A stretch of DNA of 64,000 bases, taken from the NCBI GenBank assembly GCA_964016885.1, contig OZ024745.1, positions 112,592,001-112,656,000 on the forward strand, given 5' to 3'. Of the stretch, positions 1 to 64,000 are shown one piece after another. Source of the DNA: Eledone cirrhosa. Lineage: Eukaryota. The notes below the pieces were generated by a model. That model was not told the DNA's origin. It saw nothing but the letters and a program-made list of their open reading frames with translations, and searched no databases. The position numbers were made by a program, and so were the translations under genes. Positions within the stretch are counted from its first letter, which is position 1, and each line of letters begins with the position of its first letter.

Positions 1-59
1 CTTTGTATTTGTCCCAATCTTTGATGCCCTGGTGGCAAATAAATAGAAATATATATCAA

Positions 60-480
60 TTACCAAACATTCCCTCTCACTCTATCCATCACTACCAAAC
101 TCTCCCCCTCTCTATATTTATCAGTACACATCTCTATCAATCCTCTCCCTCTATTCATTAACACCAAACTCTCCCCTCTATATCTACTACACGGAACTCT
201 TTCCAATCCCCCTCTATATATCATTTAACACTAAACTCTCCCTCTCTATATATCTACTACACGGAACTCTCTTCCAATCCGCCTCTCTGTATCAATTAAC
301 ACAAAACTCTCCCCCTCTCTATATCTACTACATGGACCTTTTTTTCCAATCCTCATCTCTATATCAATAAACATCAATCTCTCCCTCTCTTTATATTTAA
401 TATACATCACACTCTCCCAACCTTCCTCTCTATATCAATTACCACTCTCTCTATATCTATATCTGTCTCTCACATCTATC
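60..480. repeat. Degenerate pyrimidine-rich minisatellite (~65-70 bp unit)
   Basis: Recurring aacac(c/t/a)aaactctccc...tatatctactacacggaactct...ttccaatcc at ~160, ~227 and ~298. Confidence 0.7.
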
Positions 481-642
481 TCTACATAAAATGTACATGA
501 ATTATAGCACATATACATATAGATGGGTTTTGGTATTTGGGGGAGAAAAATATACTTATTTGGGGGAAGGGGGGAGAAAGGCCACCCTGGCGCCCCCCAG
601 TTCCACCGCCTCTGTGTATGTGTGCAAGTAGCGAATGGCTGG

Positions 643-713
<71 letters not shown>

Positions 714-1262
714 TAGTTGTGGGTGTGCGTGCGTGCGTACGTTTTAGTGTGTGTCTGAATGTTCGTATATGTGTATGCGCGAGTGTCTATGCGTATGTGT
801 GTGTTCAATAACACTGAACACACAGAAGCAATGTTTAAATCAATTACACAAACACAAACAAAGATGTTTGAATCAGGTTGTCACAGGAGAGTTAGAAATA
901 ATTAAAATTGGAAATAGGCAATGTGATAAAGGGTAAAATAATCCGCTGGCTTTGGTAGACAACAACAGGCTTATTTTGGACTTATTAGCCCTCCTCAGCG
1001 AATCATAACAATTTATGTATTTGTTGGATCAATAAGTAGTATGGCATATATGCATCTCCAGAGTTTGGACATAGCCTGTTATGAGAATATAAAGCCAGGG
1101 GGAAATAACCCTGTGATATCATCAACATGGAAATTATATAGTAAAGAAGGTATTAGCACGATTTAATCTAAAAGCATGTTGAATTTAATTAATTAAAATT
1201 GTACCTGTATAGAAGAGAGGTAAACAATGCTGAAGAATACCTTACTCAAATAAACAAAACCA

Positions 1263-1390
<128 letters not shown>

Positions 1391-1451
1391 AGCGTGTGCG
1401 TGTATTTCTGTGAGTGTGTGTTTGTGAGACCGTGAGTGTGTATCATGTCTT

Positions 1452-1634
1452 TAATAATTGTTTCTACTTTTGGCACAAGGCCAGCAATTACCCAGTACAA
1501 TTACTGGTACTTTTATTTTATCGATGAAAGGCAAAGTTAACCTCGGCGGGATTTGAACTCAGACCATAAAGGGACGTAACTCTATGCTGGAAAGCATGGC
1601 GTCCTCCCCCTTCCGGTACTGCCAATCCTTCACC
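1452..1634 (-). mobile_element. tRNA-derived SINE (major family) with 18-bp TSD
   Basis: On the - strand, A-box-like tggcagtaccgg, B-box gagttcaaatcc and body ctttgcctttcat; TSD tatcatgtctttaataat at 1441-1458 and 1635-1652. Confidence 0.85.
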
Positions 1635-1684
1635 TATCATGTCTTTAATAATACGCCTAAAAAACCTGTTCTTCACACCTCCCC

Positions 1685-2685
<1,001 letters not shown>

Positions 2686-3096
2686 TATATACATATATAA
2701 TAAATCCAAGTTATATCTTGCACAAATTTATGAGAAATCCACATGGTTGTTATCAATGTTGACAAAGCAACAGGTTACAAAATATTCTGAATTTCATTTT
2801 TTATTACGATATCAAGAGAAATGAAGAAATATCGTAATATCTTGAATTCATTTGCTAGACGTGTCCACGTTATATTGTTCCAAACGAGAACATTTCTTTT
2901 TTTTTTTTTTTTTTTTTTTTACTGCAGGACTACATATCGTTCCATATCCGTAATTTATTCATTAATTCGTTGAAAAGTTATCGTTCATAGCTGTAGTCTA
3001 TGATATCCCTGAGGATATATCTGTCAAACCAGATGTTGATAACACCTTAGTTAGAATAACATATAACCGGCACAGACACATATATGTATGTATATA

Positions 3097-3250
3097 TGTT
3101 TCTCTTTCTCTTAATTTCGAGTACATTTTTTTGACCGGCCACCTTCCTGGTGGAAAGGTTGTAAACGAAAAGAAATTGTCATCCCTTGAATCGCAAGAAT
3201 GTTATACAAATTTTAAAGGTGCCAGCTATCGTAGCCATTTGTAGTCTATG
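3097..3250 (-). mobile_element. 3' end of R4/Dong-like retrotransposon, family A
   Basis: Reverse complement closely matches ~52428-52580 (ORF end plus 3' UTR); the truncated 5' side abuts (TATG)n. Confidence 0.85.
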
Positions 3251-3402
3251 TATGTATGTATGTATGTATGTATGTATGTATGTATGTATGTATGTATGCA
3301 TGCATGCATGCATGTATGTATGTATGTATGTATGTATGTATGTATGTATGTATGTATGTATGTATGTATGTATGTATGAATGTATGTAAGTATGTATGTA
3401 TG

Positions 3403-4210
3403 TCTAATTCTCTTAACGCTCCCAACAAGCACTATTGAAACTGCACTAAAAGATGTCAAGCCAGATGTAGCATACCTCCAAAGATGTAAATATTATGGAA
3501 GTGTGTCAGTGCTCTTTAAGAGCGAAACTCTGGCACAAAAACACTCGGTGCATCCAATAAAAACGGATCAACACATCTTCTTCCCCACACACATGGGAAG
3601 AAGATCCTACAAAATAAAAATAACCAGGATCCCAGTAGAGGTCAACATATGGTGGATCCTACGCTGCATCCTGAAGAAGGATGAGGACAACCTCCTATCT
3701 GTAGACAGGACAGACCGGCATAACTGGTTTGAGCCTGCATCGAGGTTCTGGTACAAATGAGGCCAGAAAGAGTTAAGAAAATACCGGACAGGATCGTCCT
3801 TGAGGAAGATGTCATCTCCATTTTAGACCTCAGTGCCATAAGTGTGGGAAAACCACACACTTAAAAGCTTTTTGCCCTCTCTTAAACAAACCGAGGACAA
3901 ACAAGGTGTTATTACCAACACCAAAACCCCAACATCAACACTCCAAACCAAACACAACACAAACACCTGCAGCATACAATCCCACACCACCACAGACCAG
4001 AGACAACCACACACAAAATCCAACTGAAAAGTATAAAATAACCCTGCAGTAATGTCCCCCCCCCCCTACTGGGGATTTCAATTGTTATTTTATTATATAT
4101 AGTTTATTGTTATTTATTAATGTTAAAGTTATTTTTATGTAAAACCCTCGCCGTCACGTCTTGTAATGTCCCATGTTTTGTACGCCCCTGTGGCAAATAA
4201 AGAAAGATAT
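3403..4210 (+). mobile_element. Probable decayed L1/Tx1-like non-LTR remnant (ORF1-like piece plus 3' tail)
   Basis: Non-repetitive peptide YLQRCKYYGSVSVLF...MGRRSYKIKITRIP; 3' motif gcccctgtggcaaataaagaaa is shared with window positions ~26-50. Clade assignment is tentative. Confidence 0.4.
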
Positions 4211-4272
4211 ATATATGCATACATCCACACACAAACACAAACGCACGTACACACATACATATACATCTGTGT

Positions 4273-4306
<34 letters not shown>

Positions 4307-4327
4307 TCACGTGTGTATTCAAGTATG

Positions 4328-4376
<49 letters not shown>

Positions 4377-4413
4377 TGATAGATAGGTAGATTAAATCAT
4401 CCTCATCTCTCTA

Positions 4414-4487
<74 letters not shown>

Positions 4488-4582
4488 TACACACTTATAT
4501 ATATAATTATATATATAACGAAGGAAGTGTGGTAAGGAACCAGGTGGACCATAACTCAATACTTATGGTAGTAGTGTGGGTA

Positions 4583-4662
4583 ATAGGAAAATGTTCAAGA
4601 ACCCCCGACGGCAGAGCTCGTCGAAACGGACTGAGCTCTGCCGTCGGGGTCTTGAACATGTT

Positions 4663-4667
<5 letters not shown>
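4583..4667. repeat. GC-rich fold-back hairpin
   Basis: ccccgacggcagagctc (4603-4619) pairs with gagctctgccgtcgggg (4633-4649), extended by atgttcaaga/tcttgaacat and atagg/cctat. Confidence 0.9.
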
Positions 4668-4715
<48 letters not shown>

Positions 4716-4817
4716 ATAATAATAAATTTGAAGACTAAAATCCAAAGAGGGCTCGATAAAGATAAATATATATCAAATATATACGATTATTTGCTTAAAC
4801 TTTAATCTGTTATTTTA

Positions 4818-4896
<79 letters not shown>

Positions 4897-6398
4897 CACT
4901 TATATGCACATATACTATACACATATATATGATTACATACGCCAAGACCTTGATCGTGTTATTGATAGCTAAATCAAACATATTTTAATAACAACACCAA
5001 AATTATAGATTTACTTTTTGAAAATAAGTTTACTATATTTCTTTATGTCATAAATCAAACTGTTATTACTTTGAAATTTAAACAAAATTGAATCCATGTT
5101 TATTCGTAGCAAACATTTAAAATTAATGCTTAACGTGATTATTTTGTTTCTATTTAGTCTTTTGTTTTAAAATTTATACTGTCAACAATCCTTTGCAATA
5201 ATATAGATTTAAATTTGTAACATTCTTCATTCTTCCCGAGTTGCTATAAAATAATGATTTCCTGCCTGGAAAAGATTTTGATTTTAACTGAATTCAATAA
5301 TCTACTAGAGATTTTCAACAGAATTCGCGTAAGAAGATTCTTCAGGCCAAAACAATGCCTTAATTTTATGATGGCGGAGAAATTGTTTGCATTAATTCAG
5401 TTGAGAGAATATAAATGAGTAATTCAGTCGGATCAATATCATATCAATGTTGCCAATGTAAGCTCAGTCAGCTTATATAAAGTGAAGATAGCTTTTAATT
5501 AATAGAAATTTCTGTTCCTTGTAACATTGCGCAAATTGCTCTTTTGTTACTGAGAGATTGTAGTTTAGCACCTTGATTGGCACCCCCGGTCCCACCACAC
5601 CTCGGGAAATTAATGAACTCATCTCTTCTTGTTTATTTCTTTAGTGTTAAGCGTCAAGATTAAATTAGAGACTTGGCACAATTTAATTACACAAAACTAC
5701 AAAGAATAGTATCTAACACAGGCAGAAGACAAGACAATTTCGGGAAAGCGTGTAGTCCATTATATGGATCTTAGTATTTGATTAGTATTTATTTTATGAA
5801 CATTGAAGAGTCTCTACTTTATAGTCCTACGAAACATAACTTAATGTCAAAAAAAAAACAAAAAAAACAAAAACAAAAACAAAGAGGAGACATTAGTTAA
5901 TGTGGTCCTGAATGGGCAAAGTCTGTAAAAGACGGGATGATCTTTTAACCATAGGTTGTTTTCGGTCAGTCTTGATCTGGGGTAAAGAACAAGCTCAGAA
6001 AGTTGAAAGACAAAGTTGACGTAGATAAGATTTTAACTCAGAATATAAGGGATCGTGCCGAAATATCACAAATATGTTTTGCGTTTTACTATTTCTAAAA
6101 ATCATGCTGCCCTAATAATTGTTTCTATTTTAGGCACAAGGCCGTAATAATGGTTTCTCATTTAAGCCAATGCCAACAGTTGTTTTTTTTTTGGGGGGGG
6201 GGGGGATTCGATTAAATCGACCCGGTAAGGATGAAAGGTAAATCTAACCTCAGTGGGATTTAAACTCAGAAGGCAAAGAACTCGAACAAATACTGCTAAG
6301 CATTTGTCCGAAGTTTTAGCAATATATCGCCCTCAATTGTTTTTAATAATTTAGGCACTAGGGCAACAGTTTGAGCGGAGGCAAAGTCGATACACACG

Positions 6399-6491
<93 letters not shown>

Positions 6492-6567
6492 AAATATATG
6501 TGTGTGTATATATATATATTTTATAAATACTTGTAATTGGATGATATTTTATATTACCCACATTTTT

Positions 6568-6624
<57 letters not shown>

Positions 6625-6707
6625 AAGGTATATATTGAGTTAGAAACTCAAAATAGTTTCTTACAATAAAATAGCTCTAAGAAAGAGATTTTTCCGAGCC
6701 GCATATT

Positions 6708-6861
6708 ATAATTGAATATAAAAGAAAAACGAACACAGATATATAAACGAACACAGATATATACATATATGTGTTCAAATCGCAAGGGACCAGATTCGAG
6801 TCTGGTCCCTTGCCATTTGAACACATATATGTATATATCTGTTTTTTCTTTTATATTCAAT

Positions 6862-6864
<3 letters not shown>
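6708..6864. repeat. Near-perfect palindrome (~60-bp arms)
   Basis: 6708-6729 vs 6843-6864, 6754-6780 vs 6815-6841 and 6782-6794 vs 6801-6813 are reverse complements. Confidence 0.9.
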
Positions 6865-6895
<31 letters not shown>

Positions 6896-7041
6896 ATAAT
6901 AATAAATTTGAAGACTAAAATCCCAAAAGGGCTCAATAAGAATAAATATATATCAAATATATATCAAATATAGTTTCAGAAGATCCCGTTAAGGGTGAAA
7001 GCAGCGATTCTTTGCTTAAACTTTAATCTGTTATTTTAATA

Positions 7042-7142
<101 letters not shown>

Positions 7143-7469
7143 ATATATATATATATAATATATATATAAATATACTCACAAAAAACAACAAAAAAACAAA
7201 AACCCAAAAAAAGAACACACGCTCCTCACTCTCCGAACCCTCGAATATGGAAGAGGCGGAGAATGATGATCCTAATGAGTCCCAAATAGTAGAATATGGA
7301 AGCACATGCTATTAGAAAGAGATATCGGACAAGTGAATCTAGTTGCTTGAGCCCTCAAACCCCAAAGTTTAGCAGTATCAAAACTCGAAACCTCCCATCC
7401 CGACACCAAATACCTGACAAAGATATAGCTAAACAATGAAATGAGCTGACAAATTGATACGCCATAAAC

Positions 7470-9005
7470 ACAACCACAACCACAACAACCACCAACACTG
7501 TAGTCACCACCACCACCACACCTACCACCAACACTGTAGCCACCACCACCACCACAACAACCACCAACACTATAGCTACCACCACTGTAGCCACCACCAC
7601 CACAACAACAACAACAACCAACACTGTAGCCACAACCATCACAACAACAACAACAACAACAATAACAACCAAAATCGCAACAACAACAATAACAATCAAA
7701 ACAACAATAATAACAACCAAAACTGCAACAACAACAATAACAGCCAAAACAGCAACAACAATAATAACAACAGCAACAACAATAATAACAACAGCAACAA
7801 CAATAAGAAGAGCAACAACAACAATAACAACAATAACAATACCAACCGCAACAATAACAACCAAAACAACAACAACAACAATAACAACCAAAACAGCAAC
7901 AATAACAATAACAACAACAGTAACAACCAAAACAACAGCAATAAAAATAACAACAACCACAATAAACAACCAAAACAGCAACAACAATAACAACCAAAAC
8001 AGCAACAACAATAAACAACCAAAACAGCAACCAAAACAACAACAACCACAACCAAAACAGCAACAGCAATAAACAACCAAAACAGCAACAACAATAACAA
8101 CCAAAACAACAACAACCACAACCAAAACAGCAACAACAATAAACAACCAAAACAGCAACAACAATAAACAACCAAAACAGCAACAACAATAACAACCAAA
8201 ACAGCAACAACAGTAAACAACCAAAACAACAACAACCACAACCAAAACAGCAACAACAATAACAACCAAAACAGCAACAACAATAAACAACCAAAACAAC
8301 AACAACCACAACCAAAACAGCAACAACAATAACAACCAAAAGCAACCAAAACAGCAACAATAATAACAACCAAAACAGCAACAACAATAACAACCAAAAC
8401 AACAACAACAATAACAACCAAAACAACAACAACCACAACCAAAGCAGCAACAACAATAAACAACCAAAACAGCAACAACAATAAACACAACAACAGCAAA
8501 CAGCAAGAACAACAATAAACACAACAAAACAACATACATCAAGCATCAGCTCAATGGAATTCATCCACATTGTTTTTCGTCCTTATGCTGTTCTATATTA
8601 AAAATGATTGTGGCTGATTGAATGAAAGAAACAGCAGAGAACATTTTTTGTGGTATTTGGGAACGTCCCTTTGAGTTAAAATCTATATAATCGATTATAC
8701 TTTCATGTCCCCAAATTGATGGCCTCTTTCCAATGTAACGAATGTTCACCTCTCTCCTCCCCTCCTCTCCTCCCTTCTTCTTCATCCTCCTCCTCCTCTC
8801 CTCCCTTCTTCTTCATCCTCCTCCTCCTCCTCCTCCTCATCCTCCTCATCCTCCTCCTCCTCCTACTACTACTACTAGTACTACTACTACTGCTGCTGCT
8901 GCTGCTACTTCTACTACTACTACTACTACCACCACCACCACACAACTACTACTACTACTACTACTAATACTACTACTACCACCACCACCACACTACTATT
9001 ACTAT

Positions 9006-9047
<42 letters not shown>

Positions 9048-9055
9048 CACCACCA

Positions 9056-9144
<89 letters not shown>

Positions 9145-9469
9145 TTACCACCACCACCACCACCACACCACCACTACTACTACTACTACAACTACTACCA
9201 CCACCACCACCACTACCACTACTACCACCACCACCACCACCACCACCACCACGACTACTACTACTGCTCTTGCTACTACTACTACTACTGCTACTACCAC
9301 CACCACCACCACCACCTCCACCACCACAACTACTACTACAACTACTAATACTACAACTACTACTACCACCACCACCACCATTAACACTACTACTACTACG
9401 ACGACGACGACCACCACCACCACTACTATTACCACCACCACCACTACTACTACTACTACTACCACCACC

Positions 9470-9501
<32 letters not shown>

Positions 9502-11013
9502 CACCACTACCACCACCACCACCACCACCACAACTACTACTACTAGCACCACCAACCACCACCACCACTACTACTACTACTACCACCACCACTACCACCA
9601 CCACCACCACCACCACCACCACCACTACTACTACCAGCACCACTACCACCACTACTACTACCAACCGTCCTTATCGTTATCTTTATCATTGTCATCATCA
9701 TCACCACCACCATCACCATCACCATCATCACCATCATCATCACCATCACCATCATCACCATCACCATCATCACCATCATCATCACCATCACCATCATCAT
9801 CATCACCATCACCATCACCATCACCATCACCATCATCACCATCACCATCACCATCATCACCATCATCATCACCATCACCATCATCACCATCACCATCACC
9901 ATCATCATCACCACCATCACCATCATCACCATCACCATCATCATCACCACCATCACCATCATCACCATCACCATCACCATCACCACCATCACCACCATCA
10001 CCACCACCATCACCACCACCATCACCATCATCACCATCATCATCATCACCATCACCATCACCATCATCACCATCATCATCACCATCATCATCACCATCAC
10101 CATCACCATCATCACCATCACCATCACCATCACCACCATCACCACCATCACCACCACCATCACCACCACCATCACCATCACCATCATCACCATCACCATC
10201 ATCACCATCATCACCATCACCATCATCACCATCATCACCATCACCATCATCATCATCATCGTCATTCTCTGTTGTTTCCCGATAATATTAACTCAATGAA
10301 AGAAAAATAAATGTGATAAATATACAATATAAAACAAAACAAATGCAACATCAGCAGCAGCAGCACTAACAACAACAGCAGCAACAACAGCAGCAACAAT
10401 AGCAGCAACAATAGCAGCAGCAGCAGCAGCAACAGTAACAGCAACACTGTCTCAAATCAATGGCAACAGCAGCATCAGCAACAACAACAACGCTAACAGC
10501 AGCAACAGCAACAAAACCAACGACAGAAGCAGCACAATCAACAACAACAGCAGCAGTAACACTGCCACAAAACAATAGCAACAGTTGCAGCAGCAGCAGT
10601 AACAGCAACAACACTGCCTCAAAACATCATCATCATCATCGTCATCATCATCATCATCATCATCATCAAGAACAACAGCAGCAGCAGCACCCCAGCAACA
10701 ACTTTGTCTCCAAGCAATAGCATAAACAACACTGCAAGGTTGCATCAACAATATTTCATCACCAACAGCAGCAGCAATAACAACAACAACAACAACAACA
10801 ACAATAACAATAACAACAACAATAACAACAACAGCAACAATGACAACAACAACAACAACAAAAACTATAGCAACAATAACAACAACAGCAACAACAACAA
10901 CAGCAACAGCAACAACAACAGCAACAATAGCAACAACAACAACAACAGCAACAATAGCAACAACAACAACAACAACAACACCGACAACAACAACAACAAC
11001 AATAACAAAACAG

Positions 11014-11047
<34 letters not shown>

Positions 11048-11275
11048 AACAACAACAGCAACAACAGCAACAACAACAAAAAAACAGCAGCAACAACAAC
11101 AACGACTAACAACAACAAAATTCAGTAACAGCAGCCACAGCGATAACAGTAGCCAGAACAACAACAACAGCAACAACAACAATAAAAACAACAACAATAA
11201 CAACAACGACAATAACAACAACAACAATAACAACAACACACTTAGCAGCAGCAGCAGCAGCGGAGGCAGCAATGG
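7470..11275. repeat. Composite trinucleotide field: (AAC/AGC), (TCC), (ACT/ACC), (CAY), with a 24-25 bp higher-order unit
   Basis: Directly visible; unit aacaaccaaaacagcaacaacaat at ~7850-8490; pure CAT/CAC run at ~9693-10259. Confidence 0.95.
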
Positions 11276-11424
11276 AAGCCAGCGAAAAGAAAAGAAAGAT
11301 GTTCAATAGATCCTGTATTGTGTGAAGAAGACTGTGAATATTAAAATATCTGATTAATTTACAGCTTAGGCGAAATATATAAGGATTCTAACGGCAGATT
11401 AGCTAGCTTAATGGATCATGTTGT

Positions 11425-11441
11425 ATACACACATACATACA

Positions 11442-11475
<34 letters not shown>

Positions 11476-11517
11476 CACACATATATATATACATACATAC
11501 ATACATACATACATACA

Positions 11518-11553
<36 letters not shown>

Positions 11554-11719
11554 TATATACATATATATACATACATACATACATACATACAAACATACAT
11601 ACATACATACATACATATACATACATACATACACACATATACATACATACATACATACATACATACATACATACATACACGCATATATATATACATACAT
11701 ACATACATACATACATACA

Positions 11720-11755
<36 letters not shown>

Positions 11756-11765
11756 TACATATACA

Positions 11766-11799
<34 letters not shown>

Positions 11800-11918
11800 C
11801 ATACATACATAATTACATACATACATACACACATATACATACATACATACATACATACATACATACATACATACATACATACATACACACATACATACAC
11901 ACACACACACACACACAT

Positions 11919-11949
<31 letters not shown>

Positions 11950-12203
11950 TACATACATACATACATACATACATACACACATACACACATTCATACATAC
12001 ATACATACATACATACATACACACATACATACATACATACATACATACATACATACATACATACATACATACATACATACATACATACATACATACATAC
12101 ATACACGCCATAGACAATTATATATGTGTGTATGTATGTATTATGTATGTATGCTCTTCTGGTTTTATAATTTCACAATTTTTTATGTATTTATGTATGT
12201 GTG

Positions 12204-12236
<33 letters not shown>

Positions 12237-12291
12237 GTGTGTATATATATATATGTATGTATGTATATATATGTATATATATACACATACA

Positions 12292-12364
<73 letters not shown>

Positions 12365-12419
12365 ACGTATATATATATATATATGTATACGTATATATAT
12401 ATATATATATATACATATG

Positions 12420-12474
<55 letters not shown>

Positions 12475-12508
12475 GTATACGTATATAAATATATATATAT
12501 ATATATAC

Positions 12509-12556
<48 letters not shown>

Positions 12557-12608
12557 CTGTATATATATATATATATGTATACGTATATAAATATATATAT
12601 ATATATAC

Positions 12609-12660
<52 letters not shown>

Positions 12661-12714
12661 TGTGTGTGTGTGTGTATGTATATATATATATATATATATA
12701 TATTTGTGTGTGTG

Positions 12715-12766
<52 letters not shown>

Positions 12767-12794
12767 TATATTTATATACATACATATATGTATA

Positions 12795-12880
<86 letters not shown>
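11425..12880. repeat. (TACA)n followed by (TA)n microsatellite field
   Basis: Directly visible; includes a 3'-terminal scrap of R4 family B (ctggttttataatttcacaa) at ~12159-12178. Confidence 0.95.
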
Positions 12881-12884
<4 letters not shown>

Positions 12885-13595
12885 AGTGAATCGATGAGTG
12901 CGTGTATGTGTATGGCTGTTTGTGCGTATGGTTATGGGTGGTGTGTATGTGTTCTTGTAGAGCTTCATCACACGAAAATCTGACTGGCGCACGGACGCCT
13001 TTATCACTGTGCGTGCTAGATAACTGGAAACTATCGCTAAAATAGCGTGAAATGCGCATGTGCACAAGCACACAGAAACCCCGCACACACAACCCTCGCA
13101 CATACAACCCACGCACATACAACCCACGCACACACAAATACACACACACACTCACACATATATATATATGCACAAACACATACATATTTACACACGATGT
13201 ATAAATATGCACACACTAATGGATAGACGCTCACTCTCCTGAGTTCCTCGCCCTTTAATGGGTGTCATTCGTTTTTCATCCCGCAGAGTGTTCAAAAATC
13301 ACACTTATCACCAAGCAAGCTTGGTGGTATTGCTGTATTAATCGCTGTGACCCGACCATGTAACATGTATTGGGTTACATGTTAGCAGTAACACTTGAGA
13401 TATTACATGGATACATACATGAAGGCCATCTGCTCCATATAAAGCATGGCCACTTCTTGCACGTTATGTCTGTCCCTTCCTGACATATGTGAAACGCTCA
13501 TCCACAAATAATAAAATGAAGTCTCATTTCGTTCTTGTTTCTACTTTAGGTTTGCTTATTGTGTATGTTTAGATGTCACTCCAACCCATCACCTG

Positions 13596-13626
<31 letters not shown>

Positions 13627-13655
13627 TATACATACATAAATACATATATACATAT

Positions 13656-14261
13656 ATGGTGGCTGCCAACTCATTTTGGAGTACGGCCACTACTTTATAT
13701 CCATGTAGGAGAACCCCCAACCAATGCGCTGAACGAGTGTGACTTTTTAGTCCAGCCAGCGACTTGAAAACTCTGGTACAAACACTACACTTGTGACAAT
13801 TATTGACACATAGTGCTGGGCCCATGGTACCACGCGACGACAAGTGCAGAGAGATCTCCAGATATAAAGCAATGCCTGTGTCGTGAAGCTTTTATAGTGA
13901 GCAAAGGCACTGCAGAAAGCCAGTCCCACTCGCTTAACCAAGATGATATTTACCAAAAAGAAGAACAAGTCAACATCATTGGATACCATCAGGGTTGCAG
14001 GTGCTATATCAGAGTTTTCCTTCTCCTAGAATTCTGCCTTGACAAAGGCTAAGGGGTCATCTCTCTCGGTGATTTGGGATGGCCATTGACTCTTAAGAGC
14101 TCTTTTGCTCTTTGACAGGTTTTGTTTTTAGTCCTGCAGGATGTCCAAAGTCACCCTCCTCACCAAGAAACCTTGGTGGCGTTGCCAGTTTAGTCGCCAA
14201 CGACCCGACCATGAGACAGGTTGTACTGGGATACATGTTACCAGTAGCACCAACTGGTGAC
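13656..14261 (-). mobile_element. Full-length ~605-bp non-autonomous RTE-derived (bipartite) element
   Basis: Reverse complement of 49091-49695; carries the RTE-type 5'UTR motif ggagaaggaaaactctga and the C-terminal C2H2 HKCSVCTRVFKSLAGLKSHTRSAH; TATG-type tail. Confidence 0.8.
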
Positions 14262-14358
14262 ATGTATGATGTATATACATACATACATACATACATACAT
14301 ACATGCATAAGCACATTGAGTTACATGTTAATATGTGATATTGATAGTTAAACACAAG

Positions 14359-14538
<180 letters not shown>

Positions 14539-14623
14539 CAAAAGATGGTAAAAAGAGTTCCATGTATTTTATTATGCGCATTTCAAAAATTGCTTTATTG
14601 TGCTACAATAAAACTCACCTCCT

Positions 14624-14810
<187 letters not shown>

Positions 14811-15102
14811 TGACTCCATTTTATTTTGTTTCTACCCATAACTCCTGATGAAGTTGTAGGGGTGCCGCTGTGACGTACAGTGTATCTTAGGCACTTTAAA
14901 CCTGACAGAGCCCATCCCTTCTTCATGTCAGAACATGGTCGATTTCTCCCAGAGAGGGAAAGTGAGAGTGTCTCTTTTATTGCAGACCTATAAAGCTTTA
15001 AAGTTTTATGTATGTATGTATGTATGTATGTATGTATGTATGTATGTATGTATGTATGTATGTATGTATGTATGCATGTATGTATGTATGTATGTATGTA
15101 TG

Positions 15103-15506
15103 AGATGACCCCTTAGCCTTTGTCAAGGCAGAATTCTAGGAGAAGGAAAACTCTGATATAACACTTGCACCCCTGATGGTATCCAATGATGTTGACATGT
15201 TCTTCTTTTGGTAAATATCATCTTGGTTAAGAGAGTGGGACTGGCTTTGTGCAGTGCCTTTGCTCACTATAAAAGCTTCACGGCACAGGCATTGCTTTAT
15301 ATCTGGAGATCTCTGTGCACTTGTCGTCACATGGTACCATGGGCCCAGCACTATGTGTCAATAATTGTCACAAGTGTAGTGTTTGTACCAGAGTTTTCAA
15401 GTCGCTGGCTGGACTAAAAAGTCACATTCGTTCAGCGCATCGGTAGGGGTTCTCCTACATGGATATAAAGTAGTGGCCGTACTCGAAAACGAGTTGGCAG
15501 CCACCA
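15103..15506 (+). mobile_element. 5'-truncated copy of the RTE-derived bipartite element
   Basis: Near identical to ~49290-49695; (TATG)n on both sides; followed by a related 5' piece at ~15528-15660. Confidence 0.85.
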
Positions 15507-15914
15507 TGTATGTATGTATGTATGTATGTGTACAACCCGTCTCATGGTCGGGTCTTCAATGACTAAACCGGCAACCCCACCAAACTTGCTTGGTGAAGAG
15601 GGTGATATTTGGACACCCTGTGTGATGAAATACAAGACCCGGCAAAAGGCATTGCTTGTTCAGGATATTTTACAGGTTCGTGTTGTTGACCGTAGCCTAA
15701 ATGTGCACCAATTTCTGTAATTGGCAAGCGATTGCAATACTCTTTGCAGCGTTTGCAGCCATTATGTATGTATGTATTTATGTATGTATGTACGCGTATG
15801 TATATGTGTTTGTGTATATATGTTTGTGTCAAGGTGTAGGCGTATACATATTTTAATCTACTCTATAAATACATGGTGACTCACCAAGGAGAGTCGTGTA
15901 CTTTTATGGCTAAT

Positions 15915-16381
15915 ATAACAATTGGTTTCATGAAGTGTACAACTTTCGTTTTAGCAGTAGAATTTTAAAATCACATTGGTCATTTATAGCTTGTTCCCAG
16001 TTTCACATATAGTTTCACATATTTGTAGTTTGTTGTTAATAAAGAGGTTTTCATGTTTTTGTTTTTGTAGTATATCATTACTGGTAATTTATGGTTGGGT
16101 GTAATGCATTTTGTGATACGATTTATGAGGTTTTCGATTATGTGTTCGTCTGTCCAAATACATACTTTGTATGCATTTGATTCATATAGCATATTTTGTG
16201 TATTCTTAATAGGTGTAGTGTCGGAAGTATGTCTATATTCATAAATGGCTTGGACTATCAGTCTATTTAAATATCCGCTGTTTATTAATGTTTGCTTAAT
16301 TGTATGGATTTCTTCATCTGCTGTTATTTTTATGGAGGAGAATCTAAATGTTCTCTTAACTAGGAATTTTACTACTGACAT
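15915..16381 (-). mobile_element. Penelope-like element remnant (RT thumb/linker region)
   Basis: Peptide SVVKFLVKRTFRFSS...EEIHTIKQTLINSGY...DEHIIENLINR...IYYKNK resembles the region between RT and GIY-YIG in Penelope-like elements. Confidence 0.6.
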
Positions 16382-16989
16382 TTTATATATTTTTATTATT
16401 TACTTCTACTATTTTATTTTGCAAAGCTGATTATACAAACAGAGAAGCACACATGTGAGTTTAATATTAAAGAGGAAAAAGAGAAAAAAGAGAAAAAAGA
16501 GAAAAAAGAGAAAAAAGAGAAAAAAGAGAAAAAAAGGAAATGAAAAGAAGAAAAAGAAAAAAAAGAATTATTAACGGAAGAAAGGGGGAGCGAGAGAGAC
16601 ATATATTACATACTAGTCTGAGCGGTGTTTCAGCTGCGACCCACGGACAAAAAGGTGGGCTGCTGCCGTTCCGATTTTACGGAAGAAATCAGCAGTGCGG
16701 AGCCCAAGGGCACCAAGGGTGATCTCGACGGAGACCGGTACAAAGTGGAGGCGATCGGTTAGGCTTCGGTGTTTAACTATCTTTCTCTCCTCTGCATTGC
16801 AGGTAGCGGAGCGCAGCTTGTTTAGATATTGGTAGTCTCCACGTGTTTATTGTGAGTACAAGGGCGACAAGTATCTGTATTTTTTCCACTTTTGATGTTT
16901 AGATCAAGAAATGAGGTTACATTTTTTTTTTACTCTTCAGCAATGGTCTTGACTGTGTTAATTGGACGACAAGGTCACTTCAGAAACTC

Positions 16990-17360
16990 TCTACATTCCA
17001 GAACCACATCATGAGACTTATTCCTGGCAAGCGGCTCAGCGACCGTATCTGTATCAGTGAGCTGCTCAACATTACCAAACTTAGACCAATTACATCAATT
17101 GTCAAGTCAAGAGTACTCAAACTATACGGCCATATAAAAAGATCAACTCATGGTGTAAGTAGGTTATGCCTGGAAGGGAGGTTGGCTGGGAAGACACGCA
17201 GAGGCCGGCAGCCAAAACGATGGCTTGACAATGTCAACTTATGGACTGGACTCTATCTTTACCCTTTGAACTCTACTGCTGGTGATCGAACTTTGTGGAG
17301 AGAGATATCACATGTTAATGCGCCGTCTGCAACTGGCGGAGTTTAGCGTCACAAGAAGAA
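16990..17360 (+). mobile_element. RTE-clade LINE 3' fragment
   Basis: KSRVLKLYGHIKR...LEGRLAGKTRRGRQPKRWLDNV...DRTLWR is the typical RTE ORF2 C-terminus; short (AAG) tail. Confidence 0.85.
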
Positions 17361-17649
17361 TATGTCACGATGAATGTGAATTTTTGGGATTTTTTTAATG
17401 TTCATATGTTGTAGGACTTTAATGAGTTTAACAACAACACCATCCCATATATGTGAGCAATATATTTATATGAGTTACACATGAGACACGGCAAAGGAGA
17501 AGAGCTGAAATAATCTCTGAACTTGGTGTGGAAAACAAGATTTGAGAATGCAGGATTGATTGCTCAATGTTATCGATGTATGTGCAATGTTGCAATGTTA
17601 CCAGTAAACAGGCTAGTGAATGAGCCTCTACGTAAACAGTCGCCCTGCT

Positions 17650-17852
17650 AATAATTGTTTCTACTTTTGGCACAAGGCCAGCAATTACCCAGTACATTAC
17701 TGGTACTTTATTGTATCGACTTTATTGTACTTTTTTATATCGTAAGGATGAAAGGCAAAGTTAACCTCGGCGGGATTTGAACTCAGACCGTAAAGGGACG
17801 TAACTATGCTGGAAAGCATGGCATCCGACTCTCTACTGATACTGCCAATCCA
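17650..17852 (-). mobile_element. Major SINE with 20-bp TSD
   Basis: TSD acagtcgccctgctaataat at 17636-17655 and 17852-17871. Confidence 0.9.
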
Positions 17853-18219
17853 CAGTCGCCCTGCTAATAATAGTATTCAAATCCCCCTTCAGTAATCCCC
17901 TATCGTGTTATAAAAGGGTGAGCACATTGGTTAATGTATTCCTAGACATGTCTAAATAACAGACAGGATAGTCACAATCTGAGCTGACAGGGAATGAAAA
18001 CACGAGCACCACCTTCACTACCACCACCAATACCCCAGCAGCACCACCACCACCAGCACCACTACCATCATCATCACCAATACTACCAACACCACTACCA
18101 TCATCACCAATACCACCAACACCACTACCATCATCATCACCAATACCACCAACACCACCAGAGCTACAATCACCAGCACCACCACTAACACCAGAACCAG
18201 AACCAGAACCAGCACCACC

Positions 18220-18261
<42 letters not shown>

Positions 18262-18896
18262 AACAACGACAACAACGACAGTGACGATACACTTACAAAT
18301 TTTTACATTGGTGGAAATTAGATTTATAATGAAATTAGATTTATAATTGAATTTATTGGCGGGAAGGGCTAAAAATTGCAACCAAAGCGTACTTATTTGT
18401 CATAAAAAGTTGGCCGTAGCTGTAGCTCACGAGTTAGATCACATAAAATTGTAGAATGGTAAGATACTGGATATTATAATCCAGGTTACTCTATATTTGG
18501 AAAAAGGCGGAATAGTTAAAGCAGATGCATTTGATAAAAGGCTTGGGTACTACCGGGTTGAGCTTGGGCTAAACAATAAAAATTGAAAAACTGTATTATT
18601 GATTTCCTTTGTTGGCAACATGAGCCCAAGGTGTTGGAGACAAGACATGGGCGAAGAAATAACACAGAGTGGGATTTATATAATATAACGGAAAGGGGGC
18701 CTCAACAAAAATAAAACAGTAGATATAGCAATATCAGTAATTGTAATAAATAGTAATGGTAACAATAAAATATAACAGATGTCAACTAGGAACTGTTTAC
18801 CAATAGAAGAAGAGTGACTTTAGGATAATTATAGGGCCCCCTCCCCCCCCCTCGCAAAATCCCGGAATACGCTGTCATCTCAAGGGCGTAGAAAGT

Positions 18897-18979
<83 letters not shown>

Positions 18980-19224
18980 TTCTCTCGGCTTCTTTCCTCT
19001 AGTTTAGACAAGCATAGTTGAAGTAGACCCATTTAACTCATCAATCTCATCACTCACCTCCATCTTTCATAAAACACACTAGAAGGAAGTATCTCCATCT
19101 CTATCATCACCTTCTTTAAGTATTATTTGAAGAAGGTAATGAGAATTTGGCTTCACTGAAGATTGCTGTTGTCAAAACGTTTTGACGTATCCGCAAAGCA
19201 GAAGAAGACTTAATGCGTTCTATC

Positions 19225-19560
19225 TAAAGGAAACCTTTACTATAGATCCATTTGATAGCTGGATCTATCCTACACGTGACTACAGTTGTTCGACACAAGC
19301 ACATAAATCTGCAATGCACGGACACTGAACGATAGTATGTAGAGCGGTGTCGTGACCCTATTAGCATTTCTGGCAGATTCGGCTGTTGGTATATCCGAAC
19401 CCGTAGAACTTGTATTGAACTGATAGCGCCCCTGTCCCCCACAATACTGCCATGTCTAGAACTTTTAGTAATTGTCCATAATCTCGGACTTAAAAGTCCC
19501 CCAAACGTTTCTGCTCGCGTCCATGTCATCATCGCTCAAATCATACCTTTCACTAAATAT
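19225..19560 (-). mobile_element. Decayed L1/Tx1-like ORF2 C-terminal (zinc-binding) remnant
   Basis: Manual - strand translation gives GALSVQYKFYG...ICQKC**GHDTALHTIVQCPCI, a CxxC...HxxxxC motif with stops. Confidence 0.55.
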
Positions 19561-20022
19561 CTATAAAACGCCAGCATTGCTTTTTCAACTGCCAACCTGG
19601 TTGTACAGCTGGTAAAATTCAACAAGCGCCCGGCAGCTCTCTAGATGACAATAATAGCAACAAAAATAGCCGCAACAAAAACAACAAAAGCAAGAGATAT
19701 ATGCAAACGACGAGACATTGAAGATTTACCAGTACGTTGGACAAAATGCCTCGTAGTATTTATTATTCCGCTCAAGTTACGCAGACATTTTCATCTCACT
19801 GTCTTCTATTGGAGACTCAGTGAACCATTGGTTTCTGGAAATGCATAACCAGCGACGCTATTGTTCACAAAATGCCTGATATAACAATTAACAATAAATA
19901 TATATAAAACTAATTCCAAAAAAAGAAGCAACAAGAATTTAGAACAATAACAGAATTAATGAATCAAAACATGTAGCATGATAACATTCATGACATTATT
20001 ATGAAAACTGAACAATATGGCA

Positions 20023-20108
<86 letters not shown>

Positions 20109-20151
20109 TATATATAATATATGTATATATAATTTATATATATATATATAT

Positions 20152-20229
<78 letters not shown>

Positions 20230-20230
20230 T

Positions 20231-20296
<66 letters not shown>

Positions 20297-20297
20297 T

Positions 20298-20363
<66 letters not shown>

Positions 20364-20424
20364 ATTATATATATTATATATATTATATATATTATATATA
20401 TATTTATATATATATAATATATAT

Positions 20425-20583
<159 letters not shown>

Positions 20584-20594
20584 TATATATATAT

Positions 20595-20638
<44 letters not shown>

Positions 20639-20668
20639 ATATATATATATATATAAATATATAATATA

Positions 20669-20724
<56 letters not shown>

Positions 20725-21195
20725 CAGTATATAGAACAAAATAACATCGTAATAGATATACAAACAAATCAAAGAAGAACAAAAAAGAAAATGAAAACGA
20801 AAACAAACATCAAAAGAATAACAACAACAAATCGATAAAAAGAGTAAGAACAATAACAACAACCTTAACAGTTAGATGTAGAATGATGAGTGTTGTCAGT
20901 TTAATAACATAGGCAACAATCTATTATTGATTTTTCGCTCGGGACTGCATTTTCTGAGTGTATGTCCATTTGCTCTATGCACGCACACACACACACACAC
21001 AGACACATACACACACATATATATACATATATATATGTATATACAGATGCATGCACACTCACGGGTATACATGTGCGTGTTAATGTGTTCCACTACGCAT
21101 GTATATATATATGTGTGTGTGCACATGTGTGTTTGTGTTTGTGTGATTGAATATATAAATAAATGTAAATCTATATGCGTATATATGTATGTATG

Positions 21196-21243
<48 letters not shown>

Positions 21244-21302
21244 TATATATATGGATATATATATATATGCATGTATATATGGATATATATATGCATATAT
21301 AT

Positions 21303-21380
<78 letters not shown>

Positions 21381-21477
21381 ATATATATATGCATATATAT
21401 CCATATATATATATATATCCATATATATATGCATATATATCCATATATATATATATATATATTCATATATATATGCA

Positions 21478-21632
<155 letters not shown>

Positions 21633-22066
21633 GGGCATGCAGTATATCCATATCCGCAGATAAAAAGTCAACGAAAAGAATGCTCAATCTATTGCAAGTA
21701 ACCTTATTTAGTATATTTAAAGTTTCTCACATTTAACATGTATGCGTGACCTTAGGTTTCGGGGCCCAGTTATGGCCGTTTTGAAACTGCTCCTCCACTA
21801 TATAGTGATGGACATAATTCTAAAGTTTCACTTCCGCACTCACAAAATCATCTATTACGGTACTGAGCACTCCTTCATGTTTATTTTATTTTATTTTATT
21901 TTGTTTTATTTTATTTTATATATTATTTTATTTTATTTTATTTTATTTTATTTTATTTTATTTTATTTTATTTTATGTTATTTTGTATTTTATCTTATTG
22001 TATATTTGATTTGATTTCATTAGTATATTTTACTTTATTTTATTTTAGTTTTTATATTTTATTCTA

Positions 22067-22400
22067 TACTAGCAGTGGTACCTGGCGTTGCACGGGATAA
22101 TGTATTTTGGAACGCGGGCCGCCAACAGACCTAATCGTGGAAAAACTGCATGCGTGGACAATATGTAAAGAAAATAAACCCAATACTCTGATGGCTGGAT
22201 AATCTTTAAGATTTTCCTCGATGAAGCAAGAAAAGTGCAGGCTTTCACCTAATGCGGGTCCTAGGCCATAAAAAAGTTGGATTTTCTTTGCTCACGGTAT
22301 GAAGAAGAGACTGACTAATACATAGTTACAATTTCAAGGAAATTAGTCTGACGTAACGACTCAAAAAACCCTAAAAACCTGAAAAAACGCAGTTTATATT
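22067..22400 (-). mobile_element. Non-autonomous Helitron-like element (3' end)
   Basis: tactagcagtggtacctggcgttgcacggg is a hairpin plus CTAG terminus on the - strand; internal similarity to ~38005-38110. Confidence 0.55.
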
Positions 22401-22737
22401 TCATTTTATATTCTATTTTAAATTGTATATTTTGTTTGTTTTTGTATTTCATATTATATTTTATATTTCATATTTTATTTTATTTTGCACTAAGTTACGA
22501 CTGAGCCACCAGGATACCTACAGAATGGCATGCCCAAACTAAATATTAACATATCAAATTTAAACAGGAAATATAAAATAATATGAAATAATATAAAATA
22601 TGAAATATAAAATAAAATATAAAATAAATTGTAGACTACAAGGGCGGTGCACCAGCATGGCTTCAGCCGGATAGCTGGAACAGGTAAAAGAGTAAAAGAG
22701 TATAGTAGAATATAAATTAAAATATGAAGTAAAATAA

Positions 22738-22912
22738 AATTGTTTCTACTATAGGCACAAGGCCAGCAATTATCCATGTGCATTACTCGTACTTTATTTT
22801 ATCGACCCCGTAAGGATGAAAGGCAAAGTTAACCTCGGTGGGATTTGAACTCGTAACTCTATGCTGGAAGGCATGGCGTCCGATCCTCTACCGATACAGC
22901 CAAACCACCGTC
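22738..22912 (-). mobile_element. Major SINE copy
   Basis: Matches the family consensus (ggcacaaggccagcaatt...atcgaccccgtaaggatgaaaggcaaag). Confidence 0.85.
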
Positions 22913-23014
22913 CTTATATTATAAAATAAAATAAAATAAAATAAAATAAAATATAAAATATATAATATGAAATAAAATACAAAACATATATAAAATAAAA
23001 TATAAAATAAAATC

Positions 23015-23912
23015 AACATTTGGGTTCTCGCTAAACTTTTTCCAGGTTTTTCTAAGAGATGTAAAACGAAAACTTCTAAAGATTAATAACACACCCTCAG
23101 CCCAGGAGATGTACCAGTTCTAATCCATCCCACTCGGCCAAAGTGACAACCACAATAATCTTACTGAAATTTAATACTTATAAACCTACTTTCAAATATC
23201 AAAATCGAAAATGATCTGGAAAGAGTTTAGTGAGAACCCCAATGTCTATTTTATTTTACAAAAGGAACAATAACATTAAGAAAGGCATGAACGAAACCAG
23301 ATCATTTTGGATTTCGATTTTGAAAGTAGGTTTATAATTATTAAATTTTAATGTTTTTTTGTGGCCGTCTCTGTGGGCGAGTGGGATGTCTTAAAGTTGG
23401 AGGATATCGTGGTGTGTGTGGTTCAATCCGGGCCAGGAGTTACATTTACGATGTCCTATTTTTAATTTTACATCTCTTAGAAAAACCTCGGAACCCAATG
23501 TGTATTTTTTTTTATTTCATATTTTATTTAATTTATATTTAATTTTATATTATATTTTATATAATATTGTGTATTTTATTTAATATATCATATTTTATTT
23601 TATTTTATTTTATTATATTTTATATTTTAGGTTTAAATTTGATATTCTAATACTTTATTATTGAGTTACCATTCTGTAGGTGTCCTGGTGGCTCAGTTAC
23701 AGCTGATATGGTGTAGTTACAGGTTCAATGTTTAGCTGAGATTGTAGATTACCTCTTATTTAATTATTATTTTAACAAATTATATATATAACGCCAGTCA
23801 TTGTAAGTTCTAATCTGACATACAGTCATATATATATGAATATGAGAAGACCAAATGATAGTAAATTGAAATATCATATACGCTTGCAGAGATAGAGAGA
23901 TTAGAGAGAGGT

Positions 23913-23949
<37 letters not shown>

Positions 23950-24322
23950 AATGAGGTGTTAGAAATATGAAACATGAATTATTGTTTCAAATAAAGACTA
24001 TGTAAAGTAGAAACAAAGTGAGGATGTAGTTTACGGGAGACCCAGATGTTATAGAAGTAAACCCTAAAAAGGAACAATAACATTAAGAAAGGCATGAACG
24101 AAACCAAATCTTTTTGGATTTCGATTTTGAAAGTAGGTTCATAAGTATTAAATTTCAGTAGGCTACTGTGGCTCTCTTGGTGGGCTAGTGGGATGTTTTA
24201 GAGTTGGTGGAGATCTTGGTTTGAAGTTCTATCTTATTTAGGGTGTCTTATTAATAATTTTAAAATTTCCTATTACATCTCTCAGAAAAACCTGGAAAAA
24301 TTTTAGTGAGAACCCCAATGTA
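23015..24322. repeat. Three copies of a ~240-bp unclassified repeat (23015-23245 +, 23259-23500 -, 24067-24322 -)
   Basis: Shared gaaagtaggtt(t/c)ataa, tacatctc..agaaaaacct and gaacccc?aatgt; the first copy has a terminal inverted duplication. Confidence 0.75.
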
Positions 24323-24811
24323 TATTTTTTATTTAATTTAATATATCTTTTTTGTATTTTATTTTATATCTTATGAATTAGTATTGGTGCTCTGAAATAG
24401 CGATGTATGTATGAATGTACCAATAGTATATTTGATAATATACTGTATGCTTATTTAAAAACATTTTGAACACCATTCGCTATGTGTTTGGTCTCGATTC
24501 TGAAACTATGATTATAAGTATTTATTTCCAGTAGATTTTCGTAGCTGTCTCGATGGCTTTGTGTTTGTATTAGAGACGATGGAGGTTCTTCGATGTGCTT
24601 CAATCCTGGAGAGGAGATACATGTAGGAAATCCTGTTATATTTTGTTTTATTTTATTTCATATTTCATATTTTATTTTTTTATATTTTTTTATATTTTAT
24701 TTTATTTTATTTTATTTTATTTTATTTTATTTTATTTTATTTTATTTTATTTTATTTTATTTTATTTTATTCTATATTTTATTTTGTGTGTTATTTTATC
24801 TTATATTTTAT

Positions 24812-24875
24812 TATACTCTTTTACTCTTTTACCTGTTCCAGCCATCCGGCTGAGGCCATGCTGAGGCACCGCCCT
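24812..24875. mobile_element. Fragment of a second SINE-like family (inverse copy at 22641-22702)
   Basis: tactcttttactcttttacctgttccagc...gccatgctg...gcaccgccc occurs on opposite strands at the two sites. Confidence 0.65.
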
Positions 24876-27049
24876 GAAAAACAGAATCTCGCGAGACGTT
24901 TATTTTAATTTTATTTTGTTTTAGTTTAATTGCGGTCGGCTGTTTTCACGATCGTATTTTTTCGGGCATTACCCAAGATTAATGGCCACGAGTGAGGTTT
25001 GGCTCGACTACCAAATTGAAGATAGCGAGTTGCGCTTTTAAACTTATCTCCATTCTCCTGCCGAAGCTGATGCATTACTGACCTTGCTCTCGAAGCTCAG
25101 AGTGACACTCGAAGTAGAGTTGCTACTTATCCGAATTGAGATACCACAGTTCTGATACTATGAGCATGTGGTTAGAATGTCTCAGTAAATAACCGCTGGA
25201 CAGATTTTAGGTGAAAACCATCGAGCAGGAGACTTAGGAGTAGACCCCGAGTAAAATTGTTGGATAACATCCATGAGCCTTGCTTGTCTCACTTGGGAAT
25301 CTAGCTGGAGAAAGTTGCTTCTGTCAGGACACGCCGGAAGCAGTGTTTAAGGGCTCTGACCGCAGGAATAATTGGGCAAAGAAGAAGAGTATGATGGTGA
25401 TATTGATGACGTATTCGTTGGTATGGAAACGTTGATGTAGAAACGTTGGCGTGGAAACGTTGGTGAGGTAGATGTTAAGTCAAGTTTCAATTTTGTATTT
25501 TAAGAACAGTGGTTTACAACTTGTTTGACTAACAACTTGCAGCTGTAAAATGGCAGCGCTTATGGCAAGACAAAATGCACGCAATCCAGTCTGTGAAGTG
25601 GCAATGCTGATACCATGATAAAAATAAAACACCTAGTTCACTATGTAATGTGATAGTGCTGGTGACACTATAAAATGTTCCAAGTACATGCTGAGAAGTG
25701 GTTGGCTTTAGCATTGGTTTCCAGCCGTGGGAACAACGGACATGACAGTCCGTACAATCCATACATGTGTGGGAAAATGTAAAAAAAATGATGATAATTA
25801 TAGAAATGTGTGTGTATCTTGTTTGTTATAAAATTTTGTGGTTGGTTGTGTGTAGCTCCGGGTCAACTCTGATGCAATTAATCGACTGAAGGATGAGGGG
25901 TGACCCAAACATCCATCTTCCCAATCACACGATATCTATTGTCTATATACACTGACATGCAGTGATGATTCGTATGAGTTATAGTGTAACAATCTAAGTA
26001 TATTGCACTATCTCCACTATTCCTGCATTCGGTAGATTCTGGCAGGCCCAGTAAAGCCAGTTAACGTGGACTCAGTCAGAGTATGTAACTCCTAAATTTT
26101 AGTTTTCTTTGTGTTATATTTATGTTGTTTAGTGTTATCGTTAGCTACATTTGAAGTTCTCTGATGTTGCTGGTAAGAAGAAATTAATTTTTAACTCAAT
26201 AGGACTTCAATTATGAATAAAACATAACTGAAGACATTTAGTCTGATGCTCCACTGCTTCTGCCATTCATCTCCCTATAATATCAACTGTAATTACTTTT
26301 AGCATCGATACAAGGCCACCATTTTTGCAATAGTGGTTGGCGTCGAATTAAGTTGAATTCAGTAGTTCACTGGTACTTTATTTTATCGACCCTGGAATGA
26401 CGAGATACAAAGTTTGCGGAACTATGAACTTACAGAAACATAAGTAATGTAAACTCCTGTATATACTATTCTTGCGACTCTACCACTACACAATGTCAAA
26501 AACAATAGAACAAAAATTTGAATTATATTAATGGAAAACATGAGGAGAATGAGAGGTAGAAGAGGAAAATAACAACAATTACAACAACAGAAATAACAAC
26601 CTACATTTCATGAACAACTTAGATTATTTTATTAAGGTGTAAAAATTTGATTTCTATGATTTCCAGAAGTTCTTGACATTTTTTCAATTGTTTTACACGT
26701 AAATTACAGGTGAGATATTCGTTTAGTTTTTCCATTTCTTGCATGCTTTTCTCTTTTATTTATTTCTTTTGTCTGTTCTTACTTGTGTCTTTTTCATTTT
26801 TATTTATACTATTTTATTTGGAAAATTTTGTATAGATGATTAAATTTAAATTCTTGACTTTCTTTTCCTTTTCACTTTCTCTAATGATGATATTAACCGC
26901 TACAGTCAGTTCAAATATAACGTCTGTGTTAACGGTTTATTAATAAGGCTGTACGTTTATCATGTCTTGTGTGATTGTTACAATGATGTGTCAGTACCAA
27001 GGTATTGTTTCCTTGGTCATTTTCAGTTTCCTCCGATGAAGCAAATATA

Positions 27050-27227
27050 GAATTTCTACTTTTGGCACAAGGCCAGCAATTACCCCAGTGCATCACTGTT
27101 ACTTTATTTTATCGACCCCGTAAGGATGAACGGCAAAGTTAACCTCGGCGGATTTGAACTCAGAACATAAAGGGCCATAACTATACTGCAAAGCATGGTG
27201 TCTGATGCTTTACCGATAGTGCCAAAC
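27050..27227 (-). mobile_element. Major SINE with 17-bp TSD
   Basis: TSD ccgatgaagcaaatata at 27033-27049 and 27227-27243. Confidence 0.9.
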
Positions 27228-27430
27228 CGATGAAGCAAATATAAACAAAAATAATAATTAATCCTTGAGTAAAATATCAAATTATAATACTTTCATATAT
27301 ATAAAAATTATTTATATTTATTATTGATCGTATTGAACAAGTTTTGGTTTTTAATTTTTTTTTTTTTTTTTTGGTATTTTCATTTCTTTTTTTTTTTTGT
27401 TATTTCGTTTTGTTCCATTAAAGAGCGGAA

Positions 27431-29595
27431 GGAAACTAGCGGAGGTGCTGATGGTCTCCGACCAGGCCACCTCAAGGAGTTCCTACCCACCCACCCACCC
27501 TCCGCTGAGGTCGGGCGCCGCCTTCTGAGTGCAATTGTGGGGCTCACCAATAGGCTCATCCATGGCACCCTGGACACTCACGCCCGAGGCCTCTTTTTGT
27601 CGGCTTGCCTCACCGCTCTCAGGAAGAAAGAGGGTGGCATACGCCCCATCGCTGTGGGCAATGTCTTCCGGAGGCTGGCTGCTAAGGTGGTCTGCAGGTC
27701 CATAACACCCGAACTGGGTGAGGAGTTCATTCCGGTGCAACTGGGTGTCGGCGTGTCCGGTGGCTGTGAGGGGGCCGCACATGCAACCAGGCAGTTGTTC
27801 AACAGCTGCCCACTGGAACCAGCATCCAGGGACTCCAGGCACCTCATTCTCAAGCTTGACATGAGGAATGCCTTCAACTGCTTACGCCGGGAACATCTGC
27901 TTGATGCCTGCCTCAGCCGAGCCCCTCTGCCTACCCGCTGGCCTACCTGTCATATGGAGCCCCGAGCATGCTCCTTGCTACTGATACGGTCATACCTTCG
28001 GCCACTGGGGTCCAACAGGGCGACACTTTGGGACCCCTCCTGTTTGCCTTTGGTATAGACCGCATCGCCCGGAGTATCACGGCCTCTCTCAACGTTTGGT
28101 ATCTGGATGATGCTACGTTGGGCGGGCCCGTACAGACTGTCTGCCATGACCTACAATCGGTGGTTCCTGCCCTGGTGGGAATCGGCCTCCAGGTCAGCTC
28201 GGCCAAGTCGAAGGTGGTGAATGTCAGCCACGATGCTGAGAGCTTTGCAGCCTCCGTCTTGGACGGTGACCCCCAAAGAGGATGTCCTCATCCTCGGGTC
28301 ACCGATCCAACCGCCGGCCATCCGCTCCACCATCAGGTCCAGGCTTCAACAACTCCAGACTCTCACGAGCCGACTGGGCTTGATCGACAGCCACCCAGCT
28401 CTCTTTCTGTTGAGGAACTGCTTCGCCATGCCGAAGCTCCTCTATACCCTTCGCAGTGCTCCGTGCTACACCCACACATCTTTCCTCGCTGACCTCGATA
28501 CTTGTATCCGAGCAGCAGCCGAGGAGATATACAACATCAAGTTTGACGACTTTGGATGGCAACAGGCCACTTTACCTGTCAGGTATGGCGGTCTTGGCCT
28601 CCGGTCCCTGATCTCAATGGCTTTGCCGGCGTATCTTTCGTCGGTAACCTCGTTCCGCATCCTCGTCAGCAGAGTTCTTCAAAACACAATAGAACCCTCT
28701 GTGTTCAGAGAACGTGCGGCCGCCTTTGAGACGTGGAACCGGCTGGGACTTAGCCCAGTCGACGTCCCTCCTCCTTCTACCCCTGTTGACGTCATGTTCC
28801 CCCAAAGCGCTTGGGATGCCATCCAGTGTAGCCTGGCCTCAGACAGGCTCACATGCCAGCTCGACCAGCACCGCCTTGCCTATTTTCGCGCGGCCTCCAA
28901 GCCCCACAGTGGTGCCTGGCTCCATGTCTTACCCTCCTTCTCCACTGGCACGCCGCTAGACAACAATAGCCTGCGCATCGGCGTTTCCCTGAGGCTCAGC
29001 CTCCGGATCTGCGAGCAACACCAATGTCGCTGCGGTTCTACCGTGGACTCTTTCGGCCTCCACCCGCTTTCCTGACGCCACAGTGTCGGCCGCATTCGAC
29101 GCCATGCTGCCCTCAACGAGGTCATTAAGCGTGGCTTGGACGCTGCAGTCTTCCCTTCCCAGCGCTAGCCGGTGGGGCTGGATCGAGGGGACGGCAAAAG
29201 GCCAGATGGCATGATCATCTTCCCGTTCCGCGGTGGCAAACCCCTCGTCTGGGATGCCACTTGCACCGATACTTTCTGCAGCCGCAACATGTTGCAGTCT
29301 GCGACTGACCCAGATTCTGCTGCACGTCGGGCTGAGGGGGGCCAAACTCCTCAAATACCGGTCGCTCTCCGACAGGTTTGCGGTCGTACCCCTGGCATTG
29401 GAGACTTCTGGTGTCCTCAGTCCCAGGGCTACCTCCTTACTCACCACCATAGGGGCTGAGCTGGCCAGCCGCAGGTGTAAGCCCCGCGAGTTGGAGTGGC
29501 TCTACCAGCGCGTCTCACTCGCCGTCCTCCGGGGAAACACCTTCTCCATTCTGTCCGCCGGGGCTGTGGGTGGGCCCCATCGCGTACCGTTGTAG
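27431..29595 (+). pseudogene. 5'-truncated CRE-clade (CRE/Cnl1-like) non-LTR retrotransposon ORF: RT, CCHC knuckle, restriction-like endonuclease
   Basis: Motifs across frames: GGIRPIAVGNVFRRL, QLGVG, LDMRNAFN, GVQQGDTLGPLLF, YLDD (28100-28111), GGLGL, CRC...HPLS* (TGA 29073-29075), RPDG...WDATC, PLALETSG. About 3 frameshifts and 2 stops. Confidence 0.88.
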
Positions 29596-30610
29596 TTGTT
29601 GTAGAAGAAATGGGTTCCACTTGTATATTGTATATATATATTTTTTTTAATTAACCTAGCTATCCTGGGAACCACCACCAACACCACACCCTCCACCACA
29701 ACCGTATGAAAGAACTAGACACTTCCTATGAGCCGGCGTTAACCAATAACAAGGGAAGTTTTGGTTGGTTACTTCCTACAGCGTCGATTTACTCAGCGAG
29801 GCTAAATATGTTTATTAAACAAGAAAGCAATATGCTATAAAATCAATGTTATAATAAAATCAATGTTATAATGTTATAATACTTAAACGAAGCTAAGTGT
29901 TAACCTTTACTAAAGCAACACTGAAAATTTCCATTTTCGGTTTACCATTCTGAAATTAGACAATTCCATGGACTGGTAATACTATTTTCATTTTGATGGA
30001 CACGAAATCCCACATTTTTAAAGTAGAAGGAAAATAATTGAATATTGTTACGTTAAAATCTTTATTCAGGATATAAGCGACATATCTTCAAATTGTGATC
30101 CGACGTTGAGTTAATCATTAAATATCTCATCTTCCAGCCACACACTTTTATACTTCAATCTGTTTTTTTTTGTTTTTTTTCTCATTTGACTTTTAGCCAA
30201 AACGGGCAACCACTAGTCATCTGGAATTTTGTTGATTATATTGAATTAATGTTGACGTTTCACTGATACTGAGCTTGTAGGGGAAAAAAGGTCAAGCGTG
30301 AATTTCGTGAATGTGCTCTTGACCTTATCTGATATTCAAACGATTTCTGCTAAAGTTGGGATTGTATTGATAACAGAGAAAAAGAAAGATAGATAGAAGG
30401 AGATACAATAAGAGAGGTGGAGAGAGAGGAAAAAGGGGGAAGGAAGAGAGAGTAGAAACTAACAAATAAAAGGTAAGAAGATGATGGATGAGAGAGTCAG
30501 AGATTACATTGATACACATTAACACACTCACATACATACACATAGAGACATATAAACACACACACACATGCACACACAAACAGACACATATGTATATATA
30601 TGTTTATACA

Positions 30611-30755
<145 letters not shown>

Positions 30756-30758
30756 ATT

Positions 30759-30857
<99 letters not shown>

Positions 30858-30860
30858 ATT

Positions 30861-30905
<45 letters not shown>

Positions 30906-31400
30906 GTATATATATATACATATACATACATATATATATATATAGGCACAGAGACACACACACATATATATATACATACATACATACTGTACATAGTATT
31001 AATTGTAAAATAGAACCAAATGTGTTTTAGACGGCCACTACAATGCAGGCTGGAAATAAAGAAGTGAAAACCACAACAAAAACAGTTGACACTCTTACTA
31101 TCAAAAAACAGCCGTTAACATATTTATCTTATATTTCAATTTATCAGCTATAAAATAGCTTTATCAAGAGAGAAAATCGAGAATGAACTTAGATTTCATT
31201 CGCAGTGAGGTTGGGAGAAGTGGACATTTTGCAGATTATTCATGTTACATTAGCCAAGAAGCGTGCAATAAATGTAGTAGACATTACTACTCATACGTAT
31301 TAAGACGACAATAATAGTGATGATTCTTTCATTAGAAACCAACCAGAGAAATGTGATAACCTGGTCACATTTATAGCCACAGACTGAATATATGAAATTT

Positions 31401-32073
31401 TCTAACCCTAACCCTAACCCTAACACTAACACTAACACTAACACTAACCCTCACCCTAACCCTAACCCTAACCCTAGCACTAACTTTAACTCTAACTCTA
31501 ACCCTTAACCGAATCCTAACCCTAACCCTAATCCTAACACTAACCTTAACTTTAACCCTAATCCTAATCCTAACCCTAACCCTAACCCTAGCACTAACTT
31601 TAACCCTAACTCTGACCCGAACCCTAAACCGAACCCTAACCCTAACCCTATGCCTAACACTAACCTTAACTTTAACCCTAACACTAAACCTAACCCTAAC
31701 CCTAAACCTTCCTAATCCTAACCCTAACCCTAACTTTAACCCTAACCCTAAGACTAAGCCTAAGCCTAACCCTTAACCCTAACCCTAACCCTAATCTTAG
31801 CCATAACCCTAACCATAACCCTAACCCTAACCCTAACCTTAACCCTAACCCTAATCCTAACCCTAACCCTAACTTTAACCCTAACCCTAAGACTAAGCCT
31901 AAGCCTAACCCTTAACCCTAACCCTAACCCTAATCTTAACCCTAACCCTAATCCTAACCCTAACCCTAACTTTAACCCTAACCCTAAGACTAAGCCTAAG
32001 CCTAACCCTTAACCCTAACCCTAACCCTAATCTTAGCCATAACCCTAACCCTAACCCTAACCCTAACCCTAAC
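31401..32073. repeat. Degenerate interstitial telomere-like (CCCTAA)n array
   Basis: About 670 bp of ccctaa and variants, with duplicated higher-order blocks. Confidence 0.92.
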
Positions 32074-32681
32074 GGTTCAATCATTCTTGAGCAGCGTTGA
32101 TTAATTTATATATTTCCATGTCAGATTCTCTTCGCAGAACTTTCTTGGAATCAGCAATAACATTGTCTTAACAGGTAGATAGTCGAAACCAGTTGATTCT
32201 CCATCAACATAGGAACATAATAATAAATGGGGAGAGTGGCAAAGGTATTTATGAGAATCAAATTTTGATCACCAAATTTCATTACGTTTAAAGAGAATAG
32301 TTAACGCCACAGAGGTCTGGGACTTCACGTATTGCAATAGAAAAACAACTTTTCTTCCCACATAGAAGGGTGGATTATAGGAATTGATAGAACGTTGGAT
32401 AAAATGGCATTGGTGCATTTATTCAGGATCTTTACATTCTGAGTTCAAATCCCACCAAGATCAATCTTGCCTTTCACCCTTCCGGGTTCATTAAAATAAA
32501 GTACGAGTCAAATACTGGGGTTGATTTAATCATCTTTGCCCTTTCTCCAAATTTGCAGGCATTGTGCCTAAATTAGAAATCAATATTTATTCCCACATCA
32601 CACAAGAACACTTCACAATTTGATGCAACACTTCAGCTGTAGATTTTGTAACAGAAGTGAACCATAGAAACTGGGATACTA

Positions 32682-32764
<83 letters not shown>

Positions 32765-32769
<5 letters not shown>

Positions 32770-33470
32770 GGAAAAAATGAAATTTCATTTCCCACTCTTA
32801 GTACGGCTGATACTTAAATATAAGTATGTACACGTACATACACATATGTATACAGACGTACAGTAGTATGTATATAGATACATACATGCACACATATATA
32901 TATATATATGTACGTATGGGTTTACCAAACATTTATTATAATGCTCGGTTTGTTTGTAAACAAACAGCCCGAATTATTAGCCGTACAGTGTTCGGCAACC
33001 ATCGTTGCCATTTTGTTCAACACTGACAAAGGAACTGACATACTTATATTTAAGTATCAGCCGTACTAAAAGTGAGAAATGAAATTTCATTTTTTCCATT
33101 TATCGTTTTCGGTACGCCCGGCCGACTAACTCACTCGATATGCAAATTAGGCTGCTCAGCCGTTAATATGCATAAGGAAAGTTAAGGAAAGTATATACTT
33201 TCAAACGTTCAATCCTATGACGGTGCTGATGACAGCTAATAAGCTAGAAACTAGGTCATCGTTCCTTTGTCAGTGTTGAACAAAATGGCCACGGTGGTTG
33301 CCGAACACTGTACGGGTAATAATTCGGGCTGTTTGTTTACAAACAAACCGAGCATTATAATAAATGTTCAGTAAACCCATACGTACATATATATATATAT
33401 GTGTGTGTGTGTGCATGTATGTATATACATACTGATGTACGTCTGTATACATATATGTATGTACGTATAC
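32765..33470. mobile_element. Fold-back unit 1 (A-B-A'-C-B') of a hammerhead-bearing non-coding element
   Basis: A (32765-32829) is inverted at 33038-33102; B (~32829-33035) is inverted at ~33261-33470; the hammerhead-like motif sits at the C/B' junction. Confidence 0.75.
33220..33262 (+). ncRNA. Degenerate minimal type-I hammerhead ribozyme
   Basis: acggtg-CTGATGA-cagct-aata-agcta-GAAA-CTAG-gt-catcgt. Stem I is 6 bp, with the same loop II and CTAG as 35444-35488, but the cleavage-site dinucleotide and the first stem II pair deviate. Confidence 0.6.
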
Positions 33471-33519
33471 ATTTATATACATATATGTATGTACGTATAA
33501 TATATATATAGAGAGAGAG

Positions 33520-34782
33520 AGAATTCACAAGAATCAAAGCTATGTTCAAAGCATTTATTCACTTACAATTCTTTCATCCAAATCTAGGCTTGAGTCTCCA
33601 GACCATTTTTCAATGTTTGTACACATAATTGACCTCCTTTCCACCGCAAGAGACATACAGATACATATGTATATATTGATGTACAGTGGAATGACATATA
33701 TTATACTATATTATTTCTGTATAGCAATTCAAATTCAAAATTAAAATTAAAATTAAAATTAAAATTAAAACAAAATTAAAATACATTCGGCAGTTAACAT
33801 AGATAATGCAAGAGGATAGTTTGTTAGTCAGATGTAGTAGTTAGTGTATGCGTTAGTTACACGTGGGGCATGCACGTGTGTCTCATTCATATATGATTAT
33901 TGTGTGGCAGGGTGTTACATGTAATATAAGCACTTTAAGCGGGTAAGTAAGAGTATTATGGAGGTTGTAGTGGTAAGGTATTTTTTGTATATAATAAAAA
34001 AGTATGTGTGCAGAAAAATAAAAATACAAAGGAGAAGCAAAAGAAAGTTATGCTTTTCGTATCCACCACCATTTTCACATTCTGGAAAAGTAAGATATAG
34101 TTTATACATCCATCACATAAGTAACGATGATTCCGTATTGGATGTTTGATGAATTAAATTATTTTAGCTTATTGCGGCTCAGTGTTATTTAATCCAATTT
34201 TATAGAATAGGTTGATTCTGCTGCGAGAATTTACATCGGTTTATTATCCGGAAGTATGTGTGTAATTTTATTTTTCTGCACACATACTTTTTTATTATAT
34301 ACAAAAAATACCTTACCACTACAACCTCCATAATACTCTTACTTACCCGCTTAAAGTGCTTGTATTACATGTAACACCCTACCCACACAATAATCATATA
34401 TGAATGAGACACACGTGCATGCCCCACGTGTAACTAACGCATACACTAACTACTTCATCTGACTAACAAACTATCCTCTTGCATTATCTATGTTAACTGC
34501 CGAATGTATTTTAATTTTGTTTTAATTTTGTTTTAAATTTAATTTTAATTTTGATTTTGATTTTGAATTTGAATTGCTATACAGAAATAATATAGTATAA
34601 TATATGTCACTCCACTGTACATCAATATATACATATGTATCTGTATGTCTCTTGTGTTGGAAAGGAGGTCAATTATGTGTACAAACATTGAAAAATGCTC
34701 CGGAGACTCCAAGCCTAGGTTTGGATGAAACAATTGTAAGTGAATAAATGCTTTGAACATAGCTTTGATTCTTGTGAATTCT
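33520..34782. repeat. Large inverted repeat, ~505-bp arms and ~240-bp spacer
   Basis: 33520-34023 is the highly similar reverse complement of 34266-34782. Confidence 0.95.
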
Positions 34783-34856
34783 ATATAACTGCTCTGTAGA
34801 ACAACTGATGTTATTACATTGAGCTATTTATCTTACTGGTAATAAGGTAGTAATAA

Positions 34857-34941
34857 ATTACTGACCTTCACTGTTTAGGGTTTAAAATATATATAACTAT
34901 AAAAAGTTTATATAGTATATACATAACCATAAATAGTATCC

Positions 34942-34980
<39 letters not shown>

Positions 34981-35000
34981 TATTTCGTTTCATTTTTTCC

Positions 35001-35072
<72 letters not shown>

Positions 35073-35104
35073 TTATATACATATACATATGTATATATAT
35101 ATAC

Positions 35105-35153
<49 letters not shown>

Positions 35154-35773
35154 TAAGTTAAAGTGTACATCTACATATGTATACGGAAGTATTAGTATGC
35201 ATATAAATACACACATGTATACATATGTACATGTACTCAGCTTTTCACTAGACACTTTACAGTGAGTGTCAGCTAGTCTGTGTGTAACCACACAGGCGGA
35301 CCGGGTTTTAGAGTCATACGAGTTTTCCTAATTTTCATAGAAAAAGCATATACCCACTACTAACACCCACTACTAATTTTCATAGAAAAAGCATATAACG
35401 ATATGTGCTTTTACAATTCTCCAGAGAAGCCGGAAGATGGGTAAATATTGCTGATGAGATGTAATAACATCGAAACTAGTCCAATATTCCTGTCTGGCCC
35501 TCTGGAGAAAAGAGGAAATGTGTTTCCTTGAAAACTCGTATGACTCTAAAACCCGGTCCGCCTGTGTGGTTACACACAGACTAGCTGACACTCACTGTAA
35601 AGTGTCTAGTGAAAAGCTGAGTACATGTACATATGTATACATGTGTGTATTTATATGCATACTAATACTTCCGTATACATATGTAGATGTACACTTTAAC
35701 TTAATTGTTTAAGCGTCAGTCATACAAAAGTGAGTTAGAAGCGAAACGAAATTTAATTTCGTTTCGTTATTTG

Positions 35774-35871
<98 letters not shown>

Positions 35872-35953
35872 GGATACTATTTATGGTTATGTATTTACTA
35901 AAACTTTTTATAGTTATATATATTTTAAACCCTAAACAGTGAAGGTCAGTAAT
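34857..35953. mobile_element. Fold-back unit with nested inverted repeats and a hammerhead in the spacer
   Basis: 34857-34950 vs 35862-35953 and 35148-35327 vs 35531-35708 are inverted pairs; spacer 35328-35530 holds the ribozyme. Confidence 0.8.
35444..35488 (+). ncRNA. Minimal type-I hammerhead ribozyme (complete consensus core)
   Basis: aatattg-CTGATGA-gatgt-aata-acatc-GAAA-CTAG-TC-caatatt: 7-bp stem I, 5-bp stem II starting G-C, palindromic ACTAGT stem III, GUC cleavage after 35481. Stem I extends via tctccagag (35418-35426)/ctctggaga (35500-35508). Confidence 0.88.
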
Positions 35954-36024
35954 ATATATATATAGTATATATATATATAAATTACATTGTTATAGAATAC
36001 CACTCTCATCGAATATCTCTTGAT

Positions 36025-36205
36025 AGTAGTATCGGTAGAAGGTCGTACGCCATGCTTTCCAGCATAGTTATGTCCCTTTACGGTCTGGGTTCAAATCCCG
36101 TCGAGGTTAACTTGGCCTTTCATCCTTACGGGGGTCGATAAAATAAAGTACCAGTAATGTACTGGGTAATTGCTGGCCTTGTGCCAAATGTAGAAACAAT
36201 TATTG
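36025..36205 (+). mobile_element. Major SINE copy
   Basis: Matches the family consensus; B-box ggttcaaatcc. Confidence 0.85.
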
Positions 36206-36477
36206 AAAACAAATAACATTGAAACATGTTCTCGGTTGTCTCCCGTGATTTCAAGAAAGAAGCAAAACTAATATTTAAACATCGCTTCATATATTTCTCG
36301 CACATTTTGTTTCACCCTAGCAAGTTTATGTTCTCAACACTCATGTAATGCTTTCACCATCTTAACTATACAGCTGAGTGAGGTTCAACAATATTGTGTA
36401 ACGTCAATAGCACTATAGCAAGAAGGAGGACTTTTTATAAGCCTCCTTCTTTGCTCGGATGGCATCTTTTTGAAGAC

Positions 36478-36578
36478 GAAGAAGAAGAAGAAGAAGAAGA
36501 AGAAGAAGAAGAAGAAGAAGAAGAAGAAGAAGAAGAAGAAGAAGAAGAAGAAGAAGAAGAAGAAGAAGAAGAAGAAGA
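36478..36578. repeat. Pure (GAA)n microsatellite
   Basis: Directly visible, about 33 units. Confidence 0.97.
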
Positions 36579-37273
36579 GATTTTTAGTTCTGAATTGGTA
36601 TTTCATTTATCGATTTGCAAATGTGGAATTTCGATTGGTTTTTACTCAGTACCGAGATTTCCGGAACGAATATCACAAAGCTCTAATGACCTTACCCGTT
36701 CTCTGATGTGTCGATAAAGTATAGGTCAGTGAACTTCTTGCATATGAGACAGCTGCAATTATGTGATGTCCTCAAATCGTTGTAATCAGCTCGTTGTAGT
36801 AAAATTAGGGTGTGTGAGACAATATCTTGTACGCCTAACAGTTGAGAAAAAAACAAAAAAATCAACCAAGATATACAGAGATAAATGAATATAAAAATAA
36901 AAATTAAAGTAAAAAAATATAAATTCAAATAAAAAATAAAATAAAATAATTCAAATATAGAAGGCCAACGGGAACCAAAATAAACATTAAAAAGATAAAG
37001 AAAAAATGGGAAGCAAAGGAAGCTGTAGAGCAACTAAGGAGGTTCTGTTTCTGAATCTTTTCGTAACCCCATATACTCGATTTTGTTCATAGTAGGTAGG
37101 TCTTTTACAATATACTGGATATCCAATCATGTTACTTTTTATAAGATCGGATTCAAGAAGACTTTACATTGGAACAAATAGTAGCAAAGAATTTCTGGGA
37201 AGTCATCACAAGAACATCGAGGTTATTCTCTACGACCAGTTTGGGATAAAACGTAAATCAATGGTATATGTTA

Positions 37274-37859
37274 GACTAGCAGAATGGCCCGGCGTTGCTC
37301 GGGATTCTAAACATAGATTGGCATTTTTATCCCTACTTTCTGTAGCAGTTTCGTCATATGTTCACCAATTGATGCAGAAGTCCTAATAAAAAGTGAAGTC
37401 GCCTTGGGTGAATAAGCAAATAATTTTCCATTAATATTTTTCAAAAGCATGTAATTGCGTTCCCTCTCTTTTTTGTTGTTTTTGCTGCTGTTGGTGTGAT
37501 AGCGGCCGTTGGTCGTACTACTAACGCAGTCTCGTCCTTCTTCAGCCAATCGTGTATATCCCCTTCTGCCTCGTCAGCAATGAGAACAATATTTGCTCTA
37601 GGGTTCTTATATTTTTTATATATATTTATCTTTATCGAGCCTCGTGAAATAAATACATTTGTTTATATTTTGTTATTGTGTATGCAAAAATATCTGTACA
37701 CGAATATATAATTATATCTATATATCTAAAATAGATAATGCCTGTCTGTCTGGCTGGCTGTCTGCATTACGACATTATGACACTATCTGTGTGTGTATAT
37801 TCTGAAACTAAAAAAATCAATCTGTGGACGCAGAAGTAAATATTTCGAAAAACGTTACA

Positions 37860-37917
<58 letters not shown>

Positions 37918-38173
37918 TATATATACATATATACACACACAGATAGCGTCATAATGTTGTAATGCAGACACCCAGACGTACAGGCAGATATTATAAGGGC
38001 GCGACGTTCTGCGCCTAATGCGGTCCCTAGGGCATTGAAAATTTCAAATTTTATTTGCTCAAAATACTCACACGACCATAAGTATTACATGTGTACAGTT
38101 TGAAAACAATCGGTTCGGTGGTTCTCGAGTTTTAGGGAGTCAGACAGACAGGCTCTGTTTTAGATATATAGAT
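37274..38173 (-). mobile_element. Non-autonomous Helitron-like element(s)
   Basis: 3' end actagcagaatggcccggcgttgctcggg (hairpin plus CTAG on -); 5' end cagacagacaggctctgttttagatatataga; internal inverted pair ~37740-37800 vs ~37930-37986. Confidence 0.6.
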
Positions 38174-39908
38174 ATATTACCCATCTTTATGGTATTTAAA
38201 TAAAATGTGACTTTTTCCTAGCCAAAAGTGAATCATTTCTTCTATTTCTTTTCTTTATGTGATTTTATTACCGTTTATTGTATGGTTATATAAAGTTCAG
38301 TGAGATATCGCCTGAGATAATATAGAGAGGTCATAAATTTAGACATTAAACGAACTGTTTAAAACCAGCGACTAACTAACTAAGCATTGCAAACTTGGAT
38401 TTTTCGTTAAAATGATTGTATCATATTTTGGATGTTTGAAATTAAAATTGAATAACATTCAGAGAGTATTTGACATTATTTAAATTTTAAATATGAATTA
38501 GGAACATGTGTTGTTTATTTGGAATATATAATGAAATAACAATTATTTTCAACTAATTTTAGCTGTTAATTGTGTTGTTTTGACAGTTATCGGAAGTCTT
38601 TTGGAAATTATCAAGCTCTAGTGATTAAACATGCAAAACATTAATGATTTAACTTAGTTTTGGTGTTCTTTGATTTATTCCAATTCAATTATTCAATTTC
38701 GTTTTTATTTTTTATTTTCCTTATAATTATTCATTTTTGCTTATCTGATGGAATTTAATTTTAAGAAACTAAAAAAAGAAGAGAAAGTATAATTAAAAAG
38801 ATATTGTTATGTAATTTTTTAGCATTTTGAAAGATGTATCCTAGCTTTTAAATATTGTTGTAGGCGACTTTGACTTATTTTCTTCACGGTCGATAAAATA
38901 CATAATAGTTGTTGCTTTTCAACCCCAGGTAAACCTTGATCAAGCACCCCAACCGTCACTACCCTATATTTCATCATAAACAGTATGTCTAACGTGTCTT
39001 TCCTTCTTTTTTTTAAACGAGTGGGTGTGATTTGTGAGGAAATTGTTTGAGATTATATTTAGGTCAAGTATCGGTAGAACGTCAGACACCATGCTTTGCA
39101 GCATAGAGTTATGGCCCTTTACGTTCTGGGTTCAAATCCCGCCGAGGATATACTCTAGCCAATAAGGCGGCGACTTGGCAGTCGTTAGAGCGTTAGATAT
39201 CTGCATTTTTTCCGGCTTTCTGTTTTCCGAGTTTAAATTCCATCAATGCTAACTTTGCGTTTTATTCCCGCAGGGTCGATACATAAAGTTGCAATGAACT
39301 ACGTGAAATAGCTAACAAAGGAGCGTTTTCATCGCAGACCCATCAATATTTTCACCATCACCATGTGGAGATGACAAGAAAGAACAGAAAATGGAGACAA
39401 TTTAATCTACGCCTTAATTTCAATCGAATCGCCACTGAAAAATGTCCAAGTGATTACTAGAGTGTGAGAGTACGAGTTAATGATTTGTTCCAATTACGAA
39501 ATATATCTGGTGGCTATATCTGATTAACACCATTTAATTCAAAGATTCTACAGTAAATGTAAATGATACACACAGAAACGAAGAGAACCTCCTTGTTGTC
39601 ACACAGCATGCTAAAAATAACAACCAAATCTTCCTCAAATCACATCACTGTATTAAAACGAAAGGGTAAAAACGATCATGCAGCTCGAGATACATGAAGT
39701 TTGATAAAAATAGGCGGGACATTTGCCTTTTATTCTAAAGAGCTCATTGGGAGGTCATTGTTAATTAATAAAGGATAGAGTAGGAAGTTTTAAGAGAAAC
39801 CTGAAGGGGTGAGAAAGAAGAAGGAGAGAGGGGATTAAAATAAAGAAGTAGAGAGAGGGGGGGGGGATTGACGGTGAAGAAAAATGTTTTGCATTATTGT
39901 ACTGTACT

Positions 39909-40082
39909 TACAGCATAGAGTTACGGCTCTTTATGATCTGAGCTCAAATCCCGCCGAGGTTAACTTTGCCTTTCATCCTTATGGGGTCGATAAAATAAAG
40001 TACCAGAGACGCACTGGGGTCGATTTAATCGACTTTCCCCTCCCCCCAAATTACTGGCCTTGTGCCTATATAAGAAACCATT
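39909..40082 (+). mobile_element. 5'-truncated SINE (long-tail subtype) with 17-bp TSD
   Basis: TSD cattattgtactgtact at 39892-39908 and 40079-40095. Confidence 0.88.
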
Positions 40083-41871
40083 ATTGTACTGTACTGTGAA
40101 CTCGCATTTTAAGCGGTCAGTTGGTACTCAACACACCGCGTTATTAAAAAAACAACCTATGTTGAAGACCTCTTTTTATATATATATGTATGTCGATTTT
40201 CTGGAAGAGGCATAACACGCACCTTTCTAGGGGTGGAAAACATCAAGTAAGCAATGATAGTGGTAGGTGTTAGTTTTTTCTTTTACATTTGGTGATGGGG
40301 TTTAACGTGGAACAGGGCGTTAAGAGTTTTACAACGTTTTTTTTTATTTTGTTAAATTGTTAAACGAATGTGTATGTTGAAAATAACACTAATTGGAATC
40401 ACGTCGGATGCGACATAATTAAATAGATTATCATTAGTAAAATGATAAACTATTAATTTCTCTTAAATGATAGGGTTGATTGAACGTCAAATACTCGATC
40501 GATCCTTCTTAATGAGCACAACCTTTCATTAAATGGGTCGATGTTAGTAGCAGACAGAAGCCTGATCTGACATATCTATATAACAAATAATATTTAAACT
40601 TTACACCTACACTTTATTTCGATCGATTTGATGTTTGATTCTCTTCAGGTCATTTTATTCCACGATTTTTCTGATTTAAAAAATCTTTATTTCTAAACTA
40701 AGAGCAATATCTGTTTTATCAACTAAACAACTGACGAAATATATAGTTTAGAGTTTATTTAGATTTATCTTTCAGTAAAGAAAAATTATTGAGTTGACGT
40801 AAGTAGTAGGCAGCAAGCGTTATATGTACTATGTCGTAATATGTACTATTTTGTTATGTGTACTACTTTGTTATATGTATTAGTTCGTAATTTTCCACTA
40901 CGTACATATCCGCCACATACATATACAAGTATAAGGCACCTGATAGTATTCGAAGATCATATTTTTTAAAAATTCATTCCTAAAGATGAGGCTAAGTCTC
41001 GAAGAACTATCCACGTTCGATCAGTTAGTGCTGTATATTTAATGGGAGAAACAATTGACACTTATGTTGGGTTACTGTATGCTTTATGGACATAACAAGA
41101 TAGAGGAGGAAAAGAAAAAAAGAAATTAAGCAACGAAAGAATGGGAAAGTGAGGAAAATGTGACACATTCTACACCCCAGGCTGAGTGGTAAGGTTTAGC
41201 TGCGCCACACACAAAATCGCGAAGGCATTGCCGTGGGTAATGTTTAGCAATACTAGCCGCAACAGCCACTCTACCGCATGGGGATTCTTCCTCTAGTAGA
41301 CTGCTGTCTTCTTGACTTTGCAAAGGAAAATTTTTAGTTGGTAAAATAAACACGTTCTTATAGAAGCATTAGGAACCAAAGTGAAATGAAATAGAAATAC
41401 ATCCAGGAAACTGAACTTTATCACACAGTTAGATAATTGATAACTCAACTCTATTTACTCTTTAGTGACCGGTGTATAGATGTTGATTTCTTTCGACGAT
41501 GGATACGGTCTAACGGAGAGGAGATTGTTATAGCCAATTGAATCCTCTACACTGAATCACATCAATATAGTACTGATATTTGACCGGAACCCGAATGATT
41601 TGACCATTGACTGATGTATGACAATACTGTTTCTTCCAAACTCACCGCATTCATCAATCATTGACGCCTACGTTTGGCACAGGGGAAAACATGTGTATGG
41701 TAGGGTTATAGCTAAATGGAATCACCCAGTATATCACTAGTACTTTATTTATTTATCCCTAATAGAATAAAAATAACTTCAAACCTGTGAACAGAAAAAA
41801 GTGGCGTTATTAAGTGTAGAAATATACTTTATAGTTCTATACTTTATAGTTCTATACTCTACTGTAGTGAT

Positions 41872-42085
41872 ATTGGTTTCTGATTTAGGCACAAGGCCAA
41901 CAGTTTTGGTGGGTGAGGAAAGTTGATTAAATCACCCCCACTTAGTTACTGGTATTTTATTTGATCGACCCCGTAAGGATGAAAGGCAAAGCTAACCTCG
42001 ACGGGATTTGAACACAGAACATAAAGGGCCGTAACTCTATGCTTCAAAGCATGGTGTCCGACACTATTGATACAGCCAATCCACT
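41872..42085 (-). mobile_element. Major SINE copy (long-tail subtype)
   Basis: Matches the family consensus. Confidence 0.85.
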
Positions 42086-44149
42086 GTAGAGATATTAAGT
42101 ATTATATAAAAATTTCTTTAATTTTATTTTCAATGATAAAAATAAACAAATGTGATGGTGGATATGGTGTAGTCGTGAGTAAACTGCGGCTCGTTTGGCT
42201 TTCCTGAACCACCCGCCTAATTTCACATTTGACTTGAATCTTTGCTCGAAAAAGGTTGCCCATGTCTGATATAGCATTTCATTATAAAGTGAAATTTGGC
42301 ATTATAATCACCAATTTGAAACAAAAATGAGAATATAAGTTGAGTTATGTGATTTGATCCATACATTCATCACTTGCTTGCCAGTCGACTACATTACTCT
42401 ACAGAGTAGGAATCGATAAATTAGGGTTTGAGTCACAATAGTTATCCTGTTATTCTTTTTTGTCTCAAAGTAGTTCCTAAAATATCTGATATTTAGAGTG
42501 ACATTCTTAGCAGTAAGAGAAATAGATAGTCAATTCATTACAGATTATTTGTCTTAATTCTAATTCAGATCAAGAAGTATGGTAAGAGAGGAAGTGGAAA
42601 ACAAAATGGTAGAGTCATACATATTTTTGTGGAAAGAGGAAGGAATTGAGAGAAAGAGAGGTTGAGAAGAGTTAGAGAGAAACGAATATTTTTTGGTTTT
42701 ACTTCATTCATATTTCTTTATCTGCTAAAGCGTTCGTTGAAGTTTAAATTCAGATAGTATGTAAATTATTCTGTTCTGGGTCTTTTCTATTGATATCAGC
42801 TACCTTAGCAGTTAATATATTCATGATATATATATATTTTCATTGTTCTTAATATTAACAAGTATAATTTAAAACTTTCATTTGTTAATATGTATACTAC
42901 ATTATTTCAATATCTCTGTACTAGCATTTTTGTTGTTGTTGCTATTCAGGGAATGGAGTTTGATATGGCAGACGTTTGCTAAATTTGACTATAGCAGTAG
43001 TGAATGTAACAGCAATTCCAATAATCTCGATATTTGCTTTTAACCTTCGATATTCGTGACATAATTCAGTAAACAACGGCGGCAACATCAACAAAACCAC
43101 TATCATGAACATCCTTATCTCCGTCGTCATCATAATGGGGGTAAGCTTCTGTCAGGAAATATATGCTTTAGTAGCAGTTGAAATTTTGATATCTGTCATT
43201 TTGATGCCTGACTTTGTCTTCAAGGACAATGACACGATACTTTGATGTATATTGTTATCTCATTGAATCGTGTCACATTGCACGCAGCAATATGTTTAGC
43301 ATTTTTGGACATCAAGAACAGAAAAATGGTTAAAAAAAAGAAATGAAAGAAAAAGCGAGAAAATATACATGGGAAAACGTTCGATGCAGCTTTAGGCATA
43401 GTTATTGGTTTCTCTCAGCCACACATGAGGTCCTGTATTTATAAGATCGGGGAATGAAATACTGTAACGTTTATGCCTACCACAAAAAAATATTAGAAGT
43501 ATATGTGAACACTTGCTTCAACGGAGAATAGAAACCTAATTTCAGTCTTGATTTGTCTAAATCATTTTCCATAGGTTAGTCAGAGGAGGAAGGGAAATGT
43601 CCCTTTTCATGGCTTACGTGATTGCTGGAAAAAGGTGAGGAAGAAATCACACCTTATAACTTATCTTCAGACCAGACTGCGCTAAAAACACCCAAGACTC
43701 AAGTGGTGATATTAAACCAGACGATAGATAAAGTCTACCATCTAAGAACAAGCACAGCCTCGTAGAATTAATTTGTAACCATGTTAGGGCACTGCGTTCA
43801 AAAGTATAGCCGATTAAACTTTGAGTGGTACTTGTTTATCGATTTCCGAAGCATAAAAATCAACTTGGGCAGAATTTTAACCTTAAATATAAGGGTGGGA
43901 GAATCTAACAAATATTACAATCTACTGATTATGGCACTCACCATATTTATGATTATAAATATTTCTTTAAAAGAAGGTTTTGAAATATTTTTTACTGAAA
44001 AAGAAAATAGGTCATGGCTTTAAGAAAGCCCAGTTGACATGGCTTCTGTTTAAACACTTTTGTATGTTGAAGGAAACGAACAGACATTTGACAAAAGACA
44101 AACAAACACAGACAGAGAAAAACAGTAATGAAAAAGATTCAGTATCATT

Positions 44150-44700
44150 GAGGTTGACTTTGCTTTCATCCTTACGGGGTCGATAAAATAAAGTACCAGT
44201 AATGCACTGGGTAATTGTTGGCCTTGTGCCTAAAGTAGAAACAATTATAATTGAAGATTAATAGGGCAGGGGATTGGGAGTATCAGTAGAAGGTCGGACG
44301 CCATGCTTTGCAGCATAGAGTTACGCCCCTTTATGGTGTGAGTTCAAATCCCGCCGAAGTTCACTTTGCCTTTCATCCTTACGGGGTCGATAAAATAAAG
44401 TACCAGTAATGTACTGGGAAATTGCTGGACTTGTGCCAATAATAGAAACAATTATAATTGAAGATTATAAGGCGGTGGATTGGCAGTATCGGTAGAGGGT
44501 CGGACGCCATGCTTTGCAGCATAGAGTTACGGCCCTTTATTATCTGAGTTCAAGTCCCGCCGAGGTTAACTTTGCCTTTCATCCTTATGGGGTCGATAAA
44601 ATAAAGTACCAGCCACGCACTGGTTCGATTTAATCGACTTTCCCCTCCTCGCAAATTGCTGGCCTTGTGCCTATATAAGAAACTATTATAATTGAGGATT
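44150..44700 (+). mobile_element. Head-to-tail array of three SINE copies
   Basis: Units end at ~44259, ~44467 and ~44701, each with attataattga(a/g)gatta. Confidence 0.9.
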
Positions 44701-46518
44701 ATGATAAAGTTGCGTACTATAAATGTCATCCTACTATAGAAGGACACAAAAAGGGTAAGGTTTTCTTGTGTCTATTGTTATATGCTTACAAATAATAATA
44801 TATTTAGGCGGCAAATAATAGAATTATCAAGGTTTTCTCTGATACACTTCAGTGGTTTTCTAGAGTCTTGCACTCAGACATATTTTAGCGAGCAGTCATC
44901 TATGTTTATCTGACGATAGAATATTTTTCTTATTCGTGGCTGTTGATATTTAGTCAAGTAAAAAAAAAATAGAAGTAGAGCAGTCACGTTACTTCTCTCA
45001 TTTCTTCTCTGACTTTTCAATAAAAAAAAAGTGTTTTTCACGTTCGTATTATGAAAACTATTGTAATTATAAACTGGCCAGGTAATTTTCTGAATGACAA
45101 TCAAATATTTCTCGATGTTCTGGCAGAGTAGAGCTGTTTTCATTTCCTTTTTTCATTTCTAGAAAAAAGTTTCTGACGTTGCTAAACTGTTTGGTTAAGA
45201 ATATTTAATATACTTGAATTAAATACTTTTGTCAATGACGTGTTTTATACATATCATGAAAACAAGAAACATGTTTCTAAGATTCAGCGTATTTCTCCAA
45301 ATGTTTAATGCAATCACCATGCAGTTTATCCATTTCAATAGAAAATGTGTTATATAAATTCGTGATGTCCATTGTACACTTGTGGTTTAAAAGACCTTTC
45401 TCTTGTAAGATCTGGAAGTATTGACCTTTCGCTTATTCAGCATTATTAATAGTTCAGAAACAGAATTGTCTTCTCTTTCGAATTTTCCAATGTTTGTGTA
45501 GCAAATAGACATTACCAACGATATAACTTTCTCAATTCCCTGTCAAAAGACCTATTAATCACAGTAGGTGGATTCGTATGTGATAGAAAAAAAATGACTC
45601 TAAGGCTAAAAGCATCTATAGCAATCTTACATTTCCAAGATACAGTGACAGCCATCATACTTGGATGTGAGAGAGCAGAGATCTGTATTTAATTTGAATA
45701 AATTCACAGTATTTCTTCAAAGGTTTTGTTCAAAGAGTGTGGGTGCGAACATACTGGTGAATTTAAAGACATTGTTTTCAAAATGAATGTCGTTTCTTTC
45801 TGTCTTATAATATATAAAGTGCTTCAAAACGCTGGGGAGACCAATACTAATTAACTGTCTACTCATCAGTTTAATCAATTATGCAAACATTCTTTTCGTC
45901 TTCGTTGCATGCAAGTACACCAAAGTAACAGAAACAAAGGTGAAGACCTGTTAGAGGAACCCTTTCTATTGCACTTTCAGCAACACAAAAGTAGACTTTT
46001 CTTTCTTTTTTAATGACTTTAGTTATTGATCAGTAGTACAATAGCATAATTGGTTATAACTTTTGGTTTTAACACTTGAAACATTTGATGTTATTTGAAA
46101 ATCTGCAGATATCTTCTTAAGAATAATGTATGAACTGTAAACTGATTTGGAAGTATGAAAATCTCAGCTTAAGTGTGTGAATTACCTAAGATCATTCTGA
46201 CTCAGTAACAGAATCTTTGTTTTACTTCCAGATTTGATTAAGTAATTTCCTAATTCGGAATGTCATTTTGTGTTGATATGATAGCAAATAAAGAATCTCA
46301 TTCCCATTCGGACTCTGTTTAGATGAGCTTCTAGACTTGATACATACTTTTTTTTTATAAATATGTAACCAGACTTACTTATATTACAATGTCACATACA
46401 CATATAAGTCAAGTTTCATACGTAAGTAGACTAACAAGTAGACTTATATGTCTCTCTGTCTCACTATATATATATATAAATTACACAATAACAAGTTATG
46501 TATACATAACTATAAATA

Positions 46519-46638
<120 letters not shown>

Positions 46639-47493
46639 GTCGACTACTTGTATATGAACGGATGTAATATATATTAAGTTTGCTCATATATGTATGTTAA
46701 ATGTTACATTGTAAACATCCAGTTTCCCAGGTTTCTTTGACATTTCTGAATCAAAATAATTACCTTTCAGTTCCGAAGTGAATTCTTATTTTTATGTCAA
46801 ACACAATGTCAAAACGAAAGTGTAAACATTGGCTTTGGTATTCTGTTTGACACAAAACAATATATATATGTAAACAACGCCAATCTTTTCAAAAGACCTG
46901 CTCTGTGTTCAAATGAATCATTGAAATTATTCCTCATACGTTAGTTTCAATTTCATTGCCAATCACATTACTCCAATTTAATATTTTAAAGTGGTATTTG
47001 ACTTGCTAGAAATAGCAGCCAAAATCTCGCTCAAATAACATTCGTCCATGCTAAATAAGGTAGAATACCTTAACTAATGAAATTCTAGATAAGTTATATT
47101 TTAAAAACAATAGTTGGAAAACCTGGAGCAACACAAACACCTAATACATGTGTATCTTTAGAATTAGGAGCTTGTCATAACACAAGACCTAGTTTATCAC
47201 CACCATCTGGTCTTTGTGTATCTTAATTGGGGTGATTTGTGTTCGATACATTCTATACTGAGAGTTACAGAGTCATCTGTTACATTTATCTGGTGGATAT
47301 TGCCCTACAGATGTCCAGGCAGACGTCAGTGTATCTTATATTACAAGTTGTGTACGGTCTGTAAAGGTCTTTACTATGGATTCACCTCTTCTTACATAAT
47401 GACAAATTGAAAAATCCAAAACAATAGCAAATCAGAACGAAAGAAAATTATTAAATAATTGCCCCCCCCCTCTCTCTCTCTCTCTATCTCTAT

Positions 47494-47553
<60 letters not shown>

Positions 47554-47869
47554 CTCCCTCTTAGTGCAACTCCGTGATATAACATAACAGGTTTGTAACG
47601 ATAAGCATGTAAACTGCTTAATCGTTCTTCTGTCAGTCAATACATTTATTTATTGTAATAAGTGTTTAAGAATGCCTTATCTGATAAATATCTTCTTTCT
47701 CCTGTCATTCAATGCCATGAACAGGATCAATATTAGAACCAGATTTTTCTCACGCTTTATATATTAAACAACGTCTGTGGCACAAAAACGGTATAATAAC
47801 TATATACCCCTCCCCCACACACACATAACCCCGCCTTATGTATGTATGTAAGTATATATGTATATATGT

Positions 47870-48270
47870 ATGTTCTGGTTTCTAACATAGATACAAGCCT
47901 CTCTCATTGGGATTTACACGTCAACTAGGTAGATATGTATGCATATCTGCATGCACGTGTGTGTGTGCAGGTATGGATGTTATTGTATGTGTGGATGTGG
48001 ATGTTTAGAGTTATATGTGTGCATGTGCACATGCTTTGTATCTGTACATATACACAGGCTTTACATCTGTATATGGGCACGGCCTTTGCATCAGTACATG
48101 TGCAGATGCAGTTATTAGATGCAGAATTTTGGGAATGTTTTACGTATTTTTACTGTTCCCTTAATGGATTGTACTTGTAATTTCCTAACTAGTTGTGTTC
48201 TTTCTGTTCCTGTGAAGCCCAGCTTCTCAAGATTTGTACTGAGGCAGTTACTAACATATCCCAGTGCCCT
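47870..48270 (-). mobile_element. R4/Dong-like family B, 3' fragment
   Basis: Peptide ALGYVSNCLSTNLEKLGF...LQVQSIKGTVKIRKTF; homologous to 49745-50311; flanked by TATG repeats. Confidence 0.85.
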
Positions 48271-49090
48271 ATGTATGTATGTATGTATGTATGTATGTAT
48301 GTATGTATGTATGTATGTATGCATGTATGCATGTATGTATGTATGTATGTATGTATGTATGTATGTATTTATGTATGTACAACCTGTCACATGGTCGGGT
48401 CGTCGGTGACTAAACCGGCAACCCCACCAAGTTTACTTGGTGAGGAGGGTGATTTGGGACACCCTGCAGGACAAAAAACAAAACCTGACAAAGAACTCAT
48501 AAGAGTCAACGGCCATCCAAAAGTGTACAAATATGTATATACACATGTACATATGTATGTATATGTGTATATACATGGGTGCATATGTTATATACATGGG
48601 TGCATATGTGTGTATATGCGCGGGGACATAGAAATAATCGGGCTGGGCACCCGATCGCGCGGTTAAACCATTGGTAGTGAAGGACCCCTAGCTTTGTCAA
48701 GGCATTCTTCTAGGAGAAGGCAACTCAGGAAACTGGGATAACTCCAATATAAAACCTGCGGCTCAGTAGTTACTGATGATGTTGATATTTTCTTCTTTTC
48801 GGGTTATAGCTACTGTCGCTCGGGGAGTGGGATTGGCTCAGTGCACAGTCTTTCCTCACTTTAAAAAATATCTTCACGCACAGGCATTGCACGATAGAAT
48901 TAATTAATAATTATTAATAATGGTATATCGTGCAATGGCCATACTCGATAACAAGGGGGCAGCCATCATCATACATGTATGTAGGTATGTACGTATGTAC
49001 GTATGTATGTATGTATGTAGGTATGTACGTACGTACGTACGTACGTATATATGTATGTATGTATATATATGTATGTATGTACGTATGTCA

Positions 49091-49695
49091 GGTCACCAGT
49101 TGGTGCTACTGGTAACATGTATCCCAGTACAACCTGTTTCATGGTCGGGTCGTTGGTGACTAAACTGGCAACCCCACCAAGGTTTCTTGGTGAGGAGGGT
49201 GACTTTGGACATCCTGCAGGACTAAAAACAAAACCTGTCAAAGGGCAAAGGAGCTCTTAAGAGTTAATGGCCATCCAAAATCACCGGGAGAGATGACCCC
49301 TTAGCCTTTGTCAAGGCAGAATTCTAGGAGAAGGAAAACTCTGATATAACACCTGCAACCCTGATGGTATCCAATGATGTTGACTTGTTCTTCTTTTTGG
49401 TAAATATCATCTTGGTTAAGAGAGTGGAACTGGCTTTGTGCAGTGCCTTTGCTCACTATAAAAGCTTCACGGCACAGGCATTGCTTTATATCTGGAGATC
49501 TCTCTGCACTTGTCGTCACATGGTACCATGGGCCCAGCACTATGTGTCAATAATTGTCACAAGTGTAGTGTTTGTACCAGAGCTTTCAAGTCGCTGGCTG
49601 GACAAAAAAGTCACACTCGTTCAGCGCTTCGGTAGGGGTTCTCCTACATGGATATAAAGTAGTGGCCGTACTCGAAAACGAGTTGGCAGCCACCA
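49091..49695 (+). mobile_element. Full-length ~605-bp RTE-derived bipartite element
   Basis: Same family as 13656-14261; TATG/TACG tracts on both sides. Confidence 0.8.
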
Positions 49696-49744
49696 TGTGC
49701 GTATGTATGTATGTATGTATGTATGTACGTACGTACGTATGTAT

Positions 49745-50311
49745 GTTCTGCTGGTTTTATAATTTCACAAAGTTTTACCAATAGAGAGAGAGTCGATTTC
49801 TAACATAGACACAACCCTCTCTCATTGGAATTTACACAACATCAACTAGGTAGATATGTCTGTATGCATGTGTAGATATGGATGTTATTGTATGTGTGGA
49901 TGTGTATGTTTTGAGTTGTATGTGTGCATGTGTATATGCTTTGTATCTGTACATGTGTATATGGAGTTATTAGATGCAAAATTTTTGGAATGTTTTACAT
50001 ATTTTTACTGTTCCATTAATGGATTGTACTTGTAATTTCCTAACTAGTTGTATTCTTTCTGTTCCTGTGAAGCCTAGCTTCTCAAGATTTGTATTGAGGC
50101 GGTTACTAATATACCCCAGTGCCCCAATAATGACAGGCATCAATCTGAAGGTGTAATCAGGGTGGAGTATCTGTAGATTTCTCATTAGTTCTGCATAAAT
50201 ATTCTCCTTTTTGCTAATCTTTGATATTATATTGGTATCTGCTGGGCAGCTAATTTCCACTACTGTTCCTGCTTTCCTTTCCCTGTCCCATATCATAATA
50301 TCTGGTCTGTT
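49745..50311 (-). mobile_element. R4/Dong-like family B, RLE endonuclease plus 3' UTR
   Basis: RPDIMIWDRERKAGTVVEISCP...KENIYAEL...PVIIGALG is the restriction-like endonuclease; both ends lie in (TATG)n. Confidence 0.88.
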
Positions 50312-50400
50312 ATGTATGTATGTATGTATGTATGTATGTATGTATGTATGTATGTATGTATGTATGTATGTATGTATGTATGTATGTATGTATGTATGTA

Positions 50401-50912
50401 CAAAGCCAGTCCCACTCTCTTAACCAAGATGATATTTACCAAAAAGAAGAACAAGTCAACATCATTGGATACCATCAGGGCTGCAGGTGTTATATCAGAG
50501 TTTTCCTTCTCCTAGAATTCTGCCTTGACAAAGGCTAAGGGGTCATCTCTCCCGGTGATTTTGGATGGCCATTGACTCTTAAGTGCTCCTTTGCCCTTTG
50601 ACAGGTTTTGATTTTAGTCCCGCAGGATGTCCAAAGTCACCCTCATCACCAAGAAACCTTGGTGGGGTTTAGTCACTATAAAAGCTTCATGACACAAGCA
50701 TTGCTTTATATCTGGAGATCTCTCTGCACTTGTCGTCACATGGTACCATGGGCCCAGCACTATGTGTCAATAATGTCACAAGTGTAGTCTTTGTACCAGA
50801 GTTTTCAAGTCGCTGGCTGGACTAAAGTCACACTCGTTCAGCGCATCGGTAGGGGTTCTCCTACATGGATATAAAGTAGTGGCCGTACTCGAAAACGAGT
50901 TGGCAGCCACCA
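50401..50912. mobile_element. RTE-derived element with 5' inversion
   Basis: 50401-~50670 is the inverted upstream part; ~50673-50912 is the forward 3' part. Confidence 0.85.
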
Positions 50913-51231
50913 TGTATGTATGTATGTATGTATGTATGTATGTATGTATGTATGTATGTATGTATGTATGTATGTATGTATGTATGTATGCAATTTTTTA
51001 AGTGGTGCACAATATTGCACTGGACCAGTATCCCACTCTCCGAACAATGGTGACAGGTATCCAGCAAGCAGATCAGGTTAATATCATTGGCTGCCATCCA
51101 GTTGCAGGTTTTACATGTTTTCCTTCTCCTAGAATGGAATCCTAAGTAGGACTAGGTGTATGGATATTACAGACTTACACGCAATATCCTTACATACACA
51201 CACACATCTCTCTCCCCCCTCTCTCTTTCAC

Positions 51232-51295
<64 letters not shown>

Positions 51296-51319
51296 AACAT
51301 ACATACATACATACAATAC

Positions 51320-52580
51320 TTATGGTGTGCCAATTCTAACGCCAACATTTGGCCTGCTGAACTGGTCATTGCAAGAACTAAGTGAGATGGATGCTAGAAC
51401 TCGCAAACTTCTCAGTGTTACTGGGAACTTTAACATCAATGGTGATGTAGATAGGCTATACTTCTCACGCAAGGAAGGTGGCCTGGGTCTAAAATCCATA
51501 TTAACATAATATGAGACCCGGATAATAACACTGAAGCAACACCTTCAACAGAGGAAAAAGGTTGGCAACCATCTTGCCCAGGTTTATGACCATGAAAAAA
51601 GAAATATCATTAGAATAGCCACTGATCTGGAGGAGAGATATGGAATAAAGCCTGATATAAATCCCTCACCCAGAGAAATCGGAAGATCCTATTCAATGTT
51701 CAAACAAGATGAAAAAATTGATTAGTTTACAGAAAAAGTTGTGTATGGATACTTGAGACGTAAAACACAGACCATAGAGGGGATAAACCACTCAAAACGC
51801 CTGGCATGGAGTTCCGACAAGTTTATGACATCACACCTTGAGGGATATCTCTATGCAATACAGGAACAAGAACTCCCTACCAAATATCTGCTACACAAAA
51901 GGGGAAGGCCATCAGCTGACAATAAATGTAGGCTATGTAAAACAAAGATCGAGGATGTAAGCCACATTGTTGCCAGCTGCGAAAGATTGTCATCTCGCTA
52001 CTACCTCCCCATGAGACACGATGGGATAGCTAGAACTATCTGGAACGCACTTCGGAAAACAAAATTAACAACAAACGAGGAAGAATATATTGAGACAGAT
52101 GGCACTAAGGAATACTGGTGGAACCTGAAAATAAAAACTGCCACCAAATTAAAGCACAACCGGCCTGATATTGTTGTTTGGGACCACACATTGAAAACGT
52201 GTTCTGTTGTGGAGATCAGCTGCCCACTTGATGTAAACGTTGTCAGAAAAATACAGGAGAAGGAGGATATCTACGGACCATTGATGAAGAGTTTCCAAAT
52301 CCAGTATCCAAGATACACCTTTAGCTTCATACCCATCATTATTGGAGCTACGGGTTATATACCAACCCGCTTGGACCAAAGTATGACTGAACTTGGATTT
52401 GCGGACAAAGAGCGCAGCTCCCTAATTCATAGTCTACAAATGGCTGCGATAGCTGGCACCTTCAAAATTTGCAAAACATTCTTGCGATTCAAGGGATGAC
52501 AATTACTTTTCTTTTACAACCTTGCCTCCAGGAAGGTGGCCGGTCAAAAAAATATACTCGGAATTAAGAGAAAGAGATAA
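51320..52580 (+). pseudogene. 5'-truncated R4/Dong-like retrotransposon, family A (RT thumb, CCHC, RLE)
   Basis: One frame with stops at 51507-51509 and 51723-51725: DRLYFSRKEGGLGL, AIQEQ, CRLC...HIVASC, RHD, NRPDIVVWD, VEISCP, PIIIGATG; flanked by (TACA)n. Confidence 0.9.
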
Positions 52581-52587
52581 CATACAT

Positions 52588-52654
<67 letters not shown>

Positions 52655-54250
52655 TTACTCTTTTTAAGAGTTTCAGTTTATCGGCTGTGGTCAACCGGGC
52701 ACACAATATTATAAACCAATCTATGATAGTTATCAATAGCATACTTTTAATAACAAAGTATTTTAAATTACCCGAAAAATAAATAATAAAACGATAGTGA
52801 AATAAATAAATATGTAACTAAAAGTGGAATGAAGAAGGTATTATTTCAAAGTGAGAGTTACCCCCTCTTGATTTCAGAGTAAAGGTGGAAATTGAGGATA
52901 CACAATATTCATCATAGCTATAATTGCCTCTATGTATTATTTCCTTTTCAACAAACGAGTCTAAGAAGGTGCCTTGGTGCGTTGATCGGCCTGCTAAAAA
53001 GTGCAACTAGTTCTCCCTCAAATCAAACACCACCGTCTTGAAAATGGGTACATCAGATAATGTGGTTGTGATTTTTCTAGAACAAAGACGCGACTGTCCT
53101 TGATCATAGGTTTGTTTAAACAGTGCTGACTTGGAGCTAAACATCAACAACAGCAACTGCATCAACTACATTTATGAAACGAGCTAAGGATTTGACAGTA
53201 AAAGCAAACATTTCCCTCAAATCAGTCTCTAGCATTTATAAACATAACAAAACAAAATGGATAGACGCATTAGACAATGTAGTCTCAGATATTCATCAAA
53301 GGAGTGAAGGTCATAACTAGAACACCTTTAACCACATGTCTACTTGATGAATGTTGACCTGGGGTTAAACCACAGGATCAACAATGGCCAACTTCCAAGA
53401 AATTTAATTGATGACAGAACTTCTCTCCGCGCCTCCCCCTATCCCCCTCTCTCTCTCACTCCTTCCCATCAGTGTCCAGTGAAAATTATCCAGCCTTCTA
53501 CAATATTTACTAGAATCATTAATACAAACACTTGCTATAGTTATCGTTTATATTGTTTTTTCGAAAGAAGAAACCAAAAACAAAAACTTTAAAAAAAGAT
53601 TTTTAAAAAAAATAATTGTTATTGTTTAGCGCTAAGTCAGCACAGATGGAGCAAGACTTATGATTAAATATATCCACTTATGACTGTCCCATGTGTTATA
53701 CTAGTATAGTATAGCTAGGACTACACCACTTATTTAAATAAAACTTTCCTGTCCTGTGCATGGGCGGTCAACGCGTGGGCCCCCATTTGCTCATGATAGT
53801 GAGAAATAGGGAGAGCGAGAGAGATGGAGGCAGTGACAGTGGGAGTTTGGTTCTTTTGTGTTCGGACCGGGTGTATATACGTGTATATAAGAGAGAACGG
53901 GTCTACAAGCTGTTTCTTGTACAGTAAACTCGTAACATAAACATCTGTATATATTTATAAATACCGTATAAAACAATAATACCATACATAAGACAAACTC
54001 GACTAAAAATAATCGTCAGGGGAGACAACTTCTTAATATTATGATGAATTATCTCCCACCATTACCAGAAGTTCAAAACAACAGATTTTTGTGAAGACCG
54101 ATGGATAAGTTAAGCGGCGAAGCACGTTAAAATACCTGGCGGTATATAGTTTCAATCCTTGACGTTCTAAGTTCGAATTCCAGTGAGGATAAATTTACAT
54201 TTTTCTTTATGTAATTGATAAAAACCTACTAGTGAAGCACTTGAGTCATT

Positions 54251-54400
54251 TACCGTATACTTCCGTGTATTGCGCGCATTCGTGTATAACACGTACCACT
54301 TTATGACCAGAAAATGTCTGGAGAAACCTAGTTATTAATAGTTATGATGTATACCACGCACCCCCAAAACAGACAAGGAAAAAAGCTGAAAAATACGGTA
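54251..54400. mobile_element. Small Tc2/pogo-like MITE
   Basis: Terminal inverted repeats taccgtat / atacggta (TA-CCGTA type). Confidence 0.55.
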
Positions 54401-54641
54401 ATTAAACCATATAAGACTTTCTTGCCCTTATAGTCTTATATTTAGTTCGAACCCATGGTATATAATAGTATTTACTTTCGTTAAATATAAATAATCTAAT
54501 GCTAATAATATCTTTAATGATACTGAATAAATATTTTCTTAGGATATACTTTCTTCTCCATTACTAACAACAACTATTGAAAATAATATTAATGCATCAA
54601 AATTATATTAATAGAAATTCATGAAATTCCTCATTCTCCAA

Positions 54642-54873
54642 CACACACACACACACACACACACATGCACATACACGCATGTGAGCACACAGACACACAC
54701 ATACACACATGCACACACACACACACGCACACACACACACACACACACATACACATGCACATACACGCATGTGAGCACACAGACACACACATACACACAT
54801 GCACACACACACACACGCACACAAACACACACACACACACACATACATGCACATACACGCATGTGAGCACACA

Positions 54874-54911
<38 letters not shown>

Positions 54912-55100
54912 AACACACATACATGCACATACACGCATGTGAGCACACAGACACACACACACACACACGCACACAAACACACATACATGCACATACACGC
55001 ATGTGAGCACACAGACACACACACACACACACACAAACACACATACATGCACATACACACATGTGAGCACACAGATACACACATGCACACATGCACACAC
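54642..55100. repeat. Minisatellite with a fixed core and variable (CA)n
   Basis: Core acatgcacatacacgcatgtgagcacacagacac repeated 6 times. Confidence 0.9.
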
Positions 55101-55139
55101 ATATACTTACACGCACTTTTTATTTTCATTATGATTTAT

Positions 55140-55320
55140 AAGGCGATGGATTGGCAGTATCGGTAGAGCGTCAGATACCATGCTTTGCAGCATAGAGTCA
55201 TGGCACTTTACGTTCTGAGTTCAAATTCCGCCTTTCGTCCTTACGGGATCGATAAAATAAAGTAACAGTAATGTACTGGGGTAATTGCAGGCCTTATGCC
55301 AAAAGAAGAAACAATTATAA
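55140..55320 (+). mobile_element. Major SINE copy
   Basis: A-box tggcagtatcgg and B-box gagttcaaattc. Confidence 0.85.
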
Positions 55321-55574
55321 TTTATTGATTGTTGTACTTTGATATGGCCATGCTGCCAAGAAAAACACACGCATCAGTTGATATTTTCCTACAGTTTTAT
55401 TATAAACCAGATAACTAATCCATTCATCGGTTGGTTAAGTAACCGGGTGGTTACTAAATTGTAAAAGTTCTCTCATAACACATTTTGTATAGCTCTACAC
55501 CTCGACACTGAAGTGAACCTAAACATAGAGTGCTCACCCGGGTGAACCTACAGTAACTCCAAGTTACACTCCCT

Positions 55575-55634
<60 letters not shown>

Positions 55635-57638
55635 GTGCTGCGGCGTTGCTAATGGGTTACATATGAATAAAGTTAGTCCTTCATCAGTGATCTTCCAACC
55701 ATCATTGGTATTTCATCGCTTTAAAGACCATATACCTCCGGTTGGTGCGAGCAACGGCTAAAAAAAGTCGTTGGGACACGTAAATAAAGGGGACAAGAGT
55801 GTAAACAACAAAAATGGTGAGCAACGAAAAGTGAGGAAGAAGAAGTCAAGTCCCAAATTTCTATGAATTTAAATTCGGTGAAATCGTGAACGATTTATAT
55901 ATATATATGATTGATTTATATACACAATACATCATATATTGAAATTAATAAATAACTGTAATATATTGTATGTTTTATTTTCTTTACATGCTAAAATGCT
56001 TGCTTTGCACCCAGTTAGAATGAAAAAAATATTATTTAGCGGAGTGTTTGAAGACTTCTTAACTGTAAATCGAAACCAGTACGCACAATTATTTGCACCC
56101 AGTTCAATAATAAACGCAAAAAAAAAACAAACACAGTAATTTTTTAAATACTTGAATTTTATATGATGATGGTCATATTTTAAATATTTGTGGTTTTTGT
56201 AGAGCATTAATAGCATAAGTGAAATGCCATCTAGGTGACAGATTCTATTGGCTCCCTCAGAAAAGCAAATATTAAACAAGTTTTCAAGAGTTGTCCCCCT
56301 TACCCTAAACAAGTAGTTTGTAGTAACCGCCTCTTTTAAGATAGTTTAAATGTTACTGATAATATTGATTTTCTAACATTGGTACAATATCACACATTTT
56401 TTTTAGGGGAGGTGGGTAGTGGCGCTGTTGGTCGTGGCTGTGGCAACAGTGGTCGTGTTAGTGGTGATGGTGGAGGTGGTGGTGAGGGAGGTGATCGGTA
56501 CCAGTGCTTTACACAACAATGACATTCTACTTCATAGCACCCCCTCCAACAGCAAAGAAATGAAAGAAAGTAAAATTATCTAATGCTGTTGTTGTTGTTT
56601 TTTCCTAGCCAAAAAGATCTATAACCAAAGGAATTCAGTCCATAATAATCCTAGTTTTTCTTAGAATATTTTATCCTCTGTATCCTATTTTGAGAGAGAT
56701 TTGGCTGCTATTTCTAGCAAGTCAAGCGACAACATGGATGTGTGTTCTGTCATTGGCTAATTCAATTTATTTCAAGTAAAGTTTAATAACACACAATTAT
56801 CTAAAAAAAATTATGTTTATAATTTGTCTCTGATTCAAATATACACATAGTCCTTAAAGATCTCTAGGGGATAATCCGTACGAAGATTATAACCTGTACG
56901 AAGAACTCTATATCTCTTACTTAGACTTAGAAGCTCCCGTATATTGTAACGCATGAGGTAACCAAAGTGTTCCAATGACCATGGCCAGTTGCATCTATTA
57001 ATATATCGTTCTAGCTTTTGTTGACGGGTTTCAGATCTCTGCCGATTGTCTGTCGCCAGTTCCTCTTGGCTTCTTTCCATGGGAGTACCAATACAGGACC
57101 TGATTAGCATGCCTCTGAGTTAGGAGTCGGGTGACGTGTCCCAACCAGCCAGGTCGATAATTTCACATGATGTTAGACACACGTCTCTTTATCATTATTT
57201 TAATGGGTAGGTTGACTGAATAATGAAAGCACCAAAAAAATGCTTTATGGTATTTGTGTCGGGGCTTAACATTTGGATTTCGAATCTGACCGAGATCAAC
57301 TTCACCATTCTGGAATCAATAAAATCGACTGGTAGGCAAATCTCTGCCAACATGATTGTTGTAGTAGAGACTACGTCCTAGCCTATCATAGGTCTTCTTG
57401 ATCGGGACTGACAGGAAGCTAAACAACAACTACAACTCACACACACACATACACACACGCAAACTGACTCACACATACACACACGCAAACTGACTGACAC
57501 ACACGCAAACTGACTGACACACACACACACACACAATCTGTAGATCAATTTTTTAAAAAAGGTAGTTAATAATTCTTTCTACTTTTGGCACAAGGCCAGC
57601 AATTACCCAGTACATTACTGGTACTTTATTTTATCGAC

Positions 57639-58841
57639 TTAGGAGGAGTTGTGTGCCGACCGTTTTAGTAGACAGACAGATAACTTCAGTTTTATATATA
57701 TATATATAGATTACTAGCAGAAGTACCCGGCGTTGCTCGGGTATTAAATAGCAGTTATGTATACCATTTATGTCAATACTTCTGTGCTGCTTCGAAAACT
57801 ATACTTTTACAAAATCATCGGCTTTTTCCAAAATAGGCTTGTTTTCAAGTAAAGGGGTTTCCTGCCCCCATGGGTCCCCTACTCAATATGTGCCAATTCT
57901 GAGAGTTCACATTCATCTGTAGAACAAACGTAGCTCATGTGTCAAGTTTTATGAAAATTGGTTGCGAACTCCAGAAGTTATGACGTTTTTTTGCATTGCA
58001 CTGCAATGCTTCAGTCGACTCCAAGGAAGCGGTTAAAGGGGGTTATCTGCTGAGAGGCCCTATAATCAATATCTGGAAAAATGAAAGTGCCCATGACCAT
58101 CCGGAGTACATAAGTAACCTATGTCTTAAGTTTGGTGAAAATACTGTAGAAATGCATAGGGTTTACACACACACACGTGTGTGCGTATGTATATGTATGT
58201 GTATGTTCGTCGGCGCATACGTATGTACTGGCGTAAATCTTCACTATTTACTTTTACTATGTTAAGGCAAAGTTAAAATCCCGTCGAGGTTAACTTTGCC
58301 TTTCATCCTTACGGGGTCGATAAAATAAAGTACCAGTAATGTACTGAGTAATTGCTGGCATTGTGCCAAAAGTAGAAACAACTATTTTAATAACCTGTCA
58401 TTTTCGTTTACAATTTTATTTACATCATTCTTAAACTCCGGGGTTGGAAATCATTCGGTTATTTTAAATAGAATATTAAGCTAACGACTCCATTTACACC
58501 ATAAACTTGGTCTTGTCTTTGCATGAAATTGTTCTTCTCGGTCCACCGCGTCGTTTATACGTAACATAAATAGATAAGCAAATGACGCCATAAAAGGGAA
58601 ATAACTCGTCTCTCATCTCTATTTATACATTTGAACTGAAAAATCAATACATTACAAATTCGATTTTTGCACTTGGCGTGGGTCGAATTGAACATTTTTT
58701 TTACCGATGTCTCCACCGGACATTCATCTATAAGTGTAGCAATTTCACCGAAATTTGAACGTACGGTTTAGGAGGAGAAGTGTGCCGACGGTTTTAGTAG
58801 ACAGACAGCAGACAGACAACCTCAGTTTTATGTATATAGAT
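57639..58841 (-). mobile_element. Helitron-like element with head-to-tail junction, interleaved with SINE pieces
   Basis: 57639-57711 duplicates 58768-58841 (5' end) and abuts a 3' end tactagcagaagtacccggcgttgctcggg at 57712. Confidence 0.6.
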
Positions 58842-59019
58842 TTAATTATCCCCCCCCCCTCCCGCCACCTTTCGTTGTCAATACGTCCCTTTATGGTTTT
58901 ATTTTTATCTTTATCTTTATTTTTATTATATATATATATTATATATATATATATATAAATATAATATATAATATATATTATATATATATATATATATATA
59001 ATATATATATACAATATAT

Positions 59020-59051
<32 letters not shown>

Positions 59052-59401
59052 ATATATATTATATATATATATAATATATATATATAATTTATATTATATA
59101 ATATATATATAATATATATATAATATATATATAATATATATAATATATATATAATATATATATAATATATATATAATATATATATATATAAAATATATAT
59201 AATATGTATATATAATATATATATAATATATATATAATATATAATATATATTATATATATATATTATATATGTATATATTATATGTATATATTATATATA
59301 TATATATATATTATATGTATATATTATATATATATATATTACATATATATATATATATTATATATATATATATTATATATATATATATATTATATATATA
59401 T

Positions 59402-59737
59402 CATCATTTCATTTTACGTCCGCTTTTCCCTGCTTGCAAGGGTGGGACGGGAACTGATTCTGGCTTGATTTCTACAGCTGGATGCCCTTCCTAACACCAA
59501 CCTCATTTACAGTGAGTGCTGGGTGCTTTTTTGCCGTGGCACCTACACGACCACTTTGCAGTGGAATGATAGGGACCTCAGTCCCTATCATCTCATTTCT
59601 ACAGCTGAGTAAACTGGAGCAATTTGAAATAAAGTGTCTTGCTCAAGGAAACAACACACCACCCGGTCTGAGAATTGAACTCACAACCTTTCGATTGCAA
59701 GGCCAATGCTCTAACCACTAAGCCATGTGCCTCCATA
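59402..59737 (-). mobile_element. tRNA-headed SINE of another family
   Basis: On the - strand: tggcttagtggttagagc (A box), gagttcaattc (B box), ccttgagcaagacactt (central domain), ggaagggcatccagctgt (LINE-type tail). Confidence 0.75.
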
Positions 59738-59790
59738 TATAATATATATATTATATATATACATATAATATATATATTATACATATATAT

Positions 59791-60229
59791 TCTCGTGTAG
59801 CACCCATCCACCATCTCAGTGAGTTTCTTGGTCAGTGTCCAAGTCTCAGACCCGTACAGCAGCACAGACTCCACTACAGCAATGAAGAGGCGGATTTTCA
59901 GGTAGAGGATGGCTCTGAACATTAATCAGTATAAACTGAGGATGAAAAACTCAGAGCTGTATGGGAGCCTCCCAAAAGTCAACTCAAAAGTGACACAGAG
60001 GAGACTGAGGTTAGCTGGACATGCTCACCGACATCCAGAGTTGACATTGCACTCAGAGCTCCTGTGGGAGCCCTTACGTGGACACACTGGAAGAGGAAAA
60101 CCAAGGTTAACGTATGTTGATGCCCTCAGGACAGACACCGGTCTGTTGGAGACGCAAGACATGGCAGCGATAATGAGGGACAGAGACCGCTGGAGAGAAC
60201 TCGTCCATGGATCTCGGGAATTTTACCCG

Positions 60230-60232
<3 letters not shown>
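59791..60232. mobile_element. RTE-clade LINE 3' fragment with 5' inversion
   Basis: - strand ESVLLYGSETWTLTK...DGCYTR; + strand continuation MALNI...RRLRLAGHAHRH...RGKPRLTYVD...DRDRWR. Confidence 0.88.
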
Positions 60233-60317
<85 letters not shown>

Positions 60318-60702
60318 TGTGTGTGTGTGTATGTGTGTGGAATTGGAAATGGCACGAAAAGTATATTTAAAGAACAGTTTGTTTATTTTCTTCTTTGCTT
60401 CGTCAAAGTGACATTATTGAAAAACTGAGAGGAACAATTTTAAAAAAAGGAGTTTTATAATGTATATAAAATATATAATATATACATATCATATATAAAA
60501 AATATATATCACTTGGAAAAATGAATTGTTTTGTTTATAACAGCTTAATTTAGGAAAAAGCTGAATTTAAGAAACTTATTTTACACATGTTGCATTTAAA
60601 ATTTGATAACTATTTTGTATGTTATCTGAAAATATCACGGTGTAGACTTGGGCTAACGTTACTTAGAAGAAATTATTGAAATTTAAAAAAAAATTATTTA
60701 TT

Positions 60703-61432
60703 TATAATTGTTTCTACTTTTGGCACAAGGCCAGCAATTACCCAGTGTAATACTGGCACTTTATTTTATCAACCCTGTAAGAATGAAACGCAAAGTTAAC
60801 CTCGGCGGGATTTGAACTCAGACCATAAAGGGCCGTAACTCTTTGCTGCAAAGCATGGCGTCCGACCCTCTACCGATACTGCCAATCAATGATTTCTAAT
60901 TTAGGCAAAAGGCAAACAATTTTAGGTGGAAGGGGAAAATGGATTACATCGACTCCAGTACTTGACTGGCACTTTATTTTATTAACCTCTGGCGGATGAA
61001 AGGCAAAGATGATCTCAGCGAGATTAGAACTCAAAACGTAATGAATCGTAACTAAATATCTCAAAGCATTTTGTCGACGCTCTAACAGTTCTGAAAATCC
61101 ATCCCCTCTCCATTTTTATCATAAAAATTGTTTCAAATTTGAACACAGACCGTAAAGGACCATAACTCTATGCTGCAAAGCATGACGTCAGACCCACTAC
61201 CGATACTGCCAATGGTTTCTGATTTAAGCACAAGGCCAACATTTTTTTGGGTGGGGGATGGGGGTCGATCAAATCGACGACAGTACATCGCTAGTACTTT
61301 ATTTTATCGACCCTGTAAAAGGACGAAAGGCAAAGCTAACCTCGGTGGGATTTGAACTCAAAACGTAAATGGCCGTAACTCTATACCACGGAGCATGTTG
61401 TCCAACGCTCTACCAATACTGCCAACCACCGG
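60703..61432 (-). mobile_element. Cluster of four SINE copies or fragments
   Basis: Family matches at ~60703-60886, 60888-61105, 61138-61213 and 61213-61432. Confidence 0.85.
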
Positions 61433-62189
61433 GCGTATTTTAAAGTAAGGAACTAAAATTACTTTCACCGCTTATTCGGTGTAATCTTAGCTACGTTTTA
61501 ATGATCAAACCTCATCGGATGGAAACAGAAGAATCGACAGTATATTTATTATATACGCTGTTATATTGTTTTTTCGCGGTCTGTGTTATCGCGCCACCAA
61601 CTGAATTAGTGTCAGCGGGACTCTCAATTCAAAATGTGTTTTCAAACTATTTAGACAGTCAAGACCTCCATTTTATACTCTACCATCAACGTAGGACATC
61701 AATAACTTTAGTAATTCATTCTCTCTTACCACTCGGTAAGATATTTTTATTCTTTTTACTTTTTCTACATTAATTTCCATTCACAAGAATACGGAAACTA
61801 ATGTCAATTTAGATTTTAAGAAGCATAATTTTGTTTTGTTTTGGTCTTTCGATTTACTGGTAGATAAAAATTGTCTCGGTAAACTTTCATTTGAGGTGTC
61901 ATGAAAGTGAACGTATATAATCAATAATATTCGATGACAATAGGCAATAAAATGAAATTGGAAGGTTTATCTTTGAATTTAAAATTCAAATGATTTATTT
62001 GTAAATGTTTAAAATATGAAAGAAAATGATTATAGTCGATTTCAATGAAAGTAAAATGAATGTCTAATTTGGCAGTTGTTGAATTGTCAACAATCAGTTA
62101 TAATGGACAAAACACTTCGATTCAGGCTAAACAAAAGAACACGCCTACGGCTGTGTAGTTTACCAACACTATACCTAATGACGCCCTCG

Positions 62190-62778
62190 ATAACTACTAC
62201 ATGTTTCTCTGAAATGGTTATATCAGTCTTCTTGCGTTTGAGATTGTTGTCTCAGGTTGTTGTTCATCTGATCGAAAGCTGTACATAGCTATGGTGCGTC
62301 CACACTTAGAATTTGTATCACCAGTCTGGAACCCCTATCTTGCGCAGAATGTTGATCTGGAAACTGTTCAGAGACGTGCAACCAAACGATTACCCCCCAT
62401 TAGGCATCTACCATACTCTGAACGCCTTGCTTCCCTGGGCATGGATACATTAAAGCTCCGACGCCCAATTATTAACCATCTTTCCAACAACTCTGATCAC
62501 GTTTTTGAATTCCATGTGTCTAACACCCCTTGACATGTTTACAAAATCAGAAAACAGTACAGCTCCCATGACTTTCGGAAACATTGAGTTGCTGAAGCAT
62601 GGAACAGACTACCTGCATCAGTTGTTAGCTGTCGGGACACTGCATCTTTCAAAACTTCCATGCTCCCCAAAATTCGCCAATGCTACACCTGATATCCCCC
62701 CTCCATATACACGCATGCATCTCTGTGTGTATATCATGACTCATACACTCTTCACTTTCCTGACATTTGTACATTATT
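62190..62778 (+). mobile_element. CR1/L2-group LINE 3' fragment
   Basis: MVRPHLEFVSPVWNPY...LETVQRRATK...YSERLASLGMDTLKLRR. Confidence 0.85.
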
Positions 62779-62780
62779 CA

Positions 62781-64000
62781 TGGATTGGCAGTATCGGTAG
62801 AGGGTCGGACACCATGCTTTGACGCACAGAGTTACGGCCCTTGCCATTCTGAGTTCAAATCCCGCCGCGGTTAACTTTGCCTTTCATCCTTACGGGATCG
62901 ATAAAATAAAGTACCAGTAATGCACTGGGTATTTGCTGGCCTTGTGCCTAAAGTAGAAACAGTTATTCTATGCACTATGCATGCACCTGAGTACTGTACA
63001 CAATAATAATTGTTTCTACTTTTGGCACAAGGCCAGCAATTACCCAGTGCATTACTGGTACTTTATTTTATCGACCCCGTAAGGATGAAAGGCAAAGTCA
63101 ACCTCGGCGGGATTTGAACTCAGATCGTAAAGGGACGTAACTATGCTGGAAAGCATGACGTCCGACCCTCTACCGATACTGCCAATCCACCGCCCTTGTA
63201 CACAATAATAATAATTATTATTAGTGATCATTTTCCACGAGGAGGTCGTCAAACTTGGGTCCTAGTTGTACCAGTAAACTATTGCTCAGTATCGGAACCA
63301 ACATTCTCCATGACAGCAGCTTGTTTGCAGACACTTGCCGCCCACCAATAAACAAGGCAAGGAAGTAGGATATGAGACTCAGTGTTAAAAAAAAAAAATC
63401 TTATCTATTTCTTCAACATATAAACAATTTATAAATAAACATTGTTTCATTAATAGCCGAGTTTGGATTGGCAATATCGGTAAAATGGCGAACATGCTTT
63501 TAGACATATAGTTACGTCCCTTTACGTTTTGAGTTCAAATCCCGCCACTTTGCCTTTCATCCTTACAGAATCAATAAAATAAAATACCAGTAATGCACTG
63601 GGCTCGATTTAATCGACTCCTCCCACCCAAAACAAACTATTGTTGGCCTTGTGCTTAAATCAGAAACCATTAATAGCCGAGTTTTAGTCATTACTGATGG
63701 TTCTTCTTCTGTCACCTTCTTGCTACAAATGAAAGATTAATGTTTGTGTCCAGTTTACAACTCTATATCTCACTATATGTAATGTATGCATGATATAGCC
63801 AATAACAGCAGTCTAATAATTGTTTCTACTTTAGGCACAAGGCCAGCAATTACCCAGTGGATTACTGGTACTTTATTTTATCGACCCCGTAAAGATGAAA
63901 GGCAAAGTTAACCTCGGCGGGATTTGAACTCAGACTGTAAAGGGACGTAACTATGCTAGAAAGCATGGCGTCCAACCCTCTACTGATACTGCCAATTCGC
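62781..64000. mobile_element. Four SINE copies (62781-62967 +, 63003-63195 -, 63464-63675 +, 63814-64000 -)
   Basis: Family matches; TSD tgtacacaataataat at 62995-63010 and 63197-63212. Confidence 0.88.

What the first reader, a model, noticed from the sequence alone, without database searches (positions are those of the whole stretch)
33038..35775. Two sequence-divergent hammerhead units share one ordered multi-hairpin architecture: candidate new structured RNA retroelement family
Seen in the same order in unit 1 and unit 2: (i) upstream hairpin gaaagtatatactttc (33187-33202) vs aaaagcatata-acga-tatgtgctttt (35387-35412); (ii) hammerhead with AATA loop II and CTAG; (iii) AAAA then hairpin ggccac..gttgcc (33287-33302; perfect ggcaac/gttgcc in the inverted copy) vs aggaaa-tgtg-tttcct (35513-35528); (iv) gaacactgta vs gaaaactcgta; (v) tgtttg-ttta-caaaca (33330-33345) vs ctgtgtg-gtta-cacacag (35562-35579); (vi) gagcatt/aatgttc vs gacact/agtgtc; (vii) a TA/CA-rich linker. 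A terminal block ttaag..tcag.c.tac..aaaagtgag plus palindrome follows in unit 2 and in the inverted copy of unit 1. Inference: stems kept while sequence changed point to selection on RNA structure beyond the ribozyme, as in a ~400-450 nt retrozyme-like element perhaps mobilised by a Penelope RT. I cannot tell whether this family is already described.
Basis: partly seen in the sequence, partly recalled or inferred. Interest (0 to 1): 0.8.

Follow-up and report, generated by a model that had tools for sequence, protein, structure and literature searches.

The report
Self-promoting ribozyme repeats moved by Penelope
The two units are damaged or truncated copies of two related, protein-free repeat families (over 3,400 hammerhead-ribozyme motifs in this animal genome) that carry the same upstream motif as the host's U6 genes, likely make self-cutting circular RNA, and are likely pasted into (TA)n runs by Penelope-type retrotransposons, which would make a long-proposed partnership directly testable.

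Summary
Both units belong to abundant, colinear repeat families (monomers 426 and 469 bp, 56-58% identical; 3,408 exact ribozyme-core matches, control 0; one arm holds 50 tandem monomers). The type I hammerhead and hairpins iii, v and vi show compensatory changes. Three corrections. (1) Hairpin (i) holds a TATA box; 43-44 bp upstream lies TATGCAAATTAG, the motif found at -77 to -79 of this genome's U6, U6atac and MRP genes and absent from U1/U2. (2) The 'terminal block' is the one-ended 'tail' of Penelope-like insertions: most insertions are inverted pairs in (TA)n with one tailed and one tail-less end, like a GIY-YIG Penelope-like element lying between the two units. (3) Both window copies are probably dead (unit 1: core mutation, stem deletion; unit 2: promoter motif cut off, one ribozyme). 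Verdict: non-LTR retrozymes, a known class, in a variant with an snRNA-type promoter inside the monomer and Penelope-type insertion scars. No autonomous partner sharing the tail was found; expression, cleavage, circularity and the polymerase are untested. Interest 0.55.

The parts
32764..33037 (-). Insertion 1, inverted arm: family-1 monomer positions 160-426, tailed 3' end running into (TA)n; holds hairpins iii, v, vi, no ribozyme core
   Evidence: (I25)
33038..33499 (+). Insertion 1, main arm (unit 1): monomer 360-426 then 1-371, tail-less 3' end
33050..33103 (+). Family-1 tail (terminal block + palindrome + T6) of the preceding monomer, joined head-to-tail to unit 1
33139..33150 (+). 12-mer identical to the host U6/U6atac/MRP upstream motif (likely PSE); 5' strand of a predicted hairpin
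33187..33202 (+). Hairpin (i) of unit 1, TATA box at 33192-33197; this copy has a 10-bp duplication in the spacer
33207..33281 (+). Type I hammerhead of unit 1, damaged: G at U16.1 (33255), 12 nt missing from stem I, C-A at the base of stem II (family trait)
33287..33369 (+). Hairpins iii, v, vi of unit 1
33378..33499 (+). TA/CA-rich self-complementary linker (vii)
   Evidence: family linker z -3.2
33520..34949 (.). Comparator, not part of the retrozyme: inverted-pair insertion of the 3' UTR of a GIY-YIG-encoding Penelope-like element; left arm tail-less, right arm about 170 nt longer
34983..35004 (+). Short family-1b tail end inside (TA)n
35146..35327 (-). Insertion 2, inverted arm: family-2 monomer 219-400, tail-less 3' end in (TA)n
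   Evidence: (I2)
35328..35364 (+). Inversion junction with short local duplications
   Evidence: (D19)
35365..35775 (+). Insertion 2, main arm (unit 2): family-2 monomer 54-464, starts just 3' of the promoter 12-mer, tailed 3' end in (TA)n; 99% identical to copies genome-wide
35387..35412 (+). Hairpin (i) of unit 2, TATA at 35394-35397; predicted start of transcription near 35424
   Evidence: TATA at -30 in host genes; start inferred
35417..35509 (+). Intact type I hammerhead: core 35451-35481, predicted cleavage after C35481, 1-bp stem III capped by palindromic CUAG, AAUA loop II, GUA bulge in stem I
   Evidence: (HH9, E 2.4e-5, 31.8 bits, below gathering 52)
35513..35606 (+). Hairpins iii, v, vi of unit 2
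35618..35708 (+). TA/CA-rich self-complementary linker (vii)
   Evidence: z -4.9
35709..35775 (+). Family-2 tail: terminal block, 25-nt palindrome 35742-35766, T-rich end
35862..35957 (-). Short second piece of the same Penelope-like element's 3' end

Best explanation
These are copies of two related non-coding repeat families (426 and 469 bp monomers, one type I hammerhead each, in tandem and in inverted pairs inside (TA)n) that are likely non-LTR retrozymes, likely transcribed from an snRNA-type promoter held inside each monomer and likely inserted by the reverse transcriptase and GIY-YIG nuclease of a Neptune-type Penelope-like element. Steps. SHOWN: monomer order is promoter motif - TATA - ribozyme - hairpins iii/v/vi - linker - tail, joined head to tail with no ORF; fixed 3' end; inverted pairs with a tail at one end only; (TA)n target. 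INFERRED: (1) SNAPc/TBP start transcription about 30 nt after the TATA, just ahead of the ribozyme, and run into the next monomer; (2) two ribozymes, probably working as a dimer through the ACUAGU palindrome, cut out a unit-length RNA that carries the next promoter near its 3' end; (3) a host ligase closes it (as shown for other retrozymes); (4) the Penelope-like enzyme nicks (TA)n and primes beside the tail hairpin by AU microhomology, copying past the ribozyme site and round the monomer junction; (5) the other DNA end primes 55-70 nt upstream, giving the inverted, tail-less arm. Which polymerase is open: the 12-mer and TATA are Pol III type-3, but the spacing is 4-5 bp short and monomer release needs read-through of T5-T7 runs; my odds Pol III with leaky stop 45%, Pol II 40%, not a working promoter 15%.
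For: Copy number and arrays. Ribozyme constraint: 9 of 19 pairs changed on both sides, 94.4% of cells paired, score 0.469 vs 0.223+-0.022; N17 is C 59, U 53, A 12, never G in 124 cores with U16.1. Hairpins iii/v/vi within family 2: 5 of 24 pairs two-sided, 96.2% paired. Circular monomers fold at z -8.8 and -11.7. Promoter: 12-mer at -77..-79 with TATA at -30 in 5 of 5 independent host type-3 promoters examined, no match with 3 or fewer mismatches in 8 of 8 U1/U2 promoters; in elements 65 of 74 copies match with at most one mismatch, spacing 43-44 in 65 of 68; control 2 non-element hits in 725,588 bases, neither with a TATA; 0 of 22 other hammerhead loci have it next to the ribozyme. Anatomy: family 2, 17 of 22 insertions are inverted pairs and 14 of the 15 complete ones have one end at 464-469 and one at 395-401; family 1, 17 of 20 inverted pairs likewise; 83 of 97 tailed or tail-less ends abut (TA)n; the same anatomy is given for PLEs in PMC8557442 and is seen for the GIY-YIG element in this window and in L213. 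Template not limited to a cleaved linear piece: 78 of 83 arm starts lie away from the cleavage site, 23 of them upstream of it; 53 of 109 arms cross a head-to-tail junction.
Against: No autonomous element sharing tail or ribozyme was found: two Neptune-type families examined have different 3' ends; a search for the family-2 tail behind foreign sequence gave 25 of 25 inversion junctions or truncations (it samples only about a sixth of possible upstream sequences and was not run for family 1). Promoter spacing differs from all 5 host type-3 genes (43-44 vs 47-49). The 12-mer is also a hairpin strand, so RNA structure could help keep it. Five of 83 arm starts lie within 4 nt of the cleavage site against 1.7 expected, so some templates may be linear; passing the site is also explained by uncut multimeric transcripts. 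Loci were fetched by their ribozyme, which inflates arms that contain one. Shuffle controls ignore relatedness; two-sided changes in family 2 come from 2-3 lineages; the count of two-sided pairs was not above shuffles (184/500). Family 1 has an unpaired 10.1-11.1 (10 of 18 rows); in 10.64898/2026.07.22.740005 only 1 of 9 predicted retrozyme dimers cleaved. Long arrays may have grown by unequal crossing over.
Confidence: 0.78

Rival explanations
1. Linear, SINE-like Pol III transcript: the U6-type promoter makes an RNA that stops in the tail's T run, and this linear RNA, not a circle, is the template for the Penelope-like enzyme; multimers come from template jumps or later recombination.
For: T5 at 463-467 coincides with the 3' end of family 2; promoter motif is Pol III type; slight excess of arm starts at the cleavage site.
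Against: Family-1 ends lie 4-8 nt beyond its T6 run; single-monomer arms start upstream of the predicted start site (monomer positions 12-60 in 7 family-2 arms), which such an RNA would not contain; promoter sequence is copied in every full monomer.
Confidence: 0.2
2. Detached pseudo-LTRs: the units are only the ends of an autonomous Penelope-like element, seen as 5'-truncated copies.
For: Insertion anatomy is that of PLEs; in Xenopus 24 of 57 retrozyme families match annotated TEs, 21 of the 22 being PLEs (10.64898/2026.07.22.740005).
Against: Monomers join head to tail with no ORF in 72 insertions mapped; 35 single-orientation insertions share no unique 5' flank beyond element and other repeat sequence; 25 of 25 tail-plus-foreign hits lack an ORF link; the one GIY-YIG contact (L110) is an insertion into an unrelated PLE copy, absent from 28 other copies; PLE ribozymes here are of a different build.
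Confidence: 0.1
3. DNA-level repeats (MITE-like elements with terminal inverted repeats, or plain satellite) in which hairpins are by-products of palindromic DNA.
For: Long inverted repeats flank each unit; one 24.5-kb array.
Against: The centre of inversion varies from copy to copy and the two ends are unequal; G-U-tolerant, strand-specific covariation and the NUH rule; plus strand folds 16-17 kcal/mol better than minus.
Confidence: 0.03

Closest known systems
Metazoan non-LTR retrozymes (Cervera and de la Pena 2020, PMC7229834; results and discussion read)
   Same: Non-coding 150-450 bp tandem monomers, one canonical type I hammerhead each, low GC, highly self-paired predicted circle, thousands of copies, co-existing PLEs.
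   Different: Slightly longer (426-469 bp); the text read gives no promoter and no inverted, one-tailed insertions; cephalopods not mentioned in the main text (supplement unreadable); circular RNA shown there, untested here.
Newt/axolotl satellite 2 (HHR_Amex1/2)
   Same: 1-bp stem III with palindromic tetraloop, dimer-type cleavage; stem II base mismatch as in Amex2; internal snRNA-type promoter reported for newt (cited in PMC2220036 and PMC6765202, passages read; the original paper was not held).
   Different: Newt promoter is reported as Pol II snRNA type; here the motif matches the host's Pol III type-3 genes and has a TATA; no sequence link tested.
Schistosoma Sm-alpha SINE-like ribozyme repeats
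   Same: Promoter ends up at the 3' end of the cleaved RNA, so tandem copies are needed (PMC6765202 passage); AAUA loop II and GUA bulge (recalled).
   Different: Its Pol III promoter is internal tRNA-like (recalled); here it is an upstream PSE/TATA type.
EN+ Penelope-like elements, Neptune clade; non-autonomous Chlamys such as MRC1 (PMC8557442, passages read)
   Same: Partial tandems, inverted 5'-truncated copy, tail at one end, microsatellite targets, head-to-tail non-autonomous copies.
   Different: No ORF; tail 55-70 nt rather than 30-40; no 3' sequence shared with the two PLE families examined, whereas non-autonomous Chlamys generally share it.
Vertebrate retrozymes as PLE pLTR derivatives (10.64898/2026.07.22.740005, abstract to discussion read)
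   Same: Proposes PLE mobilisation of retrozymes.
   Different: Its evidence is co-occurrence and pLTR homology in vertebrates; here the evidence is insertion anatomy, and pLTR homology was not found.

Membership tests
Non-LTR retrozyme | Type I hammerhead in each monomer | tested here: met
   window unit 1 is a damaged copy
Non-LTR retrozyme | Short tandem monomers, at least two consecutive ribozymes | tested here: met
   13 of 22 family-2 and 6 of 50 family-1 insertions have two or more in one arm; not at the window loci
Non-LTR retrozyme | No ORF, LTR, PBS or PPT | tested here: met
   no protein-like ORF in monomers or arrays; PBS/PPT not searched separately
Non-LTR retrozyme | Self-cleavage in vitro | not testable with these tools
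   predicted from core and covariation only
Non-LTR retrozyme | Expressed as monomeric circular RNA | not testable with these tools
   only in-silico circular folding
Non-LTR retrozyme | Target-site duplication, when present, longer than 4 bp | tested here: inconclusive
   ends lie in (TA)n, where TSDs cannot be read
Penelope-like insertion (product of PLE machinery) | Inverted 5'-truncated arm, partial tandems | tested here: met
Penelope-like insertion (product of PLE machinery) | Tail at one end only | tested here: met
   14 of 15 and 17 of 20; 55-70 nt, longer than the 30-40 reported
Penelope-like insertion (product of PLE machinery) | Microsatellite target | tested here: met
   83 of 97 ends
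Autonomous PLE or its pLTR | RT and GIY-YIG ORF attached, or homology to a PLE end | tested here: not met
   search not exhaustive
Type-3 (U6-like) Pol III promoter | PSE matching host U6/U6atac/MRP | tested here: met
Type-3 (U6-like) Pol III promoter | TATA at the host spacing (47-49 bp from the 12-mer) | tested here: not met
   43-44 bp
Type-3 (U6-like) Pol III promoter | SNAPc/BRF2 binding, Pol III transcription | not testable with these tools
   needs ChIP or inhibitor tests
LTR retrozyme (plants) | Type III hammerhead in LTRs, 4-bp TSD | tested here: not met
   type I topology, tandem monomers
Rfam hammerhead families | Gathering score | tested here: not met
   0 hits at gathering; HH9 31.8 of 52 bits

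The most novel reading that the evidence does not exclude
A retrozyme lineage captured the host's U6/MRP-type promoter, shortened its spacing so that transcription reads through its own T runs, and propagates as a self-cut RNA circle that a Neptune-type Penelope enzyme copies by rolling round it from both ends of a (TA)n break; the 99%-identical family is still moving and its insertions are the first direct footprint of Penelope machinery acting in trans on a retrozyme circle.
Probability: 0.3. Interest if true: 0.78.

Novelty: new variant of a known kind. Interest (0 to 1): 0.55.

Why it matters
What moves animal retrozymes, from what template, and what transcribes them are stated as open in the papers read (PMC7229834 discussion; 10.64898/2026.07.22.740005 discussion). 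Here thousands of copies, a young family at 99% identity, a fixed priming end, a one-ended tail and a candidate promoter defined against the host's own genes give named mutations to test in a 470-nt unit. It would also give a minimal substrate for the unresolved Penelope integration mechanism, show a third way (after newt and schistosome) of carrying a promoter inside a self-cleaving monomer, and supply a cephalopod-type U6 promoter motif useful for guide-RNA expression.

Tried and rejected
Rfam at gathering: 0 hits; E-value mode gave mostly TA-rich miRNA models, chance. Sequencing runs: no RNA holder listed; no reads were laid, so expression and presence in the other organisms listed stay open. 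Metagenome scan with the core pattern: 9 hits, none with the promoter motif or a second ribozyme, not these families. Looser ribozyme pattern: 28 hits, 6 are subfamily 2b, 22 are unrelated dispersed hammerheads. L110 as a link to a GIY-YIG ORF: rejected, an insertion into one PLE copy. Family-1 pieces near 3 of 28 copies of that PLE: separate insertions in neighbouring (TA)n. Hairpin (i) as a covarying stem: rejected. RNAalifold across families recovered stems I, II, v, vi but not iii, because the loop register differs between families. U1/U2 promoters as the source of the 12-mer: rejected. U6atac: only the best of 10 loci has the motif, the rest look like promoter-less retrocopies; three U6 array copies have it displaced by a SINE. 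Pfam confirms the PLE endonuclease only weakly (E 0.0027-0.014, below cut-off); the Atlas gave 0.95-0.96 to GIY-YIG clusters; the RT pieces had no Pfam hit and rest on motifs read by eye. Three look-ups of earlier findings returned nothing. Coats 1994 and Ferbeyre 1998 were not held.

Full report
Setting. The window is G000:C5:112,592,001-112,656,000 of a 3.0-Gb animal genome. It is AT-rich and full of microsatellites; its size and tRNA-derived SINEs suggest an octopod cephalopod, which is recall and was not tested.

Observation. A scan of the 64 kb for hammerhead cores gave five candidates, of which only these two have paired stems. Rfam finds nothing at gathering and one sub-threshold HH9 match on unit 2. 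Unit 2 folds at z -6.2, unit 1 at z -1.9.

Families. Unit 1 has about 2,050 first-look candidates, unit 2 about 1,131; an exact core pattern common to both matches 3,408 places, reversed control 0. Head-to-tail junctions define monomers of 426 and 469 bp. They align end to end (score 339 vs 141+-12) at 56-58% identity over the structured part, so they are homologs. Median identity is 98.9% within 2a, 94.1% within 2b, 92.5% within 1a, 85% between subfamilies. One insertion spans 24.5 kb with 50 monomers in one arm.

Ribozyme. It is a type I hammerhead with a long stem I, GUA bulge, AAUA loop II and a 1-bp stem III capped by CUAG, the build that cleaves as a dimer in salamanders (PMC7229834). 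On 18 copies from five subfamilies 9 of 19 pairs change on both sides and 94.4% of cells pair; that control ignores relatedness and the pair count alone was not above shuffles. Of 125 distinct cores, 124 keep U16.1 and have C, U or A, never G, at position 17. The exception is the window's unit 1, which also lacks 12 nt of stem I. Family 1 has C-A or U-U at the base of stem II. Unit 2 is intact but alone and starts after the promoter 12-mer. Both window copies are therefore probably inactive.

Structure beyond the ribozyme. Region iii-vi beats dinucleotide shuffles in all 18 copies. Stems iii, v and vi are kept with different sequences between families and within family 2 show 5 two-sided pairs of 24, 96.2% paired, from two or three lineages. 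Hairpin (i) shows no real covariation. The linker, the tail palindrome and a further hairpin upstream of (i) also fold; whole monomers as circles give z -8.8 and -11.7 with 68-69% of bases paired.

Promoter. Seeing an octamer-like word in both monomers, I checked the host's own snRNA genes. Two single U6 genes, the U6 array, the best U6atac gene and the RNase MRP gene all carry TATGCAAATTAG or a one-mismatch variant at -77 to -79 and a TATA at -30. Eight U1/U2 promoters lack it and have TCAGT at -56 to -58. Of 74 distinct element copies that reach this part, 49 match exactly, 16 with one mismatch, 3 with two, 6 not at all; the TATA of hairpin (i) follows at 43-44 bp in 65 of 68, against 47-49 in host genes. 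In 725,588 control bases two non-element matches occur, neither with a TATA. The 12-mer is the 5' strand of a hairpin whose 3' strand differs between families while the 12-mer does not, which points to a constraint on sequence. Family 1, not family 2, also has TCAG 26 bp before the TATA, as U1/U2 do. In insects PSE sequence and spacing bear on polymerase choice (PMC1761439, passages). A start 30 nt after the TATA puts a complete ribozyme at the head of the transcript (inference). T5 and T6-7 runs in the tails would stop Pol III, yet family-1 ends lie beyond the run, so read-through is needed; the polymerase is undecided.

Insertion anatomy. Each window unit is half of an inverted pair with 3' ends facing out. 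Among 22 family-2 insertions 17 are such pairs; 14 of the 15 with both ends in view have one end at 464-469 and one at 395-401. Among 50 family-1 pieces 20 are pairs, 17 of them with one tailed and one tail-less end. 83 of 97 such ends abut (TA)n; tailed ends stop at the same TTTAT. This is the arrangement described for Penelope-like elements: partial tandems, an inverted truncated copy, a tail at one end, microsatellite targets (PMC8557442 and its preprint, passages). The 1.4-kb palindrome between the two units is the 3' UTR of a GIY-YIG element with a Neptune-type cysteine linker and has the same anatomy here and in L213. Arm 5' starts are scattered: 5 of 83 within 4 nt of the cleavage site (1.7 expected), 23 upstream of it, and 53 of 109 arms cross a monomer junction (starts at 6 or below were set aside as alignment edges). 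A circular or uncut multimeric template fits; a cleaved linear piece alone does not.

Partner. Not identified. A Neptune-type family with about 1,555 candidates has its own 3' ribozyme, ends in TTT before (TA)n, and shares no tail; the window's PLE shares none either. No ORF or shared unique sequence is joined 5' of monomers.

Comparison and novelty. The class is known (PMC7229834) and a PLE link has been proposed from co-occurrence and pLTR homology in vertebrates (10.64898/2026.07.22.740005). Internal promoters are reported for newt satellite 2 (Pol II snRNA type) and schistosome repeats (Pol III) (PMC2220036, PMC6765202; passages). Searches for cephalopod retrozymes or ribozymes gave only the PLE paper and a count of 235 hammerhead loci in giant squid (PMC6962438, passage); searches for a type-3 promoter in such repeats and for twin-primed PLE insertions gave nothing on point. 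The library lacks most subscription papers, Dfam and Repbase were not available, and two supplements could not be seen.

Verdict. Real feature; new variant of a known kind; best explanation 0.78; interest 0.55; most novel reading 0.3 likely, worth 0.78.

Noticed in passing
window 33520-34949 and 35862-35957; L213-L215: Abundant (about 2,213 candidates, 95% identical) Neptune-type Penelope-like family with a 3' UTR of about 1.9 kb, a tail of about 170 nt and no hammerhead found by pattern; L213 holds a near-full-length inverted pair.
   Followed up: partly
L061, L062, L063, L191, L217 upstream 80 bp: Host Pol III type-3 promoter: TATGCAAAT(T/G)AG at -77..-79 and TATA at -30; U1/U2 promoters instead have TCAGT at -56..-58 and a TATA-like word near -30 (L073-L090).
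   Followed up: yes
L163-L190: Second Neptune-type family (about 1,555 candidates, about 92%) with a long-stem-II hammerhead about 55 nt before its 3' end in (TA)n.
   Followed up: partly
L133-L143, L147, L149-L158: 22 dispersed, diverged hammerheads of another build (short stem I, no promoter motif), probably old PLE ends.
   Followed up: no
L125-L126 (C1:18,485,000-18,494,900): Family-1b copies inserted in a PLE endonuclease region and then caught in a larger inverted duplication.
   Followed up: partly
L067, L071, L072: Some copies in the U6 tandem array have a tRNA-derived SINE inserted between the TATA box and the gene.
   Followed up: no
window 34950-35145, 35776-35980; L235, L240, L243, L249: (TA)n runs collect nested insertions of both retrozyme families and PLE ends.
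   Followed up: partly
window 15980-16399 (-): Fragment resembling the thumb region of a Penelope-like RT (by eye; no Pfam hit).
   Followed up: partly
window 31370-31990: Degenerate 6/12-bp tandem array resembling a telomere-type repeat at an internal site.
   Followed up: no
window 36028-36204, 32426-32587 and about 20 other places: Many copies of a tRNA-derived SINE.
   Followed up: no
L217 upstream: The MRP promoter spacer shares short words with the family-1 spacer beyond the 12-mer; weak, might hint at the donor gene type.
   Followed up: no
L219, L221, L222, L224: Metagenome contigs with a TATA box followed by a similar hammerhead and then an ORF, probably eukaryotic retroelement 5' ends.
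   Followed up: no
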